Shown here in pieces: positions 1-64,000 of a DNA stretch of 64,000 nt. The stretch's first letter is position 1, and each line of letters opens with the position of its first letter. A program made the translations under genes and the position numbers. The stretch is taken from contig CAVTWA010000004.1 of the NCBI GenBank assembly GCA_963738025.1, forward strand, positions 470,042 to 534,041. Direction: 5' to 3'. The stretch comes from an uncultured Acidobacteriota bacterium. Its GTDB lineage: Bacteria > Acidobacteriota > Terriglobia > 20CM-2-55-15. The notes below the pieces were generated by a model that saw only the letters and a program-made list of their open reading frames with translations, did no database searches and was not told the DNA's origin.

Positions 1-1016
1 TCTTCGTTCGAAATCACCCATCATACCGGCAGCATTCAACTCTCAAAGAAGCCTTCCATGGAAAACGGCGGATCCGCGCCTACATCCGGCTCTGCTGGAA
101 CGCGCCCGCTTTGGCGCGATTGGTTGCAACAGGCATTCCGCTGGAAGAGAAACGGTTTCGCGCCGACTCCCTTTTGCACTTCTGGCTGGGAGTCCGCGAT
201 TCGGGAATTGCCTGGACCGAATTGCAGCACCTGTTCGCAACGCGAGTGCTGATTCTTGCTTATCACGATGTGCCCACGAAGCTCGATCCCCGAAGCTGGC
301 TCGATGTCAGCCAATCCGCGTTCACGAAACAGATGAAGTTGCTGGAACGGCTCGGTTATAAGGCCATCCGGTTCCGTGATTTTGTTTCATGGAAGCAGGA
401 GGGAACGCCATTGCCGCAGCGCGCGTTGATCCTGACCTTTGATGACGGTTACCAGAGTTTTTCAAGTTTCGTTGCGCCGCTGTTAAAGCAAAAGAATCTT
501 CCAGCCTGCGCATTCCTCAGCACATCGATGGTCGGCCGGCACAATACATGGGATGAAGGAAATCATTATCAAATCAAGAATCTGATGACCTGGGAAGACA
601 TACAACGACTCGAAGAGCAGATAGAATTCGGCGGCCATGGAGCGCATCATCTCGATCTGACGCTGATTCCGGGGCCGGAAGCTGAAAAGGAAATCGAAGA
701 GTGCGCAAAAGCGCTGCAATCCCGCGGATGCGCGCTTCATGCATTTTCGTATCCCTATGGATCCGTGCCGCCCGGCACACTTGTCGCCGCTCTTCAGGAT
801 TGTGGATTCCAGTACGCAGTAACAACGGAAGAGGGATTCAATACCATCGATACCGATTTGTTTCATCTGAAGCGAGTTTTGATCGAGGCTCGGGACGATT
901 CGGTTCAATTCCGGTTTAAAGTCAGGTTTGGAAAAACCATGATGGCGAGACCCAGAAGATGGGTACGTCACAGCAGACAGAGATTTTCCAGGAAATCCCA
1001 ACCGGACAGTATATGA
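1..1016 (+). CDS. Polysaccharide deacetylase (NodB/CE4) domain protein, 5'-truncated by the window; probably the C-terminal part of a glycosyltransferase-deacetylase fusion
   Basis: Frame is open from base 3. CE4 motifs ILAYHDV, LTFDDGY, GGHGAHH and FSYPYG are present. Stop overlaps the next start (ATGA). Confidence 0.85.
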   Translation, partial: FVRNHPSYRQHSTLKEAFHGKRRIRAYIRLCWNAPALARLVATGIPLEEKRFRADSLLHFWLGVRDSGIAWTELQHLFATRVLILAYHDVPTKLDPRSWLDVSQSAFTKQMKLLERLGYKAIRFRDFVSWKQEGTPLPQRALILTFDDGYQSFSSFVAPLLKQKNLPACAFLSTSMVGRHNTWDEGNHYQIKNLMTWEDIQRLEEQIEFGGHGAHHLDLTLIPGPEAEKEIEECAKALQSRGCALHAFSYPYGSVPPGTLVAALQDCGFQYAVTTEEGFNTIDTDLFHLKRVLIEARDDSVQFRFKVRFGKTMMARPRRWVRHSRQRFSRKSQPDSI

Positions 1017-2008
1017 GTTCCGGAAAGCCCGGCATCAGCGTCATCATCACCGCATACAACTATGCAGAGTTTCTACCTGCATGCATACAATCGGCCCTGA
1101 ACCAGGATTACCCGGCCGATGCATTTGAAATCATCGTGGTCAATGATGGATCGTCTGATTTCACAATGGATGTCCTGAAAAGATTCGAAGGAAAGATTGT
1201 GCAGATCGATCAATCCAACCAGGGGCAGGCAGTGGCGGTCCTGACAGGCATTAACGCAAGCAGCGGAGAAATCGTGGCATTCCTGGATCCCGATGATGTG
1301 TGGTTTCCATACAAACTTCGCCGATGCATTCCCGAATTTGCCGATCCGGAAGTGGGAATGGTTCAACACCAGATGAACCTTTACGAAAACGGCATTGCAA
1401 CCAAAAGGATGCTGAGAGAATCCCTGAACCGCGGATGGGTCCGCCAGGACGCTCTCACGTCTCGCTACCATTACATGCCCACCAGCGCGCTTCTGTTTCG
1501 GAAGAGCCTCCTGCGCAAATTTCTTCCGGCTCCGGCTCAAATGAAGACCGGTGGATGTGACAGCTATTTCGCCGTGCTCGCGGCACTTTGCTGCAAGATC
1601 GCCTCAGTAGATGAAGCCCTGGGGATCTACAATATTCATTCGCGCAATGCGTTCTTCGACAATTTCACAACGGAATCGCTGGTTGCACAGCTGCAGGTTG
1701 TAGAGGAAGTCTTTCGTCGCGCCGCTGAGCTGGCCGCTTCCGAAAAAATCGCGCTTCCGCCGGATTTCGACCGTTATCAATTCGCCGAGTATCCTGTTTC
1801 CCGAAGGATCGAACTGGCGCGACAATCGCACCGTTACCTTCAAATTCCCTCATTGATTCTGAAGTACATCCGGCGCTATGCCGTTCCGGAATACGGCTGG
1901 GGCCTTGCATTGCTTCAGAACGTCGCTCGGATGACGCTCCGCGCATTCGTTCCTCCTGCCTTATACAAGCGTGCCCGGTTCGAATTGCGAAAAGGACGGA
2001 ATCGATAA
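1013..2008 (+). CDS. Glycosyltransferase family 2
   Basis: ISVIITAYN, VVNDGSSD and FLDPDD (DxD-type) motifs. ATG at 1013 is coupled to the upstream stop. Confidence 0.9.
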   Translation: MSSGKPGISVIITAYNYAEFLPACIQSALNQDYPADAFEIIVVNDGSSDFTMDVLKRFEGKIVQIDQSNQGQAVAVLTGINASSGEIVAFLDPDDVWFPYKLRRCIPEFADPEVGMVQHQMNLYENGIATKRMLRESLNRGWVRQDALTSRYHYMPTSALLFRKSLLRKFLPAPAQMKTGGCDSYFAVLAALCCKIASVDEALGIYNIHSRNAFFDNFTTESLVAQLQVVEEVFRRAAELAASEKIALPPDFDRYQFAEYPVSRRIELARQSHRYLQIPSLILKYIRRYAVPEYGWGLALLQNVARMTLRAFVPPALYKRARFELRKGRNR

Positions 2009-2070
2009 GCCACGAATTAAACGAATTGAACGAATTTAAATCCGTTCAATCCGTTCAATCCGTGGCTTAT
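2005..2070. repeat. Family-1 palindromic repeat (ATAAGCCACG...CGTGGCTTAT with 9-bp internal units)
   Basis: ataagccacg-aattaaacg-aattgaacg ... ccgttcaat-ccgttcaat-ccgtggcttat. Contains the TAA stop of the GT2 gene. Confidence 0.9.
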
Positions 2071-2142
2071 TTACCCGGTCTATCACGAAATTTCGCCCGC
2101 GCGTCTGCGCCAACCACTTGAATTCTCTCGAATTACTACGGG

Positions 2143-2158
2143 TGGCACGTATTTTGCA
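2143..2158 (+). promoter_or_regulatory. Sigma-54 (-24/-12) promoter candidate
   Basis: TGGCAC-GTATT-TTGCA matches the TGGCAC-N5-TTGC consensus, 23 bp upstream of the 2182 start. Confidence 0.65.
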
Positions 2159-2181
2159 TGGCATAACGTAGGAGTAGACCC

Positions 2182-2716
2182 GTGCGAATTTTAAAAATAC
2201 TTATCCTTTGTGTCTTTGTGATGATTCCGTTGGCCGTGCTCGCGCAGGACATCAAGAGCGATTACGACCACACGACGGATTTTTCAAAATACAAAACCTT
2301 CACCTGGATCAAGCAACCGAAAACTCAAAATCCATTGATGCAGCAGCGCATCATCGATGCCGTCAACACGCAGCTGGAGGCAAAAGGATTGCGCCTTGTT
2401 TCAGGGAACGCCGATCTGGGCGTTTCTGCAAACGCTGCTACTAAAGAGGAGCAGACTCTCAACAGTTTCTACAACGGGTTCAACGGCTGGGGCTGGCATC
2501 GCTATTGGGGGCCGGAAACGGTGACAGTCGAAACCTATGAGGTCGGAACGCTGGTTGTCGACCTGTTCGATACGCCAGACGAAACAGGTGAAATGGTGGG
2601 GCGCAGCCAGCGACACCATCTCCGATAATGCGGAGAAAAATACCAAGAAGCTCAATGAAGCCGTCGAAAAAATGTTCAAACATTTTCCGCCGAAGGGCGA
2701 GCCAAAGACGGATTAA
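2182..2716 (+). CDS. DUF4136-family secreted protein, with a +1 frameshift near 2575
   Basis: Signal peptide, then DYD..DFSKYKTF and GTLVVDLFD motifs. The shifted frame continues QTKQVKWWGAASDTISDNAEKNTKKLNEAVEKMFKHFPP to TAA at 2716. Confidence 0.8.
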
Positions 2717-2745
2717 TCCATAACTAATAAAAGGGGGGAACCATT

Positions 2746-3030
2746 ATGAAACTCATTACCAGATACCTGGGTTCTATTCTTGTGGCAGGAACACTACTGG
2801 TGCCGGTCGGAGCTATCGCTCAAGACCGCGATCACCCTCAAGACCAGACGCATCGTTACTACGACCGCGACCATAAGGACTATCACGAATGGTCCGATCG
2901 GGAAGACCACGCGTATCGAGAGTGGCTGCGGGAACAGCATCGGGATTATCGAGACTACTCCAAGCTGAGCCAGAAGCAACAACGCGCGTACTGGAACTGG
3001 CGGCATGAGCATCCGGAGCAGTTCCGGTAA
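2746..3030 (+). CDS. Small secreted R/D/H/Y/W-rich hypothetical protein
   Basis: Purine-rich RBS, signal peptide ending AIA-Q, and repeated YYDRDHKDYHEW-like segments. Confidence 0.75.
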   Translation: MKLITRYLGSILVAGTLLVPVGAIAQDRDHPQDQTHRYYDRDHKDYHEWSDREDHAYREWLREQHRDYRDYSKLSQKQQRAYWNWRHEHPEQFR

Positions 3031-3036
3031 GTTGCT

Positions 3037-3131
3037 TGCAGGCGTGGTCTGTGACCTATGTGGCCAAGGCAGGATAAACCTGGTTTGGTACAACGTGGGT
3101 GGACCGGTCCCCGCCTAAGTAAGGCGGGGAC
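3037..3131 (-). repeat. Short, diverged copy of the composite REP/hairpin element
   Basis: REP-like end tgcaggcgtggtctgtgacc, a linker remnant (ctggtttgg...ggtggacc), and the hairpin gtccccgcctaagtaaggcggggac. Confidence 0.7.
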
Positions 3132-3206
3132 TGCAGACACTCAAACCGCGGCGATACCGCGCCTATTTCCTTGATTCGAGGTAAAGCGGTGAAAATACAG
3201 TCCCGG

Positions 3207-3274
3207 CCGCCAAATGACTAATTCGGGAGAAATGGTCAATTCTCAATGGTCAATCGTCATTAGTCATTTGGCGG
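3207..3274. repeat. 16-bp inverted repeat with AATG(A/G)(C/T)(T/C)AAT short units, overlapping the 3' end of the 3264 gene
   Basis: ccgccaaatgactaat (3207-3222) pairs with attagtcatttggcgg (3259-3274); aatggtcaat occurs twice in between. Confidence 0.75.
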
Positions 3275-4254
3275 GTTTGAACAGTTTGTTGTAATCGACG
3301 TTGGCGTCGCAAACGAACTCTTCGACCCACTCCTCTTCGGGGCGGTAGGCAAACGTCCGGGTCGGGATGACCCAGGGACCGACCCACACGTTGGGATCTT
3401 CGACCGTCACGTCATATTGAAGACTACCGTTGTCGAGCCGTTTGAAATGCTCGACCACATGCAAATCCTGGGTGTGCATGAAGCCGTGGACTTCCGTCTT
3501 GTCGTTGAAGCCGATCGAGTCCACGACTAACGTGTCTCCTTCCCAGCGGCCAACGGCGTTGCCCATCCAGGTGGGGATCCGGATCGATAGCCTGCGGCCG
3601 GCCATCCAGCGGAATCATTCGTATCGCATTCGGATATTCGAATATCTGAACAATCAGCTTTGGCGTCTGAACGATCTGGAAGGGATACGGCGTGATGTAG
3701 GTTTGCGGGATCCCGAGCGGCTTGCAATCCGTGCCCAATGTCGTCCTGCCGCGAACGTCGTTCGGCCCGCGCACGATGACAAATTTTTCGGCGCCCGGTT
3801 TCACGGCTGGAGCCTTTGCGCCGGCGGGAAGTCCGGCAAAGTTGTAGACGCCGGTGAGATCGGGCTTTCCGTCCGGCATCCGGAAGTTTTTCGAATTCGC
3901 ATTGCCGGCCGAAGCTGGTACCGGCCTGGCGACGGGAGCACCGGCAACCGTCACCGTCACTGTTTTGGAGGGTCCGTTACGCAGCGACAGGGTGTACGTT
4001 GTCGTTGCAGCGGGCGTCACTTGCCTGCTTCCGCGGGGAATGACCGGCCCGACCTCCTGGTCGATGGAAACTCCCGACGGATTCTCCGTGCTCCACACCA
4101 GCAATGCAGACTCTCCAGGCCTGATCGAAGTCGGCCGCACCTCGAATGAAACGATGCGCGGTTCGGGAGCGGCGCCTCGGGCTCCCCTTCCCTGTTGCGC
4201 GAGAGCGGTTGAGGCAATCGCCATGCTAAGCATCAGGCTGAGTACAGTTTTCAC
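3264..4254 (-). CDS. Secreted protein: Ig-like domain plus conserved 'GKPDLSG...GRWEGDTLVVD...EFVC' domain; +1 frameshift near 3575
   Basis: GTG start at 4254 with GGAGGT RBS and a signal peptide. Removing one base from the G4 run at 3573-3576 restores DPDPTWMGNAVGRWEGDTLVVDS, collinear with the paralog at 4847-5851. Confidence 0.8.
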
Positions 4255-4414
4255 GGGACCTCCTGCAGTATTCGCGTACGTCGCGGCTGTTTCCTGTCGC
4301 ATCCAAGGTAAGTGGAAAGGACTATACGAAAACTCGTACCCTGTGGCAACATTGCTGTCGATTCAGGGAATCCATCCAAAAATTCGAGTTTGCATGGAAT
4401 ATCGGAGGCTAAAG

Positions 4415-4786
4415 ATGAAGTGGCAACTGGTGATCGTACTGGCAGCGTTTTGCCTGCTAATCAGCGTAGGCCCGGTGACTGCGCACCATTCGACGGCGAT
4501 GTACGACAACGAGCATCCGGTCACCGTCACGGGCATGGTGAAGAAATTCGATTGGACCAATCCGCACGCCTTCGTGTTCCTCGAAGTGAAAGATCAAAAG
4601 GGCAACGCGGTCGAGTGGGAAGTGGAAATGATGAGTCTGAATCATCTCCGGTCTTATGGCTGGACCAGTAAAACCGTGAAACCGGGCGACATGATTTCCT
4701 GCACCGGATCGCCGGCAAAAAGCGGTGCGCCCTCGATGATCAGCAATCGCATGAAGCTGGCGGACGGCCGAGAAATCAAATCGTAA
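4415..4786 (+). CDS. DUF6152-family secreted protein
   Basis: GGAGG RBS; signal peptide followed by HHSTAMYD; WTNPH and W.VEM motifs. Confidence 0.85.
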   Translation: MKWQLVIVLAAFCLLISVGPVTAHHSTAMYDNEHPVTVTGMVKKFDWTNPHAFVFLEVKDQKGNAVEWEVEMMSLNHLRSYGWTSKTVKPGDMISCTGSPAKSGAPSMISNRMKLADGREIKS

Positions 4787-4794
4787 AGGCAGGA

Positions 4795-4837
4795 ATTAGC
4801 CACGGATTGAACGGATTTAACGGATTCAAATCCGCGG
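4795..4837. repeat. Family-1 palindromic repeat, partial copy
   Basis: attagccacg-gattgaacg-gatttaacg-gattcaaatccgcgg. Confidence 0.8.
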
Positions 4838-4846
4838 GAGGTTTGC

Positions 4847-5851
4847 TTGAAAACCACAGTTATGCTGGTGTTGGCTTTTGCAGGTCTGAGCTCCGGACTG
4901 CAGGCGCAAGGCCGCGGAAACGCCAGGCCGCAGCCGGCGCCGCGCGTCGTCTCGTTTGAAGCGAAGCCGGCTTCGATCAAGCCTGGAGAAACGACGCAAT
5001 TGCTGTGGAGCACCGAGAATCCCACCGGGTTGACGATTGACCCTGGTATCGGGCCCGTCACGCCGCGCGGCAGCAGGCAGATCAAGCCCGCTGCCACGAC
5101 AACCTACACATTGAGCATGCGCGGACCGAACAACACGCCGATCACCAGCACAGTGACCGTCATGGTTGCGGGCACCACTGCGGTGAACGCGGTTGCCTCG
5201 GATCAGCCCGTTAACAAAGGGATCCCGCGAACTGCGGACGGCAAACCCGACTTTTCGGGCGTTTACGCGTTCGGCGGCGGTGGCCGTGGAGCCCGCGGCG
5301 GCGCGGGTGGCGGTCCCCAGTTGAAACCCGGCGCGGAGAAGTACAAGGTCGATCGCGGACCGCAGGATGTCGGACGAACTGCGGATTGCATGCCGCTCAG
5401 TCCTCCGGACGCGTTCGGGGTGCCGTATCAATTTCAGATCGTTCAGAACAAGGACACCCTTGTCCTGATGCATGAATATCCCGGAACTTTCCGCATTATT
5501 CCGCTCGATGGCGAACCGCATCAGCCCGATCCGGATCCGGCGTGGCTGGGCGACTCTGTCGGACGATGGGAAGGCGACACGCTGGTCGTCGATACCATCG
5601 GATACAACGACAAAACCGAAGTAAGCGGATTTAAACATTCCGACGCGCTTCATACCGTCGAACGCCTGACTCGCACCGAAGACGGCTTCCAGTACGAGGT
5701 GAAGATCGAGGATCCGGATGTTTTCGTCGCCCCCTGGACGGAGACCCGGACATACAAACTCAATGTTCCGCCGCTGAAACGGATCATGGAGTTCGTCTGC
5801 GAGAATAATCGCGATTACAAGCCGCTGTTCGGGGCAGACAAGAAGAATTAG
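4847..5851 (+). CDS. Secreted protein: Ig-like domain plus conserved 'GKPDFSG...GDSVGRWEGDTLVVD...EFVCENN' domain (intact paralog of 3264-4254)
   Basis: TTG start with GGGAGG RBS and a signal peptide. Ig-like segment SIKPGETTQLLWSTEN...TTTYTL; two conserved Cys; HSDALHTVER. Confidence 0.85.
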   Translation: MKTTVMLVLAFAGLSSGLQAQGRGNARPQPAPRVVSFEAKPASIKPGETTQLLWSTENPTGLTIDPGIGPVTPRGSRQIKPAATTTYTLSMRGPNNTPITSTVTVMVAGTTAVNAVASDQPVNKGIPRTADGKPDFSGVYAFGGGGRGARGGAGGGPQLKPGAEKYKVDRGPQDVGRTADCMPLSPPDAFGVPYQFQIVQNKDTLVLMHEYPGTFRIIPLDGEPHQPDPDPAWLGDSVGRWEGDTLVVDTIGYNDKTEVSGFKHSDALHTVERLTRTEDGFQYEVKIEDPDVFVAPWTETRTYKLNVPPLKRIMEFVCENNRDYKPLFGADKKN

Positions 5852-5854
5852 CGG

Positions 5855-6241
5855 GTGCAGCCCGTCATCGAGTCCATCCACCTGGTCGGCGTGGCGCTTC
5901 TGGTCGGCACGATCGCTCTGGTCGATCTTCGGCTTCTGGGGCTTGGACTTCGGCATTTGAAGCCTGTGTCCGTGGCCGCGACGCTGGCACCCTGGACCTG
6001 GGCTGGAGCGCTTACGGTCTTGATCACCGGTCCGCTACTGTTCTGGATGGACTCCACGCGATATCTGAAGAATCCAGCCTTTCTTTTGAAGATGGTCCTG
6101 CTGGGCGCCGCGGTTGTCACTCACTTCACAATTCACCGCTCCCATGCAGGACGCGAAAAGCTCGCCGCGGTGGTGTCGCTTGTGTTGTGGAGTTGTGTGG
6201 TGCTGGCCGGCCGGGCGATCGCGGACTTCGATGTTTATTAA
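5855..6241 (+). CDS. DUF6644-family membrane protein
   Basis: ESIHLVG, DLRLLG and AFLLKM motifs; four hydrophobic segments. Confidence 0.75.
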   Translation: MQPVIESIHLVGVALLVGTIALVDLRLLGLGLRHLKPVSVAATLAPWTWAGALTVLITGPLLFWMDSTRYLKNPAFLLKMVLLGAAVVTHFTIHRSHAGREKLAAVVSLVLWSCVVLAGRAIADFDVY

Positions 6242-6271
6242 TTCGTTCAATTCGTTCAATTCGTGGCTTAT
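6237..6271. repeat. Family-1 palindromic repeat, right half
   Basis: attaattcgttcaattcgttcaattcgtggcttat; contains the TAA of the upstream gene. Confidence 0.8.
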
Positions 6272-6280
6272 TCTGCCTCC

Positions 6281-6649
6281 GTGAATCTAAGCCAGATCAT
6301 CAGCCACTCGATATGGGGATACCCCATCGTGAGCGCGCTTCATGTGCTCGGCATGGCTCTGTTTGGCGGGACCGTGCTTGTCACCGATCTGCGCCTCCTG
6401 GGAGTCACGACCGAATTACGGGGCTGGCGATGGATCGGCTTCATGGTCGTGGCACTCACGGGAGTGCTTCTGTTCGTCTCCAGCCCCGTCCGCTATTGGG
6501 CCAGCGCCTTCTTCCGACTGAAGATGTTGCTGCTGATCCTGCTGGGCGTCATTGCCCTGCTCTTTCCGCGGGCGCGGTTTGCCGCATATCTCTCGCTGAC
6601 GCTGTGGATCGCGGTCATCTTTGCGTCCCGCGGTATCGCCTTCTTCTGA
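6281..6649 (+). CDS. DUF6644-family membrane protein
   Basis: YPIVSALHVLG, DLRLLG and FFRLKM motifs. GTG at 6281 preferred because the 6263 start lies inside the repeat. Confidence 0.75.
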   Translation: MNLSQIISHSIWGYPIVSALHVLGMALFGGTVLVTDLRLLGVTTELRGWRWIGFMVVALTGVLLFVSSPVRYWASAFFRLKMLLLILLGVIALLFPRARFAAYLSLTLWIAVIFASRGIAFF

Positions 6650-6694
6650 TATGCTGCGCGGCAAATTTGCATGCAGAGGTAAAGGAACGCGTCA

Positions 6695-7192
6695 ATGATG
6701 GATGTTTTGCTCAAAATCCAGGAGAGCGGTTTTTCCCAATGGGTGCGCGAATCCGAATCGCTCTTCGCTTTCGCCGGCATTCTCCTTGTTCATACGATCG
6801 GAATGGGCTTCGTCGTCGGCGTGAATGCCACCATGGATATCCGGATCCTGGGGTTCGCTCCGGCAGTACGTCTCTCGGCCCTGCAAAAGTTCTTTCCCGT
6901 TTTATGGCTCGGCTTCTGGATGAATGCGATCACCGGAACCATTCTGCTGGGCGCAGACGCCGTCAACAAAATGAGGAATCCGGATTTCTACGTGAAGATG
7001 GTCTTCATTGCGCTTGCCATCGTGAATCTTCGAATGCTGAATAAACAGGTATTTCAGGACCCGCTGATCGATAAGGTCCCTCCTTCGGCGCGAGCGAAAA
7101 TCCTCGCCGTCACCTCGCTGTTGTTCTGGCTGGGTGCGATCACGTCGGGACGGTTGCTCGCCTATGTTGGTCCCGGAAGCGGAGTGAAATAG
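6695..7192 (+). CDS. DUF6644-family membrane protein
   Basis: S.FSQWVRES, VHTIGMG, DIRILG, FYVKM and GRLLAY motifs. Confidence 0.8.
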   Translation: MMDVLLKIQESGFSQWVRESESLFAFAGILLVHTIGMGFVVGVNATMDIRILGFAPAVRLSALQKFFPVLWLGFWMNAITGTILLGADAVNKMRNPDFYVKMVFIALAIVNLRMLNKQVFQDPLIDKVPPSARAKILAVTSLLFWLGAITSGRLLAYVGPGSGVK

Positions 7193-7200
7193 GAGAGCCG

Positions 7201-8133
7201 ATGAATTCTGTTCATATCCATCTCTTATTGAATCACTTTCCAACGATCGGGTTCTGTATCGGGCTCGCCTTGTTCGTCATCGCGCTGCTGCGAAGGAGTC
7301 TAGACCTGCAGCAGGCAGGCCTGGTGATCTTCTTTGTGACGGCAGCTTTGACCATCGCCACGTATGTCAGCGGAAACGATGCACAGGAAATGATTCGAGA
7401 TTCGGGCAACTTTCCGGAATCTCTCGTGAAAGCGCACGAAAGCGCTGCGCTGATCGCATTCGTGTTCATGCAGGCGACAGGCTTTTTCGCATGGCTCGGC
7501 TTATGGATGATGCGGCGGCTGTCGCGGATCGCGAATTGGAATCTGGCAATCGTTCTGCTCCTCGCGCTCGTCACCTTTGGTCTGATGGCGCGGGCCGCCG
7601 ATTTGGGCGGTGAAATCCAGCACACCGAGATTCAGAATGGACCGGCGATCCCACCGGACGCAGATCGTCCGACATTGGCGCGGTCCTGGGCCGTTTTCGT
7701 GGAGAATAACTCCTGGGTCTGGCCGACCTGTGAAACAGTCCATTTCATAGGTCTCTCGATGCTGTTCGGCGTGGTGTTAACACTGGATTTGCGAATGCTC
7801 GGTGTCGGCAAAAACGCCCTATCTTTTGCTGCGCTTTATCAATTGCTGCCGCTGGGCATGCTGGGATTCACGATGAATCTCATAACCGGCATGATGTTTT
7901 TCGTCGCAATGCCCAAACAGTACACGGGTTTTCTGTTTTTTTTGAAAATGATGCTGGTGGTGTTCGGCGCTCTCAACGTCCTTTATTTCATGTTGTGTAA
8001 AGAACCATGGACGGTCACCGAAGGAGATGACGCTGGAATACTGACAAAGCTCGTCGCCGCCTCGGCGATCGTCATCTGGATTGCCGTTTTGTTCTGTGGC
8101 CACATGCTGCCCTGGCTCGGCAATTCGTTTTAA
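7201..8133 (+). CDS. Fused membrane protein: His-rich DUF2231-like N-domain plus DUF6644 C-domain
   Basis: N-half has HIHLLLNHFP, AHESAA and GGEIQHTEI. C-half has WPTCETVHFIG, DLRMLG and FFLKM. Confidence 0.7.
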   Translation: MNSVHIHLLLNHFPTIGFCIGLALFVIALLRRSLDLQQAGLVIFFVTAALTIATYVSGNDAQEMIRDSGNFPESLVKAHESAALIAFVFMQATGFFAWLGLWMMRRLSRIANWNLAIVLLLALVTFGLMARAADLGGEIQHTEIQNGPAIPPDADRPTLARSWAVFVENNSWVWPTCETVHFIGLSMLFGVVLTLDLRMLGVGKNALSFAALYQLLPLGMLGFTMNLITGMMFFVAMPKQYTGFLFFLKMMLVVFGALNVLYFMLCKEPWTVTEGDDAGILTKLVAASAIVIWIAVLFCGHMLPWLGNSF

Positions 8134-8143
8134 GATTTTCAAG

Positions 8144-8818
8144 ATGTTTCCCGATGTTACTCCTGCCGTTCGTGCGGATCTTGCCCCCACGGGCAAGCTG
8201 CGTGCAGGCATCAATTACGGCAACTTCGTCCTTGCTGCAAAAGATCCCGGGACAGGTGAACCGCGGGGTATCGCGCCGGAATTGGCCCGGGGAATCGCCG
8301 CGCGCCTGGATGTTTCCGTGGAGTTCGTCACTTTCGAAACTGCCGGGCACATGGCGGACGCAGTGAAAACCGGGGCATGGGACATCGCATTCCTCGCCAA
8401 CGAGCCGGAACGCGCCAGTGAAATTCTGTTCACGCCGCCGTACCTGGAAATCGAAGCCGGTTATCTGGTGCCTCCGGGATCTCCCATTCAAGATGTTGCG
8501 GAAGTGGACAGCCCCGGTATCCGCATTGGTATCGCGACGAAAAGCGCCTACGACTTGTTTCTGACCCGCGCGCTTCGCCACGCGATGCTGTTGCGAGCGA
8601 CCGGGATGGCGGGTTCGTACGCTCTGTTCGTCAACGACAGACTCGATGCGCTCGCGGGAATAAAGCCATGGCTGGCCATGATGGTCGAGAAGATCCCGGG
8701 ATCACGCATGCTCGACGGCCGCTTCATGGCGGTACAACAGTGCATCGGCACGCCCCGCGGCCGGGATGCCGGCGCCAGGTTCCTCAACGAATTCGTGGAA
8801 GAAACGCGGCGGCGGTAA
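8144..8818 (+). CDS. Type-2 periplasmic-binding-fold substrate-binding protein (amino-acid ABC type), no signal peptide
   Basis: DLAPTGKLRAGINYGN, WDIAFLA..PERA and KSAYDLFLTR motifs. Confidence 0.8.
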   Translation: MFPDVTPAVRADLAPTGKLRAGINYGNFVLAAKDPGTGEPRGIAPELARGIAARLDVSVEFVTFETAGHMADAVKTGAWDIAFLANEPERASEILFTPPYLEIEAGYLVPPGSPIQDVAEVDSPGIRIGIATKSAYDLFLTRALRHAMLLRATGMAGSYALFVNDRLDALAGIKPWLAMMVEKIPGSRMLDGRFMAVQQCIGTPRGRDAGARFLNEFVEETRRR

Positions 8819-8825
8819 ACACGCC

Positions 8826-9638
8826 TTAGCCAAACTGATAACCTGAAATTCGCAGACCGACGATCGTGCCGTTAAAGGGAACAGTTCCGCGGTCCGCTCC
8901 GGCGGCTCCGGCAATTACCATCAACGGGATCAAATGATCTTCCCGAGGCTGCGCGATCCGCGCCGCAGGCGCGGCGGTCCACTGCGCCAGCCTTTCATTG
9001 CGTTGTTGTTCATCGAGCGTTATCGCTTCACGCAGCCAGCCATCGAACGCTTCGGCGGCAGGGGCGGCCTGAGGCGTGAAAGCTCGCAAGTTATGAAACG
9101 TCATGCCGCTGCCGATGATGAACACGCCTTCATCGCGGAGCGGTGAAAGCGCACGACCGATCGCGATGTGTTCTTTCGCATCGAGTCCCCGTTTCATGGA
9201 CAGCTGAATTGCGGGAACGTCCGCGTCAGGATAGGTCAGCTTCAGCGGCACGAATGTGCCGTGATCGAAGCCACGGTTCGGGTCCTCGGCCGTTTTGAAA
9301 CCTGCCTCGTCGAGCAGTTCGCGCACACGGGCCCCGAGAGCGGGATCCCCAGGCGCCGGCCATGAGATCTTGTACGATTCCGGCGGAAAGCCGTAGTAGT
9401 CGTACAGCATGGGCGGATGCGGGGACGTCATCACGGTGGGAGCCGATTCTTCCCAATGGCCCGATATCACCAGCAGTGCGCGCGGGTTCTTTTTCGGCAC
9501 CGTCCGGATGGAGCGCAAATACTCGGCCAGTCGCTTGAGTTCTCCGGGTTCGCCAAAGGGTGTATCGATGAACGGCCAGGGTCCCCCGCCATGCGGCACA
9601 AAGACGACCGGCATGCGATCAGGATGATGTGTGTGCAT
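8826..9638 (-). CDS. Class III extradiol ring-cleavage dioxygenase (LigB/DODA/YgiD family)
   Basis: HGGGP, ISGHWE, YDYYGFP, RGFDHG and GSGMTFHNL motifs. Confidence 0.9.
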   Translation of the reverse strand: MHTHHPDRMPVVFVPHGGGPWPFIDTPFGEPGELKRLAEYLRSIRTVPKKNPRALLVISGHWEESAPTVMTSPHPPMLYDYYGFPPESYKISWPAPGDPALGARVRELLDEAGFKTAEDPNRGFDHGTFVPLKLTYPDADVPAIQLSMKRGLDAKEHIAIGRALSPLRDEGVFIIGSGMTFHNLRAFTPQAAPAAEAFDGWLREAITLDEQQRNERLAQWTAAPAARIAQPREDHLIPLMVIAGAAGADRGTVPFNGTIVGLRISGYQFG

Positions 9639-9676
9639 ACAGCAAGCTTATTACGGATCTTTCGAGCAGTTGTGTT

Positions 9677-9752
9677 GGGATTCGGAGTCGGGGAGTGGGG
9701 GTGGAGGTTTGGGGGTTTGGGGGTTTGGGGATTGGGGGATTGGGGGATTGGG
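9677..9752 (+). repeat. G-rich 7-8-bp tandem array (TTTGGGGG/ATTGGGGG), potential G-quadruplex
   Basis: Nine runs of 3-5 G within 76 bp. Confidence 0.8.
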
Positions 9753-9758
9753 ATTTTA

Positions 9759-10035
9759 GTCCCCGCCTAAGTTAGGCGGGGTGCCTTCGCGCAGCGAAGG
9801 CGGGGCGGTCTGTTCAAAGACCGCGCGCAGCGCGCACCTTATAGATGACCGCGAAGCGCTCCTTATTAATCGGTACTGTTCGTCTTTGAACAGACCGCCC
9901 CAGCCCTCGCTTCGCGAGGGCATCCCCGCCTTACTAAGGCGGGGAATACTTTGCGCTCATTCGAATGCAGACGGGGATTTCGCCGTCTCACGGTCCGGCG
10001 CTAATCCATTCACAGCCTCACAGACCGCGCCTACA
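9759..10035 (+). mobile_element. Composite palindromic element: cruciform core (9759-9945) plus REP end
   Basis: About 70-bp inverted arms (CCCCGCCTAAGTTAGGCGGGG-TGCCTTCGCGCAGCGAAGGC-GGGGCGGTCTGTTCAAAG), also found at 20259 and 35775; ends in gaccgcgcctaca. Confidence 0.75.
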
Positions 10036-10041
10036 ATTTCA

Positions 10042-11184
10042 CTACTCCACCAGATCCAGAAACTGCCAGCGCTTTCCCGAGGCGAGGCCCGCCAGTTCCC
10101 GGCCGGTTGCACGAATGACGCCGGGGGCGGACGTGATGTGTTGCGTGCCGGCGTGCATATCGCGAAACAGGCGTTGAAGGGCGCCGGCGCGCAGAGCAAC
10201 AGTGCCGGCAGTTTTGTAAACGAATGCGGCGACCTCTTGTGCGGACCAGGTGGCATTGGACAGGGCAAGGCGGACCAGCGTGTGTTGCCGCATCGAAACC
10301 TTGTCTCCGCGATTAAGCGTTTCCGCGATATCCCCCCAGGTTTCGTAAATAAATGCCCGGGCGGCTCGATAACCAGCCTCGGCATTGGCATAGCCTTCCT
10401 GAAAGGCATCGCTGTCCCCGATGGATCCCGCACGACCGACTTTGGACCGGACGATCGCCGACAGTTCATCCAGCATCCGGCGCGCTATCCCGCATGCCCA
10501 GCCGGAATGACACATCAGAGCAAAGCCGATGATCCCGATCGTGTACAGCGAACCGCCACGTTTCGGCGTTTCCGTAACCGCAAAATGCGTATAGGCCTCG
10601 GGGACGAACGCGTTTTCGATCGTGTAATCGATGCTGCCCGTCGCCCGCAGACCCATGACATCCCAGTTATCGACGAGGCGGACCTTGCCGACCGGAAGGA
10701 CAAAGATGCGCGGTTCACCGGTTGTCTCGATAATGCCAAGCGTGTGGATATGAGTACCGTGTTTGATGCCGGAGGCGAAACTCCAGGAGCCGGTAAGCCG
10801 GAACCCTCCGTCGCATGGCACCGCCTTGCCCGGTCGGGTTCCCTGGCCGGCGATGACCGGAAGACGCTCGCCGTCGAATAACTCCCGTACCGCGGCGTCC
10901 TCCAGGTACGCCGCACCCGTACCGATGGCGAGAGCTGCCGCCATCAATACCCAGCCGGCAGACGGATCGCCATATGAAACATTCTCGAGCACTTTGAGGG
11001 ATGAAACCGGATCCAGTTCGTGCCCTCTAGGGACGGAGCGCGGAACCCACATGCCGAGGAGTCCCTCACGGTGGAGAGCCTCAACTACCGGATCGGCCAA
11101 TTGTCCATGTTTGTCGCCATAATCCGCGTGAATATCGGCGACATGCGCGACGTTTTTTGCGCGCTCAATGAGTTCGTTTGTCAT
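10042..11184 (-). CDS. Acyl-CoA dehydrogenase-superfamily flavin-dependent monooxygenase (HsaA/C2-like)
   Basis: GSWSFASG, WDVMGLRATGS and LQRLFRDMHAGTQH motifs. Confidence 0.85.
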   Translation of the reverse strand: MTNELIERAKNVAHVADIHADYGDKHGQLADPVVEALHREGLLGMWVPRSVPRGHELDPVSSLKVLENVSYGDPSAGWVLMAAALAIGTGAAYLEDAAVRELFDGERLPVIAGQGTRPGKAVPCDGGFRLTGSWSFASGIKHGTHIHTLGIIETTGEPRIFVLPVGKVRLVDNWDVMGLRATGSIDYTIENAFVPEAYTHFAVTETPKRGGSLYTIGIIGFALMCHSGWACGIARRMLDELSAIVRSKVGRAGSIGDSDAFQEGYANAEAGYRAARAFIYETWGDIAETLNRGDKVSMRQHTLVRLALSNATWSAQEVAAFVYKTAGTVALRAGALQRLFRDMHAGTQHITSAPGVIRATGRELAGLASGKRWQFLDLVE

Positions 11185-11241
11185 ACGCCGGGAACCGTAA
11201 CATATCCGGCCGACAGCTTGCATGCAGAAACCGAAATTGCC

Positions 11242-11270
11242 TTGACATCACAGTACTTAAGTCATACCTT
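11242..11270 (+). promoter_or_regulatory. Sigma-70-type promoter candidate for the TonB-dependent receptor
   Basis: TTGACA, 17-bp spacer, TACCTT. Confidence 0.6.
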
Positions 11271-11301
11271 CACACCAACTTTTGCGGTGCAGTTTTAACA
11301 A

Positions 11302-11368
11302 GAACGCGGGCTGAAACCCGCGGCTACGGCCAGCGTCAGGATGTAGTCGCGGGCTTCAGCCCGCGTTC
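11302..11368. repeat. Inverted pair of GTAG-type REPs (REPIN-like doublet)
   Basis: gaacgcgggctgaaacccgcggctac ... gtagtcgcgggcttcagcccgcgttc. Confidence 0.8.
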
Positions 11369-11386
11369 CTCGATAGAGGGGGACCT

Positions 11387-14300
11387 GTGAGGAGATGCTC
11401 ATTTTTTGCAGCGCTGCTGCTATGCGTCTGTTTCTCTGTACCAACGTTTGCGCAATCCACCTATGCAACAGTGAGTGGAACCGTTGAAGATGCCAGCCGC
11501 GCGTTACTTCCCGGAGTAAGTGTAACGGCGACGAATAATGCAACCGGCGTGGTTTCCAACGTCGTTACCAATGAGTCGGGCGCGTACAACATGACCACCC
11601 TGCTGCCCGGCACATATACGGTTAAGGCCGAGTTGCCTGGATTTCAAACCAAGACGTTTACAGACGTCGAACTTGGGAATGCCGCAAAAGTCCGGTTGAA
11701 CTTTTCGCTACAGGTTGCAGGGCAATCACAATCTGTGGAAGTCACAGTGGCCGCGGATACATTGCTGGCTGCCTCGAGTTCTTCAATCGGCGAAGTTTTG
11801 TCGCAAAAGAAGGTGGAAGACCTGCCGATTGTCGGAAACAATGTTCTCAGTTTCTTTACCTTAATGCCCGGCGTGCGTATGAATGATGACGGCGTGACCG
11901 GAACCTTCGCCGGGCTTTCGGCGGATAAAATCAACGTCCAGCGAGATGGCATCGATGCCAGTGCTTCCGCCCGTTACGTGCAGGCCGGAGCGCAGACCGC
12001 CACATTCGTGAATCCCGATCTCGTCGGAGAGATTCGCATCATTATGGCGCCCGTCGATGCGGAACTTGGGCGAGGTAATGGTCAAGTTCAATTTCTGACT
12101 CGTTCGGGAACCAACCAGATTCGAGGAGTGGAGTATGGTATGCCCGAAATAGCGGGCTGGACGCAAATAACTGGCTCAACAACAGAGCAGTCGATCCCAA
12201 AACGGGTGCCTGGAAACCCACAAAGCCGGATTGGAATAATACACACGAATTCACGGGGAATGTCGGCGGTCCCCTCATCAAGAGCAAGACTTTCTTTTTT
12301 ACACTCTTCGACGACGTTCTGGTCCGCGCTCGTACCCTTCAAAATCCTATCGTTCTGACTCCATGTGCAAGGAATGGAATTTTCCGATACTTTGATGGTT
12401 GGAACAACGGGAACGCGATCGCTCCTGTTCAACCGACGGGCGGGACACCGACCATTCCTGTAGTGGACGGACTAGGCAATCCACTCACGCCCGCAACGAA
12501 CCCCAACGGTGCGCCGTTCAGCGGCAGCCTCCGTTATGCGAGCGTCTTTGGCAAACTCCCGGCCGCTATGCCTGCGGCGAACTCGGATTGTTCCAACCTT
12601 GCCGCTCTCGTACAGTCCGGCACGAACTGGGATACCTACCGCAAGGGTTTGGATTCGACTGGATACGTCACCAAACTGATGGGCAAGATGCCGACGCCAA
12701 ACAACTACGAAGTCGGTGATGGACTGAACACTGCAGGATATAAATGGACTCGCAACGAGAACAACGGCACAGAGAACATTTTCGGATACAACGGGAACCT
12801 TGCTCGAAAACAGATAAACCTGAAGGTCGATCATAACTTTGACGCGCGAAACAAGCTAGGTGTGGCTTACACCTATGAGCAATCCAGCGGCAATGCCAAC
12901 TACGCAACCTGGCCTGGAGGTTTCCAGGGCGAAGTTTTCCGGAAACCCCAGACGCTGTCCGCCAATTTTGTTTCGACCATCACACCGACGCTCGTGAATG
13001 AAGCACGCATGGGCATGCGCCGCACCGGTTCAAACACCTATAACGCGCTGAACATTCCAGGAAGCAGTGGTAAGGACGCCCAGGCGTTTCTTCCGAATTA
13101 CTCAGGCTACCCGGTAATGTTAGCGCTGGGAGCGGGAGCAACGAATTTCCAGGCGAATCAGATTATCGGCGGCGGGAGCACCAGTTCGTACCTGGACACG
13201 ACTGTGCTGTGGACGCTTGGCGATTCATTGAGTTTGACGAAAGGCAAACACGCGTTCAAGATCGGCGGCGAAATTCGGAGAGGACACTCGCTCGGATTTG
13301 ACGCAGGGATCGCCCCCACAACCATTCCACGAGCCACCGGCGGCGAAACCGGACTGGCGTCTATCTCTGCGACGGCCATCAGCAGCACAAATATGACTGG
13401 ACTGGCCGGCACTAGCGCAAGTGGCAATAACGCTTCCATGCGAAACCTTCTGGACTTTCTCGCTGGCTCTCTCGCTAGCGTCACGCAACTCCAATTCATG
13501 GAGAGTCCCACGAAACTTTCGGGGTATGAAGACTACAAGACCTTCCCCTGGAGGACTCGAGACTTCCATGGCAATGAAGGAAGTATCTTCTTCAAGGACG
13601 ACTATAAAGTGCGGAGCACTCTCACGCTGAACTTGGGATTACGCTGGGACTACTATGGTGTCCCGTATGAAACTCATGGCTTGATGCCGGCCACGGTCGG
13701 TGGCCCCGGAGCAATCTGGGGCGTATCGGGCTCGGGGTTTTCGGATTGGATGAAGCCCGGCATTCGCGGTTCAAACACATCCATCGCTTATTTCGGCAAA
13801 GGTTCGCCGAATTCCGGCACGCCATGGTACGAGAATGATTACAACAATTTTGGTCCCGCTGTCGGTTTTGCATGGCAGGTTCCCTGGTTTGGAATGGGCA
13901 AGACTACAATTCGGGGAGGCTACCAGATCACATATCAAATCGGACAATCGGGGAATAACATATTCCAGGAAAATGCCGTTCCCGGCAGCACGAACAATAT
14001 CACTTATGCGGGAGATAGTCTCAATCCCTACATCGACCTGACAAGTGTGTCGTCCCTGGTCCCTGTGCCGACAACGCAGCTGCCGATGCAACCAGTCCCC
14101 ACCACAGATCGTTCACAGCAGGTGTACAACCCGGAAAAGGGCATCGTGACGCCGTACACACAGAATCTGACATTGGCAATAACACGAAGCCTCAGCTCCA
14201 ATTTGACCCTTGATGTACGTTACGTGGGCACACTATCTCGAAAGCAATGGAATCCGGTGTTGAACATCAATATACCGAATTTCCTTTATAACGGGTTGAA

Positions 14301-15561
14301 GGATGCATTCGATGCCGTACGTGCCGGCGATGATCTCAATCCTAAGGCGCAAGTTCTGGAAAGCATGTTCAAAGGAATCAATATCGCCGGAACTGGATTC
14401 GGGCCAGTCGGTACAACGGTCAATGGGGTTCTGCAGACGGCCGGTTTGCACTTGCGAAACTCGACAGCGTCCTGCGGAGTCGGCTGCACCATCCAATCTG
14501 CACTTGCTAACGGTACTTATTCTTCTCTTGCGAGCGCGCTCAATACCCTGAACTACAGCAGCCAATTTAACCCTACGCTGCCGGTAATTCCAGCTGGTGT
14601 GAACGGCGGTGTCATGAGAGTCAACGGATTCCCTGAAAACTTCATCGTCGCAAACCCACAATTTGGCAACGTCAACATCATTACCAACGACTTCAGTACG
14701 AACTATCACTCCCTTGAAGCGCAGGTGACCATGCGCCCGACCCAAGGCGTGACCATGCAGTCGACATACACATGGAGCAAGAACTTTGGCGTCGGCGGAC
14801 CATTCGGACTCGGCCCCACCTACACAAACCCAGTCAACCGGCACGCGGATTACTCTCTACAAACGGACACTCGAGTTCACGATTTCCGGACGAACGGAAC
14901 GTTTGCGCTTCCAATCGGACCAAACAAAGCATTCCTGGGCAAGACGTCGGGCACGTTGGCGCGGGTAATTGAAGGTTGGCAAACCGGGTGGGTCGTCAAT
15001 GTGAACACAGGAGCACCGACGACAATTACGGCCAACAATTCGCTGTATGCCAACGGCAGGCCTGACGTCGTCGGTCCATTCCCCGTCAAAGATGCCCATG
15101 TGACATTCGCAGGAACAGGGGCGGCCACCGGCTCTTACTGGAAACCGGGGACGTTCGGAACGGTGAAGGACCCTCAATGCTTAAACTCAGCGGTGGTGGC
15201 TCCGGGTCTCCAGTCCGCGTGTACGCTCAATGCAATTACCGACGCGAAAACAGGTCAAGTTCTGATTCAGAACGCCCTGCCCGGAGCGGTCCCGACGATG
15301 GGTCTCGGCTCAATTATCGGACCCGGCCGATGGCGTTTTGACGCCAACCTGAGTAAGGCGATTCGGTTATCTGAATCGAAAGGTCTGCAGTTCAGGCTCG
15401 ACGCTTCAGACATCTTGAACCATCCCGAGCCGAACGCTCCAACACTCAATATAACGGGCGCGAACGCCGCTAATTTCGGCCTGATGACGACAAGTGGAAC
15501 AACAGGAGCAAAGACGAACCTACACCGCATGCTTCAGGCGCAGTTGCGGTTTAGTTTCTAG
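11387..15561 (+). CDS. TonB-dependent receptor (Oar-like, N-terminal carboxypeptidase-regulatory-like domain); -1 frameshift near 12126
   Basis: Signal peptide, then SGTVED...TNESGAY...PGTYTVKAELPGF and TRSGTN. The shifted frame gives SGVWYARNSGLDANNW and joins the 12463-15561 ORF, which has TLNLGLRWDY, DYNNFGPAVGFAW and C-terminal QAQLRFSF. Confidence 0.88.
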
Positions 15562-15569
15562 GGGGAGGG

Positions 15570-15634
15570 ATAAGCCACGAATTGAACGAATTAAACGAAT
15601 TGAATTCGTTAAATTCGTTCAATTCGTGGCTTAT
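15570..15634. repeat. Family-1 palindromic repeat
   Basis: ataagccacgaattgaacgaattaaacgaatt...aattcgttaaattcgttcaattcgtggcttat. Confidence 0.9.
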
Positions 15635-15643
15635 TTCGTTTTT

Positions 15644-16444
15644 ATGAACCGACGAGAGATTATTGGACTTTTCGGGTTAGCCCTTGCCGCCCGATATCAA
15701 TCGGCAGAGCCCGATTATCTTGGACTCGATCACATCGAGTTCTACGTCTCGAATGTCGAAAAATCGCGGGACTTTTTTGTCCGGCTTTTCGGCAACAGCC
15801 TGAAAAATCGTAACGGCAAACGCTACCTCAAACTCGGTTCAACGTACATGGCGTTTGAAGCGCCGCGCGGCAATGGGGGACAGATTCGGGTGGACCACTT
15901 CTCGGTATCTGTCAAAGGGCTGGAGATGCCGAAGCTGCATGCCTTTCTGGAGCAGCGCGGTGTGATGTTCCAGGATTATCCGAGCGGGCGCGACACCGGC
16001 ATTACCGATGCCGATGGGATCCGCACACAGCTTTCGCCTGAGGATGGATGGAGTTTCCTGAACACTCCGAATTTTCCGGCGGAAGACGTTTTGCTGCAGG
16101 ACGAAGCGATCTTTCGTCCCATCGCGCTGGACCATGTTCTTCTGAATGTCGCGGATCCAGACCAATCCGCCGCCTTTTACAGCCGGTTTCTCGGCCCCAT
16201 GGTCGAGCGCGGAAACGGCAGAATCTGGTTTCGGGCAGGAGCGTCCCGGATCGGGCTCATCCAGACGCCGGCCGGCGAGCGCGCTGGAGTTCATCACTTT
16301 TGCATTTCGGCCGCAACCTTCGATTACAATAATGCCGTCCGTAAGCTGCAGCAGTCCGGCACCGCCGTTGAGGCTGCTGAAATTCCTGGAGTGGTTCAGT
16401 TCCACGATCCGGATGGCTTGCGGATTCAGGTCCGATCCGCATAA
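15644..16444 (+). CDS. Two-domain VOC/glyoxalase-family protein with a possible Tat signal
   Basis: MNRREII N-terminus; LDHIEF, VDHFSV, LDHVLL, VHHFCI and DPDG motifs. Confidence 0.8.
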   Translation: MNRREIIGLFGLALAARYQSAEPDYLGLDHIEFYVSNVEKSRDFFVRLFGNSLKNRNGKRYLKLGSTYMAFEAPRGNGGQIRVDHFSVSVKGLEMPKLHAFLEQRGVMFQDYPSGRDTGITDADGIRTQLSPEDGWSFLNTPNFPAEDVLLQDEAIFRPIALDHVLLNVADPDQSAAFYSRFLGPMVERGNGRIWFRAGASRIGLIQTPAGERAGVHHFCISAATFDYNNAVRKLQQSGTAVEAAEIPGVVQFHDPDGLRIQVRSA

Positions 16445-16470
16445 TCTGCGGTCTGAAAAGGAAGTGCAAT

Positions 16471-16719
16471 ATGCCCATCTATGAATATGAATGCCGGAAA
16501 TGCGGGCACCACTTCGAATATCTCGTTTTGCCCGTATCGCCTACGCCGCAATGCCCGAAGTGCCAGAGCGAAAAGCTCAATAAGCAGGTTTCCTTATGCG
16601 CCGTCAGTTCCGAATCGACGCAGCAGTCGCATTTAAAATCGGCGAGGAAGGCCGCCACCAAAGTAAACAAGGACAAGCAGTACGAGGAACATAAGGCGAT
16701 ACACGATCACCACGACTAA
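16471..16719 (+). CDS. FmdB-family zinc-ribbon protein
   Basis: MPIYEYECRKCGHHFE and CPKC; His-rich C-terminus. Confidence 0.9.
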   Translation: MPIYEYECRKCGHHFEYLVLPVSPTPQCPKCQSEKLNKQVSLCAVSSESTQQSHLKSARKAATKVNKDKQYEEHKAIHDHHD

Positions 16720-16721
16720 CG

Positions 16722-16779
16722 GGTAGTGATAAGCCACAGATGGTAATTCGTCCCGAATTACCATCCGTGTATCACTACC
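16722..16779. repeat. Hybrid palindrome: family-1 arms around a family-4 core fragment
   Basis: ggtagtgataagccacagat-ggtaattcgtcccgaattacc-atccgtgtatcactacc, between convergent genes. Confidence 0.7.
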
Positions 16780-17389
16780 AGCGGATTCCGGTCAGATCGA
16801 TCGGTCCCTGGATCTGAAAGCTGAGCACTTTGTCGTTGCCGGGTTCGCTGTTTGCTCCGGCTGCCATACCCCCAAGTGCAGTGGCGCCGACGTCCGGACT
16901 GGTGTGAATAGAAGCGCTGCCAGCAGCGCCGACAGCGCCGCCGATCAGCCCACCTGCCGCCCGTGACATCAGGTCCAGGTCGGAGAGACGATCGAGGCGG
17001 GCAGTAATCGGAGCGGTGCGAACGGGTACGTCGCGATCTTTGAAAAGGAACTCATTCAGCTGCACCGTGACGGCCGCGGCTTGCGGGTGGCTTTTATGAA
17101 TGTCCTGGACCTGGACGAGTGCGCGGGTGTTCTCGGGTATCAACAGTTGAGTACCTGAAAAGCAAGCGTCGGCGGTAACCCCTTGAAGATTCTCACCAGA
17201 TCGCGTCTCGGGCGAAATCCCCTGAAGTAACCGGATACGGACCACCGTGCCTGGAGGTACGACCAGACGTCCGGAAGTCCTTTCCTCAGCTGGAAACGAG
17301 GAAGCATGGATCGATCTGACGATGTGGACGGAAAGGAAAATCGCGATCGCCGGTCCAAAGATATAGATCAGCATCAGTACCCGCTTCAT
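16775..17389 (-). CDS. Hypothetical membrane-anchored protein (TrbI/VirB10-like beta domain, glycine-zipper segment)
   Basis: N-terminal TM segment, VVPPGTVVRIRL and AAGGLIGGAVG. Confidence 0.6.
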   Translation of the reverse strand: MKRVLMLIYIFGPAIAIFLSVHIVRSIHASSFPAEERTSGRLVVPPGTVVRIRLLQGISPETRSGENLQGVTADACFSGTQLLIPENTRALVQVQDIHKSHPQAAAVTVQLNEFLFKDRDVPVRTAPITARLDRLSDLDLMSRAAGGLIGGAVGAAGSASIHTSPDVGATALGGMAAGANSEPGNDKVLSFQIQGPIDLTGIRW

Positions 17390-17400
17390 AAAAAGATCCC

Positions 17401-17416
17401 TGCAGCCAGCATGCCA
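17401..17416 (-). promoter_or_regulatory. Sigma-54-like promoter candidate
   Basis: Minus strand TGGCAT-GCTGG-CTGCA, just upstream of the 17389 start. Confidence 0.4.
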
Positions 17417-17477
17417 TTTTGTCGCTCAAACTTTGGTCTTGCCAATTTGGCAAACACATTGAACAATCTGGCGGTTT

Positions 17478-19139
17478 ATGGCAAGCGGTGGACAGGATGA
17501 CCTGAGAGACGAGATAGAAATTCTCAAGCACCGTGTTGCCGAGCTGGAGCGGGCGGAGATGGCTCAGTTCCATCTGGCTGCCCTCGTCGAGTCAGCCGAT
17601 GACGCCATCATCAGCAAAGCCCTCGATGGAACGATCCGAACCTGGAACGAGGGTGCCGAAAAAATCCTCGGATACAGCGCCGCCGAGATGATCGGTAGGT
17701 CCATCTTTACCCTGGTCCCACCGGAACTGCACGACGAAGAGCGCGAAATTTTACGCAAAATCCAGCGGGGAGAACGGATTTCGCACTTCGATACCATACG
17801 CGTCACCAAGTATGGCCGGCACCTGAACGTGTCACTCACCGTCTCGCCAATAAAGGATAGAAGCGGAACGATCATAGGTGCTTCGAAAATTCTGCGGGAC
17901 ATCAGCGAAAGAAAAAGGGCCGAACAGGAGAAGCTGGATGCTCTGAATGAGGCCAGCAAGGCGCGTCATGAGGCGGAAGTCTCCAATCGTATCAAAGATG
18001 AATTCCTCGCAACGATCAGCCACGAGTTGCGCACGCCATTAACCGCCGTCCTCGGCTGGGTCCGGATGATGCGCTCCGGAAAACTGGATATCGAGACGCA
18101 GCTGAGGGCTCTTGAAGTCATCGACCGGAATGTCCGTTCGCAGGCGCAACTGATCGAAGATCTCCTCGATATTTCTCGCATCACGGCGGGCAAACTTCGA
18201 CTCGATGTGCGGCCGGTCCAGCCTGCAGCTATTATTACGGCGGCAGTGGAATCGCTGCGCTTTGCGGCAGATGCGCGCCAGATCCGCCTCCAGACGGTAC
18301 TGGACTTCAACGCCGGCCCGATCGCCGGCGATTTTGAGCGCCTTCAGCAAGTGCTCTGGAATCTTTTATCCAACGCGATCAAGTTCACGCCCAAGGGGGG
18401 CCGCGTTCAGATTGTTCTGGAACGGGTGAATTCGCATATCGAAGTACGTGTAACGGATACGGGGCAGGGGCTGAAGCCCGACTTTTTGCCTTACATCTTC
18501 GATCGTTTCACGCAAGGCGAAGCCGTTACGACTCGCACTCATGGTGGGCTGGGTATGGGGCTGGCGATTACCAAGGCAATCATGGAACTTCACGGCGGAA
18601 CGATCTCGGCAACGAGTGAAGGTGAAGGAAAGGGCGCAACGTTCCGTTTGAACCTTCCCTTGATGCCGCTCAGCCGTGAGGTCCCCGAGGAGCGGACCCA
18701 CCCGCAAGCCGGCTGGAGCGAAATTTCATTGGAATGTCCCCCTGAAGTTGCCGGTCTGAAGATACTCGCGGTCGATGACGATGCCGACACGTGCGACATG
18801 ATCCGCGCCGCCCTCGAACAGTGCGGTGTTCAGGTCGAAACCGCGACCTCCGCCGAAGCAGGGTTCGAGGCCTATCGTTCGTTCCAACCGGATGTACTGA
18901 TATCGGATGTGGGAATGCCAGACGTGGATGGCTATGAATTTATCCGCCGGATTCGGGAGTTCGAACGTCCTCTGCAACGGAAGGTTCCGGCGGTTGCTCT
19001 CACTGCATTCGCACGCATCGAAGACCGTGTCAAATCGCTTGCCGCCGGGTATCAAATGCACGTCGCGAAGCCGGTTGAACCTGGGGAACTCCTCACCATC
19101 GTTGCCAGCCTCTCCGGCTTTATCGATCGTCGATTGTAG
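17478..19139 (+). CDS. PAS-domain hybrid sensor histidine kinase/response regulator
   Basis: PAS (DDAIISKALDGTIRTWN), H-box SHELRTPL, N-box NLLSNAIKFT, G-boxes, and receiver domain (VDDD, SDVGMP). Confidence 0.95.
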   Translation: MASGGQDDLRDEIEILKHRVAELERAEMAQFHLAALVESADDAIISKALDGTIRTWNEGAEKILGYSAAEMIGRSIFTLVPPELHDEEREILRKIQRGERISHFDTIRVTKYGRHLNVSLTVSPIKDRSGTIIGASKILRDISERKRAEQEKLDALNEASKARHEAEVSNRIKDEFLATISHELRTPLTAVLGWVRMMRSGKLDIETQLRALEVIDRNVRSQAQLIEDLLDISRITAGKLRLDVRPVQPAAIITAAVESLRFAADARQIRLQTVLDFNAGPIAGDFERLQQVLWNLLSNAIKFTPKGGRVQIVLERVNSHIEVRVTDTGQGLKPDFLPYIFDRFTQGEAVTTRTHGGLGMGLAITKAIMELHGGTISATSEGEGKGATFRLNLPLMPLSREVPEERTHPQAGWSEISLECPPEVAGLKILAVDDDADTCDMIRAALEQCGVQVETATSAEAGFEAYRSFQPDVLISDVGMPDVDGYEFIRRIREFERPLQRKVPAVALTAFARIEDRVKSLAAGYQMHVAKPVEPGELLTIVASLSGFIDRRL

Positions 19140-19146
19140 AGCCGGA

Positions 19147-19210
19147 ATAAGCCACGAATTGAACGAATTTAACGAATTAATTCGTTAAATTCGTTCAATT
19201 CGTGGCTTAT
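19147..19210. repeat. Family-1 palindromic repeat; perfect 64-bp palindrome
   Basis: ataagccacgaattgaacgaatttaacgaatt|aattcgttaaattcgttcaattcgtggcttat. Confidence 0.95.
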
Positions 19211-19221
19211 CTTATTCCTCC

Positions 19222-20193
19222 ATGAAAGCAATCCGTGTTCACCAGTACGGCGGCCCCGAGGCGCTGAAATATGAAGATGTGCCGGAGCCAAAACCCGGCA
19301 AGGGCGAAGCGGTCATCAAGATCGCTGCCGCCGGTCTCAATTTCATTGATATCTATTTTCGGACGGGCACTTACAAAGCCCCGCAACTTCCCTTCACTCC
19401 AGGATCAGAAGCCGCCGGAACGGTGGTTTCGGTGGGAGAAGGTGTCACCGAGGTCAAAGCCGGCGATCGTGTCGCGTATGCCATGGCCCTCGGGACAGAT
19501 GCCGAGTACGCGGTGGCTCCGTCGTGGCGGCTTGTAAAACTGCCCGATCACATCGACTTCAAGTCTGGCGCTGCGATCATGCTTCAAGGCATGACGGCCC
19601 ACTATCTGACGCACAGCACATTTTCTTTAAAGCCGGAGGACAAGGCGATCGTCCATGCCGGGGCCGGTGGTGTGGGGCTTCTGTTGATCCAGGTTGCGAA
19701 GAAACTCGGAGCGAAGGTTTATGCAACGGTTGGCAACGAAGCCAAGGCTGAGCTTGCCCGGCAGGCTGGCGCGGACGAGACTATCGTTTACTCACAACAG
19801 GACTTCGAAGCGGAAGTGAAGCGCCTGACAGAGGGCCGTGGCGTGGACGTCGTATACGACTCGGTAGGAGCGACCACGTTCGATAAAAGCCTGAACTGTC
19901 TGCGGCCGAGGGGATATCTGGTGTTGTACGGACAGTCGAGCGGGCCGGTTCCGCCGGTGGATCCCGCCGTGTTGTTTGCCAAAGGATCGCTGTTTCTCAC
20001 GCGCCCGTCCCTGGCCCATTATGCGGTGACTCGCGAGGAAACCCTGGCTCGCACCGCTGCGCTGTTCGCTTGGATCGGCAAGGGCGACTTGAAATTGCGG
20101 ATAGGCCACACGTACCCGCTGCATGAGGCGGCGGAGGCGCACCAGGCACTTGCCGGACGGCAAACGACGGGGAAGGTGCTGCTGATTCCGTAG
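19222..20193 (+). CDS. qor: NADPH:quinone oxidoreductase (zeta-crystallin/MDR family)
   Basis: GLNFIDIYFRTG, HAGAGGVG, DVVYDSVG, GSLFLTRPSL and TTGKVLL motifs. Confidence 0.9.
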   Translation: MKAIRVHQYGGPEALKYEDVPEPKPGKGEAVIKIAAAGLNFIDIYFRTGTYKAPQLPFTPGSEAAGTVVSVGEGVTEVKAGDRVAYAMALGTDAEYAVAPSWRLVKLPDHIDFKSGAAIMLQGMTAHYLTHSTFSLKPEDKAIVHAGAGGVGLLLIQVAKKLGAKVYATVGNEAKAELARQAGADETIVYSQQDFEAEVKRLTEGRGVDVVYDSVGATTFDKSLNCLRPRGYLVLYGQSSGPVPPVDPAVLFAKGSLFLTRPSLAHYAVTREETLARTAALFAWIGKGDLKLRIGHTYPLHEAAEAHQALAGRQTTGKVLLIP

Positions 20194-20258
20194 CAGCGAT
20201 AGTGGTAAAGAATTTGAAGATGGCGGGGGCGAATCAGGCCTGGGTTTGAGCGCATGAT

Positions 20259-20625
20259 TCCCCGCCTAAGTTAGGCGGGGATGCCCTCGCGCAGCGAGGG
20301 CTGGGGCGGTCTGTTCAAAGTCCCGCGCAGCGGTTTCCTTATGAATTTCCGCGGAGCGCACCGAATCGAATCAATAATGAGCGCTTCGCGTCATCAATAA
20401 GGTGCGCGCTGCGCGCGGGACTTTGAACAGACCGCCCCGCCTTCGCTGCGCGAAGGCACCCCGCCTAACTTAGGCGGGGACTGGGGACGCCCTTACACAC
20501 ACCCTTGATGCACACCCTTATGCACGCCCTTATGCACACCTTTAACGCCTTTATGCACGCCTTTACTACGGGGTTTACATCTCATCCACTATTTAATCCG
20601 GACACCTTCATCGACCGCGCCTGCA
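20259..20625 (-). mobile_element. Composite palindromic element: cruciform core (20259-20481), tandem expansion and REP end
   Basis: Same arms as the 9759 and 35775 copies in the opposite orientation; ends in gaccgcgcctgca. Confidence 0.75.
20490..20570 (+). repeat. About 12-bp tandem repeat CC(C/T)TTATGCAC(A/G), roughly 7 imperfect units
   Basis: cccttgatgcaca cccttatgcacg cccttatgcaca cctttaacg cctttatgcacg. Confidence 0.8.
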
Positions 20626-20632
20626 ATCGACC

Positions 20633-21307
20633 TTACTTCAACGGCTGCAATTCCGGTTTCGCTCCTGCAGGCAATGGATAGCGGTCAACGTTCAGCAGCA
20701 TCGAGACGAGCTGGTAATATCCCATCACGCTGATCAGGTCGACAACACCGCGCTCGCCAAACTTGTCTTTGGTCGCTTTGAAAACAGGATCGCTGACCTG
20801 ATGGCTGTTCAGCAGCTCTGTTGCAAAGTTGTAGATCACGGTTTCATCCGCGTCCATGGATTCCGGCCGCTTGCCGCTCGCGATCGATTTGATAATCGCC
20901 TCGTTGAGTCCGGCCTGGGCTGCGGCAGTCCGATGGGCGTTCCATTCGTATTGCGCCATCCATTGTCTGGCGGTGATGATAATCGCCATTTCATTCAGCT
21001 TCCTGGGCAACGACGAATGGAAGCGCATCGACGCTCCGAACTGCTGGACCAGATCCCCCATCTCGGGGCTGCGCAGCAGGACGTTGAATGGGCCGCCGGC
21101 GCCTCGCCGCTCGCCACTCACGAGATGATCCATCATTGTTTTCTGCGCCGGCGTCATCTCATCGTATTTAAGCGGTTTGAAGCGATCGCCGACGAGTTGG
21201 ATGTCGCGCGCACTGGGCGCGGGCGTCTGGGCCGAAAGCAATGCTCCCAGCAACAGGCAAACGACGATAACAATACCGATAGGTGCACAGTACTTGGCTG
21301 TAGGCAT
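20633..21307 (-). CDS. Carboxymuconolactone decarboxylase (CMD/AhpD-like) family protein with signal peptide
   Basis: GGPFNVLLRSPE, EMAIIITAR, YEWNAH and GVVDL..MGYY motifs. Confidence 0.85.
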   Translation of the reverse strand: MPTAKYCAPIGIVIVVCLLLGALLSAQTPAPSARDIQLVGDRFKPLKYDEMTPAQKTMMDHLVSGERRGAGGPFNVLLRSPEMGDLVQQFGASMRFHSSLPRKLNEMAIIITARQWMAQYEWNAHRTAAAQAGLNEAIIKSIASGKRPESMDADETVIYNFATELLNSHQVSDPVFKATKDKFGERGVVDLISVMGYYQLVSMLLNVDRYPLPAGAKPELQPLK

Positions 21308-21358
21308 CGTTGTGGCTCCTTTTGATCGATCGCGAGATTATAAACGATCGGAGTGGAT

Positions 21359-22663
21359 TTACTTCGCAGGTACTTCGAGCGAGAGATTCGAATTCACGAT
21401 CGAGGTCCATCGACCGACGGTGATATCCGCCGGTGTCTGGGCTTGCTGGAAGAAACACTGCAGGGTACCCAACGACTGCCCCGCATCGTTTTGCAATTCG
21501 AAAACAGCCGAAACTACGGATGGACTCTGCTTTCTAAATTCCAGAGTGTGAACGGTTGAATCGGCGGTGGACGCATCGAGCAACTGGTTGACTTGACCTG
21601 GCGCGGTAGGCTTCCACGCACAATAGTCCTTGTTTCGCGGGGGCACAAGGCTGGATGACGTCAGGACGCCATCAACGATATTAAACGATTTGTCGATTTT
21701 CCCTTTCCACTGTTCAGGTCTGAATCGCAGCCTGAATTCACTCTGACCGACATCGGTTAAACGCGCCGGGGTTGCTGCGGGCCGCCAGGCTCTTGCCTCG
21801 GCAGGCCTCACGTTGTCCGGCGCAGGCTCCGGCGGCCTCGGTTTCGGAGTGTCGGCAGCCGGTTCGGCCGTCCCGCCGAACGATAACGTCACAGTGGACG
21901 ATGCTTCTCTTCCGTCGGAGAGGATGGAATAGGCGGAGGAACCGAATCCATGGTCCTCGGTTCTACCTGCTGCATAACGGCCTGTCAGGCTGGTGCGGCA
22001 AATCAAGAACTGGTACGTCACGTCCTCTGCGTTCACCGCTTTGCATTCCCAATGATTCGTTACGTCGGTTGCGTAGCGGTCCGAAAGCCGCCGCGGATAT
22101 AAGGTGTAAACGCGGTCGCCATTCTGATCGGTATCACGGAATAGATATGGAAGATCGAAAGCATAAGCCTGGCTTGCGGGATCGAATGAAGCCGTCACCG
22201 GTGCATTGACGTTCACATCGATGTCTTTGCCGGATATCCTGCCGTCCTGGAAGGCATGGACGCTTTCAGTGACGGGAAATTTCGTTGTAAGCTGCACCGC
22301 TGAGCGCCGGCCGCCGCAGCTGCCCTTGAAGACGTACACCGCGAGGTCACCTTTTACCTCATCGAGCGACGTACGATACCAATCGCCGAGCTTTCGGTTT
22401 TCATTGAAGAACGCAACTTCGCGCCACTCGCCTTTATCTGTTACGAGTTCAGAGCATGGAATCGGCCCGGCGGATTCAAACACGCGCCGCAGATCGGTAT
22501 CGCGAAAGCGTCCGAAAATGCGGCGGAGCTCGTCGAAGAATTTAGCGCCGTAATCGTCGTCTTGCGCAGGCGGGACTTGCCGCTCCCGCTGGCCATGCAC
22601 ACTCGTAGCCAGTAAGAGTGCCGCCAGGAGAACCAGATTTCGTGCGGCGCGTTGAAGGTTCAT
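21359..22663 (-). CDS. Hypothetical secreted protein
   Basis: 434-aa ORF with a signal peptide (VHG-Q), several Cys and a Pro-rich linker; 9 bp downstream of the DUF4159 gene. Confidence 0.7.
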   Translation of the reverse strand: MNLQRAARNLVLLAALLLATSVHGQRERQVPPAQDDDYGAKFFDELRRIFGRFRDTDLRRVFESAGPIPCSELVTDKGEWREVAFFNENRKLGDWYRTSLDEVKGDLAVYVFKGSCGGRRSAVQLTTKFPVTESVHAFQDGRISGKDIDVNVNAPVTASFDPASQAYAFDLPYLFRDTDQNGDRVYTLYPRRLSDRYATDVTNHWECKAVNAEDVTYQFLICRTSLTGRYAAGRTEDHGFGSSAYSILSDGREASSTVTLSFGGTAEPAADTPKPRPPEPAPDNVRPAEARAWRPAATPARLTDVGQSEFRLRFRPEQWKGKIDKSFNIVDGVLTSSSLVPPRNKDYCAWKPTAPGQVNQLLDASTADSTVHTLEFRKQSPSVVSAVFELQNDAGQSLGTLQCFFQQAQTPADITVGRWTSIVNSNLSLEVPAK

Positions 22664-22672
22664 AGATAGATA

Positions 22673-23539
22673 CTAGTGCGACATTGCGTATACGACAACG
22701 TTTGAAACAAAGCGAAACGCATAGGCGGAATACTCGGCCGGGTATGCGGGGTCGTCTGCCCATTCGAGACCGTCGCCGAGATCGGTATTCCAGGCCATCA
22801 ATACTATGATGCGGCCATGTTCATCGAAGATGGCAAAGACCTTGGGAATCTTGCCGGATGGGCCGTTTTCCCACTGGTCGCATTCGGCACATTCCGCGAT
22901 GGAGTCGTTCGTCACTTGAATGATTGTGTCGATATCGTAGAAACAATGAAACAAAGGATGAGAGGTTGTCAGTTCGACGGGTTTCGCGTCCGGAATCACG
23001 CGGCGAAGTTGCTGTAGAAACTGGTCGAACTCTTCATCGCCGTGAAAGTCATCAGCAAACCATAAACCTCCGCGTCCGAGGTATTCCCGTAGATTCCTGA
23101 CTTCCGCTGGTCCGAGTACCATCTGCTCCGGTTCGACCGAATAAACGAACGGGTACTGGAATAGTGCAGGACTTGACGGGTCGACGAGAACTGGCCGCCC
23201 GACATCCATTCCCGTGAGGCGGTGAAGGAGTGTCGTCAAGTGGTCATCCATGTTCGGATAGTCCGTGTACCAGTTCTTCACGTAATCCGGTATGCCGCCG
23301 GGATAGCGCATGCGGGCGAACTGAAATCGGGTTATTCCCTGGGCTAAGGCATCGGCGCGCGAATCGGCGGCAAAAGAGTACCAGATGATAGGTATCAGGC
23401 CGCCAATGATGATGAACCCCAGACTCACCGCAAAAATGCGGGGACGGATAAGCCACGGATTGAACGGATCTAACGGATTGAATCCGTTCAATCCGTTAGA
23501 TCCGCGGCTTATCCTTCTCCGAATTTCTTCTTGCGTCAT
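22673..23539 (-). CDS. DUF4159-family protein (N-terminus includes an in-frame family-1 repeat if the start is 23539)
   Basis: FQFARMRY, WYTDYP, LREYLGRGG..FADDF, HPLFHCFYDI and NTDLGDGLEW motifs. Confidence 0.85.
   Translation of the reverse strand: MTQEEIRRRISRGSNGLNGFNPLDPFNPWLIRPRIFAVSLGFIIIGGLIPIIWYSFAADSRADALAQGITRFQFARMRYPGGIPDYVKNWYTDYPNMDDHLTTLLHRLTGMDVGRPVLVDPSSPALFQYPFVYSVEPEQMVLGPAEVRNLREYLGRGGLWFADDFHGDEEFDQFLQQLRRVIPDAKPVELTTSHPLFHCFYDIDTIIQVTNDSIAECAECDQWENGPSGKIPKVFAIFDEHGRIIVLMAWNTDLGDGLEWADDPAYPAEYSAYAFRFVSNVVVYAMSH
23446..23514. repeat. Family-1 palindromic repeat (69 bp)
   Basis: ggataagccacggattgaacggatctaacggattgaatccgttcaatccgttagatccgcggcttatcc. Confidence 0.9.
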
Positions 23540-23596
23540 CCGCGGCTGAAAGAAGCATTTGAGCTTCCATGCGCGAAATGTGAAGATGCATGGGCA

Positions 23597-25975
23597 ATGA
23601 ACAGTGTTCTACCGCCGGGACAACCCGGAATTCCGCCGACCTGGACCTCCAGTGCGAAGTCAGGAGTGGGCACGTCAGCGGGAACACATGCACGTGTGTG
23701 GTTTACGATTTCGCACGGAATCCTGGATGAAGTTTATTTTCCCTTTATCGACCAACCGAACACGCGTGACCTTGGACTGCTGGTCACGGACGGCGCTGAA
23801 TTCTTTTCGGAAGAAAAGCGCGACACGAACAGCGAGATCGCGCCGATAGCAACAGGCATCCCCGGATACATCCTGACGAATACCTGCAAACACGGCCGTT
23901 ACCGCATTCGGAAAGTAATCATTGGAGATCCGCGGCGCGATGTCGTTCTGCAGCAGATCCGCTTCGAAGCGCTGATCGGGTCGGTGGCCGACTACCGCGT
24001 TTACGCTTTACTTGCGCCACACATCGAGAACAGCGGTTCTGCAAATAACGCATGGACCGGCCAGCACAAAGGTGTGCCCATGCTATTCGCCCAGCGCGGG
24101 GGAACAGCGTTAGCGCTTGCCTGCTCGTCATCTTTCCTGGCGATGAGCTGCGGTTATGTAGGAGTGAGCGACGGATGGCGGGATATCAGTGAACACAAAC
24201 GCATGACATGGTTCTACGATAACGCGCCCGAAGGAAATGTTGCGCTGACGGGCGAGATCGCAGTTCCGCAAAATGGAGAATTTATACTGGCCCTGAGTTT
24301 CGGGCGCGACGCCCCCGAAGCCGGACAGCAAGGGTTGAGTTCGCTGGTGCAGCCGTTTGATGATTCGGTGCAGAGGTACATCGAAGAATGGCAGCAATAT
24401 CAGGAGCGACGCGAACTGCTCGATAACCTGGCGAATGGCATCAATTACTATCGGGTGAGCACGGCGCTCATGAAGACATGTGAATCGAAGGACATTCCGG
24501 GCGGGCTTATCGCCAGCCCTTCGATTCCTTGGGGTTTCGCCAAGGGCGACAACGATCTCGGCGGGTACCATCTCGTCTGGACTCGCGACCAGGCCGAAGG
24601 AGCGGGAGCTCTTCTTGCTGCCGGCGACGTCGAAGGCGCCTATCAGGTGCTTATCTATTTACTCTCCACACAGGAACCGGACGGACACTGGCCGCAGAAT
24701 ATGTGGCTCGAAGGAACGCCATACTGGATAGGGATTCAGATGGACGAGACGGCGTTTCCCATCCTGCTGGCGGATGTGCTCCGCCGGGCTGACGGTTTAG
24801 GCAAATTGGATGTGTGGCCTGCCGTACGCAAGGCCGCAACCTACCTCGTATGCAATGGGCCGGTAACTCCTGAGGACCGTTGGGAGGAAGATGCGGGCTA
24901 CTCTCCATTTACTCTGGCAGTCGAGGTTGCGGCACTGCTCGCAGCGGCCGACTTCGCTGATCAGGCGGGCGAGCCAGACACGGCAACTTATTTGCGAGAC
25001 ACGGCGGATATCTGGAATACAAACATCGAACGATGGACCTACGTGACCAGTTCGGAACTGGCGCTGGTACACGGAGTCGATGGTCATTACGTCCGCATCG
25101 GGTCTGCCGATGTTGCGGATGCCGCCTCGCCCTACTTCGGTTTCGTGCCGATTAAAAACCGGACGCCGGACCACAGTTCAGCGAGCGCCGCGAGCATCGT
25201 CAGCCCGGATGCGCTGGCGCTGGTCCGTTTCGGATTACGCGCTGCCGACGATCCACGGATCGAGAATACGGTGCGCCTCATCGACGCAACATTGAAGAAA
25301 GAAACCAAAACCGGGCCCGTATGGCACCGGTACAACGAAGACGGCTATGGCGAGCATGAAGACGGCAGTGCCTTCGACGGCACCGGTGTCGGCCGCGGCT
25401 GGCCGCTGCTCGCCGGGGAGCGCGCGCATTACGAACTCGCCCGCGGCAATCGAGAGGAGGCCGAACGGCTGCTGCACGTCATGGAAGCCCAGAGCAGCGA
25501 CGGCGGATTCCTGCCGGAGCAGGTTTGGGATGCTGACGACATTCCCGAGCTCGAACTGTTCAACGGAAAACCATCGGGCTCCGCCATGCCGTTGATGTGG
25601 GCGCACGCGGAATACATCAAATTGCTTCGTTCCCTGCGTGATGGACGGGTGTTTGATATGCCTCCGCAAACCGTCCAGCGCTATCTGGTCGAGAAACGAA
25701 CCGCAAAATTCACCGTCTGGCGCTTCAATCAGAAAAGCAGCTCGGTACCGCTAGGCTTTACTCTAAGGATCGAACTGCTCGCTCCCGCAACCATTGTCTG
25801 GAGCCGAGACGCATGGAAGTCGAAGCTTACCGATCCTGCCCATATGACGCGCCTCGGAGTTTATTTTTTAGACATTCCAACCAGCGAAATTCCCGCCGGA
25901 ACTGTATTGCAGTTCACCTTTGAATGGGCTAACGGGCAGTGGGAAGGTTCGGATTTCAGTGTCGCCGTTGTTTAA
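23597..25975 (+). CDS. Glucan 1,4-alpha-glucosidase / glucoamylase (GH15) with C-terminal carbohydrate-binding-like domain
   Basis: WTSSAKSGVG, IASPSIPWG, GGYHLVWTRD, QMDETAFP, DRWEE, RYNEDGYGE, LPEQVW and SAMPLMWAHAEY motifs. Confidence 0.92.
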   Translation: MNSVLPPGQPGIPPTWTSSAKSGVGTSAGTHARVWFTISHGILDEVYFPFIDQPNTRDLGLLVTDGAEFFSEEKRDTNSEIAPIATGIPGYILTNTCKHGRYRIRKVIIGDPRRDVVLQQIRFEALIGSVADYRVYALLAPHIENSGSANNAWTGQHKGVPMLFAQRGGTALALACSSSFLAMSCGYVGVSDGWRDISEHKRMTWFYDNAPEGNVALTGEIAVPQNGEFILALSFGRDAPEAGQQGLSSLVQPFDDSVQRYIEEWQQYQERRELLDNLANGINYYRVSTALMKTCESKDIPGGLIASPSIPWGFAKGDNDLGGYHLVWTRDQAEGAGALLAAGDVEGAYQVLIYLLSTQEPDGHWPQNMWLEGTPYWIGIQMDETAFPILLADVLRRADGLGKLDVWPAVRKAATYLVCNGPVTPEDRWEEDAGYSPFTLAVEVAALLAAADFADQAGEPDTATYLRDTADIWNTNIERWTYVTSSELALVHGVDGHYVRIGSADVADAASPYFGFVPIKNRTPDHSSASAASIVSPDALALVRFGLRAADDPRIENTVRLIDATLKKETKTGPVWHRYNEDGYGEHEDGSAFDGTGVGRGWPLLAGERAHYELARGNREEAERLLHVMEAQSSDGGFLPEQVWDADDIPELELFNGKPSGSAMPLMWAHAEYIKLLRSLRDGRVFDMPPQTVQRYLVEKRTAKFTVWRFNQKSSSVPLGFTLRIELLAPATIVWSRDAWKSKLTDPAHMTRLGVYFLDIPTSEIPAGTVLQFTFEWANGQWEGSDFSVAVV

Positions 25976-25979
25976 ATCA

Positions 25980-26229
25980 ATAAGCCACGGATTTACTGCA
26001 GGGGCGGTCATAGACCATCAGCTGTCCAAGATAAAGACGGATACCCCGGTGAGCGTGTATTCGTAGTCCCCGCCTAAGTTAGGCGGGGACTGGTCCACCA
26101 GCGTTACAGCCAAACCAGACTTACATCGCATCCATTACATTCAAACCTTTACAGGGCGCCACTTGCGGCTCCCCGTCCATTCTGTCTTGGACGTATGGTC
26201 ATAGCCCCTACAGTAAATCCGTGGCTTAT
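25980..26229. repeat. Family-1 palindrome split at its centre by a composite element
   Basis: ataagccacggattta on the left and taaatccgtggcttat on the right flank the insert. Confidence 0.85.
25995..26215 (+). mobile_element. Composite REP-linker-hairpin-linker-REP element (about 220 bp)
   Basis: ctgcaggggcggtcatagacc ... gtccccgcctaagttaggcggggac ... ggtcatagcccctacag. Linkers are shared with the 35670, 51090 and 57830 copies. Confidence 0.75.
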
Positions 26230-26310
26230 CATGTAGTGCCGAAATGGCATAGAACATGTAATGTGATACTGTACGCGGCCAGCTCGCTACATAACCGGAG
26301 GTTTTCGTTT

Positions 26311-27450
26311 ATGCGGACAACAGTTCGTTACGCGTTGCTCTCGATTATCGCTGCGCTCTTGTTCTCCTCCCCTGCTTTGCGGGCGGCAGACACCCTGCCG
26401 GCCCAAATCGCCGACGACGCGTTCTGGAAATTCATCGATAGCTCTTCGGAATCCGGAGGGGAGTTTCAGTCCGAAAACTTCCTTTCCAACGAAACAGGAT
26501 TTCAGGCCGTGCTTCCCACTCTTTTGCAAACGATGAAGCCCGGTGGCGTGTATATGGGAGTCGGGCCGGAACAGAACTTCACGTACATTAGCGGTATCCG
26601 GCCGAAGATTGCATTCATCATCGATATCCGCCGGCAAAACATGCTCGAGCACATGATTTACAAAGCCGTGTTCGAGCTGTCAGCCGACCGGGCCGATTTC
26701 GTTGCGCGGCTTTTCTCTCTGAAACGACCCGCCGGGTTAAGCGAAAAATCGACCGTCGACGAACTGTTCAACGCGTTCGACGGGGCGCAGCCGCTGGATA
26801 ACGAGGGCTTCCAGAAAAACCTGGATGAGATTCAGAACCTGCTGTTGAAGAAACACAAATTCGGCCTGGCCGCTGAAGATCAGGAACATATAGCGCACGT
26901 CTATACGGTATTCCGGACTTTTGGACCACAGCTCGACTACAACTCCGGCAGCTTCAGAGGAGGACGCGGACGGGGCGGCGGCATGCCCAATTACACAGAA
27001 CTCATGACCGCTACGGACCTGAGGGGCGAAAAACGAAGCTATCTGGCCACAGAAGATAATTACCGGTTCCTCCGCGAACTGGAGATGAAGAACCTCATCG
27101 TTCCGCTTACCGGAGACTTCGGTGGCACCAGGGCCATTCGCGCCGTCGGTCAGTACTTGAAGGATCACAACGCGACCGTTACGGCCTTCTACCTGTCAAA
27201 CGTTGAACAGTATTTGTTTCAGGGCAATGGAAATCAGAACGGCGGGTGGACCAATTTCTACGACAATGTCGCGAATCTTCCGCTGGACGCCTCGAGTACG
27301 TTCATCCGTTCGGCAGGAGGCGGCGTCCGGGGATTTGGCGGAGGCGGTATGCGCGCACCGAATGTTATCGCGTCCATGCAGGATACGGTGGCGGCAGTCA
27401 AGGCCGGGAAGATTCAGTCGTACGTCGACGTGTTTTCGTTGTCGAAGTAG
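26311..27450 (+). CDS. Secreted hypothetical protein with a class-I methyltransferase-like (DUF3419/BtaA-like) motif pattern
   Basis: GGAGG RBS and signal peptide; GVYMGVGPEQNFTYI, FIIDIRRQN and FYLSNVEQYL motifs. Confidence 0.65.
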   Translation: MRTTVRYALLSIIAALLFSSPALRAADTLPAQIADDAFWKFIDSSSESGGEFQSENFLSNETGFQAVLPTLLQTMKPGGVYMGVGPEQNFTYISGIRPKIAFIIDIRRQNMLEHMIYKAVFELSADRADFVARLFSLKRPAGLSEKSTVDELFNAFDGAQPLDNEGFQKNLDEIQNLLLKKHKFGLAAEDQEHIAHVYTVFRTFGPQLDYNSGSFRGGRGRGGGMPNYTELMTATDLRGEKRSYLATEDNYRFLRELEMKNLIVPLTGDFGGTRAIRAVGQYLKDHNATVTAFYLSNVEQYLFQGNGNQNGGWTNFYDNVANLPLDASSTFIRSAGGGVRGFGGGGMRAPNVIASMQDTVAAVKAGKIQSYVDVFSLSK

Positions 27451-27470
27451 GCCGGCAGGCTAACAAAGGG

Positions 27471-27527
27471 ATAAGCCACGAATTGAACGAATTTAACGAA
27501 TTAATTCGTTATCAATTCGTGGCTTAT
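27471..27527. repeat. Family-1 palindromic repeat
   Basis: ataagccacgaattgaacgaatttaacgaattaattcgttatcaattcgtggcttat. Confidence 0.9.
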
Positions 27528-27545
27528 CCCTTTTGTGTAACGCGC

Positions 27546-27761
27546 TTACTTTGTTGGTGCTGCGTCTTTCTTTTTCTTGTCTTTTTTCTTGGAATTTTTC
27601 TTGGCGTCCTTGCCGTCTTTGGAAGCGTCCTTCTTCGTATCTTTGGTGTCCGCTTTACCGGTTTTGGTTGCCGGAGCTGGCGGGGTGGCCTGTGACCATG
27701 CCGGCATTGACAATGCCAGAGCAATGAAAGCTGCGAAAGCTGCCGTCGTAAATTTCTTCAT
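27546..27761 (-). CDS. Small secreted Lys-rich protein
   Basis: AAGGA RBS; MKK signal peptide ending AWS-Q; mature part is K/D/T low-complexity. Confidence 0.75.
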   Translation of the reverse strand: MKKFTTAAFAAFIALALSMPAWSQATPPAPATKTGKADTKDTKKDASKDGKDAKKNSKKKDKKKKDAAPTK

Positions 27762-27892
27762 TTCCTTAGTCTCCCTCGTGTTTGGTTACTGCCACATACC
27801 AACTGCGACAGCCCAACCAATCTACGGTGGCAGCATTAAGAAGCGATTAGGCGAAGATTAAGTTCCCTTAATATAAGGAAGAAGTAAAACGC

Positions 27893-27960
27893 AAAAAACG
27901 CGGACAATCGAGCACTTCTCGGAGTGCGAGAAGTGCTCGATTGTCCGAGTTTTTCTTTTT
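27893..27960. terminator. Bidirectional intrinsic terminator-like hairpin
   Basis: Perfect 21-bp stem (27901-27921 with 27927-27947), 5-nt loop, A-run on the left and T-runs on the right, directly after the stop at 27961. Confidence 0.7.
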
Positions 27961-28970
27961 CTACTGCTGGCGCAGCAGGACGGGTTCGCCGAAGTCGTCT
28001 TTCAGGTGATTCAGGTACTGATTATTCCCCTGGCAGATGTATTCGATCAGTTCGCCCGTCGCATTCCATGGAATGTCCCAGGCAACGGACCAGGGTTTGG
28101 TGTAAGCGCCCGGATCGTCGATGAGAGCTTCGTAGTGCAACGTGCCTTTGTTCGGACGCGTATAGCGTTCGACTACGTGCAGTTGCTCGGTATGCGGATG
28201 TCCGAAGTAATCGAGGGTCGTGCCTTCATTGAAGCCAACGATATCGACGACGAGCGTCTGACCGTTGTCTTCATAGTGGCCAACCGAGTGGCCCATCCAC
28301 AGATGGGAGCCGTCAAAGCTGCGAGACCCCGGATGAGGACGTCCGTCCATGTAGATCTCGCGCCAGCACATGCGTCCCGCCTTCATAAACGATGAAAATA
28401 CGCTTTTCCGACGGAATCTGGATGATCTCTGCCGGGTAGGGCGTCGCAAACATGCGCGGGCCGCCCGGAGGAGTACACATGCTTTCCGGATCGTATTTGG
28501 TTTCATTCATCGAATGATAGTTGTAGACCGCAGCAGCCCAGGGTTTGAAGGGGACCCATGGCTCGGATGGAGCTCCGCCACGCTGACCGCCGCCACCGCC
28601 TCCTCCACCGCCGCCACGCTGGGCAGCAGCGCCGGGAGCCGGAGCTGGGGCAGCAGGCGCTCCGACGACAATGTTTCTGGCGCCCATATTGGTAATGTAG
28701 GGCAGATTCCAGATTCCCTTTTCACCAGCCTCACGACCGAAATTCACGGTGCCGTCAGGCAATTTCGAGGCGGGCTGGCTCAACAGAGGGTTCGCCCCGG
28801 CCACCGCCGCGGCCACCACGGCCGCCGCCACCGCGTGCTCCACCTTCAGCACCTGCAGCGCCTGCAGCAGGCGCGGGCGCCTGTTGGCTGAGCGCAACAA
28901 GAGTCATTGCGACGAGCCAGAGAGCGCCGGCGCAAAAAACAAAAAACCGGCCAAGTAAACGCTTACGCAC
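27961..28970 (-). CDS. Secreted protein of the same conserved family as 4847-5851 (no Ig domain); frameshifts near 28794 and 28367
   Basis: AGGAGG RBS and GTG at 28970. The three frames join to give a signal peptide, a Gly/Arg linker, LPDGTVNF, CTPPGGPR, HVWREIYMDGRPHP, WMGHSVGHYE..TLVVD, HPHTEQLHVVER and EYICQGNN. Confidence 0.75.
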
Positions 28971-28982
28971 GATCAAGCCTCC

Positions 28983-29381
28983 TTACGGGTTGGTACCTTC
29001 GCTCGAAGCGGCACTCAACTTCTTGCCGTTGACAAGAATGTTGCGCGCGTTGCCACGATTCGTTCCGTCCTTCGCGCGGGTGCCTTCGATGGTGACAACC
29101 ATTCCGACTTTCATGGTGTCCCGAGTCCAGCCCTGGCGAACCAACGCGACGGGATTACCCGTTTCGAAGCCCCAGTTCTCCGTTTTACCGGTCTGGGGAT
29201 CTTTCACGTCGATGTAGAACCAGCTGTGGGGGTTCGTCCATTCAATCTTGGTTACTGTTCCAGTGAAATTTACAGGTTTTGATGCATCGAACTCTGCAGA
29301 AAATGAATGATGTGCGAGCACAGGCACTGCTGCCATAACGAGCAATACGAGGCTGGCGGCGACAACGTTCAACTTGGTCAT
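28983..29381 (-). CDS. DUF6152-family secreted protein
   Basis: Signal peptide followed by HHSFSAEFD; EWTNPHSW motif. Confidence 0.88.
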   Translation of the reverse strand: MTKLNVVAASLVLLVMAAVPVLAHHSFSAEFDASKPVNFTGTVTKIEWTNPHSWFYIDVKDPQTGKTENWGFETGNPVALVRQGWTRDTMKVGMVVTIEGTRAKDGTNRGNARNILVNGKKLSAASSEGTNP

Positions 29382-29440
29382 TTACGTATCTCCTCCGGGG
29401 AAATTTGTAATTGGGTCACTAACATATCAGATTACCGGTG

Positions 29441-29878
29441 TTACTGCATTATGCTCTTGAACTCGCCTTTTTGGCCGTTCGCGGTGACAGTGCCGCTCAG
29501 GTGCTTGTTGAAGGCGCCTATGTTCTCGAGCTTTCCGTCAAATACCAGATGGACCGGTTTGCCGGCATCATCTTTGGCATCCACTTCAAAGTGGACAAGC
29601 CATGGCTTCAAACCTTCGCTAACCGCCCCGGGATTTGGCAGCGTGACATTGAGTTTCTGCAGGGCGACGCCTTCCGGGCCAGGGCTGTACATGCCCGTGA
29701 CCTGATCTTTCTCACCTTCGTAATTGAATTCAATAAGAAGGTGGTTTTCTTTTCCCTTCACGGTCCACCAGTCGCCGCTGAAGGTACCCTTGAGCGGGTA
29801 GCCATATTGCGCGAAGGCCGGTACTACGATCGCGATAGCCGCGAGAATACAGACCGTACGCGCGAAAATTGATTGCAT
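29441..29878 (-). CDS. Secreted hypothetical beta-rich protein co-transcribed with DUF6152
   Basis: GGAGG RBS, signal peptide AFA-Q, YPLKGTFSGDW. Confidence 0.7.
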   Translation of the reverse strand: MQSIFARTVCILAAIAIVVPAFAQYGYPLKGTFSGDWWTVKGKENHLLIEFNYEGEKDQVTGMYSPGPEGVALQKLNVTLPNPGAVSEGLKPWLVHFEVDAKDDAGKPVHLVFDGKLENIGAFNKHLSGTVTANGQKGEFKSIMQ

Positions 29879-29991
29879 TAACTTCCTCCTAAAAACCCTC
29901 TGGCTTAGTCGAGTTCCGAATACTAACGCCTAAAGTCCGGCAGGACAACTGCCGATATAGCGGAGTACGCAGAACTTGGCCTGGAGGATAC

Positions 29992-30627
29992 ATGCATTCC
30001 TTTACCCTTGAAACATCGAAACTTACGCCGGCACAGACACGCTTCCATATGCTCAAAATGGAAGACACGTTTCGCGAACAGGTCCTCGCTATGGCTTCGA
30101 CTCTGGTGTCGCTGGTCGACCTTCGGGATTGTTATACGGGGGGTCACAGCACACGGGTTGCGGAATACAGCCACCGGATTGCCGTCGAGCTTGGAATGAA
30201 TGACCAGGAGACGGAAACACTGCTTCTGGCAGCTTCGCTTCACGATGTCGGCAAAATCGGTGTACCGGACCACATCCTGCTGAAACCAGGTCGGTTAACC
30301 GATGACGAGTTTGAGTACATCAAGAAACACTCCGAGTTTGGCTGGATGGTCTTGCACGGCGTTGAGGGGTTCGAGGAAGCCAGCCTCATCCTTCTTCATC
30401 ACCACGAACGTTTCGACGGTGGCGGCTATCCGGGCGAACTGTCGCACGAGCAGATTCCTTTCGGCGCCCGTATCGTTTCCGTTGCGGATACCTACGATGC
30501 CCTGACCACCAACCGTCCATACCGCAAATGCTGGGAACACAATCGTGCGGTTGACGAGATCGCCCGCTGTTCAAACACGCAGTTCGATCCCAAAGTCATC
30601 GACGCATTTCTGCGCGCGTTTGCATAA
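29992..30627 (+). CDS. Stand-alone HD-GYP domain protein (putative cyclic-dinucleotide phosphodiesterase)
   Basis: YTGGHSTRV, LHDVGKIG, HHHERFDGGGYP and ADTYDALTTNRPYR motifs. Confidence 0.92.
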   Translation: MHSFTLETSKLTPAQTRFHMLKMEDTFREQVLAMASTLVSLVDLRDCYTGGHSTRVAEYSHRIAVELGMNDQETETLLLAASLHDVGKIGVPDHILLKPGRLTDDEFEYIKKHSEFGWMVLHGVEGFEEASLILLHHHERFDGGGYPGELSHEQIPFGARIVSVADTYDALTTNRPYRKCWEHNRAVDEIARCSNTQFDPKVIDAFLRAFA

Positions 30628-30699
30628 TTCGGGGACGGTTGCCTAAATCACCTGAATTGCGCTGCAATTTAGGTGATTTAGGCAACCGTCCCCGAATTA
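30625..30699. repeat. Family-4 palindromic repeat (TAATTCGGGGACGGTTGCCTAAAT...ATTTAGGCAACCGTCCCCGAATTA)
   Basis: Near-perfect 75-bp palindrome whose two ends are the TAA stops of the convergent flanking genes. Confidence 0.9.
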
Positions 30700-33369
30700 C
30701 CTCTTTCCAGCAAGGATGAAAGGCGCCCAGTCCAGCGGGTGCGGAAACTCTTTCCGTAAGGCCTTTTGAGCCGAAGCTAAGGCCTGTTGCTTGCTGCTTC
30801 CACCACACCATTGCGAATAAAACAGCTCAAAGAATTTAACCGATGGCTCGGGCCGGATCTTCCATAACTCGAGCAACACTGAACGACACCCGGCATATAA
30901 AAGAGCTCGAAGTAAACCGAGCAATCCCTCGATATCGCCACTGACGTTCATAAACGTCTCTCCAGAACAGATGGACAGCAGATTCGTCTGCCACTGGGAC
31001 GCATAAATGTCAGGAATGGTGAACGGGTCGTCGGCAAATTCCAATCGGGAGAGAATCGGGTTGTCATGCTTCAGGGCAACGCGCGCATCGGTGTGGATGT
31101 AGTTGGCGACCACATTGTTCGCTGGTTTCGATACAGCGCGCAATGGCGTGTTATCGATAACGTCGGGGCGTTCGAGGCAGTACTTCAGAACGGAACCACT
31201 GGGTGCGTAAGAGATGTCGAACAACTCGGACAGATAATGCTCGCCATCGAAAAACGCGTGGAACGGAATGCGGTGCAATACGCCGTGCGGAACGACGATC
31301 AGACCGGACGTTTCCAACAGCGGCATGATGGGGAGTACCAATTCGCGATAGAAGTGATGCATCAACTGGTCGGCAGCGTGGCGGCGTACGGCGACGTCGG
31401 CCTCTTTGTTGGGAAACAGCGCCGAAAACCTTTCCATCTGATATTGCAGCCGGCCGGCAAAGAACTGAACACGCTTTACGGGAGTGACGTGCCGTACGGC
31501 GCGGAATTTCGAACGCGACATGACGAACGCCATGACCTCGTCGCGCACGAAAAAGTATTCGACGACGGTCGTATCGTCGGGGAGCGCTTCTTGAAGTTCC
31601 TCGAGTCGGACGCTGGATGCGACCTGAAGCGACACGTATTCGGAATCGGATTTTGAAAGCTCCGTTAATGTCCGCACCAGTTCATCTTCGCGCACCTCGA
31701 CTTGCTCGCCCTGCGGCAGGCCGGGTGTTGCAAGAAATTCCGGACGAAAACGCAGATACGAGCCATTGAGTTCTCCACGAAGTCGCTCGACCCTGGCGAT
31801 CAGCCTTTCGTCTGCTTTACTGCGGATGGATGGAAGATGGGGGGCGAGAGCATCGACAAAAATCTGCGATTTCGCCTTCTCGCTCCAGGTATATGCCCGG
31901 GCGTTCGATTCCGCAGTCTCCTCCGACGAAAGCGTGAGGTAGACGAGCGACTCGAAAACCTCCGCCTTACTTTTGTAGAAAGTTATACCGAGTTCATCGT
32001 GGTGCAGATGGGTGTGCCGCAGTTCGATTTCCCGCGCCGCCTTCTGATAGAAGGTGCTGGCGCGCGCCAGTTCACCTTCCCGTTCCGCGATCTCGGCGGA
32101 CAACGCATAGCAGGCAAACAGAAAGAGCGCGATTTTGGCTTCCTCGGCCAGCTCCTGAACGACACGCGCGTGAAGCTCCGCCTCATCGATGCGTCCTAAT
32201 CCCAGGCAGACGCGTCCCAGCAGAACCAGCGCAATAAGCCGCTTGGCCGGATATCCCAATTCCGCAAATTTCGCGTCGGCGGCACTGGCGAGCGAGTGCG
32301 CCTCCCATAAGCGGCCGATCGAGAACAGAACTTCGGCGCGATATAAATCCAGCAACGCGGTCCAGAACGAATTACCGTCCTGCTTCAGGACGGATTGCGC
32401 CTCTTTGAAGGTGGCAAGCGCGTCTCCAAATTGCCTCTTCTGTGTCAGCGCCACCGCACCAAACACAATGGCTTTGCCTTGTTCGTAGGGCATGTCCAGT
32501 TCGGCAAACGATTTTGCCGCGGCCTGCGCCAGAACCAATGCATCGTGGGGTAGCCGGAGCTGGACGTAAATCTCGGCTTCGTCCAGATCGCACAGGGCCG
32601 CATGCAAATGACTTCCGTCGTTAAGAAACATCTGGCGCGCATCGCGATACATGATGAGCGCCTGACTTAACCGGCCGGAGAGGAAGTAAACGTAAGCTTT
32701 GTTGTAGGCGGCATGAGCACGTAAATCGGACCAGTTCAGCCGTGCTGCGATTTCGTCGCACTTCCCATACATCTCCTCGGATTCGGCGAATCGATCCTGG
32801 AAGCACAGCGTGCTTCCCAAGTTCAGATAGGCCTGCGCCAGCGCCCTTTCATTGCCGATCTGATTGAAAAGTTCGGCGGCTTCGAAGTGGCATTGAACAG
32901 CGCGTTCATAATCGTCCAGCCGCTGATAGACGGCTCCGAGGTTTGTGGCGAGTTTCGCAAGCGAAGCATTGTCGCCGCCGTGACGAAAGATCTGCTCCGC
33001 TTCGGCAGCAACTGCCAGCGCTTCCCGTGACTGCCCCGTGAGGGAAAGTGAGGAGATGAACCCCAGGCGCATCCGTGCGGCGCGCTGGGTCTCGCCTGCC
33101 TGGTCGAACGCCGGGATCGCCTGCCGGTAATAGGTAATGGCTTCGACCCACTGTTCATTTGCAGTCAAGGCATAAGCCATCATGTGCCAGGCTTCGCGCA
33201 GGAACCGGGGATCACCCGACTCTTCCGCAACGGATAAGGCCGAACGGGCGGCAGCGACGCTCTCCTCGGAAAGGGCATTGCGGGGACGTCCGCCATAGAG
33301 GTTGCTCTGACGTATCCTTCCCCAAAGCTCTTCCAGGGTCCGTTCGAGAGCCGAAATACCCGTCTCCAT
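30697..33369 (-). CDS. TPR-repeat plus CHAT (caspase-HetF-like) domain protein with degenerate active site
   Basis: TPR segments (NLGAVYQRLDDYERA), then SEKAKSQ, VVEYF, IVVPHGVLHRIPFHA, LLYAGCRSVLLELW and HPLDWAPFILAG. Alternative TTG start at 33387. Confidence 0.85.
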   Translation of the reverse strand: METGISALERTLEELWGRIRQSNLYGGRPRNALSEESVAAARSALSVAEESGDPRFLREAWHMMAYALTANEQWVEAITYYRQAIPAFDQAGETQRAARMRLGFISSLSLTGQSREALAVAAEAEQIFRHGGDNASLAKLATNLGAVYQRLDDYERAVQCHFEAAELFNQIGNERALAQAYLNLGSTLCFQDRFAESEEMYGKCDEIAARLNWSDLRAHAAYNKAYVYFLSGRLSQALIMYRDARQMFLNDGSHLHAALCDLDEAEIYVQLRLPHDALVLAQAAAKSFAELDMPYEQGKAIVFGAVALTQKRQFGDALATFKEAQSVLKQDGNSFWTALLDLYRAEVLFSIGRLWEAHSLASAADAKFAELGYPAKRLIALVLLGRVCLGLGRIDEAELHARVVQELAEEAKIALFLFACYALSAEIAEREGELARASTFYQKAAREIELRHTHLHHDELGITFYKSKAEVFESLVYLTLSSEETAESNARAYTWSEKAKSQIFVDALAPHLPSIRSKADERLIARVERLRGELNGSYLRFRPEFLATPGLPQGEQVEVREDELVRTLTELSKSDSEYVSLQVASSVRLEELQEALPDDTTVVEYFFVRDEVMAFVMSRSKFRAVRHVTPVKRVQFFAGRLQYQMERFSALFPNKEADVAVRRHAADQLMHHFYRELVLPIMPLLETSGLIVVPHGVLHRIPFHAFFDGEHYLSELFDISYAPSGSVLKYCLERPDVIDNTPLRAVSKPANNVVANYIHTDARVALKHDNPILSRLEFADDPFTIPDIYASQWQTNLLSICSGETFMNVSGDIEGLLGLLRALLYAGCRSVLLELWKIRPEPSVKFFELFYSQWCGGSSKQQALASAQKALRKEFPHPLDWAPFILAGKR

Positions 33370-33517
33370 GTACAGCTTTTTCGGCAAACAGCAGTAATTC
33401 CATTATCTGGTAAAGTCGAATCGATTACTGCCGATTAAACAGAAGACGGACGCGTATAGTCCGATAGCTATTGAGTTTAGGCGTCCTAACTGAAAGGCAA
33501 TTGCAAAACCGTCCCTA

Positions 33518-33526
33518 TGCTAGAAT
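33518..33526 (+). promoter_or_regulatory. Extended -10 promoter element candidate
   Basis: TGcTAGAAT, 14 bp upstream of the ATG at 33541. Confidence 0.45.
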
Positions 33527-33540
33527 CGGCTCCAGTCACG

Positions 33541-34488
33541 ATGGAAACGCTCGAAACTACGGCTAAGGACAAGATTTTCACGCTTCGCGAATCGATCGGC
33601 ACGGTCATAAAAGGTAAGCGTGAAACCATTGATCTGGCTATCGTGGCGCTGCTTGCTGAAGGCCATTTATTGATCGAGGATGTGCCCGGAGTCGGTAAAA
33701 CGACCTTAGGACACGCGCTGGCTCGATCGCTCGATTGCGAATTCCACAGAATTCAGTTCACCAGCGACCTGCTGCCATCCGACGTGCTTGGCGTTTCGGT
33801 ATATAGCCCGAAGCAAAACGAGTTCGAATTCAAGCCCGGTCCGATCTTCGCCAACATCGTTCTGGCGGACGAAATAAATCGGACAACGCCAAAAACTCAG
33901 AGTGCCCTGCTCGAAGCCATGAACGAAGGCCAGGTCACGATCGAGAACGCGACCTACAAATTGCCGCGTCCATTCATGGTGCTGGCGACGCAAAATCCAA
34001 TCGAACATCACGGAACCTATCCGCTTCCCGAATCACAGCTCGACCGTTTCCTGATGCGAATCGAAGTTGGCTATCCCGATGCGGCTGCCGAGAAGGCAAT
34101 TCTGAAACGATATTCGAAGTCCGATCATCAACGTTCGGCCGAGCCGGTGCTCAGTCCCACCGAGGTTTTGTTCCTTCAGGACGAAAGCCGGAAAGTTCAT
34201 GTGGAAGAGGCCCTCGTCGACTACATCATCAGCCTGGTGAACCAGACCAGACGGCACGCCGAAATCGAACTGGGAGTCAGCCCGCGCGGGACCGCGGCTC
34301 TGTTTCGGGCAGCGCAATCGCTTGCGATGTTAGACGGCCGCAGCTTCGTCATTCCCGATGACATCAAAAAGCTTGTGCACCCGGTGTTTGAACACCGCCT
34401 GGCGATGGTAAGGTCAGGAACCCGGACCCATCGCGAGGCAAAAACGGTTCTGCAAGAAATCATCGATCACACCGCCGTACCCGCATAA
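33541..34488 (+). CDS. moxR: MoxR-family AAA+ ATPase
   Basis: Walker A EDVPGVGKT, RIQFTSDLLPSD, Walker B LADEINR and GTYPLPESQLDRF. Confidence 0.95.
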   Translation: METLETTAKDKIFTLRESIGTVIKGKRETIDLAIVALLAEGHLLIEDVPGVGKTTLGHALARSLDCEFHRIQFTSDLLPSDVLGVSVYSPKQNEFEFKPGPIFANIVLADEINRTTPKTQSALLEAMNEGQVTIENATYKLPRPFMVLATQNPIEHHGTYPLPESQLDRFLMRIEVGYPDAAAEKAILKRYSKSDHQRSAEPVLSPTEVLFLQDESRKVHVEEALVDYIISLVNQTRRHAEIELGVSPRGTAALFRAAQSLAMLDGRSFVIPDDIKKLVHPVFEHRLAMVRSGTRTHREAKTVLQEIIDHTAVPA

Positions 34489-34496
34489 AGCGCGTC

Positions 34497-35651
34497 ATGT
34501 GGAAGAATTTCATGACGGCAATCGGCCTGCTCGCGATCGCCCTTCTCTCTGCTCTCTATTCCTCCAGCGCAGGCCGTGACGGGCGAGTTGCCGCGGCGGC
34601 AATCTCCGGATTTCTCGCGCTCGGCATTGCCATTCTGGTTGGCATCCGGTTGGTTCCACGTCTGGCATCGAACGTCGATTGGGAATGGCTGCCATTCTTT
34701 TCCCGGTATCACGTGACACGTGAAGGATGGATCTATTTTGGAGCCATCGTCGTTGTCGTCTTTGCAGCGATCAATACGGCTAATAACCTTCTGTACATGG
34801 TGTTATCCGCGTTATTGGCGGTCCTCCTGCTTTCAGGTTTCCTGTCCGGGCTTAATTTCCGTTTTCTTCGGGTTTTAGTCCGAGTCCCGTCGCATTGCTT
34901 CGCGCGGGAACCGTTCCCTATATCGATTCAGATCAATAACGACAAGCGCGTCTTCCCGAGTTTTTCGCTTCAGTTTGAGCCCGCCGAAAGCAGCACCTTC
35001 CGGTTTTCAACCTTTTATGTCCCGGTGGTGCGAAGCCTTGGCAATACGCAGCAGACAGGACAGGCGATGCTGGCAAAGCGCGGCAGGTTTACGATGAGCG
35101 AGGTGCAAGCGTCATCGCGCTTTCCGTTCGGTTTCTTTCGGAAAGATCGGACATACCCCGCAGAGGCCGGTTGTATTTGTTACCCAGAAATTATTCCGCT
35201 CGAAAAGATGGATATTTCCGTGGTCGACCTGCAGGGCGAAAACCAGCGATTTGAACGAGGGCTTGGGCAGGATCTGTACATGATTCGCGACTACCTCCCG
35301 TCCGACAGCGCGCGTCACGTTCATTGGAAAGCATCGGCCAAAACGTCGACGCTCAAAACAAGAGAATACGCTGCCGAAGAAAGCAGAAGTGTGCTCCTGA
35401 CCTTCGACCGGTATGGACATCCGGGCGATGCCGAACGGTTCGAGAAACTCGTATCGTTCAGCGCGTCGCTCGCATATCACCTGATCAACAGTGGGGTGGA
35501 AGTTTCGTTGTCTTCCGATGAATGGCACAGCGGTCAGGGCGATGCCAAAGCGGTGCGGGATTCCATTCTGGAATATCTGGCGCTGGTCCAGATGTCTGGC
35601 CGTGCAGCCGCACCACATGAAGAAGGAGTGAGATTGTCGATCAGAGGGTGA
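34497..35651 (+). CDS. DUF58 domain membrane protein
   Basis: AAINTANNLLY, SRFPFGFF and IRDYLPSDSARHVHWKASAK motifs. Confidence 0.9.
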   Translation: MWKNFMTAIGLLAIALLSALYSSSAGRDGRVAAAAISGFLALGIAILVGIRLVPRLASNVDWEWLPFFSRYHVTREGWIYFGAIVVVVFAAINTANNLLYMVLSALLAVLLLSGFLSGLNFRFLRVLVRVPSHCFAREPFPISIQINNDKRVFPSFSLQFEPAESSTFRFSTFYVPVVRSLGNTQQTGQAMLAKRGRFTMSEVQASSRFPFGFFRKDRTYPAEAGCICYPEIIPLEKMDISVVDLQGENQRFERGLGQDLYMIRDYLPSDSARHVHWKASAKTSTLKTREYAAEESRSVLLTFDRYGHPGDAERFEKLVSFSASLAYHLINSGVEVSLSSDEWHSGQGDAKAVRDSILEYLALVQMSGRAAAPHEEGVRLSIRG

Positions 35652-35669
35652 AGCAGGAAGGAATTGAAC

Positions 35670-36025
35670 GCGCGGTCTATGACCATACGTGTGCAAGACG
35701 GGATGGACGGGGAGCTGCAAAGTGGCGCCTTGTATAGGTTTGAATGTAGTGGATGGGATGGAAACCTGGGACCAGTCCCCGCCTGAGTTAGGCGGGGTGC
35801 CTTCGCGCAGCGAAGGCGGGGCGGTCTGTTCAAAGACGCGAAGCGACCTTATGGATTTCCGCGAAGCGCTCAATATTAATCGGTGCGCTTCGCGAATATC
35901 TGAAAGGACGCTTCGCGACTTTGAACAGACCGCCCCAGCCTCGCTGCGCGAGGGCATCCCCGCCTTACTAAGGCGGGGACTGGGGACACGCTAACCCAGC
36001 GCGCGGTCAGAGACCGCGCCTACAG
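35670..36025 (-). mobile_element. Most complete composite element: REP, linker, cruciform core (35775-35980), short linker, REP
   Basis: gcgcggtctatgacc ... cruciform ... gcgcggtcagagaccgcgcctacag; lies inside the moxR operon. Confidence 0.8.
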
Positions 36026-36036
36026 CAGCAACTCGC

Positions 36037-38139
36037 ATGAAAAAATATTTCCAGCTGTCGTGTCATGCTCTGATGATCACCGCGTTCTTCGCCCTGGCGT
36101 TTACGGGGCGCCTGGACCTGCCGGCGATCGGGATCTTCAGTGTCGGACTCTTAATCAGCGTCATCCGAACCATCAGGGGATTGCCTCCCCCGCTATCGTC
36201 GCGGGGCGCCTTTGTTTTGTCATGCGGTTACATCATCTTCTTCCTTTTTGACAGCATCCTCATTTCGCGGTCGTTTATACCGGCATCAATTCACTTGGTC
36301 CTGTTCCTGCAGCTTGCCAAGGTCTACCAGGAAAAAGACGACAAGGATTATTTTTATCTGATCGTTTTGTCCTTTCTGCAGATCCTGGCTGCTTCGTCCC
36401 TGACGATCGACATGTCGTTCGTCGCAACTCTGTTTTTGTTTTTAGTCGCGCTAGTCGCGACCCTGATGAGTTTCGACATGTACCGGTCCGAAAGAAACAG
36501 CACCGCCCCGGCGCAGGAGATAGGGACTCCGTTAACCGGAATGAGCTTGTGGGCAACGATCTGGATCATCTCGACGGCGGCCTTGCTGTTCCTGATTATT
36601 CCGCGCGTCGGCACGGGCTACTTCACGCGTGCAGCGGCTCAGTCGCTGCTTGTCTCAGGATTCACCGATTCCGTTCAACTCGGCGAGATCGGGCAGGTAA
36701 AGAAGAGTACGGCTGTTGTCATGCACGCCAGGCAAATCAGCGGCAAACCGTTCGCCGCTCTAAAGTGGAGAGGGGTCGCACTGGACAGGTTCGATGGCCA
36801 CAATTGGTTCAAGACGGACCGCAAACGCACGATCCTGCCGGTCTCGCTGAACGACCAATACAAAATCCATCCTGTCGTCGAATCGCGCGACACGGCGCAA
36901 TACGAAATTCTGCTCGAGCCGTTAGCGACCAGCGCCCTGTTCGGGCCGCATCAGGTGCGCGCCGTCTTCGGACAGCTGCAAGGCGTGGAATACGACAGTG
37001 ATGATTCGCTGTACTTGCGTTTTCCGACGGCGAGGAGGCTTCACTACCAAGTCCTTTCCGAAATACCGGAACGCGGCCGGATGATCGACACGCCTGATGA
37101 GCAAAACGCCGATAAAGCCGAAGTGCCCGGCAGATACCTGCAGTTGCCGGAAGACCTGGATCCACGAATTGCGAATCTCGCGACCGAAATCACGGCAAAG
37201 GGTAAATCGACGCTGGAAAAAGCGGCGATGGTCGAAACGTATTTAAAGCGCAATTACAAATACTCCCTGAACCTGGTGTGGACGCCCGGACCTCAACCGG
37301 TCAGCACGTTCCTGTTTGATGCGAAATCGGGGCACTGCGAATATTTCGCATCCTCGATGGTGATTCTCTTGCGTGCGGCGGGAATTCCGACGCGGCTGAT
37401 CAACGGGTTTCTGATGGGCGAGTACAACCCGGTGGGCCAGGATTTTATTGTCCGTGAATCCGACGCTCACAGTTGGGTGGAAGTATATGTGCCCGGTCGC
37501 GGTTGGGTGGAGTTCGATCCTACTCCGCCGGATCTCGGCAATCACGAAGTAGACCTGGCCATGCAGGTTTCGCACTACTTTGACGCCATGGAGTTATTCT
37601 GGAATTCCTACGTCATCGTTTACGACTCCGGTGCCCAATTGCAACTGTTCCGAAGCGCTCAGGATGGGGTTCAATCCAGCCAGGTGCTGCTGCGGCATAA
37701 ATCCGAACAATGGCTGATTCAGGGACAGCAACTGTCGGACCGGCTCAGCGCGTGGTTGACGCGCCGGATTGAGACGCTGAGATTCCAGTTAGTGGCGCTG
37801 TTCACGGCAATCGCGGCAGCCGCTTACCACAACCGGCGCGCGATGCGCATGCAACTTCACATCTGGCGCCTGCGGCGGGGCCGTGGTACGGCAAATGGCG
37901 ATATTGTCGAACAGATGTTTTATCGCGCGGCCCGAATTGCCGAAGGCAAAGCGCAAAAGCGGCAGGCAGCTGAAACCTGGCGGGAATGGATATTGGGTTT
38001 GCCCGATTCGAACGGCAGATCTATTCTGACCGAAGCACTGGAAATTTTCGAAAAGGCGAAATACGGGCGGATGCCGGTTTCAACAGGGGATTTTGCGCTA
38101 CTGGAAGAAGCAGTTCGTAGGCTCCGGACCGCCGGCTGA
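36037..38139 (+). CDS. Transglutaminase-like membrane protein (TgpA family, DUF3488 plus transglutaminase core)
   Basis: N-terminal TM segments; KWRGVALDRFDG; catalytic triad motifs GHCEYFAS, DAHSWVE and FDPTP. Confidence 0.9.
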   Translation: MKKYFQLSCHALMITAFFALAFTGRLDLPAIGIFSVGLLISVIRTIRGLPPPLSSRGAFVLSCGYIIFFLFDSILISRSFIPASIHLVLFLQLAKVYQEKDDKDYFYLIVLSFLQILAASSLTIDMSFVATLFLFLVALVATLMSFDMYRSERNSTAPAQEIGTPLTGMSLWATIWIISTAALLFLIIPRVGTGYFTRAAAQSLLVSGFTDSVQLGEIGQVKKSTAVVMHARQISGKPFAALKWRGVALDRFDGHNWFKTDRKRTILPVSLNDQYKIHPVVESRDTAQYEILLEPLATSALFGPHQVRAVFGQLQGVEYDSDDSLYLRFPTARRLHYQVLSEIPERGRMIDTPDEQNADKAEVPGRYLQLPEDLDPRIANLATEITAKGKSTLEKAAMVETYLKRNYKYSLNLVWTPGPQPVSTFLFDAKSGHCEYFASSMVILLRAAGIPTRLINGFLMGEYNPVGQDFIVRESDAHSWVEVYVPGRGWVEFDPTPPDLGNHEVDLAMQVSHYFDAMELFWNSYVIVYDSGAQLQLFRSAQDGVQSSQVLLRHKSEQWLIQGQQLSDRLSAWLTRRIETLRFQLVALFTAIAAAAYHNRRAMRMQLHIWRLRRGRGTANGDIVEQMFYRAARIAEGKAQKRQAAETWREWILGLPDSNGRSILTEALEIFEKAKYGRMPVSTGDFALLEEAVRRLRTAG

Positions 38140-38163
38140 TCGCCCGCCCTCAGGCGACAACTC

Positions 38164-39810
38164 ATGATCCTGCGAATCTTCATCGTATGGTATCGGCTTT
38201 TTCCGTTCCTTATCATGTTCCTGCGCGACCGGCGGCGCTGGATCGTGGCGGGGCCTCCCCGTTTTCTTGGTGACGAAATACACCGGGCGCGCGCACGCAA
38301 ACTCGTCCGCACCATCGCGTCTTTGGGCCCAAGCTTCATTAAACTGGCCCAGGTGTTCGGAGTACGCGCCGATATCATTCCGCAGATTTACATTGAAGAA
38401 CTGGCAAAACTCCACGATCAGGTCCCTCCCTTCCCTACACCCGAAGTCCGTAAACGTATCCAGGCCGAACTGAAACAGCCGGTAGACGCCGTCTTTGAGT
38501 CGTTTCAAAGCCAGGCGCTGGCTGCCGCCTCGTTAGGACAAGTACACCGGGCCAGATATCACGGAGCGGAAGTGATCGTAAAAGTCCTCAGGCCAGGGGT
38601 GGAAGAACTGGTCGCGATCGACGTTCGTGTAGTTCAGAACCTCATTTTTGTTCTGGAGCAGTTCATTGATCATCACATCATCCGGTCCACGCAGACGATC
38701 GTTGAGGAGTTCTCGCGTGTGATTGCGGAAGAAATGGATTTTCTTCACGAAGCCGAGAACGTGGAGCGTTTCGCCGAGATCTACCGGGACAGCGATTTCG
38801 TCATCATTCCGAAGGTCTACCGTGAAGTGACGACAACCCGCATTCTGGTTATGCAGTTCTTCGAGGGCTTTCGCATCGACGAGGTGCAGGAGATCAAGCG
38901 GCACGATATCGATACCGGGCGGATGGTCGAAAACCTGATTGAGTTCTATGGGGAACAACTGCTTGTCCACGGCGTCTTTCACGCGGACCCGCACCCCGGG
39001 AACATTCTCGTTCAACCTGATGCCCGGATCGTGCTGGTCGACTACGGCATGGTGGTTGAAATCACGCCGGACTTCAGACAGGAACTCGTCCGCGCCATCA
39101 CGGCGGCGGTTCGCAGTGACGTGGACGGGCTGATCGACGCGGTTTACAAGCTCGACATGCTGGAACTCGACGTCAATCCCTCGACGATCCGCGAGGCGGC
39201 CCAGGCGATTATCGGAATTCATTTCGATAAGCAGCTGACGCAACGGCAAATTCAGGAGATCACCTACCACATCCTGAATACCTTTTATCGTTTCCCGTTA
39301 CGCCTGCCTTCCAACCTGGTTTACATCCTGCGCACTGCTGTGCTGATCGAGGGCCTGGGCATCGCATATGACCCGCATTTCAACAGCATGATGACAGCGA
39401 TTCCTATCTACAAAAGAATCCTGGAGCGTTCTCTTGGTCCGTCCGTCTGGCCGACGGTCAAGGACCGCCTGACCAAGGAAGGTTTCGCGCTCTATAACCT
39501 TCTGAAAGATATGGAAGACGTCTTTGCCCGAGCGGGACGCGATCAGCTGCGCATACGTATCCACCCGGCGGATATGGATGGGCTTGAAAAGTTCATTTCG
39601 CACCTTTTCCGCCGCGTCGTGATGACGATTTCCGGTGTAGGCCTCGCGGTTGTCACGAGCATTCTGTATTTGCGCATCGGCAGCGTCGTGGTCCTTGCAT
39701 TGGGTCTGATCATCAGTTTTTCGCTCATAACCCTCGTCTTCTTATTGCCTAACCCTCAACGCTACCCCTTCCGCGTGCGCCGTGCGCGCAAAGCCGGCCG
39801 GATGCTATGA
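38164..39810 (+). CDS. ABC1/UbiB/AarF-family atypical kinase
   Basis: LGPSFIKLAQ, AAASLGQVHRA, VKVLRPG, FHADPHPGN and DYGMV motifs. Confidence 0.93.
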   Translation: MILRIFIVWYRLFPFLIMFLRDRRRWIVAGPPRFLGDEIHRARARKLVRTIASLGPSFIKLAQVFGVRADIIPQIYIEELAKLHDQVPPFPTPEVRKRIQAELKQPVDAVFESFQSQALAAASLGQVHRARYHGAEVIVKVLRPGVEELVAIDVRVVQNLIFVLEQFIDHHIIRSTQTIVEEFSRVIAEEMDFLHEAENVERFAEIYRDSDFVIIPKVYREVTTTRILVMQFFEGFRIDEVQEIKRHDIDTGRMVENLIEFYGEQLLVHGVFHADPHPGNILVQPDARIVLVDYGMVVEITPDFRQELVRAITAAVRSDVDGLIDAVYKLDMLELDVNPSTIREAAQAIIGIHFDKQLTQRQIQEITYHILNTFYRFPLRLPSNLVYILRTAVLIEGLGIAYDPHFNSMMTAIPIYKRILERSLGPSVWPTVKDRLTKEGFALYNLLKDMEDVFARAGRDQLRIRIHPADMDGLEKFISHLFRRVVMTISGVGLAVVTSILYLRIGSVVVLALGLIISFSLITLVFLLPNPQRYPFRVRRARKAGRML

Positions 39811-39815
39811 GGCTC

Positions 39816-39846
39816 ATCGGTTAAATCCGTTCAATCCGTGGCTTAT
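39816..39846. repeat. Family-1 palindromic repeat, right half
   Basis: atcggttaaatccgttcaatccgtggcttat. Confidence 0.8.
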
Positions 39847-39867
39847 CCCATCCATTAGTTAAATTCT

Positions 39868-39876
39868 TGATACAAT
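39868..39876 (+). promoter_or_regulatory. Extended -10 promoter element candidate for the rimO operon
   Basis: TGaTACAAT, followed by an AGGAG RBS and the ATG at 39896. Confidence 0.45.
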
Positions 39877-39895
39877 GTGAGGATAGGAGTGAAAT

Positions 39896-40123
39896 ATGGC
39901 TGAAGAAGCGAGAGAAGAGGACACCAGATTCACCGATCAGGTCCACGATTGGCGGGATACGGTCACGGACAAGGTTCTCGGACTCTTTCCACGCCGGACG
40001 GCCGAACACCTCGTCAACGCTCAGAGGGAAGGACTCCTCGCGGTGCGCTCTCTACTCGATCGTGGAATCGAGATCCTGGACAATGACTTGAAGCGCGTCC
40101 ATGAGCGGCCGCCGCGTCATTGA
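39896..40123 (+). CDS. Small hypothetical amphipathic-helix protein
   Basis: AGGAG RBS; 75 aa; HLVNAQREGLLAVRSLLD. Confidence 0.7.
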   Translation: MAEEAREEDTRFTDQVHDWRDTVTDKVLGLFPRRTAEHLVNAQREGLLAVRSLLDRGIEILDNDLKRVHERPPRH

Positions 40124-40141
40124 ACGGTATTCATCTATAGA

Positions 40142-41494
40142 ATGTCAGATAAAACAACGCCTAAGGTCGGGTTTGTCAGCCTCGGCTGTCCCAAGAACCT
40201 GGTGGACAGCGAGGTCATGCTTGGAACATTGGCACGGCAAGGCTACTCCATTACTGCCCGGAAGGAAGATGCCGATGTCATCGTCGTGAATACGTGCGGT
40301 TTCATCGATACGGCAAAAAAGGAATCCATCGATACGATCCTGGAAATGGCCGGGTTGAAGACACACGGCAACTGCAAGAAACTCGTCGTGGCTGGTTGCC
40401 TCGCGGAGCGCTATCGCAACGAAATCCAGAAAGAAATTCCGGAGATCGATTTCATCTTTGGTCCCGATGAGCTTGGACGGATCCTGGAAGCGGTTCAGCT
40501 GGATTCCTCTTCAGTTCCGGATGTATCGATCGACGCGCTGTATTCATCGAAAGAGATTCCGACGATTCCCCGAATGCTGACCACGGCGCCGCATATGGCG
40601 TACTTGAAAGTTTCGGAGGGTTGCGATCATGTCTGCACGTTTTGCGCAATCCCGAGCTTCCGGGGCCGTTTTCGAAGCCGCCCGATTACCGACCTTGTCA
40701 ACGAATCGCAACGCCTGGCAGATCAAGGTGTGCGGGAGTTGATCATCGTCTCTCAAGACACCATGGCGTACGGCAAGGACCTCGGCCTGGCAAACGGCAT
40801 CACGACCTTATTGCGGGCGCTTCTGAAAGTCGACGGGCTGAAGTGGATCCGGTTTTTGTACTGCTATCCGAACATGGTTTCCGACGAACTGGTTCAGCTT
40901 GTTGCGCAGGAACAACGCCTTTGCAACTATTTCGATATTCCCTTTCAGCATGCCAGCCGGCCGATTCTCGAACGAATGAAGCGCGGCGGCCATCGTGAAA
41001 TCTACGAACGGCAAGTGGAAAGCATCCGCAAGCTGATGCCGGATGCGGGCCTTCGTACGTCGTTCATTGTTGGATTTCCCGGAGAGAGCCAGAACGACTT
41101 TCAGGAAATTCTCACTTTCTCGAAGAACGTTGGCTTCGACAATGTCGGAGTCTTCCTGTATTCGGATGAGGAGGGGACCGGCGCGTTTGATCTCGACCGC
41201 AAGGTGTCGCGGACCGTCGCGGTCCGGCGTCGCAACACACTGATGAAGGAACAGGCGAAGATTTCAAAAGACCGATTGCGGCGGATGATCGGGCGGACCG
41301 TTGAAGTCCTTCTGGAAGGCGAATCCGATGAATCGGAGCTCCTGCTGCAGGGTCGAATGGAAACGCAGGCTCCCGAAATCGACGGTCACGTTTTAATCAA
41401 CGATGCGGGCGACAGGCAGCTCGCCGCCGGTCAGTTTTACGACGTCCAGATTACGGAAAACCTGGAATACGATCTCATTGGAAGGGTAATTTAA
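40142..41494 (+). CDS. rimO: Ribosomal protein S12 methylthiotransferase RimO
   Basis: SLGCPKNLVDSE, NTCGFI, radical-SAM EGCDHVCTFCAIP, and APEIDG in the TRAM domain. Confidence 0.96.
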   Translation: MSDKTTPKVGFVSLGCPKNLVDSEVMLGTLARQGYSITARKEDADVIVVNTCGFIDTAKKESIDTILEMAGLKTHGNCKKLVVAGCLAERYRNEIQKEIPEIDFIFGPDELGRILEAVQLDSSSVPDVSIDALYSSKEIPTIPRMLTTAPHMAYLKVSEGCDHVCTFCAIPSFRGRFRSRPITDLVNESQRLADQGVRELIIVSQDTMAYGKDLGLANGITTLLRALLKVDGLKWIRFLYCYPNMVSDELVQLVAQEQRLCNYFDIPFQHASRPILERMKRGGHREIYERQVESIRKLMPDAGLRTSFIVGFPGESQNDFQEILTFSKNVGFDNVGVFLYSDEEGTGAFDLDRKVSRTVAVRRRNTLMKEQAKISKDRLRRMIGRTVEVLLEGESDESELLLQGRMETQAPEIDGHVLINDAGDRQLAAGQFYDVQITENLEYDLIGRVI

Positions 41495-41509
41495 TCACGG
41501 ATATTACGG

Positions 41510-41695
41510 ATGAAATGCCCAACCTGCCAGAAAGAAACCGAATACGCCGGCAATCCTTACCGGCCGTTTTGCAGCGAGCGCTGCAAATTACTGGACCTTG
41601 GTAAGTGGGCAGGCGGAGATTTTCGGATTCCCACCAAAGAAAGACCTCCTGAGGAAGTCCACCAATCAAACGGAAATCGTGAAGACGAGGACTGA
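41510..41695 (+). CDS. yacG: DNA gyrase inhibitor YacG
   Basis: CPTC...RPFCSERCKLLDLGKW. Confidence 0.92.
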   Translation: MKCPTCQKETEYAGNPYRPFCSERCKLLDLGKWAGGDFRIPTKERPPEEVHQSNGNREDED

Positions 41696-42155
41696 TTGGG
41701 CTGCAATCGGCATTGCAACCGCCGGAGGCGCCGGGTTTTCACCTGTAGCTCCGGGCACTGCCGGCTCGCTGGTCGGAGTCTTGATCTATCTTTTGATAGA
41801 AGGGTTACAAGCAGGCAGCTACTATCTGCATGCTATAATTTTTTTCTTCATCGTCGGCATCTGGTCTTCGTCACGCGTTGAACATCTGTGGGGACATGAT
41901 GCTCAGCGGATTGTCATTGATGAAGTCGTAGGACAGATGATCACATTCGGGTACGCTGCGGGTAGGTATCGGCTTTCGGCATTCTATATTCTTCTGGGAT
42001 TTGGGCTCTTTCGGTTGTTCGATATTTGGAAACCCTTTCCAATTCGGCATCTTGAACGCCTCAAAGGTGGGCTCGGAGTAATAGCGGATGATGTCGGCGC
42101 CGGGCTCTACGCTCTCGCAATCCTGACTTTGGTTCGATACATAATGGTTAGATAA
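41679..42155 (+). CDS. pgpA: Phosphatidylglycerophosphatase A
   Basis: APGTAGS, IVIDEVVG, FRLFDIWKP and GVIADD motifs; GTG start. Confidence 0.92.
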   Translation: MKTRTDWAAIGIATAGGAGFSPVAPGTAGSLVGVLIYLLIEGLQAGSYYLHAIIFFFIVGIWSSSRVEHLWGHDAQRIVIDEVVGQMITFGYAAGRYRLSAFYILLGFGLFRLFDIWKPFPIRHLERLKGGLGVIADDVGAGLYALAILTLVRYIMVR

Positions 42156-42162
42156 TCGAGAA

Positions 42163-43185
42163 ATGGCTGATATCACGATCAAGAACGTTGTACCCAAAGC
42201 GGCGCTGCCCGGAGGCGAAGTCGTCATCGAATATTCCGGACGGGAGCTTGCCGGGACATCGCAGCCGGAGGTTCGGTTCGGAGATTTCAGTGCGCAAGTA
42301 ACGATGGCCTCCAGCGCACAAATCATCGCCAGGGTTCCTGAACCGTCAGGGGAACTGGGGACTTCCGAATTAGTGGTTGCAACAAACGGCGATACCAGCG
42401 TGCCGTTTCCGTACGAGATTGGAAAGAAGGTCGCCGCGAACCTGCATCCTGTCGCTAATCCCGCCATCGATGCCGAAGGGAACATCTACGCAACTTACAG
42501 CGGGAGGCGCGGCCAGAAAACGCCTGTCTCCATCTATAAAATCAGCCCGAAGGGCGCGGTAACGCCTTTCGTGACCGATATCATGAACGCCACCGGGCTG
42601 GCATTCAGTTTGACTGGCGATTTATTCGTATCGAGCCGATTCGAGGGGAATGTCTACCACATCGATCGTTCGGGACGGACGGAATTGTTCATTGAAGGCA
42701 TGGGCATCGCCAGCGGCATCGCTTTCGATCATGATGGCAATCTTTATGTCGGCGACCGCAGCGGCAGTATTTTCAAAATCAGCGCCTCAAAAGAGATTTT
42801 CGTATTTGCGACATTGGAACCCAGTATTGCCGCATACCACCTGGCGTTCGGTTTTGACGATAATCTTTACGTAGCGGGACCGACAACATCGAGTTTCGAT
42901 TCGATTTACAGAGTCTCTCCGAGCGGCGCGGTGGATCGTTTCTTCACCGGACTTGGCCGGCCGCAGGGTTTGGCCTTCGACATTGACGGCCATCTGTGCG
43001 CTGTTGCTTCCTATCGCGGCCGGCGCGGGATTTTCCGTTTCCGCGATCCGAAGAAGCCCGAGCTTCTGGTCGCCGGGCTGAATCTGGTGGGCCTGGCTTT
43101 TGATTTGCAAAAAAACCTGATGGTCGTCGATTCGGGCTCGCTATATCGCGTCCGCCTCGGCATCATGGGAAAGCCGTTACCGTGA
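42163..43185 (+). CDS. IPT/TIG domain plus NHL/SMP-30-like beta-propeller protein
   Basis: N-terminal Ig-like segment and repeated GLAFD..GNLYV blades. Confidence 0.8.
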   Translation: MADITIKNVVPKAALPGGEVVIEYSGRELAGTSQPEVRFGDFSAQVTMASSAQIIARVPEPSGELGTSELVVATNGDTSVPFPYEIGKKVAANLHPVANPAIDAEGNIYATYSGRRGQKTPVSIYKISPKGAVTPFVTDIMNATGLAFSLTGDLFVSSRFEGNVYHIDRSGRTELFIEGMGIASGIAFDHDGNLYVGDRSGSIFKISASKEIFVFATLEPSIAAYHLAFGFDDNLYVAGPTTSSFDSIYRVSPSGAVDRFFTGLGRPQGLAFDIDGHLCAVASYRGRRGIFRFRDPKKPELLVAGLNLVGLAFDLQKNLMVVDSGSLYRVRLGIMGKPLP

Positions 43186-43213
43186 AACCCGGGTTTAAGC
43201 CTGCGGTCATAAG

Positions 43214-44458
43214 ATGAATTTATCGGCGGAAATCATCGCAATCGGTTCGGAACTGCTGACGCCGCGGTTTAAGGATACGAATTCACTGTATTTGACAGAG
43301 CAACTTAACGAACTTGGCATTCCAGTCGTGATGAAGACGATCGTAGGGGACGATGAGAATTATCTGGAGTCAGCCGTGCGAAACTCGCTCGAGCGCTCGC
43401 CGATTCTCATCACCATTGGCGGCCTGGGCCCCACTGAAGACGACGTCACACGGAAAGTCATTGCCCGGGTACTGCAGCGCCAGCTCGTTCTGAATGACGA
43501 AATTCTGGCAAGACTGCAGCGCCGGTTCAAAGCACGCGGCGTCGAAATGCCGGCCAATAATGCGCGGCAGGCACTCGTACTCACGGGCTCGGATGTTCTC
43601 GAGAACAATCATGGCACGGCGCCCGGCCTGTGGGTTTCAGCGGAGAAAAACCACGTTATCCTGCTCCCCGGCCCACCGTCGGAACTGAAGCCCATGTTCG
43701 AGAAATCGTGCACACCCCGACTCCACGAGCTGGCCGGCGGAGTGGCCATGGCACGCTGTGTTTTTCGGACTGCGGGTCTACCGGAATCATTACTCGACGC
43801 GCGAATCGCCCCGATTTATACCAGGTATAAGAATCCGGAGACGACTGTGCTCGCAAAGCCGGGGCAGGTCGAAATCCGGCTGACCGCCCGGGGAAAGAAT
43901 CGCGAAGAGGCCGAACGGTTATTAAAGGAACTCGGGGATCAGATCGATGCGGAGCTGGAGGAATTCATCTTCGCCAGGTCCGAACAAAAGCTGGAAGAAG
44001 TCGTCGGCACGCTTCTGGTTATGAAGAACGCGACGATTGCCACAGCAGAATCATGCACTGGCGGTCTTATCGGAGAGCGGCTGACAGACGTCCCGGGAAG
44101 TTCCCGCTATTTCATTTCGGGCGTGATCTGCTATAGCAATGAATGGAAAATGGAACTCGCGGGCATTCCGCCTCTTCTGCTGGAAATGCAGGGCGCAGTC
44201 AGCGCTGAGGTTGCCCGGGGATTGGCTGAAGGAATCAGAACTCGAATGAGGACGACGATTGGTGTGGGCGTTACAGGCATTGCTGGTCCGGACGGCGGCT
44301 CCGCCGAAAAGCCGGTAGGAACCGTTCATGTTGCGGCGGCAACACCTTCGGGAACTGTGCAGCGCCAATTTCTCTTTCCAGGTGATCGTGAAAAAATCCG
44401 CTGGCAAGCGTCACAAGCCGCGCTCGACATGGTTCGGCGCGAACTGATGAAACTGTAA
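43214..44458 (+). CDS. cinA: Competence/damage-inducible protein A (CinA)
   Basis: IGSELL, GGLGPTEDDVT, LPGPPSE, AESCTGG and TGIAGPDGG motifs. Confidence 0.95.
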   Translation: MNLSAEIIAIGSELLTPRFKDTNSLYLTEQLNELGIPVVMKTIVGDDENYLESAVRNSLERSPILITIGGLGPTEDDVTRKVIARVLQRQLVLNDEILARLQRRFKARGVEMPANNARQALVLTGSDVLENNHGTAPGLWVSAEKNHVILLPGPPSELKPMFEKSCTPRLHELAGGVAMARCVFRTAGLPESLLDARIAPIYTRYKNPETTVLAKPGQVEIRLTARGKNREEAERLLKELGDQIDAELEEFIFARSEQKLEEVVGTLLVMKNATIATAESCTGGLIGERLTDVPGSSRYFISGVICYSNEWKMELAGIPPLLLEMQGAVSAEVARGLAEGIRTRMRTTIGVGVTGIAGPDGGSAEKPVGTVHVAAATPSGTVQRQFLFPGDREKIRWQASQAALDMVRRELMKL

Positions 44459-45000
44459 TGCGAGTCTTTATCGCCGTCGATATTCCGAAAGAAATCCGAA
44501 AAACCCTTGCCGACGTTCAGCATGAGCTTCGTCCCATGTCCAACAGCGTGCGATGGGTGTCGCCCGAGGCGATCCACGTCACACTGAAGTTTATCGGCGA
44601 AATGCCGGAGAAACGCCTCGAAGATATCGACGCCGCTCTCACGGGTTTTACATGGAAGCCCTTCACAATCACCGTCCGCGGCGTGGGTTTCTTTCCAGGC
44701 AATCGCTCTCCCCGGGTGTTCTGGGCGGGCATGGAAGCTCCAACCATGAGGGATATGGCGGAGGAACTGGATACGCGAATGGAGCGCCTGGGATTCGACA
44801 AGGAGAAGCGCGCGTTTCGCCCCCACATCACGCTGGCGAGGGCGCGCGATACGCGAATCGAATCGTCACTGGTCACCGCATCCGAGCCTTTTCGGGAACA
44901 CGAGTTCGGGGCGTTCTCAGTGGACCGGGTCTACCTCTTTCAAAGCACATTGCAAGCCGCAGGATCGGTCTACGAGAAGTTGAAAGAGTATCTGCTCTAG
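44458..45000 (+). CDS. thpR: RNA 2',3'-cyclic phosphodiesterase (2H family)
   Basis: MRVFIA N-terminus; HVTLKF and FRPHITLAR motifs. Confidence 0.92.
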   Translation: MRVFIAVDIPKEIRKTLADVQHELRPMSNSVRWVSPEAIHVTLKFIGEMPEKRLEDIDAALTGFTWKPFTITVRGVGFFPGNRSPRVFWAGMEAPTMRDMAEELDTRMERLGFDKEKRAFRPHITLARARDTRIESSLVTASEPFREHEFGAFSVDRVYLFQSTLQAAGSVYEKLKEYLL

Positions 45001-45005
45001 GACGC

Positions 45006-46007
45006 ATGAAGGCGCCAATCGCAATCATCGGGGCCGGAGGATGGGGCACTGCGCTGGCCATCACCATGGCCCGCGATGAGCGCGATGTCCGGCTCTGGGC
45101 CTACGAACCATATCTCGTCGAAACACTGATCGCCACGCGTGAAAATCCTGTGTATCTGCCGGGCGTGCAGGTGCCTGAAAGCGTACGCATCAGCAACACC
45201 ATGCACGACGTTCTGGCAGGCGCGAAAGTCGTGGTCATGGCCGTTCCGTCTCACGTTTACCGGCAGGTGCTGGTACAGATGCTGCCGGTGCTCGATGCAG
45301 ATGTAGTTTTTGTCAGCGCCGCTAAAGGGATCGAAAACGAGACCTTGCTGCGGATGTCCCAAGTCATCGCCGATGTGGCCAAAACCCGCTTCAATCCGCG
45401 CGTCGGAGCTATCTCGGGTCCTACATTCGCCCTCGAAGTCGCGCAGGGAGAACCGACGGCGCTCGTCGTGGCCTCGCCTGACGAGACCTTACGGCTTTTT
45501 CTGCAGCGCGAACTGTCGGCGCCAAGGTTCCGTCTCTATACCAATCCGGATTTGATCGGAGTCGAAATCGCTGCGGCCGTCAAAAACATCATCGCGATTG
45601 CGGCAGGCGTCGTCGAAGGGCTGGGCCTCGGCTCGAACGCGACAGCCGCGCTGATCACCCGAGGTCTGGTTGAAATTACCCGACTTGCCATTGCGTGCGG
45701 CGGTAAACGCGAGACGCTGTCGGGACTTGCCGGGCTTGGCGATCTCGTTCTGACGGCATACGGTAGTCTGAGCCGGAACCGGCGCGTCGGCATCGCCCTC
45801 GGACAGGGAAAGCATATCGAGGAGGTGCTCTCGCATATGCGAATGGTTGCCGAAGGCGTCAAAACGGCGAAATCCACCGTTGCGCTTGCCCGGATGCACA
45901 ACGTGGAAATGCCGATTACCGAGAAAATGCATTCGGTCCTCTACGAAGGTCTGGCGCCGCAGGACGCCATCAACGACTTGATGGACAGAAGGTTGAAGGA
46001 AGAATAG
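45006..46007 (+). CDS. gpsA: NAD(P)H-dependent glycerol-3-phosphate dehydrogenase
   Basis: IGAGGWGTALA, SGPTFA, KNIIAIAAG, GLAGLGDL and SRNRRVG motifs. Confidence 0.96.
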   Translation: MKAPIAIIGAGGWGTALAITMARDERDVRLWAYEPYLVETLIATRENPVYLPGVQVPESVRISNTMHDVLAGAKVVVMAVPSHVYRQVLVQMLPVLDADVVFVSAAKGIENETLLRMSQVIADVAKTRFNPRVGAISGPTFALEVAQGEPTALVVASPDETLRLFLQRELSAPRFRLYTNPDLIGVEIAAAVKNIIAIAAGVVEGLGLGSNATAALITRGLVEITRLAIACGGKRETLSGLAGLGDLVLTAYGSLSRNRRVGIALGQGKHIEEVLSHMRMVAEGVKTAKSTVALARMHNVEMPITEKMHSVLYEGLAPQDAINDLMDRRLKEE

Positions 46008-46014
46008 AACGGCT

Positions 46015-46047
46015 GGTAATTCGGGGACGGTTGCCTGATTTACCCAA
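46015..46047. repeat. Family-4 repeat, left half
   Basis: ggtaattcggggacggttgcctgatttacccaa. Confidence 0.75.
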
Positions 46048-46066
46048 TGCCCCAAGAACATAACAT

Positions 46067-47026
46067 ATGGAATTCATCAGCCTATTTGGCACACCGAAGA
46101 AGAAAGAGCCTACGGTCTTCGAGAAGATCAAAGAAGCCGTCAAACAAACCAAAGAAAACTTCACCGAGCAGATACAGGACCTGGTCGAGGGTCAAAAAGA
46201 AATCGACGCCACCATGCTGGAGCAGCTCGAAGCCATCATGATTGGAGCCGATATCGGTGTGGCGACGACGAATGACATATTGAAGGTGATCAAGGATCGT
46301 ATGTCTCGCAAGATGCTTAGTGATCCGAAGGAACTTCGTAACGCCATCAAAGAAGAATTGCGCAAGATCCTCAACGTGAATTACACCCCGCCCAAACAGG
46401 TTGCCGAGGGCGATCCGTTTGTCATCGTGATGGTCGGTGTGAACGGCGTGGGTAAGACAACGACAATCGGAAAGCTCGCCAACCGCTTCGGAAACGACGG
46501 CAAGAAAGTCATGCTTTGCGCCGCCGATACATTCCGGGCTGCAGCCGTCGAACAACTCGAGATCTGGGCAACTCGCGCCGCAGTGCCTATCGTGAAACAA
46601 AAGGCCGGAGCCGATCCGTCTGCAGTCCTGTACGACGCTCTTCAGTCGGCGAAGGCCAAAAAGATTGATTACGTCATCGTCGATACGGCGGGCCGCCTGC
46701 ACACGAAACATAACCTGATGGCGGAACTCGAAAAAATGACTCGCATCGCAAAACGCGAGGTGCCAGGCGCACCACATGAGGTTCTGCTTGTGCTCGATGC
46801 AACAACTGGCCAGAACGGCCTGACGCAGGCAAAAGAGTTTACGAAGAGCGCAGGAGTAACCGGTCTTGTTCTGACAAAGCTCGACGGCACCGCAAAGGGA
46901 GGCGTCGTGACAGCCATTACCAAAGAGCTGAAGATACCGATCCGTTTCGTCGGCGTCGGCGAAAAGATGGACGACTTGATCGAATTCTCCGCTGACGACT
47001 TTATCGAGTCGCTGTTTGCAGCCTGA
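46067..47026 (+). CDS. ftsY: Signal recognition particle receptor FtsY
   Basis: GVNGVGKTTTIGKLA, DTFRAAA, DTAGRL and TKLDGTAKGG motifs. Confidence 0.97.
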   Translation: MEFISLFGTPKKKEPTVFEKIKEAVKQTKENFTEQIQDLVEGQKEIDATMLEQLEAIMIGADIGVATTNDILKVIKDRMSRKMLSDPKELRNAIKEELRKILNVNYTPPKQVAEGDPFVIVMVGVNGVGKTTTIGKLANRFGNDGKKVMLCAADTFRAAAVEQLEIWATRAAVPIVKQKAGADPSAVLYDALQSAKAKKIDYVIVDTAGRLHTKHNLMAELEKMTRIAKREVPGAPHEVLLVLDATTGQNGLTQAKEFTKSAGVTGLVLTKLDGTAKGGVVTAITKELKIPIRFVGVGEKMDDLIEFSADDFIESLFAA

Positions 47027-47137
47027 AGAAGAAACCACAAGAGGCACAAGAGGCTTAGCGCGGCTATACCGCAACCAAACAGCGGAAGTAACCTGAGAGT
47101 CGGACGTAGCCGAACTTCGTCATATGATGTGAGGAGC

Positions 47138-47168
47138 GAAGTCCCCGCCTAACTTAGGCGGGGACTTC
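47138..47168. repeat. Isolated family-3 hairpin
   Basis: gaagtccccgcctaacttaggcggggacttc. Confidence 0.85.
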
Positions 47169-47244
47169 CCATTTCGACGTCCGCCGAAATCAACTCGGAC
47201 CATCAGAAAGGGATTTCGTTGCTTTCTTCCGACTTGTTACACAG

Positions 47245-48234
47245 ATGAATGACGAAACTTACATCCGCCGCGCCATCGAGTTAGCCCAAAAAGGCATTGG
47301 CCTCACCAGCCCCGGCGCAATGGTCGGGGCAGTCATCGTCAAAGATGACCGGGTCCTCGGCGAAGCGTTCTACACCTATGACGGTGTGCGGCACGCGGAA
47401 ATCATCGCGCTCGAGCAGGCCGGGGCAGGGGCGCGCGGGGCCACGGCATACACGAGCCTGGAACCCTGCTCCCACCAGGGCCGAACTCCGCCGTGCGCCA
47501 GGGCTCTCATCGATGCGGGAATTTCCCGTGTGGTTTGCGCAATCGAGGATCCCAACCCCGAAATAAACGGCCGGGGCATCGGGATGCTGCAGGGCGCCGG
47601 CATCGAGGTTCATTCCGGCATTCTCGCTGACGAAGCCCGCCAACTCAATGAAGCCTTCATCGTCTACAAGACAGAGCACCGCCCTTTCGGCATCTTGAAA
47701 ATCGCGATGACTCTCGATGCGAAAATCGCAACCCGCAGCGGCGAGTCACGCTGGATTACGTCCGAAGAATCGCGTGCACGCGTCCAGACACTGCGGCATC
47801 AATGCGACGCCCTGATCACTGGAAGCGGCACCATTCTCGCCGACAAACCGCAACTAACCGACCGCACGGGGCTTCCCCGGCGACGCTCCTTATTACGCGT
47901 CATTCTGGACAGACGCGGCCGAATCTCCAGCTATGCCGATGCCTTCATCTTTCGCGATTCACTCGAGGCGCTTGCCGCCGAACTTTACCGCCGCGAGATA
48001 CAGACTTTTCTGCTGGAATGCGGGCCAGATCTGGCTTTCAGCGCTCTGAAGAGCGGAATCATTGATAAGATAATGGTCTTTGTCGCCCCCAGGATTCTCG
48101 GCGGACGTGAGATTCCGGCAATAGGCGGCGACGGCATCGAAGCATTGTCCGGCGCAATTCGACTGCGGGACTGGACCGTTGATCGTGCCGGGACGGATCT
48201 CGTTATAACGGCGTATGTTCACAGGCATCATTGA
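47245..48234 (+). CDS. ribD: Bifunctional pyrimidine deaminase/reductase RibD
   Basis: HAE, LEPCSHQGRTPPC, AMTLDAKIA and SRWIT motifs. Confidence 0.95.
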   Translation: MNDETYIRRAIELAQKGIGLTSPGAMVGAVIVKDDRVLGEAFYTYDGVRHAEIIALEQAGAGARGATAYTSLEPCSHQGRTPPCARALIDAGISRVVCAIEDPNPEINGRGIGMLQGAGIEVHSGILADEARQLNEAFIVYKTEHRPFGILKIAMTLDAKIATRSGESRWITSEESRARVQTLRHQCDALITGSGTILADKPQLTDRTGLPRRRSLLRVILDRRGRISSYADAFIFRDSLEALAAELYRREIQTFLLECGPDLAFSALKSGIIDKIMVFVAPRILGGREIPAIGGDGIEALSGAIRLRDWTVDRAGTDLVITAYVHRHH

Positions 48235-48826
48235 AGAAGTCGGTTCGATTGCGGGAATCAGCGACAGGCGCGATTTCAGGACGATTCAGGTCGGCGGAAT
48301 CTCCATCTTCGACGATCTGAAGATCGGCTCGAGTATCGCGGTCAATGGCGTGTGTCTGACGGCGCGGTCGGTCGCCGACAAAACTTTTGCCGCCGATCTG
48401 TCACGCGAAACGCTGGATCGCACCAGTCTGGGCCGGTTGCACCAGGGCTCGATTGCAAATCTCGAACGTCCGATGCGCGCCGATGCGCGTTTCGGCGGCC
48501 ATATTGTTCAGGGCCATGTCGACTGCGTCGGGCGCATCGTCGACTTCAAACGCGAAGGGGATGCCTGGGACCTGCAAGTCGAGTATCCCGAATCAGCCGC
48601 ACGCTATATCGTCGAAAAGGGCTCAATTGCAGTGGACGGCATCAGCCTGACGGTCGCGTCTCTACGCGGCGGCCGCGTTTTTTCCGTCGCTATAATTCCG
48701 CATACATTCGAGAATACCAACCTCAAGGCAGCTGAAGCGGGCGACCCGGTGAACCTCGAATTCGATATTCTGGCAAAGTATGTCGAGAATCTTTTAAGCA
48801 GGACCCATGCAGTTCGCAACGATTGA
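48215..48826 (+). CDS. ribE: Riboflavin synthase
   Basis: [23 protein letters not shown] and [12 protein letters not shown] motifs. Confidence 0.96.
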
Positions 48827-49952
48827 AGAAGCCATTACCGAGATCCAGGACGGCCGCATGATCATCATCGTGGATGATGAAGACCGCGAAAATGAAGGAG
48901 ATCTCATGATTGCGGCTGAGAAGGTCACGCCCGACGCCATCAACTTCATGGCGACATACGGACGCGGTCTCATCTGCCTGCCCATGACCGGACAGCGGCT
49001 CGACGAATTGCATATCCCGCTGATGGTTTCCGACTACAGCAACACGTCGTCGTACGGTACGGCTTTCTGCGTCACCATTGAGGCGCGGCGGAATGTTTCC
49101 ACCGGAATATCCGCCTTCGATCGCGCGCAGACTGTTCTTACCGCGATCGATCCCAAAACGCGGCCCAGCGATCTTGCCCGGCCCGGTCACATCTTCCCGT
49201 TACGGGCGCGCGACGGCGGCGTTTTGATTCGGGCAGGTCAAACTGAGGCGGCAGTCGATCTGGCCGCTGCAGCAGGTCTGATACCTGCCGGAGTCATCTG
49301 CGAAATCATGAAAGAGGACGGCACGATGGCCCGCGTTCCCGATCTGATCGAGTTCGCCGCACACCATCAAATCAAGATTATTACCGTCGCCGATCTGATT
49401 CGTTACCGCCTTCGCACCGAACGCTTTATCCGGAAGGTTGGCGAGACGAGTCTACCGACGCGCCACGGTGATTTCCGGATGTTCGTCTTCGAAAGCATTT
49501 TCGACCAGCAGTCGCATATCGCTCTGGTGCGCGGCAATATCGAAAATGGCGAGGACGTCCTGGTGCGTGTGCAGACGCACTGCCTGACGGGTCATGTCTT
49601 CGGCTCACCGGCCTGCAGTTGTCATGAACAAATGGATCGCGCGCTGCAAACCATCGCGCAGACCGGACGGGGTGTGCTCCTGTATTTGCACGAGATGGGC
49701 CGCTCGCGCGAGGGCGGCGGCGGCCTGCTTGAATTTCATGGCAAACACGGGGCCGATTCGAATGAAACAATCGGCCTGCGCGGCGAACAGCGTGAGTACG
49801 GGATTGGCGCGCAGGTACTCGCATCCCTGAATATCCGCACGATGCATATTCTCACGAACCACCCGCGAAAACTCGTGGCTTTGGAGGCCTACGGCTTGAA
49901 GATTACGGCTCAGGTGCCCCTGGGTTCGGTAAATTCGGGGACGGTTGCCTAA
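48807..49952 (+). CDS. ribBA: DHBP synthase fused to a degenerate GTP cyclohydrolase II domain
   Basis: RibB motifs [10 protein letters not shown] and RPGHIFPL are intact. The RibA-like half keeps three Cys but lacks QEGRGIG and AY.LQ. Confidence 0.88.
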
Positions 49953-50005
49953 ATTACCCAAAGTCGAACTGCAATTTGGGTAATTTAGGCAACCGTCCCC
50001 GAATT
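49932..50005. repeat. Family-4 palindromic repeat
   Basis: aattcggggacggttgcctaaattacccaaa...tttgggtaatttaggcaaccgtccccgaatt; encodes the last codons and the stop of ribBA. Confidence 0.9.
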
Positions 50006-50010
50006 AGGCC

Positions 50011-50496
50011 TTACTTCATCGCGTTCGCGCCAGCTTGCGCGCACTGCCCATCCTGCTCACTCGTGCCGCCCGAAGCCCCTACGGCGCCGACAATCTTTCC
50101 GCCTTCCATCAACGGAATGCCGCCTTCAACGGGGACAGCGCCCGGAAGACCGAGCATGCGAAGACCAACGCCGCCCTGGGCTACCGTGTCCTGGAACGAT
50201 TTCGTCGGCCGTTTGAAAAGAGCCGCTGACCGCGCTTTCTCAATGGATACATTGACGCTGCCGGTTTGTGTGCCATCCATCTTTTCGAAATAGATGAGGT
50301 TGCCGGCTGTATCGACAACAGAGATCGCCATCGTGAAGTTGTTCTTCCGGGCTTCGGCAACGGCGGCCGTCGCAACTTTTTTTGCCCCTTCCAGGCCAAT
50401 CGGCATGCCATAGGCGGGTGCCGGCGCGGTCTGCGCGCGAGCGGTCGATGCCGTAACCATGAGTGCCAGAGCGATAACCATCGCGATTGATTTCAT
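50011..50496 (-). CDS. GlcG/HbpS-family heme-binding protein with signal peptide
   Basis: ISVVDTAGN, KARSAA, GGIPL and GAVGASG..SEQD motifs. Confidence 0.9.
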   Translation of the reverse strand: MKSIAMVIALALMVTASTARAQTAPAPAYGMPIGLEGAKKVATAAVAEARKNNFTMAISVVDTAGNLIYFEKMDGTQTGSVNVSIEKARSAALFKRPTKSFQDTVAQGGVGLRMLGLPGAVPVEGGIPLMEGGKIVGAVGASGGTSEQDGQCAQAGANAMK

Positions 50497-50557
50497 ACAT
50501 TACTCCATCCTGAATTTCGCGAAGTATGGCAGACGGCACATCGCCGCACAAGGTGGA

Positions 50558-50929
50558 TCAGAATTCGTCGCGGTGCGGCGTTTGTCTGAGGCCGCTGGTG
50601 ACCGCCTTCAGGAACAAATTCACCACGCTGAGAACGATGGCGCCAAAGAACGCTGGAATAAACCCTTCGATACTGAATCCTGGTACGAAGGCGGAGGCCA
50701 GCTTCAACATCAAAGCGTTTATTAGAAACCAGAAAATGCCCAGGGAGATCAGCGTCAGCGGAAACGTGACGACTTTTAGAAATAAACCGACGGTGGCGTT
50801 CACCAACCCGATCACAATCGCAGCAATCAGAGCCGCCCCGAAGCCGCTGACGTCAAAGCCTCGGATCAGGTGAGCGACAATCATCAGGCTGACGGCGCTC
50901 AACAGCCAGTTCAGCAACGCGTTCATCAT
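50558..50929 (-). CDS. YvlD-like membrane protein (4-TMS 'phage holin' family)
   Basis: AALIAAIVIGLVNA and TFPLTLISLGIFWFLINALML motifs. Confidence 0.85.
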   Translation of the reverse strand: MMNALLNWLLSAVSLMIVAHLIRGFDVSGFGAALIAAIVIGLVNATVGLFLKVVTFPLTLISLGIFWFLINALMLKLASAFVPGFSIEGFIPAFFGAIVLSVVNLFLKAVTSGLRQTPHRDEF

Positions 50930-50990
50930 ACCCATTCCCCCAAGTTGTTCGGATAAGCCTGCCTCATAACCCCGCTACAGTAGGAATAGA

Positions 50991-51220
50991 AAGCGCACCG
51001 ATCAATAATGAGCGCTTCGCGGAAGTCCATAAGGTACGCGCTGCGCGCGGCCTTTGAACAGACCGCCGGCCCGCCTGACTCAGGCGGGGACTGGTCCACA
51101 GCGTTACAAAAACCAGGGTGACATCGCATCCGTTACTTTCAAACCTTTACAAGGCGCGCTACTTTGCGGCTCCCCGTCCATTCTGGCCTGGACAGCTCTG
51201 GTCATAGACCGCGCCTACAA
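50991..51220 (+). mobile_element. Partial composite element (half cruciform, hairpin, linker, REP)
   Basis: gcgcttcgcggaagtccataagg...ctttgaacagaccgcc, cccgcctgactcaggcgggg, linker, ggtcatagaccgcgcctacaa. Confidence 0.75.
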
Positions 51221-51261
51221 GCCCGTCTTGGCATCGACTCTACTCAACCCTTTACAGGACG

Positions 51262-52035
51262 TCACGGCTTGAGGATCAATCCCTGGCAGGTCGGTAACGA
51301 AAGCACCTGGACGCCCTTGGATCTGGCAAAAGCATCATGGGCCAGTTTCTGTTCCAGGCATCCGGGATAGCCGTAGTCATCCAGGATGACCAGACCGCCG
51401 CTGACGAGTTTCGGCCAGAAGAATTCGAGGGCGGCCACTTCGGGAACGACGCAATTCATGTCGATCGAAAGGAAGCAGACTTTTTCGGCGGCAACCAATG
51501 ACAGCGTATCCGGCACGGCTCCTTTGATGATTTTCACGTTGAAGGTAGAGAAGGTTTTCTGAACCTGCTCATACAGGCCGGCTTTTTTATCGTATCCAAG
51601 TTTTCGGTTCCGGTCCATTTCGTACGGCGAGCTATACCGTTCGTCCATCCCTGAAAATGTATCGAGAAGGTAGTAGGTCTTCGAGAGCCTGTCGAAATCG
51701 ATGTAGTGAATCACCGCCCTCGGACAAAAACCGGTATGCACACCGCAATCGACGTAATCACCTTCAAGATGCTTCGCCTGTGAGGCGGCCCAGCACAAAA
51801 CGTGGATGCGCCACTGAATGTCATAATCCTTCAACAAATCGCCGCCGATTTCCTTGCACAGCCGGTACGACTCTGCAAACTTCGGTTCCTTCATGAAATC
51901 GGCATTGTGCTCCGTATAAAGGAGGTCATTGGCGTAGGCGATTCTGGCTTTGGGCAGCAGGTAATAGTCGTCGAGATTGAGATTTCGAAGCTCGATCAGC
52001 TTTCTCAAGTTCAACCTTTCAAGAAAGCGATACAT
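51262..52035 (-). CDS. TylF/MycF-like O-methyltransferase
   Basis: EGDYVDCGV, LDTFSG, FLSIDMN and GGLVILDDYG motifs. Confidence 0.85.
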   Translation of the reverse strand: MYRFLERLNLRKLIELRNLNLDDYYLLPKARIAYANDLLYTEHNADFMKEPKFAESYRLCKEIGGDLLKDYDIQWRIHVLCWAASQAKHLEGDYVDCGVHTGFCPRAVIHYIDFDRLSKTYYLLDTFSGMDERYSSPYEMDRNRKLGYDKKAGLYEQVQKTFSTFNVKIIKGAVPDTLSLVAAEKVCFLSIDMNCVVPEVAALEFFWPKLVSGGLVILDDYGYPGCLEQKLAHDAFARSKGVQVLSLPTCQGLILKP

Positions 52036-52038
52036 CTC

Positions 52039-52551
52039 TTACAGGTAGCGAGTCGTGACGATGTTCACGTGGTGCAAATGGTGGCCGGCGATGATGTAAG
52101 CGAGTGCACGCACCGTGATTTCCTTCTGGTTGGCTGTACCACGCCTCAGCCACTCCTCGTCAGAAAAATGTTTGAACAGATGTATGCCGGAGTCCCGGAC
52201 CGCCACCCATTCCTCGAGCAGCGTGGAGAGAGGCCGGGCATTGAAGTTCGTACTGGCGACGTAATCATCCTGTTCGAAGCCGGGTAACGGCGTTTTATCG
52301 TTACGGCCGAGGCGGAGCGCGCGATAAGCAAAAACACGTTCGGAATCGATTACGTGACCCAAAACCTGTTTAATGGTCCATTTCCCTTCGGCATAGGCTT
52401 TCGTGGCCTTCTCTTCCGTCAAACCGCCGAGTACCGAAAGCGTATTTTCGATCGTTGAATTCAGCGTTGAAACAATGTCGGCCTCCGGCACGAGGCCCAC
52501 ATATTTTTCGTAATAGGGCGCGTACTCGCCTGGATCAGGTCTCGACTTCAT
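52039..52551 (-). CDS. DinB-family protein
   Basis: YAEGKWTIKQVLGH, LPGFEQD and IAGHHLHH motifs. Confidence 0.9.
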   Translation of the reverse strand: MKSRPDPGEYAPYYEKYVGLVPEADIVSTLNSTIENTLSVLGGLTEEKATKAYAEGKWTIKQVLGHVIDSERVFAYRALRLGRNDKTPLPGFEQDDYVASTNFNARPLSTLLEEWVAVRDSGIHLFKHFSDEEWLRRGTANQKEITVRALAYIIAGHHLHHVNIVTTRYL

Positions 52552-53210
52552 TTGCTTGCTCTCCTGTCATATCGTAAAACATATTCGGGGACGGGCTGAT
52601 GAAACCTGGAGCGGCTATCCGGCACCGGCGTACCGGGTACGACGTGCAATGGCAACTCTCCCGCCCAGACGGGTATTGCGTAATCCGGTTCGTCGTCTTT
52701 GGGCCCGCCCGTTCGGACCTTCGCAGAAACCTCTTCGAGCGGCAGCGACAAGACGGTTGTGGCCTTCAATTCCTGGTCGTTCGGTTCGCGCACCTGCGGC
52801 CAGCGGCCCGGAATGACGTGTTCGGTAAAGGCCCGAAGCGCTGCAAGTTTCTCGTCTGGATTGGTTAAAGCGGTTGCAACTCCGATGATCACAACAGAGC
52901 GGTAGTTAATCGAATGATGAAATGCCGAACGGGCCAGCACAAGGCCGTCGACCAATGTCACGGTAACGCAGACTGAGATGCCTTCCGATAAAGAACGCAA
53001 CATACGGCTGGCGGCAGAGCCGTGGATAAACAGTTTGTCGGCTACCCGGACATAGCTGGTCGGCACAACGAAAGGCTGTCCTTCTGCAGCGAATCCAACG
53101 TGACAGATAAAACCTTCGTCGAGGATTGAATTCACCACGGTACGATCGAATGAACCGCGTTCGGGCAGGCGCTTGAGTGTGGTTTTGGCAGTCGGTTGAA
53201 AAGTACTCAT
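52548..53210 (-). CDS. Pyridoxamine 5'-phosphate oxidase-like flavin-binding protein (NimA-like)
   Basis: HGSAASRM, DGLVLARSAFHHSINYRSV and SAKVRTG motifs. Confidence 0.9.
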   Translation of the reverse strand: MSTFQPTAKTTLKRLPERGSFDRTVVNSILDEGFICHVGFAAEGQPFVVPTSYVRVADKLFIHGSAASRMLRSLSEGISVCVTVTLVDGLVLARSAFHHSINYRSVVIIGVATALTNPDEKLAALRAFTEHVIPGRWPQVREPNDQELKATTVLSLPLEEVSAKVRTGGPKDDEPDYAIPVWAGELPLHVVPGTPVPDSRSRFHQPVPEYVLRYDRRASK

Positions 53211-53258
53211 GGTCGGTAAGGTAACATCCGGAACGGGGGAAGGAACACAAGAAGCAGA

Positions 53259-53315
53259 ATAAGCCACGGATTTAACGGATGGAAATCCGTTGAATCCGTT
53301 CAATCCGTGGCTTAT
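53259..53315. repeat. Family-1 palindromic repeat
   Basis: ataagccacggatttaacggatggaaatccgttgaatccgttcaatccgtggcttat. Confidence 0.9.
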
Positions 53316-53325
53316 TCACTTCTCC

Positions 53326-54075
53326 TCAGTGGCTCATCGCGTAGATGACGTAGTCGATGCCTAACTCCACCGAACGTTTCGCGGGGCGAAAGGGCATTGT
53401 GCCCATGTCCACCCATTTCCAGAATTCGCCGATATCGTTGTTGTAATTGGCGATCAACTGAATATTGCCGCGTTCGTCGGCCATCCCCCAGAACTGCGGG
53501 ATGAATCCGGGTGTCTCGCGGCCGGGTTCACGTCCGTAGGGCGGATCCATTTGAAGGGTATCGATATCGTAAAAGGTGTGGAATATCGGATTTCGAATAT
53601 CGAGGCGCACAAGCTCGCGTTCCGGAAGGGCGCGCTTCAAATACATTCGCAGGACTTCGAGCTCTTCCGGACCGTGAAGATAGTTCGCTGTGCGAAAGTC
53701 GTCGGCAAGAATAAAGCCGCCGCGGCGGATATACTCGCCGAGATTCTTTACTTCCTGATCATTGAGGACCATAAACCCTGGCTCTGAGAAGTAGATGAAC
53801 GGGTAATTGAAAATATCCGGACTGGAGAGCTCTACGATTTTATAGGCGGTTGGAGTAGCGTGTACTTCCGTCAATTCCTGCAGCATTCCGAGAAGGAACT
53901 CGTCGGAATAGGGATAATCGTGATGCCACGGTACCTCGTCCCAGAAATCACGGTACGCCAGGCGGTTCGGGACCTCCAGACGAGCAAAAACGAATTCGGC
54001 ATCTTTCGGCGGATCGGAAATTGCGGGCACGGACAGCACGATCAAAACGGCGATGATCGCGAGAAGCTTGCTCAT
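53326..54075 (-). CDS. DUF4159-family secreted protein
   Basis: EFVFARL, WHHDYPYSD, YIRRGGFILADDF, NNDIGEFWKW and C-terminal YAMSH. Confidence 0.88.
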   Translation of the reverse strand: MSKLLAIIAVLIVLSVPAISDPPKDAEFVFARLEVPNRLAYRDFWDEVPWHHDYPYSDEFLLGMLQELTEVHATPTAYKIVELSSPDIFNYPFIYFSEPGFMVLNDQEVKNLGEYIRRGGFILADDFRTANYLHGPEELEVLRMYLKRALPERELVRLDIRNPIFHTFYDIDTLQMDPPYGREPGRETPGFIPQFWGMADERGNIQLIANYNNDIGEFWKWVDMGTMPFRPAKRSVELGIDYVIYAMSH

Positions 54076-54080
54076 GGGAG

Positions 54081-54851
54081 TCAATGGGTCATCGCGTACA
54101 TCAGATCGTTGATTCCAAACTCGAGTGACTGAGCTGCATCATGCAACGACCGGCGGCCTTCATTCAGCCACTCCCAGTACTCGCTGATGTCGTTGTTGTC
54201 GTTGATGATCATTTGCAGGTTACCGTGGGGATCGCGGAGGCCCATGAACTGAACGGGACGCTGGCCGGGAAAGATATATGGAGCGGTCATGTCCAGCGAG
54301 CTGATCTTATAGAAGGTGTTAAACACCTGGTCCGACAGATCGAGACGAACGAAACTACGGTCGGGATAGACCTTCCTCATCTCCGCCTGAAAATGAGCAA
54401 TATCGTCCTCCGGGCCCATGCCGGTCTGCGCCGAGTACGCAGCCGTTCGCATATCGTCCACGAGAAGAAACCCGCCCCGATCCAGATACTCCCGCAGATT
54501 GACGACGTCCTTCGCATTCAACTGCAGATATCCGGGTTCACACAGATAGGCAAACGGATACTTGAAGATCTCCGGGCTGTCGATGTCCACGACCTGATAG
54601 GCCATGCCCGACGTTTTGATGTTTGTGACTTCGGCTACCACACTCGGAAACTGTATGTCACTGTAGTCATAGTCGTGATGCCACGGCACTTCACGCACAA
54701 AAATCGCGTCAGGGGTCATATGGTAGCGGATGCGCGCGTACACAAACTCGGAATCGCGAGGTGGGGCATCGGAGGACAGCTTCGACGGAAACAGGCCGAA
54801 TGCCAGCAACAAGCCCCCGAGTCCGAGAATCGCGACCTTTTTCATTTGCAT
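54081..54851 (-). CDS. DUF4159-family secreted protein
   Basis: EFVYARIRY, WHHDYDYSD, LREYLDRGGFLLVDD, NNDISEYWEW and C-terminal YAMTH. Confidence 0.88.
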   Translation of the reverse strand: MQMKKVAILGLGGLLLAFGLFPSKLSSDAPPRDSEFVYARIRYHMTPDAIFVREVPWHHDYDYSDIQFPSVVAEVTNIKTSGMAYQVVDIDSPEIFKYPFAYLCEPGYLQLNAKDVVNLREYLDRGGFLLVDDMRTAAYSAQTGMGPEDDIAHFQAEMRKVYPDRSFVRLDLSDQVFNTFYKISSLDMTAPYIFPGQRPVQFMGLRDPHGNLQMIINDNNDISEYWEWLNEGRRSLHDAAQSLEFGINDLMYAMTH

Positions 54852-55181
54852 TAATTAGAAACCACAAAAGTCCGTTTTGCTTCAAAAATCGTGCACTCGT
54901 CCGCAGGCGTCAGCTGCAGGCGGCGGATGAACCGGCACACGGTCCCCAAATTGCTCTCCAAACAGCGACATTGATTCTCCTTGTAGATTCTCCGTTAGGA
55001 GGGGCGCCGGCTTGCCACCGGCGCCTGATTTCTTCTGTAAGATTTCCGCCTGATCATTAATACTGCATAAGGATTTGCATTGCCCGGAAGCCGAATTCCG
55101 CCTTTTCTTACTGCGGCTACCTAAGGTATGGTAGGCGTACCGGATCTTAATGTTAGGAAAGAGGAAGAGCCTATCCATTCA

Positions 55182-56817
55182 ATGTCGGATAAGGAAATCA
55201 TCGTCGCGGCTCTCGCGCGTATCGAGAGGCGAATTCGAGTAAACCGGCTATTAAGCGAACTGACGTTTGGCGCAATTTTCTTTTTCGCCATTCCCCTGTT
55301 GTTGAAGTTATGGGATCTGTTTGACCCGTTCCGAGGGGTAACGATCAGTATCATTATTGGCATCTGGGTACTACTTTTTGGCGCCTACATAACCTGGCGT
55401 GCCCTCCAGAAAGGCACTCTGAACCAGGCTGCAGTTTCTGCCGACGCGAAAGGCGATCTGCACGACGAATTGAAGACGGCCTTCTGGTTTGTAAACAATC
55501 CACGTCCTTCAGACTGGGTGGACGCGCAGGTGCGCCGCGCTGCCCGGAACGCGCAAGGCCTGAAGCTGGAACACCTGTTCCCGCGACAGATTCCAAAGGC
55601 CGGCTATGCGGCGCTGGCGATGGTGGGCTTGTTCGTGGTTTTGAACTTTGTGCCACTGCCATGGAACCATAACTGGCTGACATTGCAGGCCGCGCCCGCC
55701 TTTGCATTGAACGAAAAAGAAGCCGCTTTGCTGAAGCAAACTCAGGAACTGCTGCGCAAAGCGGAGAAGCTCAAGCAGTCCGACGTTGCGCAAAAGCTCG
55801 AAGATATTGTTCAGCAATTAGAGCAAGGAAAGATCGACGCGCAGCAAGCGGCTCAGATGCTGGACAACGTTCAGAGCGAACTCGAACAAGGCAATCTCGA
55901 CTCGGCAAGTATTAATGAAGGCCTGGAGGAAATGGCCAAGGACCTTCAACAGTCGGAAAAGCTCGATCCTGCCGCGCAGGCCATGCAGAACAAACAACTG
56001 AGCGATGCCGCGAACGAACTCCGCAAACTGGCCGAAAAGCTCGGATTGAACACACCTGAATCGTCCAAAGACATGCAGAAGAGCCTGCAACAGGCCGCCG
56101 AGAACACCCGTCCGGGACTCGAAGAACTGGCGAAAATGCTGAAGGAAGCCGCCGAAAACCTCAAGAATGGCCAGCAGGAAGGGGCGCAGCAGGCACTGGA
56201 TGGCGCGGCGCAGGAACTCGACGCGTTACAACAACGGATCGAGAGCCAGGACCTGAAGAACCTGGCCAGCAAACAACTGCAGAATCTGAAGGATTCACTG
56301 CAACAACGCCAGCAGGCGGGTCAAAAGCAAGGCCGCGGCCAGCAACAACAGGCATCGGGCAAGGGGCAGGGCGCTCAAGGTCAAAAACCGCAGCCGGGCC
56401 AGTCCGACCAGAACGGCCAGGGACAACCGCAGGAGGGTGCGGACGGAGAACCGTCGGATCAGGCGGCGCAGGGCGGACAATCCGGCGCTCCAATGCCCGG
56501 CGGCAACGACGGCAATGGTCTCATGCCTTCAGGCCAGGGCGGCGGCGATGCACCGCGTGAAGGCGCAGCGACAAAACTCGATGTAAAGCTGCAGCAGGAA
56601 AAAGTTGCGGGCATGCCGGACGGCGGCGAAAAACCCGAGACCCTGGAAGAAACCGAGTAAGCAGGAGCGTTCCAGGCTCGATTATCGGAATGTGAAATCC
56701 GATTTGAGTCCCGCACAAAAAGATTTGCTGAATCAGGACCGCATTCCGTGGGAGTATCGGCCGCTGATCAAGGACTACTTTCAAGCCATCCGGCCAGGGA
56801 CGAACCAGAAGAAGTAG
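55182..56817 (+). CDS. Membrane-anchored coiled-coil, Gln-rich protein (DUF4175-like); +1 frameshift near 56653
   Basis: Three TM segments, a long heptad region and a Q/G-rich linker. The shifted frame continues SKQERSRLDY...DRIPWEYRPLIKDYFQAI to 56817, 11 bp before moxR. Confidence 0.78.
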
Positions 56818-56828
56818 GTATTCAATTA

Positions 56829-57821
56829 ATGAGCACTGCCATCGATCAACAGATCGTCACGTTCCAGGAGCAATTCAACCGCGCCAAAACAGAAGTCGGC
56901 AAGGTTATCGTCGGCTATGGCGAAATCATCGATGGCGTGATCATGAGTATGCTCGCCAGCGGACACGTTCTTCTGGAAGGCGTGCCGGGGCTGGGGAAAA
57001 CGAAGCTGGTTTCCACGTTGAGCGACGTGATGCACCTGAAGTTTTCCCGTATCCAATTCACTCCGGATCTCATGCCGGCCGACATTACCGGAACCAACGT
57101 CGTTCAGGAAAACGCGATGGGCGAGAAGTTCCTCGAGTTCCAGCCTGGGCCGATTTTTTCCAACATCGTACTGGCCGACGAAGTGAACCGGGCCACTCCG
57201 AAAACGCAGTCGGCGCTGCTGGAAGCCATGGAAGAACGAAGCGTGACGGTTGGTAAAACAACACACAGGCTCGATTCTCCTTTCTTCGTGCTTGCCACAC
57301 AGAACCCACTTGAAATGGAGGGCACCTATCCGCTGCCGGAAGCCCAGCTCGACCGCTTCTTCATGAAGCTGAGAGTGGACTACCCCACCGTTGATAATCT
57401 TCACACCATCCTGAACCGCACTACGAAGGTTCAGGAACCTCATGTAGATCGTGTGCTCGGCCAGGGCGAAGTTCTCGAAATGCGGAAAACGGTGAGAGCC
57501 GTCCCGATTGCGCGGCCGGTTCAGGATTACGCAATCCGCATCACGCTTGCGACGCATCCGCGGCCGCCCTATGCCCATCCGCTTACGATGAAATATGTGC
57601 GCTATGGATCGAGTCCGCGGGGAGCCCAGGCGCTCGTCATTGGCGGAAAGATCCGCGCGCTCCTGAATAATCGCTTGCACGTCTCCTGCGAGGATATCCG
57701 CTCGGTTTGTTATGGAGCGCTTCGTCATCGCGTGCTGCTTAATTTTGAAGGCGAAGCCGAGCGAGTGGAAACCGACACCGTTATCAAGGGAATTCTGGAG
57801 AGTACGCCCGAGCCAAGTTGA
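56829..57821 (+). CDS. moxR: MoxR-family AAA+ ATPase
   Basis: EGVPGLGKT, RIQFTPDLMPAD, LADEVNR and EGTYPLPEAQLDRF motifs. Confidence 0.95.
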   Translation: MSTAIDQQIVTFQEQFNRAKTEVGKVIVGYGEIIDGVIMSMLASGHVLLEGVPGLGKTKLVSTLSDVMHLKFSRIQFTPDLMPADITGTNVVQENAMGEKFLEFQPGPIFSNIVLADEVNRATPKTQSALLEAMEERSVTVGKTTHRLDSPFFVLATQNPLEMEGTYPLPEAQLDRFFMKLRVDYPTVDNLHTILNRTTKVQEPHVDRVLGQGEVLEMRKTVRAVPIARPVQDYAIRITLATHPRPPYAHPLTMKYVRYGSSPRGAQALVIGGKIRALLNNRLHVSCEDIRSVCYGALRHRVLLNFEGEAERVETDTVIKGILESTPEPS

Positions 57822-57829
57822 AGAATCGG

Positions 57830-57985
57830 TGCCTGTAAAGGTTTGAATGTGGTGGACGCAAAGTGAACTTGGTTTGGCTGTAAGGCTGGTGGACCATTCC
57901 CCGCCTAAGCTTAGGCGGGGAATGGCGGACACGCTAACCACGGCATCTGCTGTCTTGGACAGCTCTGGTCATAGACCGCGCCTAG
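57830..57985 (-). mobile_element. Partial composite element (linker, hairpin, linker, REP)
   Basis: gcctgtaaaggtttgaatgt...ggtggacc, cattccccgcctaagcttaggcggggaatg, ctgtcttggacagctctggtcatagaccgcgcct. Confidence 0.75.
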
Positions 57986-58046
57986 AATCAACTTAGGCAG
58001 GGACGAAAGGCATGCGATTCCACTATAGTCAGAGCAATTAAGAAAT

Positions 58047-58943
58047 ATGTCGACCGCAAACGCCCAGGTAACACTTTTCGACGACGAGTTTTTGAAAAAA
58101 CTCGAGTATCTCAACATCATTTCGAAGCGGCTTTTTGCGGGCCAGCTCCGGGCAGAGCGGCGCACTCGAAGGCGGGGCACAGGACTTGAGTTTGCCGATT
58201 ATCGCGCGTATGTGCCGGGAGACGACTTCCGGCACCTCGACTGGAAAGCCTACCTCCGCCTGAACCGGCTGATCCTGAAGCTGTTCGAAGAAGAGGAAGA
58301 CCTGCCGATCTATATCTTCGTCGACAGCAGTCAATCCATGAATTACGGGCAGCCGACCAAGCTCGATTACGCCCGTCGAGTCGCGGCCGCTTTGTGCTAC
58401 ATCGGTCTGGCGAATCTGGACCGCGTGAATGTGATCTCGTTCGCAGACGGCGTGAAATCGGAATTACCGCCGCAACGCGGCAAGGGCCGCATCTTCAAGA
58501 TTTTCAAGTTTCTCAACGACATCGCGGCAGGCGGCCAGACCGATGCTCGAACATCGTTTAAAACCTACTGTACCGAGACCAGGCGCCGCGGTCTGGCGGT
58601 TGTGATTTCCGACTTCTTCGACGGGCATGGCTCTGAGGCTGCCCTGGACATCCTGAGGCATTTCCGGCACGACATTTTCGTGCTTCACATCGCCAGTCAC
58701 GAAGAAATCGATCCCGGCTTGCGTGGCGAACTCCTGCTTGTCGACGCAGAAAGCAATCAGACGCGCGAGATTACGATCACACCGTCGCTTCTCACGGCTT
58801 ACCGCGCAGAATATGCAAAGTATTGCGAGGCCATTGAATCGTACTGCGGCAAGTATCAACTCGGGTACGTCCGCACCGTTACGGACTTCCCGTTCGAGGA
58901 ACTCGTCCTGAAAGTATTTCGCCAAGGCAGGTTTCTCAAATGA
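58047..58943 (+). CDS. DUF58 domain protein (VWA-like)
   Basis: GLEFADYRAYVPGDDFRHLDWK, MIDAS-like VDSSQSM, and VISDF. Confidence 0.92.
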   Translation: MSTANAQVTLFDDEFLKKLEYLNIISKRLFAGQLRAERRTRRRGTGLEFADYRAYVPGDDFRHLDWKAYLRLNRLILKLFEEEEDLPIYIFVDSSQSMNYGQPTKLDYARRVAAALCYIGLANLDRVNVISFADGVKSELPPQRGKGRIFKIFKFLNDIAAGGQTDARTSFKTYCTETRRRGLAVVISDFFDGHGSEAALDILRHFRHDIFVLHIASHEEIDPGLRGELLLVDAESNQTREITITPSLLTAYRAEYAKYCEAIESYCGKYQLGYVRTVTDFPFEELVLKVFRQGRFLK

Positions 58944-60697
58944 GCTTTCTGGCGCTGACGCCCTTACAGACCCTGTTGCTTGCCACGATCACCGCCGCAA
59001 GCGTCATCGCAATGTATTTCCTCAAATTGCGGCACCGCCGGGTGCTGATCTCCTCTTCAATCTTGTGGCGGCGCGTGCTCGACGAACGGCAGTCGCACTC
59101 GCTCTGGGAAAAGCTTAGAAAGATCATATCGGCAGCGATTGCGGTCACAATCGCGCTACTCATTGCAATGTCACTGTCGCGACCGGAAATTGCCTCATTA
59201 ACCGGTAAAAATGAACGCATCGTCATCGTCATAGACACATCGCCTACGATGAATACCCAGACGGGCGCAGGCATGACTCGATGGCAGCGCGCCGTACAGG
59301 AGGCCAAAGGACTCCTCGACAGTGGCGGCCCGACCACCGAATTTCGAGTCATCGATACCTCGGGAGCGACAGCATCCGCGTTCACGACGGATCGCAACGA
59401 AGTACGACGGTTGATCGACCAGATGTCTCCGAAGACTTCCGATCCGCAGTTTCCAAAAGTCGAGGGCCGCGACGCCCAGGTGTATTTCGTATCGGACGGC
59501 GTGGCCATTCACAGCACGCCTTCTTTCGTCAGAAAGATCTCGGTTTTCGAGGCCGCAAACAACGTTGGCATTACGGCCTTCGAGATTCGCTCGGTCCCTT
59601 CCACCCCGCTGGGCTATGAGGCGTATCTGGAAGTGCAAAACTTCGGTCAGCCGGCGGAAGTCGGAGTCACGTTGAGCGGAACCGGCGGGCAGCGCGTCAA
59701 CCGAACGGTTCGTCTTGGAACGGGAGAGACCTTCAAGGACGTCTTTGACCTGTCCGACTTTGCTGGCGGAGGCGTCCGAGCGGCAGTTCAGACCCGGGAT
59801 GATGCTCTGCCGCTCGACGACGTGGCGTTTGCCTACCTCCCCATCAAGCGGAAAACGCGCACGTTGCTGGTCACGAAGGGCAATCATTTTCTCGAAACTG
59901 CGCTCAAGCTCAACAATTACGTCGAGCTGATGGTCGCCGCTCCGGAGAATTTCCGCGAATCGCCGGAGATCGACGCCTACATCTTCGATCGATTTGCGCC
60001 GGCCTCGGCGCCTTCGCGCCCGGCTCTGATTATCGGGACGCCGAGCGCCCCATGGCTGAAACCGGCATTGGGTGATGTACAGAAGCCGGAGATCACCGCA
60101 TGGTCGGACAATCATCCGGTAATGCAGTATGTATCGGTACACGATGTTGCAATCGAGCGAGCCTCGCGAATCGATCCGGGCGATTTGACAGTGATCGCCG
60201 CCTCCAGACAGACACCGCTGATCGTAGCCTCCGACAGACCCAAGTGGGTCATGCTCACCTTCGATCTCGATTCGTCGGATTTCCCCTTTCACGTGGGATT
60301 TCCCGTATTTATCGACAACGTCCTCTCGTGGTTCAACCGCGAGCAACTGGCGATAAAGCGGTCCCCCGGCGTCGTGGATGTTCCGCTGCTCAACGCACAG
60401 ATCCGAACGATAGACGGCAAAACGATTCCGTCCGAACAGCAGTTAGGGAAAACCATTTTCCAAACATCCGACCCGGGACTCTATTCCGCCTCTCAGGGTG
60501 ATGAACGGATTCATGTCGCAGTCAATCTCGCGAACCAGGCGTTCTCGGATGTCAATCGATCGGTCTTCAAGTCGGACCGCCGCGCTGCCGAAGAACATTT
60601 CTGGTTACGCCGCGAACTCTGGTTTTACATGCTGGTGGTTGCGCTGGTGCTCGTCAGCGTCGAGTGGCTTACCTATCATCGAAGGATGACGCTGTGA
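58940..60697 (+). CDS. BatA N-terminal domain plus VWA domain membrane protein
   Basis: YFLKLRHR..ISSSILW, IDTSPTM, FVSDG, NVGIT and a C-terminal TM segment with VEW. Confidence 0.85.
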   Translation: MSFLALTPLQTLLLATITAASVIAMYFLKLRHRRVLISSSILWRRVLDERQSHSLWEKLRKIISAAIAVTIALLIAMSLSRPEIASLTGKNERIVIVIDTSPTMNTQTGAGMTRWQRAVQEAKGLLDSGGPTTEFRVIDTSGATASAFTTDRNEVRRLIDQMSPKTSDPQFPKVEGRDAQVYFVSDGVAIHSTPSFVRKISVFEAANNVGITAFEIRSVPSTPLGYEAYLEVQNFGQPAEVGVTLSGTGGQRVNRTVRLGTGETFKDVFDLSDFAGGGVRAAVQTRDDALPLDDVAFAYLPIKRKTRTLLVTKGNHFLETALKLNNYVELMVAAPENFRESPEIDAYIFDRFAPASAPSRPALIIGTPSAPWLKPALGDVQKPEITAWSDNHPVMQYVSVHDVAIERASRIDPGDLTVIAASRQTPLIVASDRPKWVMLTFDLDSSDFPFHVGFPVFIDNVLSWFNREQLAIKRSPGVVDVPLLNAQIRTIDGKTIPSEQQLGKTIFQTSDPGLYSASQGDERIHVAVNLANQAFSDVNRSVFKSDRRAAEEHFWLRRELWFYMLVVALVLVSVEWLTYHRRMTL

Positions 60698-63231
60698 GAT
60701 TCACCTTCGATACGTACTGGCCATTGGCGTTGCTCCTGATGATTCCTTACTTGTGGTGGGTTCAACGCAGGACCCAGACCGATCTCAGCCCCAAACACCT
60801 GCAAGTGGCGGGCACGCTTCGATCGGCAATTGTGGCGCTGATTGCGCTGGCATTAATGCAGCCTGTGCTCTATCGGTCCGGCGCCTTCGTTTCCGCTGTT
60901 TATCTGCTGGACGTTTCCCAAAGCGTATCGCCTCAGGCCATCCAGTCGGCCATTCAGTGGATACAGCAAACAAACAGTGCAGGTCACCCGGACCACGCGA
61001 GGTTCATTCCATTCGCGGCAAATTCGACCGTCTTTGACAAACTCGACCAGCTCAAACAGGTGCAGGTTGCCGACGCAGCCTCCGGCGGTTCGATCGATCA
61101 GAGTGGAACCGATATCGAAAGTGCTATCGACGCTGCGATCCGCAGTTTTGCTCCGCATCATTTGAAGCGGCTCGTGCTGCTCAGCGACGGCAATGAAAAC
61201 TCCGGCCACATGATGGATATGCTTTCCCGGCTGAAATCCGAAAGCATTCATGTCTATACGGTTCCGTCTCAATCGCGAAACAACCGCGACGTCTGGGTCG
61301 AGAACATCATGGCGCCGGCTGAAGTCACAGCCGAAGAACTCTTCCCGCTGGAAACACACGTTTACAGTCAATCCGATACATCGGCTGAAGTCGAAATCAA
61401 ACACGGCGACAAAACCCTCGGATCGAAGAAGGTGCAACTTGTCCGCGGATTGAACCGGGTGGCCTTTGAAACAAGCATCAAGGATGAAGCCGGCCCTGTC
61501 GTCATCGACGCGGAAGTCAAAGCCGCGGATGATCCGTTTCCCCAAAACAACAAATTTCGATCCTCGATCATCGTTCAAGGCCGGCCCAAGATCCTGTACG
61601 TCGAGGGACATCCGCAAAGCGCACGATACCTTCAGACAGCGCTCACGACCGAGGGTCTGACCGTAAATACGGTAGATGCCGCCTCAATTCCAAAAACCAT
61701 CGAGGAATTGGACGCGTACGACGCGATCATTTTGAGCGATGTGGCGCGAAATAATCTCAGCGACCAGCAGATGCAGACGCTTGCTACCTACGTACGCGAT
61801 CTTGGCGGCGGGTTCATTCTCTCGGGCGGCGAAAATAATTATGGGGAAGGCGGCTATTCCAAGACGGCTCTCGAAGAAATCCTGCCGGTTACGTTCGAAG
61901 CAAAGAAAGAAAAACCCGATTCCGTCGCAATGATCATGGTGCTGGACAAATCGGGCAGTATGGGCGGCCAGAAGATCGAGATGACGAAGGAAGCGGCCAA
62001 AGCACCGCTGGCTCTGTTGAAAGATACGGATAGCTTTGGTGTCGTTGCGTTCGACTACAACTTCTACTGGCCGGTCAAATTTCAAACTGTGGTGAATCGC
62101 AGCGCCATCGAACAATCGATCAGTACGATCATCGCCGGCGGCGAGACCAACATCTATCCTGCGCTGCGCGAGGCGTACATTCAGCTGGCAGGAGCCGGCA
62201 CACAAGTAAAGCACGTCATCCTGCTCTCGGACGGCCGGTCGCTGCCGGACGATTTCGAAGGGCTTTCGAAAAAGATGGCTGACTCGAAGATCACCGTTTC
62301 AACGGTCGCTGTTGGAAATGGTGCTGATCGCGAACTCCTCTCGCAAATCGCCGGCTGGGGCCACGGCAGAACGTACTATCTGGAAGACCCTGCCGCCGTG
62401 CCGCAGATTTTCACCGAAGAAACAGAATTGGCGACAGGCAAGACTCTGCGCGAAGAATCGTTCAAGCCCGTCCTCAAGAAGAACGTTGAAGCGTTCAAGG
62501 GTATCGACTTCAACTCAGCGCCGCCGCTGCTCGGCTACGTCGCGACAAAATCTAAAGATACGTCTGAAGTATTGCTGGAATCCCGCAGGAAGGATCCGAT
62601 TCTTGCCCGATGGCAGTACGGCCTCGGCAAGACTGCTGCCTTTCTTTCCGACCTGAAAGACCGCTGGGCCGTGGAATGGCTTACCTGGAACGGATATCCC
62701 AAATTCTGGTCGCAGCTCATACGCGAGACCATGCGCCGGCGCGACGACAATGAATTCGATTTTCGCGTGATTAAAGACGGAAACGAAGCAAAGATCTCGA
62801 TCAATGCCATCCGAAAAGATGGTCAATTCCGGAACAAACTGGACGCGCAAGTTCGTGTGATCGGGCCCGATCAGACGGTCTCGGACGTCAATATCCATCA
62901 GGTCGGACCAGGCGAATACGAGGCGAAATACCCGCTGACGAAGAAGGGCGCCTACCTCTTTCGCGCCGTCGGTGAAGAGAGCGGCGGAGCGTCCCGGGTT
63001 CTGGCCTATTCCTATCCGGACGAATATCACTTTTATCCGCCGAACACAGAAGCCTTGCGATCGCTCAGCAACGAGACGAAAGGCCGTTTCCAGCCGCGCG
63101 TCGAGGATATCTTCGACGCAAATGGCGAAAGCACCTCGTTGCCCACGCCGCTGTGGCCCATCCTTGCTTCATTGGCGCTCATTTTGTACGTCGCCGACGT
63201 CCTGCTTCGCCGCGTCCGGCTGTTTGAATAA
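60694..63231 (+). CDS. Double-VWA plus glutamine-amidotransferase-like (DUF1355-type) membrane protein
   Basis: Two MIDAS motifs (LDVSQS/LLSDG and LDKSGS/LLSDG); YDAIILSDV, YVRDLGGG and PILARWQYGLG. Confidence 0.85.
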   Translation: MRFTFDTYWPLALLLMIPYLWWVQRRTQTDLSPKHLQVAGTLRSAIVALIALALMQPVLYRSGAFVSAVYLLDVSQSVSPQAIQSAIQWIQQTNSAGHPDHARFIPFAANSTVFDKLDQLKQVQVADAASGGSIDQSGTDIESAIDAAIRSFAPHHLKRLVLLSDGNENSGHMMDMLSRLKSESIHVYTVPSQSRNNRDVWVENIMAPAEVTAEELFPLETHVYSQSDTSAEVEIKHGDKTLGSKKVQLVRGLNRVAFETSIKDEAGPVVIDAEVKAADDPFPQNNKFRSSIIVQGRPKILYVEGHPQSARYLQTALTTEGLTVNTVDAASIPKTIEELDAYDAIILSDVARNNLSDQQMQTLATYVRDLGGGFILSGGENNYGEGGYSKTALEEILPVTFEAKKEKPDSVAMIMVLDKSGSMGGQKIEMTKEAAKAPLALLKDTDSFGVVAFDYNFYWPVKFQTVVNRSAIEQSISTIIAGGETNIYPALREAYIQLAGAGTQVKHVILLSDGRSLPDDFEGLSKKMADSKITVSTVAVGNGADRELLSQIAGWGHGRTYYLEDPAAVPQIFTEETELATGKTLREESFKPVLKKNVEAFKGIDFNSAPPLLGYVATKSKDTSEVLLESRRKDPILARWQYGLGKTAAFLSDLKDRWAVEWLTWNGYPKFWSQLIRETMRRRDDNEFDFRVIKDGNEAKISINAIRKDGQFRNKLDAQVRVIGPDQTVSDVNIHQVGPGEYEAKYPLTKKGAYLFRAVGEESGGASRVLAYSYPDEYHFYPPNTEALRSLSNETKGRFQPRVEDIFDANGESTSLPTPLWPILASLALILYVADVLLRRVRLFE

Positions 63232-63289
63232 GCCGCGGATTTACCGATTTAACCGATTAATCGGTTAAATCCGCTCGATCAGTGGCTTA
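63228..63289. repeat. Family-1 palindromic repeat, diverged
   Basis: ataagccgcggatttaccgatttaaccgattaatcggttaaatccgctcgatcagtggctta; includes the TAA of the VWA gene. Confidence 0.8.
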
Positions 63290-63307
63290 CAATACTATAT
63301 TCGCTTT

Positions 63308-64000
63308 ATGAGTTCCCGGCTGTCTCTCCGAAAAAAGCTCATCTACACGTTTCTCGTTGGCTCCCTTCTGACGGTTCTACTCTTCGCGATTGTCATCAAA
63401 GGAATCATGAACGATTACTTCCAGCGGCTGGCGGAAGTGCGTCTGCAGTTCGTTTCCGAACAGGGCGACCGCGAAATCCGCACGAACGTCGCGATCTTCA
63501 AGGATGCCTTTGAGGATATTTTCGAAAGTACCCGAACTGCAGTGGGTGCGCTCGCGGAATCGGGCGCGATCGGCGACCGTCTTCCACGAACCAGCATAGA
63601 GCGCGAAAGAATGGCCGATATGCTCCAGCGTGTAGAGTCTGAAGCAAAGCTGTCGTTGTTCACCGTCGTCGACCTCGAAGGGCGCGTACTGGTTCGGGCG
63701 AATGATCCTGACGCTTACGGCGACGAGACACTCATGCGCGATTACGACGACTCGCCCAAACCGGCGTCGTCGGTCCGGCGGCTGCTGCTGAATGCCCTCA
63801 CTGGAAAGACGATTCAATCTTTCGAAACCTTCGCTCCCGAAATCCTGGCCAGGGAACACCTGGCCGAGCAAGCTAGAATTCAACTCAAAAGCAGCGGCAA
63901 CCGCGTGGCGCCGCCGGACACATTTGAAGAACGCGGCCTTTTGATGCTCGTGACCATGCCGGTGCGCAATACGGCGGGGAAAATCACCGGAGCCCTTCTC
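63308..64000 (+). CDS. Membrane sensor with extracytoplasmic Cache-like domain, 3'-truncated by the window
   Basis: My translation (not in the ORF track): MSSRLSLRKKLIYTFLVG, a TM segment, FTVVDLEGRVLVRAND, and TMPVRNTAGKITGALL; frame open to the window end. Confidence 0.75.
   Translation, partial: MSSRLSLRKKLIYTFLVGSLLTVLLFAIVIKGIMNDYFQRLAEVRLQFVSEQGDREIRTNVAIFKDAFEDIFESTRTAVGALAESGAIGDRLPRTSIERERMADMLQRVESEAKLSLFTVVDLEGRVLVRANDPDAYGDETLMRDYDDSPKPASSVRRLLLNALTGKTIQSFETFAPEILAREHLAEQARIQLKSSGNRVAPPDTFEERGLLMLVTMPVRNTAGKITGALL

Follow-up and report, generated by a model that had tools for sequence, protein, structure and literature searches.

A cluster of seven envelope genes in the genome of an uncultured Acidobacteriota soil bacterium is best read as a CopC/CopD-like copper hand-off system built on new scaffolds, a reading to which we assign a probability of roughly 45%. 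The cluster hints at a copper (or electron) relay between periplasm and inner membrane that has not been studied so far. All seven genes of the original prediction, which had been made from the sequence alone, were found with the coordinates it had given in the window, i.e. the whole stretch of 64,000 nucleotides that was analysed (Table 1). A tight run of seven ORFs on the plus strand, with gaps of 3–60 bp (60, 3, 21, 45 and 8 bp in order from the DUF6152 gene to m4), follows one divergent secreted paralogue in window order. An SBP_bac_3-like ORF begins 7 bp 3' of m4 on the same strand and may be co-transcribed with it. This ORF is apparently no conserved member of the module and lies outside the finding; in most related loci the gene directly following m4 encodes an m3-like partner.

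Table 1. Features of the cluster, in positions of the window.
Feature	Position	Strand	Description
Secreted partner-family paralogue A	3264..~4254	-	Signal peptide, Ig-like N-terminal region, C-terminal partner domain
DUF6152 protein, 123 aa	4415..4786	+	PF19649
Secreted partner-family paralogue B, 334 aa, intact	4847..5851	+	Signal peptide, Ig-like N-terminal region, partner domain
DUF6644 membrane protein m1, 128 aa, 4 TM	5855..6241	+	First half of type I pair
DUF6644-like membrane protein m2, 128 aa, 4 TM	6263..6649	+	Second half of type I pair
DUF6644-like membrane protein m3, 165 aa, 4 TM, N-terminal amphipathic segment	6695..7192	+	Type II pair with m4
m4, 310 aa, 8 TM	7201..8133	+	N-terminal DUF2231/Mpo1-like four-helix bundle, C-terminal DUF6644 domain
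SBP_bac_3-like ORF	8141..8818	+	PF00497, E 3.6e-13; last of the seven-ORF run

The DUF6152 gene carries a GGAGG motif 6 nt ahead of its ATG. Its product clearly exceeded the gathering score of PF19649 (96.9 bits vs a cut-off of 27), and no other Pfam family matched it at E<=0.01. The sequence reads GPVTA/HHSTAMYD (slash, predicted cleavage site) and further downstream WTNPH. Cleavage of the signal peptide at this site, which we infer from the conserved small residue at position -1 and the hydrophobic leader, would expose His1 and leave a mature protein of 100 aa opening with His-His-Ser. The His-His-Ser sequence and the distal NPH motif had both been noted in the original prediction, and both are present. 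The same pattern extends through the organism's own 9.1 Mb genome, where 105 matches to the family were detected: HH occupies the expected mature start at 95 of 99 loci, far above chance, with Ala (90), Ser (3) or Gly (2) at position -1, and NPH follows downstream in 91 of these 95. In two full-length copies HH and the NPH histidine are both lost. Residues H1, N26-P27-H28 and E48 were invariant in 36 sequences, and the His-His of the mature end together with the NPH histidine and the glutamate constitute a candidate metal site. Cu(I) sites are usually Met-rich, and the window protein, with 7 Met per 100 residues, is the most Met-rich of the 95 own-genome copies (mean 2.1%). Of its 23 orthologues, 21–23 share the Met at five positions where it is mostly missing from 13 paralogues; these Met may form an extra Cu(I) site in this orthologue group.

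The original prediction had drawn a parallel with the copper histidine brace of CopC and LPMOs. As to fold, the parallel fails: DUF6152 was modelled with a pLDDT of 93.5 as an OB fold, and the matches listed for the model were OB folds only (LysRS anticodon-binding domain and SSB with a Foldseek E of 1e-4; SSB with Z 9.3). A CopC/LPMO-type beta-sandwich, Ig-like or cupredoxin-like, was not supported by this model. No OB fold is known to bear a histidine brace. With the histidine-brace proteins (LPMOs, CopC) and with DUF4198, DUF6702, Ang-1 and Ang-2, DUF6152 would share an invariant His just after the signal peptide, here predicted, and a second conserved His elsewhere; it differs from histidine-brace proteins in having an OB fold instead of an Ig-like or beta-sandwich one, and two consecutive N-terminal His. 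Another likeness is found in CusF, a periplasmic Cu(I)/Ag(I) chaperone made of a small OB-fold-type barrel with an internal His/Met/Met/Trp site. DUF6152 is likewise a small periplasmic protein of OB-fold type and is Met-rich in the window orthologue group; the CusF site does not involve the N-terminus. CusF was absent among the 50 structural matches listed for DUF6152, which excludes nothing. No paper naming DUF6152 or DUF6644 was found by full-text search, and the Pfam entries PF19649 and PF20349 carry no function. Ang-1 and Ang-2 are described in PMC12537917 as copper-binding domains with an N-terminal His that are attached to permeases of the membrane; the main text of that paper mentions neither DUF6152 nor OB folds nor CopD; its supplementary files may list further families.

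DUF6152 shows genetic coupling to a second secreted protein, the as yet unnamed partner. The partner family is represented by 116 loci in the own genome; 60 of 98 DUF6152 loci have one of them at a distance of up to 500 bp, and in 10 ORFs DUF6152 is fused to the partner domain. Paralogue B displays the partner-domain motifs C181, GxWEGDTLVV, DP and C318, and did not match any sequence in Pfam, NCBIfam or PDB. Paralogue A is spread over two overlapping ORFs in different frames (3424..4302 and 3264..3605), which align to paralogue B at 50% and 56% identity, respectively. The frame break corresponds to one extra C in the C run at 3573-3576; contigs bridging it from two related metagenome runs (X3 and X4) omit one base at 3573. 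From the alignment to paralogue B, the start of paralogue A is probably the GTG at 4254. Two Cys and an H-x4-H motif are present in both paralogues, as anticipated. Among 64 own-genome members of the family, conservation is 98% and 97% for the two Cys and only 62% and 72% for the two His of the motif.

The four membrane proteins were confirmed to share the helix-1 His, DLRxLG and FxxKM in all four DUF6644 domains. Their scores against PF20349 (gathering cut-off 27 bits) are all marginal, m1 lying above the cut-off with 27.6 bits and m4 (24.9) and m2 (17.6) below it; m3 has no Pfam match at E<=0.01. At E<=1 all four domains match, m3 with all 18 members of the set A1. Across 125 diverse members of the DUF6644 family, one His, one Gly and one Lys never vary. 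They correspond to H9, G59 and K79 in m1; m2 aligns with the family and retains H, R, G and K; and in m3 H33, G81, K101 and G152-R153 are invariant in 36 orthologues. The four domains form two types of pairs, m1/m2 (type I) and m3/m4 (type II). A gene for an m3-like partner adjoins that of m4 at 75 of the 80 related loci surveyed; tandem-fused DUF6644 forms also occur. These observations support the proposed hetero-oligomeric membrane module made of unlike halves.

The largest protein, m4, has 1872 homologues, the best 120 of which are 281-316 aa long. Its model shows eight long helices (pLDDT 85.5, pTM 0.85). Residues H7, H12, H79, H141, E143, E178, H181 and K249 are invariant, as is G300 in a C-G-H-M motif at positions 299-302, where C299, H301 and M302 are kept in at least 90%; this set of residues is predicted to face the periplasm. 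The fusion of its DUF6644 domain to a His-rich N-terminal half, as predicted, is real, but assignment of that half to DUF2231 (PF09990) did not stand, the score of 19.9 bits being below the cut-off of 26.4. Among 36 m4 orthologues, 14 matched DUF2231 (best E 2.5e-6) and 12 the Mpo1-like family PF06127 (best E 1.6e-4), a family of membrane Fe-dioxygenases; the sequence of this half is best described as showing a resemblance only to DUF2231/Mpo1-like proteins. Counts of K+R charges placed four segments of m4 (N-terminus, loop 2, linker and C-terminus) outside, and the DUF6644 His, Lys and Gly-Arg, like all invariant His of m4, on the periplasmic side.

The original prediction had likened the intramembrane His of DUF6644 to those of cytochrome b and CopD, and the likeness to CopD is supported by a remote alignment. 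An hhalign comparison of 125 DUF6644 with 7 CopD sequences brought the His, Thr-Gly and Lys into register over 113 columns with E 1e-4 and a probability of 57.8%, which is no secure hhalign value; the same register was obtained with A1 (14.5%) and with the m4 family (5.8%). When E. coli YebZ was added, the DUF6644 His, Gly and Lys columns coincided with H154, G205 and K230 of YebZ. None of the four window membrane proteins matched CopD PF05425 (cut-off 32.1 bits), against which the best own-genome DUF6644 copy scored 21.6 bits. Sub-threshold Pfam matches of the 125 members were to DUF2214 (53), CopD (9) and UPF0093/HemJ (4), and m1 also matched DUF2214 with 22.4 bits. The second conserved His of YebZ, H135, follows helix 4 of an eight-helix chain. 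In m4, H141 is invariant just after helix 4; the N-terminal halves of m4 and CopD did not align, nor did any equivalent of H135, and m1 to m3 consist of four helices only. HemJ binds haem b via its helix-1 His. Like HemJ/UPF0093 (PF03653) and DUF2214 (PF09980), DUF6644 has four helices and a helix-1 His, with cross-matches below the cut-offs; no genome of a phylum sample of 41 matched HemJ above its cut-off. DUF6644 proteins are predicted to be remote, half-size relatives of CopD with the His on the periplasmic side of helix 1. YebZ imports copper, its H154A variant abolishes uptake, and both of its conserved His are situated close to the periplasm (PMC11923076).

The arrangement recalls CopC/CopD systems (YobA-YebZ-YebY in E. 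coli; the CopC-CopD fusion YcnJ with YcnI in B. subtilis) in that a periplasmic protein with His at its mature start, predicted in the case of DUF6152, is paired with a membrane protein composed of four-helix units. Among CopD proteins, four-helix forms account for about 35% and fusions with CopC for about 9%, and some have cytochrome c domains (PMC11923076); four-helix short forms, fusions to a periplasmic part and fusions to cytochrome c are likewise seen for DUF6644. Unlike CopC, the periplasmic part is an OB fold, accompanied by a second secreted partner and present in about 100 copies. Unlike CopD, the membrane part is divided between the unlike members of each pair, and m4 carries the DUF2231/Mpo1-like bundle replacing the N-terminal half of CopD. 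A CopC-family partner is absent from the window module, where DUF6152 takes its place. The CopC match of the own genome is found elsewhere, on contig C67, beside a weak CopD match; the window module is therefore not required to fill a gap.

Coupling of the periplasmic and membrane parts, as put forward in the original prediction, was upheld by the survey of gene neighbourhoods. Of 80 related loci, 49 have a DUF6152 gene within 3 kb of the m4-type (DUF2231-DUF6644) gene, and 65 have DUF6152 or its partner at a distance of up to 5 kb. The density of DUF6152 in these loci decreases about 8-fold, from 1.44 per 10 kb at 0-2.5 kb from m4 to 0.18 at 5-10 kb. In the own genome, four of eight DUF6644 pairs have a DUF6152 gene no more than 2 kb away, where about 0.4 would be expected (binomial P ~3e-4). 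Five contigs are apparently common to the lists of m4 and DUF6152 orthologues. A single metagenomic record (P0250) combines a signal peptide, HH-DUF6152 and DUF6644 in one protein, mirroring CopC-CopD fusions and following the same logic as the permease tether of Ang-1 and Ang-2 (PMC12537917). The view of one single system needs correction, however, as DUF6152 and its partner form a family of about 100 copies of which a minority stands beside DUF6644 genes: only 8 of 98 own-genome DUF6152 loci have one within 5 kb. Conversely, 15 of the 80 related loci lack both DUF6152 and partner within 5 kb, six of them with full flanks of 9–10 kb.

Complex modelling of DUF6152 with the membrane pair passed weakly. 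The prediction of m4 and m3 with DUF6152 scored 0.32 (runs 0.40, 0.32 and 0.29) against 0.00 for the best control, the runs sharing at least 83% of contacts with a partner pLDDT of at least 82. Of 80 solved complexes 58 attained the mark applied, as did 2 of 110 mismatched pairs; with a score of 0.60 or less, just 7 of the 80 solved cases attained it, together with both mismatched pairs. The model lends weak support to a docking of DUF6152 on m3/m4.

The main rival reading, judged less likely, is a role in electron transfer. Here the DUF6644 pair would hold a redox cofactor between its two helix-1 His, e.g. a bis-His haem b with the propionates bound by the invariant Lys and Arg, the DUF2231-like bundle would form a second centre, and the quinone pool would be linked to periplasmic redox proteins. 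The latter would be c-type cytochromes, or else DUF6152 and its partner; these two would form a copper-dependent oxidoreductase or monooxygenase in which the partner domain holds small substrates. A single invariant His in each four-helix unit and obligatory pairing fit this arrangement, as do the weak HemJ and Mpo1-like matches mentioned above. At some of the loci without DUF6152 and partner, c-type cytochromes stand beside m4 in their place. Six loci (L050, L066, L067, L079, L095 and L097) have a gene for RC-type di-haem cytochrome c (PF02276) at most 325 bp from m4, and at L057 a cytochrome b/c fusion (PF00033 and PF00034) and an RC-type cytochrome c are inserted between m4 and the m3-like partner. 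ORFs with at least two CxxCH motifs occur within 3.5 kb in 5 of the 15 loci lacking DUF6152 and partner vs 6 of the other 65 (Fisher P 0.028). The protein P0191, from a cluster of 19 members of several sources, joins two DUF6644 domains to a C-terminal cytochrome c'-like domain with CESCH. Given the cytochrome neighbours and this fusion, electron transfer fits equally well; CopD, however, is also found fused to cytochrome c domains (PMC11923076), so that such neighbours do not discriminate. The about 100-fold expansion would suit enzymes better than chaperones, and so would the enrichment near PQQ dehydrogenases (18 of 57 loci vs 8.9 expected). Structural matches of the N-terminal bundle of m4 to the haem four-helix proteins cytochrome b561 (Z 10.3), CybB (Z 10.3) and CcmF (Z 11.8) are all in the non-specific range, and Foldseek gave no significant match. 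With all invariant His of m4 on the periplasmic side, a transmembrane two-haem wire is not evident, and the closest family of tested function is CopD, in which the aligned His serves copper uptake.

It is improbable that the periplasmic pair (ligand-binding or hydrolytic, with a structural or zinc-type site) and the membrane pairs (acting in transport, signalling or assembly) are functionally separate and merely share envelope gene islands: the few DUF6152 loci near DUF6644, the four own-genome pairs and 15 related loci without the periplasmic pair, the single fusion record, the weak docking score and the 15.7% of the own genome lying within 6 kb of a DUF6152/partner locus, where an enrichment of about 2-fold is seen for other envelope families too, speak for it, but against it stand the steep rise of DUF6152 density beside m4 within the same loci, the co-stranded, closely spaced window genes and a DUF6152 orthologue group that accompanies m4 orthologues and is marked by a conserved set of Met not shared with other groups.

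The copper hand-off is favoured by the N-terminal His site, the CopD relation, the function of YebZ, the topology, the neighbourhood, the fusion, the Met and C-G-H-M residues and the weak complex score. It is weakened by the copy numbers of DUF6152 and partner, far beyond the need for a metal chaperone, by the remoteness of the CopD relation, by a fold not known for histidine braces, by the CopC match elsewhere in the genome, by the merely weak pass of the complex model, and by the loci without DUF6152 or partner together with the c-type cytochromes beside m4 at some of them. In the proposed mechanism, signal peptidase would expose His1 of DUF6152, which would bind copper and dock from the periplasm on m3/m4 and/or m1/m2. 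The docking face would bear His, Glu and Lys as well as the Cys-Gly-His-Met motif, and the ion would be passed on to be imported or inserted into envelope enzymes. The domain of the secreted partner would probably bind a ligand or substrate, giving each of the about 100 paralogous pairs its specificity. If true, the cluster would represent the logic of CopC/CopD built from different parts, with an OB-fold carrier and split membrane pairs.

The gene content originally predicted for positions 3264..8133 was found as described by ORF calling and Pfam searches. A secreted protein (paralogue A) is encoded on the minus strand, followed on the plus strand by DUF6152, a second secreted protein (paralogue B) and four membrane ORFs (m1 to m4). 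Along the plus strand, the gaps from DUF6152 to m4 measure 60, 3, 21, 45 and 8 bp. The next ORF, similar to SBP_bac_3 and without evident signal peptide, may be co-transcribed with the module. None of the eight ORFs gave a match in NCBIfam, and a promoter and terminator scan of the region remained at background level. Two further genes flank the region. On the minus strand, a LigB-family extradiol dioxygenase gene (8826-9638) beside the membrane module converges on the SBP_bac_3-like ORF, and in a related locus (L091:4861-5706, +) the gene immediately upstream of m4 is likewise of the LigB family. The other gene (2746-3030, +) immediately precedes the cluster and encodes a small secreted protein of 94 aa with a very high content of His, Asp, Arg, Tyr and Glu (…DRDHPQDQTHRYYDRDHKDYHEW…). 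This protein, unmatched in Pfam, is a possible metal binder.

Positions and domain matches of the module and the adjoining ORF in the window
Feature	Position	Strand	Evidence or remark
Secreted paralogue A	3264..~4254	-	ORF calls
DUF6152	4415..4786	+	Pfam 96.9 bits (cut-off 27)
Secreted paralogue B	4847..5851	+	
m1	5855..6241	+	DUF6644, 27.6 bits (cut-off 27)
m2	6263..6649	+	DUF6644, 17.6 bits, below cut-off 27
m3	6695..7192	+	DUF6644, none at E ≤ 0.01
m4	7201..8133	+	DUF6644, 24.9 bits (cut-off 27); N-terminal half DUF2231, 19.9 bits (cut-off 26.4)
SBP_bac_3-like ORF	8141-8818	+	Starts 7 bp past m4

Paralogue A consists of two overlapping ORFs in different frames, each of which aligns to paralogue B, and the frame break sits in a CCCC run at 3573-3576. 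Contigs from two related metagenome runs of soil and rhizosphere (X3 and X4) bridge this site. Both X3 record 11 (spanning 3415-3692) and X4 record 19 (spanning 3382-3619) omit exactly one base at 3573, which indicates an intact gene in relatives. Two further genes of the window are split in the same manner. One is the partner gene downstream of a second DUF6152 copy (28986-29381, -; …PVLA↓HHSFSAEFD…WTNPH), which spans 27964-28903 (-) in the overlapping frames 28316-28903 and 27964-28506. The other encodes a large CarboxypepD_reg/TonB-receptor-like outer-membrane protein (11387-15561, +) in the frames 11387-12358 and 12463-15561, the latter being open far upstream of its first start codon. This third split gene suggests assembly indel errors. 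An assembly indel is thus the simplest reading of the break in paralogue A, which may alternatively mark a recent pseudogene.

Best-hit typing sorts the four membrane ORFs into two pairs of different type. Type I (m1-like with m2-like) was found in the window and in the own-genome loci L013, L014, L015 and L016, and type II (m3-like with an eight-helix m4-like fusion) in the window, L017, L018 and L021. The 17 own-genome matches to PF20349 (DUF6644) occur mostly as adjacent pairs, two weak matches being unpaired. The first-helix histidine originally noted in all four DUF6644 domains was borne out, as H, R, G and K are invariant in eighteen own-genome domains. Among 125 diverse members, H9, G59 and K79 are invariant, and D24, R26, G119 and R120 are kept in at least 90%. 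A profile search retrieved 9241 representative clusters (50% identity) at E ≤ 0.001, including tandem-fused forms such as P0122, which represents 61 near-identical members. For m4, 1872 homologues were obtained among 8000 candidates scored, the best 120 of which measure 281-316 aa. In 36 sequences of this family, H7, N11, H12, P14, Y55, H79, H141, E143, E178, H181, R198, K249 and G300 are invariant and C299, H301 and M302 nearly so. Judged by Lys and Arg counts over the alignments, loops 1 and 3 of DUF6644 lie inside and the N-terminus, loop 2 and the C-terminus outside. The invariant His, Glu and Lys residues and the C-G-H-M motif are therefore all predicted to face the periplasm.

The structure model of m4 has eight long helices (pLDDT 85.5, pTM 0.85). 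Foldseek returned no match for it at E ≤ 0.001, and a wide structural search gave generic, non-specific four-helix bundles (Z up to 13.5) that barely covered the C-terminal half. No match to m4 was obtained in a PDB sequence search. Its N-terminal half shows weak likeness to DUF2231 in 14 of 36 orthologues and to Mpo1-like membrane dioxygenases in 12 of 36; literature searches on DUF2231 gave nothing relevant.

Sub-threshold Pfam matches of the 125 DUF6644 members pointed to DUF2214 (53), CopD (9) and UPF0093/HemJ (4). An alignment of seven CopD proteins taken from a phylum sample showed an invariant helix-1 His, the Gly of a Thr-Gly and a Lys, which is the DUF6644 pattern. Using hhalign, the 125-member alignment matched these CopD proteins over 113 columns with His, Gly and Lys in register (probability 57.8%, E 1e-4). 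The identical register was obtained, though less probably, from smaller alignments (14.5%; 5.8% for the m4 family). When E. coli YebZ was included, the columns invariant in CopD corresponded to H154, G163, G205, L227 and K230. In the available sections of PMC11923076, YebZ is described as a copper importer in which H154A abolishes and H135A reduces uptake. Both residues lie close to the periplasmic side, and a multimer model places the copper site of YobA, the periplasmic partner of YebZ, at most 5 Å from H135. The same sections class about 35% of CopD proteins as truncated, with four helices, and give the share bearing a CopC domain as about 9%; cytochrome c domains are present in some. The truncated forms are there stated to keep the first of the two His, whereas the short forms in our alignment keep the H154 column. 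HemJ had no match over the cut-off in the 41 genomes sampled (0/41), and no paper joining HemJ, CopD and heme was found in the literature searched. Elsewhere in the genome carrying the window, a CopC match in two different frames (38.2 and 25.3 bits) lies beside a weak CopD match of 19.8 bits (L012, G000:C67:572790-573974) and may represent a frameshifted CopC-CopD gene.

The strongest signal is given by the N-terminal histidines of DUF6152. His-His occurs at the expected mature start in 95 of 99 own-genome loci, preceded by Ala (90), Ser (3) or Gly (2), and in 91 of these 95 an NPH motif is found 20-45 residues further on. Two of the four exceptions are truncated matches; the other two are full-length and have lost the NPH histidine as well (QH...NPY and QRS...NPS). 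Numbered from the predicted mature His1, the residues H1, A5, G17, N26, P27, H28, E48, G59 and G68 are invariant among 13 paralogues and 22 orthologues. The mature protein was modelled as an OB fold (pLDDT 93.5). The best Foldseek hits of this model were anticodon-binding domains of lysyl-tRNA synthetases and the SSB Rim1 (E ~1e-4, TM ~0.6), and the 50 matches listed in a wide structural search were all OB-fold proteins (SSB: Z 9.3, rmsd 3.0, 80 aligned). CopC and LPMOs differ in fold from this model, so that the histidine-brace likeness originally proposed holds for the N-terminal His motif and does not extend to the fold. The DUF6152 of the window is the most Met-rich of the 95 own-genome copies (7% versus a mean of 2.1%), and its orthologue group shares five conserved Met positions, mostly missing from paralogues. 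Periplasmic Cu(I) proteins typically have Met-rich sites. In the literature searched, no paper ties a histidine brace to a periplasmic OB fold, and none names DUF6152 or DUF6644. Neither family is mentioned in the main-text parts of PMC12537917, on signal-strapping of N-terminal-His metalloproteins, that were covered.

DUF6152 had been pictured as part of one system; it is not a single-copy gene and belongs to a huge paralogue family. The own genome (9.15 Mb, 75 contigs, 96% complete, 6.6% contamination) contains 105 matches to PF19649, and tblastn resolved, after merging, 98 loci of DUF6152 and 116 of the secreted partner family of paralogues A and B. A partner gene lies within 500 bp of 60 of the 98 loci and within 3 kb of 71. 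Among the 60, both genes share a strand with DUF6152 upstream in 34 cases and with the partner upstream in 22, and are on opposite strands in four; ten ORFs are fusions of both domains. Of the motifs assigned to the secreted paralogues, the Cys pair is well kept in 64 own-genome members (98% and 97%), while conservation of the H-x4-H histidines is lower (62% and 72%). Pfam returned nothing for the partner domain in 28 sequences at E ≤ 1, and a protein Atlas search gave only unnamed clusters. PDB sequence searches with paralogue B, DUF6152 and the partner-domain profile yielded chance-level rows only. A search for longer fused DUF6152 relatives gave two proteins, neither with an informative domain. 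The same genome contains about 57 PQQ-dehydrogenase-like and 76 TonB-receptor-like loci, of which 18 (8.9 expected) and 21 (11.9 expected), respectively, lie no more than 6 kb from a DUF6152 or partner locus. Both were rejected as specific partners, the enrichment being only about two-fold.

Linkage between the periplasmic and membrane parts was surveyed by scanning reference genomes with the m4 alignment, and genes were assigned with HMMs built from our alignments. The scan gave 488 relatives, and the best 80 of the 488 loci, all from Acidobacteriota MAGs, were analysed; owing to the m4 query, the survey covers type II pairs in Acidobacteriota only. An m3-like partner adjoins m4 in 75 of the 80 loci (16 upstream, 59 downstream) and is missing in five. 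The expected co-occurrence of the families elsewhere was recovered, with DUF6152 within 3 kb of the m4-type gene in 49/80 loci. Within 5 kb, the partner domain was present in 59/80 and either of the two in 65/80. DUF6152 domains reach a density of 1.44 per 10 kb in the 2.5 kb nearest the unit, compared with 0.18 at 5-10 kb. The remaining 15 loci, six of them with full flanks, have neither. In the own genome, excluding a duplicate contig and the two unpaired weak matches, four of eight DUF6644 pairs have a DUF6152 gene at most 2 kb away (~0.4 expected, P ~3e-4). Comparison of the m4 and DUF6152 orthologue lists suggests that five contigs are common to both. Among 27 longer DUF6644 representatives scanned, the single record P0250 combines a signal peptide, an HH-started DUF6152 and DUF6644 in one chain.

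Complex prediction of m4 and m3 with DUF6152 scored 0.32 (runs 0.40, 0.32 and 0.29; best control 0.00), with at least 83% contact agreement between runs and a pLDDT of at least 82 for DUF6152. In calibration, 58 of 80 solved complexes and two of 110 mismatched pairs reached this mark; with scores of 0.60 or under, only seven of the 80 and both mismatches did. The predicted complex lends weak support to docking. About 4 kb from the m4/m3 pair of one related locus (L075:15296-16648, +) lies a HupE/UreJ_2 permease gene with a long N-terminal extension; this family bears 'anglerase' N-terminal-His domains according to the available parts of PMC12537917.

Overall, the observations of the original prediction were confirmed, and its interpretation was upheld as far as linked periplasmic and membrane parts are concerned. 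Our preferred reading, held at a probability of about 45%, is that the cluster works like CopC/CopD. The His-tipped OB-fold DUF6152, together with its partner, would serve split CopD-like membrane units, and the ion would probably be copper. A simple chaperone role is disfavoured by some 100 paralogous pairs, too many for a chaperone, by the presence of a DUF6644 gene within 5 kb of only 8 of 98 DUF6152 loci, and by the CopC match beside a weak CopD match on contig C67.

A serious rival, somewhat unlikely in our estimate, is that the membrane pairs transfer electrons by way of a haem or metal centre. In loci devoid of DUF6152 and partner, m4 often has a c-type cytochrome gene as its neighbour. 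ORFs with at least two CxxCH motifs within 3.5 kb occur in 5/15 such loci versus 6/65 others (Fisher P 0.028). RC-type di-haem cytochromes (PF02276) lie at most 325 bp from m4 in L050, L066, L067, L079, L095 and L097. In L057 (10001-15304), a cytochrome b/c fusion (615 aa, PF00033 and PF00034) and an RC-type di-haem cytochrome c (384 aa) are inserted between m4 and the m3-like gene. Protein P0191, representing 19 members from several sources, has a cytochrome c'-like domain (25.1 bits versus 26.5) behind two DUF6644 domains, with CESCH near the C-terminus. These neighbours and P0191 fit a membrane unit exchanging electrons with periplasmic redox proteins. A CopD-like importer would also account for them, given the CopD-cytochrome fusions described in the available sections of PMC11923076.

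Under a more novel reading, which we regard as rather improbable, DUF6152 and its partner would constitute a very large, so far undescribed class of copper enzymes in the periplasm. The N-terminal His-His metal site on the OB fold would close over a substrate-holding partner domain, and electrons would come from the quinone pool via DUF6644/DUF2231 units or c-type cytochromes. Mere co-location of periplasmic and membrane genes is less likely than either the CopC/CopD-like reading or electron transfer, and was considered improbable.

All three families, DUF6152, DUF6644 and the unnamed partner, are large, with 105 DUF6152 matches in the own genome, 9241 DUF6644 clusters and, for the DUF2231-DUF6644 protein, 488 relatives in reference genomes. 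The alternation of DUF6152 and c-type cytochromes beside one membrane unit poses the question whether metal or electrons are handled, and the alignment of the DUF6644 His with His154 of YebZ makes an anonymous family directly testable. If the copper-enzyme reading were true, about 100 pairs per genome would provide a toolbox with which varied small organic substrates could be oxidised in soil and sea. If the CopC/CopD-like reading is right, the OB fold would be added to the scaffolds holding metal by an N-terminal histidine, and abundant soil Acidobacteriota would possess a second, CopC-independent route of copper acquisition or delivery.

Follow-up and report, generated by a model that had tools for sequence, protein, structure and literature searches.

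Concentric nesting of non-coding palindromic repeats in the intergenic DNA of an uncultured Terriglobia bacterium

The 250 nt at positions 25980-26229 of the window (the whole 64-kb stretch of DNA analysed here, contig C4, positions 470042-534041 of the source genome) carry palindromic repeats nested one inside the other: between the arms of an outer palindrome, F1, lies M215, an element of ~214 bp that terminates on each side in half of a REP sequence and in turn contains a 21-bp hairpin, HP. Nested palindromic layers had been proposed at this place in an initial annotation of the DNA, and their presence was confirmed. The stack likely consists of palindromic repeats that are non-coding and non-autonomous, and it likely grew stepwise, as elements entered or replaced the centres of hairpins already present. 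We show below to which family each layer belongs, where the exact junctions lie, that the REP layer is linked to RAYT genes, and that filled and unfilled alleles exist at REP apices and at the centre of another palindrome, F5.

Results

Layout of the stack at positions 25980-26229

The two outer arms (25980-26005 / 26204-26229) are 26 nt long and complementary at 25 of 26 positions (96%), in agreement with the match first claimed for them, and the central arms (26065-26077 / 26079-26091), 13 nt long, are 100% complementary. Folded as single-stranded DNA, the 250 nt exhibited an energy of -59 kcal/mol (z = -8.2), and 0 of 200 shuffled sequences folded as well. A BLAST search of the whole source genome with the 250 nt returned 760 matches; every layer is a high-copy family genome-wide, and the layers are thus not due to chance. 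The REP pair described earlier inside the F1 arms is real and its GTAG-type tails are inverted, but the two copies of its 11-nt apex motif, GGTCATAGACC and GGTCATAGCCC, situated 191 nt apart, form a direct repeat. The features are collected in Table 1.

Table 1 Features of the stack and of two companion sites, with positions in the window.
Feature	Positions	Strand	Description
F1 left terminal arm	25980-25995		ATAAGCCACGGATTTA; single 9-bp module, a typical F1 arm having 2-3 modules
REP-A left half (GTAG-type)	25996-26016		Tail CTGCAG, stem GGGCGGTC, loop ATA, then GACC
M215 interior, armA ('I190' MITE)	26017-26064	+	Starts with the inner terminal inverted repeat ..CAGCTGTCCAAGATA..
HP hairpin	26065-26091		CCCCGCCT-AAGTT-AGGCGGGG plus 3 nt per side; solo X200' terminal hairpin module
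M215 interior, armB	26092-26196	+	149 copies genome-wide; ends in the inner terminal inverted repeat ..TCTTGGACGTAT
REP-A right half	26197-26213		Duplicated apex GGTC-ATA-G, 4-nt deletion, then tail CCCCTACAG
F1 right terminal arm	26214-26229		TAAATCCGTGGCTTAT
Second M215 copy	35665-36024	-	Full X200' between two mirror-image HP hairpins
F1-like arms around a 21-nt palindrome	16722-16779		Arms GATAAGCCACAGATGG / CCATCCGTGTATC

The stack is intergenic; it begins 5 nt past the stop codon that closes an ORF of 814 aa. Among the relatives, G006 has the best synteny with the source genome (~75% DNA identity), and its orthologous spacer measures 44 bp and is free of any element, so that the stack is a recent arrival. 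With Rfam 15 at gathering score, 0 matches were obtained across the 64-kb window, and apart from forming a strong intergenic hairpin the stack is probably without a function.

Companion sites in the window

The second M215 copy is made of three concentric inverted repeats with arms of 20, 26 and 76 nt, and its fold reached -137.5 kcal/mol (z = -16.7). Full hairpins occupy 35776-35797 and 35957-35978; of the REP sequences, the one at 35665-35684 is a half and the one at about 36000-36024 is complete. The larger cruciform with the hairpin on both ends, reported at first for 35670-36025, was seen again as the 76-nt-armed palindrome between the HP hairpins.

The site at 16722-16779 had been read as a family-4 core inside F1 arms. 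Its right F1-like arm is 3 nt short and its exact 21-nt core is unique in the genome. Family 4 does exist, its arms GTAATTCGGGGACGGTTGCC giving 67 and 69 matches genome-wide, but the core resembles it only in the outermost 8 and 11 nt, which is too little to establish membership. Family 4 itself is a palindrome with arms (N)TAATTCGGGGACGGTTGCC, present in the window at 30624-30700, 46016 and 49988 (C4:500665-500741, 516057 and 520029).

Source genome and compared genomes

The source genome, G000, is a 75-contig draft assembly of 9.15 Mb with 56.4% G+C. About 300 kb of this draft is present twice at 90-100% identity, on allelic contigs (C42/C43, C1/C5, C40/C41/C5), which fits the contamination estimate of 6.6%. 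Blocks of long A and G runs inside small contigs (C21:26125, C61/C62) look like assembly artefacts. On contigs C51 and C73, near the ends of their alignments with C45:22787, we found also a tandem array of about ten units of ~41 bp (TTTGGTCGTCGTAGCACGCGCTTGTCGACGACCAAATTGCA-like), each of them a small palindrome; the array adjoins a gene on the opposite strand and is missing from the C45 allele.

Besides G006, the comparison included the complete genome G011 and G041, another Terriglobia MAG. Over ~150 kb, G041:C1:1-161 kb and G000:C51:234-386 kb (234009-386131) are 97-98.7% identical. This near-identical part of G041 belongs to a 1.38-Mb contig on which, at 790 kb, a conserved gene is just 68% identical to the window copy, and all five F1 copies of G041 lie within the first 140 kb of the contig. 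The contig is either chimeric or the result of a recent transfer of a very large segment.

The REP layer and its RAYT genes

The REP sequence of the stack, REP-A, has the consensus YTGTAG-GCGCGGTC-TRT-GACCGCGC, with 201 intact copies in G000, and several further genera of the same family also carry it. The orientation of the loop goes together with the side that bears the GTAG tail (84 copies versus 3), and 12 copies are double-tailed. 'REP REP' doublets occur at 29 loci, and REPINs with their tails outward are common.

The initial annotation had suggested looking for RAYT genes flanked by the repeats, and such genes were found in G000, G011, G005 and G017. In G011, a protein of 155 aa scored 88.4 bits on the NCBIfam model REP_Tyr_transpos (NF047646; cut-off 80), with three REP-A copies within 350 bp upstream of its gene. 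A protein search located the G000 homologue on C31 at ~469.2-469.6 kb; it is 49% identical to the G011 protein, scored 47.3 bits on NF047646, below the cut-off of 80, and exhibits REP-A upstream and a degenerate REP-A downstream. The homologues of G005 and G017 have REP-A on both sides. Judged from these sequences, REP-A is a true GTAG-tagged REP/REPIN family with its own RAYT (HUH tyrosine transposase) gene. The reading frame of the G000 copy is interrupted at least twice, in the region of codons 84-113 and close to the N-terminus, with both middle breaks at homopolymers; it may be a pseudogene, or the breaks may be an assembly error at the homopolymers.

The Pfam Y1_Tnp profile detected one gene in G000, on C6, flanked by a different repeat (GGGACAGRTCACTTTTT). 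That REP-A has no RAYT, as this single gene could suggest, was ruled out by the second G000 gene, which matches the G011 RAYT. In five relatives REP-A was absent within the loci of the Y1 genes; a weak sixth match, in G011, is the REP-flanked RAYT.

A truncated ORF of the IS110 family (G000:C25:148380-149117; L015:1303-2040), which scored 43.5 bits over the first 155 of 343 profile positions, directly adjoins a REP and an M215 fragment. IS110 elements target REPs. The C6 gene detected with Y1_Tnp (G000:C6:437866-438492; L001:1468-2094), RAYT-like as well, encodes 208 aa, scored 60.3 bits on REP_Tyr_transpos, under the cut-off, and is flanked by inverted GGGACAGRTCACTTTTT repeats with 44-61 occurrences in the genome. 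These repeats contain GGGGACAG, fitting the GGGGWSAS motif of the TIR-flanked TIRYT/TIRtron group, which has been reported in Acidobacteria (PMC3733652).

M215 and the inner MITE

M215 joins two halves of the GTAG-tagged REP-A to an interior (armA-HP-armB) of ~190 bp. There are about 150 copies in G000, of which 69 were matched at full length by nhmmer, and its arms were not among the matches listed in 40 relatives. Of 35 pairs of apex loops bracketing the interior, 21 consist of identical loops, 5 of inverted and 9 of other loops; the 25 pairs that could be oriented by armB comprise 10 mm, 7 pp, 7 pm and 1 mp. Since solo REPs almost never have the 'wrong' loop for their tail, a duplicated loop is the mark of a single REP whose tip was opened and then copied to each side, in one or the other orientation. 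An ordinary REPIN at C51:342.1 kb, the clearest case, has its right-hand REP split by the interior, with GGTCACAGACC on either side and the tail on the natural side only.

When the interior is read with the ends GACC..GGTC, its inverted ends measure ~27-30 nt (GACC-ACAGCTGTCCAAGATAGAGAC.. and the inverse) and the REP loop is duplicated over 3 bp. By its inverted ends, the loop duplication and the copy number of armB, the inner element fits the criteria of a MITE, its non-coding character being taken from the size of ~190 bp. Among the like-end pairs examined, 250-8000 bp apart in the 75-contig draft, there was no candidate for an autonomous partner with the ends of the inner MITE, of F1 or of X200'.

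In the tree of armB copies, 21 of 146 nodes have a support of at least 0.9. The X200 state required 34 changes on this tree, compared with 40.3 after shuffling, and the control label, the armA subfamily, 55 compared with 62.6. Recurrent events and descent are not separable on this tree, the control label being equally unstructured.

HP as a terminal module of X200'

X200' is a palindromic element of ~210 bp with 144 full-length loci, composed of HP, a second hairpin (h2), a core of ~120 nt, and then the mirror image of h2 and HP. It lies inside at least two other outer families besides M215, and 61 of the 144 full copies have no adjoining M215 arms. The same HP-h2-core-h2-HP layout was found in other genera, with CCCCTCCT..AGGAGGGG hairpins (a compensated change). 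Under a strict definition there are 92 copies; an HP can be recognised on each side in 48 of them, and the HP loops are of equal length in 44 of these 48; all 44 pairs are mirror images and 0 are direct. Since the loops are mirror images in every one of these pairs, HP is part of the inverted ends of X200' and not a duplicated target. That the central hairpin served as an insertion target is accordingly not borne out: the mirror-image loops and the layout in other genera make HP the terminal module of X200'. Nor is its position central, HP being off-centre in M215 with ~48 nt of armA on one side and ~105 nt of armB on the other.

The 101 M215 copies with a solo HP have 62 loops of AGT type and 37 of ACT type. 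This mixture fits a formation of the solo HP by collapse of X200' through either stem, a direction that we infer.

An assignment of X200' to the IS200/IS605-derived PATEs, whose subterminal hairpins face the same way on one strand and which lack terminal inverted repeats, was rejected, because all 44 measurable pairs have mirror-image HPs and X200' is palindromic over its full length, with arms of 76 nt. A further level of nesting was noticed in X200' copies with an insert of ~35 nt (ATATTYAGGCTTCGCCCTATCGGGCTCGC..) at one fixed point in the right inverted end, among them G000:C4:423702-423833, C3:320236, C3:317059 and C5:385219.

The outer palindrome F1 and other palindromic families

The arms of F1 consist of GATAAGCCACGGAT followed by 9-bp ACGGATTKA modules. 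The arm pattern gave 276 and 278 matches in G000, compared with 0 for a reversed control pattern. F1 palindromes measure 25-97 bp, with 9-bp steps between 43 and 70 bp and a second size group at ~79-90 bp that has a GGGCGC..GCGCCC core; a subfamily CACGAATT is also present, and F1 alleles differ by one module. Of 283 arm pairs, 280 span at most 97 bp, and one pair, 645 bp in length, seems to have come about by chance. A palindrome of another family lies exactly at the centre in 2 of the 283, namely in the stack at 25980-26229 and at C67:447959-448075, around an F6 element; both filled copies keep just the outermost portion of each arm.

F1 arms gave zero matches in the 40 relatives searched, and when species genomes were scanned, this outer repeat turned up in a single further one, a 'Terriglobia bacterium' MAG. 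Within the near-identical segment of G041 and G000, 4 of 5 F1 copies lie in gap-free aligned blocks and are hence common to both genomes. A TA target duplication at the junction of F1 and M215, with the minimal 25-bp F1 at C2:13616 as the empty site, was considered and dropped, since the flanks of other M215 copies, read by eye, have no duplication in common. Of the '+-' pairs of F1 arms separated by 1.6-5.5 kb, the one in the window surrounds ordinary genes. In the ORF on the minus strand at 22673-23539 of the window, the N-terminal ~30 residues (..NGLNGFNPLDPFNPW..) are translated F1 at ~23447-23510, and its true start is probably further downstream.

At least eight repeat families crowd the small intergenic space of G000. 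Among the others are F5 (..CACAAGAAGCACAAGAGGCACA..), F6 (AAATGACTAATGACTATTGACCATT.., ~20 copies), M2 (ends CTTAGCGCGG, with HP or X200' inside) and M3 (ends ..TGCTTTTCGTAATTACG..).

Filled and unfilled alleles and centring of the insertions

Three allelic events were informative, all of them within palindromes, two centred to 1-2 nt and one off-centre. In the first, C42 has a REPIN (REP, 22-nt spacer, REP) at the locus where C43 carries M215::X200'; the two contigs have in common precisely the outer halves of the REPs, as far as GACC on one side and starting with GGTC on the other, so that the junctions fall at both REP apices. In the second, G041 has an intact F5 palindrome with 40-nt arms, and the C51 allele of G000 has outer F5 arms of 20 and 19 nt around an M2 element of 156 nt with a solo HP; this is an unfilled site of the kind that the initial annotation had proposed to look for in close relatives. 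As far as its sequence tells, the F5/M2 site presents the same picture as the F1 arms at 25980-26229. In the third, at another locus of C43, a 190-bp M2 element with a solo HP lies in the left arm of an F5 palindrome, 10-15 nt off the tip. Both centred events are replacements that removed inner sequence and not simple insertions; gene conversion through shared outer modules explains them equally well and is a live alternative for them. Each of the changes may be a gain or a loss.

The remaining indels between these two genomes, either simple deletions or replacements of a complex kind, are uninformative on nesting. One of the presence/absence differences, of 149 bp (G041:C1:39745-39893 against G000:C51:275754/5), has its right end exactly at the junction of loop and right arm of a terminator-like hairpin, AAAAGGGGGGCGCACA..TGTGCGCCCCGCTTTT, of which G000 keeps the right half only.

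Centring was then measured across copies, by comparing the 12 nt outside each element with cross-paired flanks of other copies and scoring perfect complementary runs of at least 6 nt. Such runs were found in 18 of 201 F1 flanks, compared with 0.7% after cross-pairing, and in 2 of 55 REP-tailed elements, compared with 0.14%, the copy at 25980-26229 being left out as its right end is deleted. For F6, runs of at least 8 nt were present in 3 of 11 copies, compared with 1.7% after cross-pairing. Nesting in all three groups exceeded the cross-paired controls. A general complementarity of the flanks around REP-tailed elements, which we had expected, was not observed, the cases being rare (2/55). Exact-centre nesting is real, and it concerns a minority of copies. 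The proposal that the elements insert at, or are rebuilt from, the apex of hairpins is supported by the REP loops, by the C42/C43 locus and by the F5 site of G041, but one M2 lies in an F5 arm and 2 of 283 F1 palindromes are filled. A mobilisation targeted to structure, also proposed, does not follow from these data, which are equally compatible with targeting of sequence.

Discussion

Origin of the stack

In the reading that we consider likely, the first layer comprises the outermost 16 nt of each arm of an F1 palindrome. The second is a GTAG-tagged REP of a REP/REPIN family, the RAYT presumably moving REP-ended units. The third is a ~190-bp MITE situated in the REP loop, with direct duplication of the loop (ATA..ATA) or, by the other reading of its ends, of the 11-nt apex, and it may have been moved by an unseen transposase. 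IS3-type elements insert in REP loops similarly. The innermost layer is a single terminal hairpin, left from an older X200' or common with it, and the solo HP might arise when X200' collapses between its hairpins. We likewise infer in what order the layers at 25980-26229 came together. For the non-REP layers no mobilising enzyme was found in our searches.

An account without apex targeting, in which a composite of REP halves, arms and X200' was assembled once or a few times and then amplified as a unit, appears unlikely. Smaller palindromes would then be internal-deletion derivatives, the double-tailed REP, the solo HP and the minimal F1 would come from recombination between duplicated hairpin modules, and the 'dolls' would be read inside-out. 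The stems of duplicated modules are also direct repeats and as such deletion substrates, and there are fusion forms in which HP and the X200 end share AGGCGGGG, as this account would have it; F1, F5 and REP occur, however, in hundreds of insert-free copies, and REP-A and X200' are found in genera without M215 among the matches listed. Solo HPs with either loop orientation (62 vs 37 of 101) are expected from collapse of X200' through either stem, and X200'-bearing and solo-HP forms exist within both M215 and the M2 outer family. The interior nevertheless lies also inside an ordinary single-tailed REP of a REPIN, loops are duplicated in either orientation with respect to the interior (mm 10, pp 7), and the intact F5 of G041 has inner arm sequence that is missing from the G000 allele, all of which argues against amplification of a ready-made unit.

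Rather less credence is due to a history without transposition, in which replication stalls at hairpins, and template switching or gene conversion between dispersed copies with short palindromic modules in common (REP halves, HP, outer arms) swaps interiors and rebuilds mosaics. Both centred allelic differences are substitutions with ~20 nt of shared outer sequence per side, and one deletion ends at the tip of a hairpin of unrelated sequence, which speaks for such exchanges; insertion at a staggered cut accounts better for loops that are duplicated directly and, with respect to the interior, in either orientation. The armA subfamily, the X200 state and the loop types are distributed nearly at random on the armB tree, so that the modules look reassorted, but with 21 of 146 nodes at the support given above the tree is poorly resolved and random association is weak evidence. 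The coupling of tail and loop in solo REPs, 84 to 3, implies moreover that conversion tracts across loops are rare.

It is very improbable that independent intergenic repeats came to lie together by chance, or that the stack is a functional structured RNA or a terminator: the crowding of the small intergenic space by at least eight families and a strong fold placed 5 nt past a stop codon would agree with it, but the exact symmetric junctions, nesting above the cross-paired controls, the 0 Rfam matches at threshold in the window, the element-free 44-bp spacer of G006 and copies that are polymorphic between alleles all speak against it.

The likely reading, successive insertion or replacement at hairpin centres, could be carried further. 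Unrelated non-autonomous families (REP-ended units, M2, F6 and the inner MITE) might share one landing rule, the single-stranded tip of any extruded hairpin, often with symmetric removal of the inner arms; palindromes would then grow by self-nesting, and the process would be directed by structure, through enzymes of HUH/RAYT type acting on ssDNA or through hairpin-break repair. We regard this extension as doubtful.

Relation to known systems

Enterobacterial BIMEs and the mosaic repeat regions of Neisseria are composed of few palindromic modules and linkers, recombined in varied order, and the stack at 25980-26229 is also a mosaic of palindromic modules. BIMEs are linear arrays of REPs and linkers, whereas here unrelated families form concentric nests.

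REPINs and RAYTs were described by Bertels & Rainey (2011, PMC3337134) and GTAG-tagged REPs and their dimers by Di Nocera et al. (2013, PMC3733652). REP-A shares with the repeats treated in the accessible portions of these papers a short GTAG-tagged palindrome, hundreds of intergenic copies, inverted doublets with the tags outside, centre bases that mark the orientation, a REP-flanked RAYT gene, and the presence of one REP family across related genera. It differs in that many REP ends are here halves wrapped around a foreign MITE of ~190 bp, giving a composite of >200 bp in about 150 copies, and in the broken frame of the G000 RAYT copy. A REPIN of the size and make-up of M215 is not described in those portions of PMC3337134 and PMC3733652.

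Insertion at the symmetry axis of REPs has been reported for ISPsy8, ISRm22, IS1397 and IS621 (Tobes & Pareja 2006, PMC1525189), ISPsy8 being inserted 'just at the symmetry axis' with a 3-bp repeat. Within what the available part of that paper presents, our case is alike in the exact axis, in a short direct repeat (3 or 6 bp there, a 3-nt loop or an 11-nt apex here) and in the use of either orientation. In contrast to these elements, the inserted one is here non-coding and itself palindromic, and a transposase with matching ends was not found in the draft; for the truncated IS110-like ORF that adjoins a REP/M215 copy, we obtained no evidence of involvement.

REP dimers inside longer palindromes are known from Anabaena variabilis (GTAG-15), Halothiobacillus neapolitanus (CGTC-1) and Thermomicrobium roseum (GTAG-23) (PMC3733652, section 7). 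There, as in the stack, a REP-ended unit is centred in a longer palindrome that is itself repeated. In two of those three species the outer palindrome was not found without the REP, whereas the F1 palindrome has ~280 copies with only 2 holding a foreign element; up to four layers are found here, and both empty and filled alleles were seen.

The hierarchy had been thought not to correspond to any described system. Related cases have in fact been published (PMC3733652, section 7, and the available part of PMC1525189), so that insertion at REP symmetry axes and REP dimers in longer palindromes are already known. In our searches of open-access text on nested bacterial MITEs and on palindromic repeats of Acidobacteria, no multi-layer nest like that of 25980-26229 came up.

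Significance of the nests

The present data extend REP-RAYT systems, and RAYT-like systems flanked by TIRs, to an uncultured Terriglobia lineage in which such repeats are a visible share of the intergenic DNA, and in genomes of this kind the nests account for assembly breaks and spurious ORF extensions. If the preference for the apex holds, it would show elements of the REPIN type gaining cargo and growing into larger composites. If it extends genome-wide, the lineage, with at least eight palindromic families and same-species alleles, would offer a natural system in which to ask whether small mobile elements recognise the shape of a hairpin tip over its sequence.
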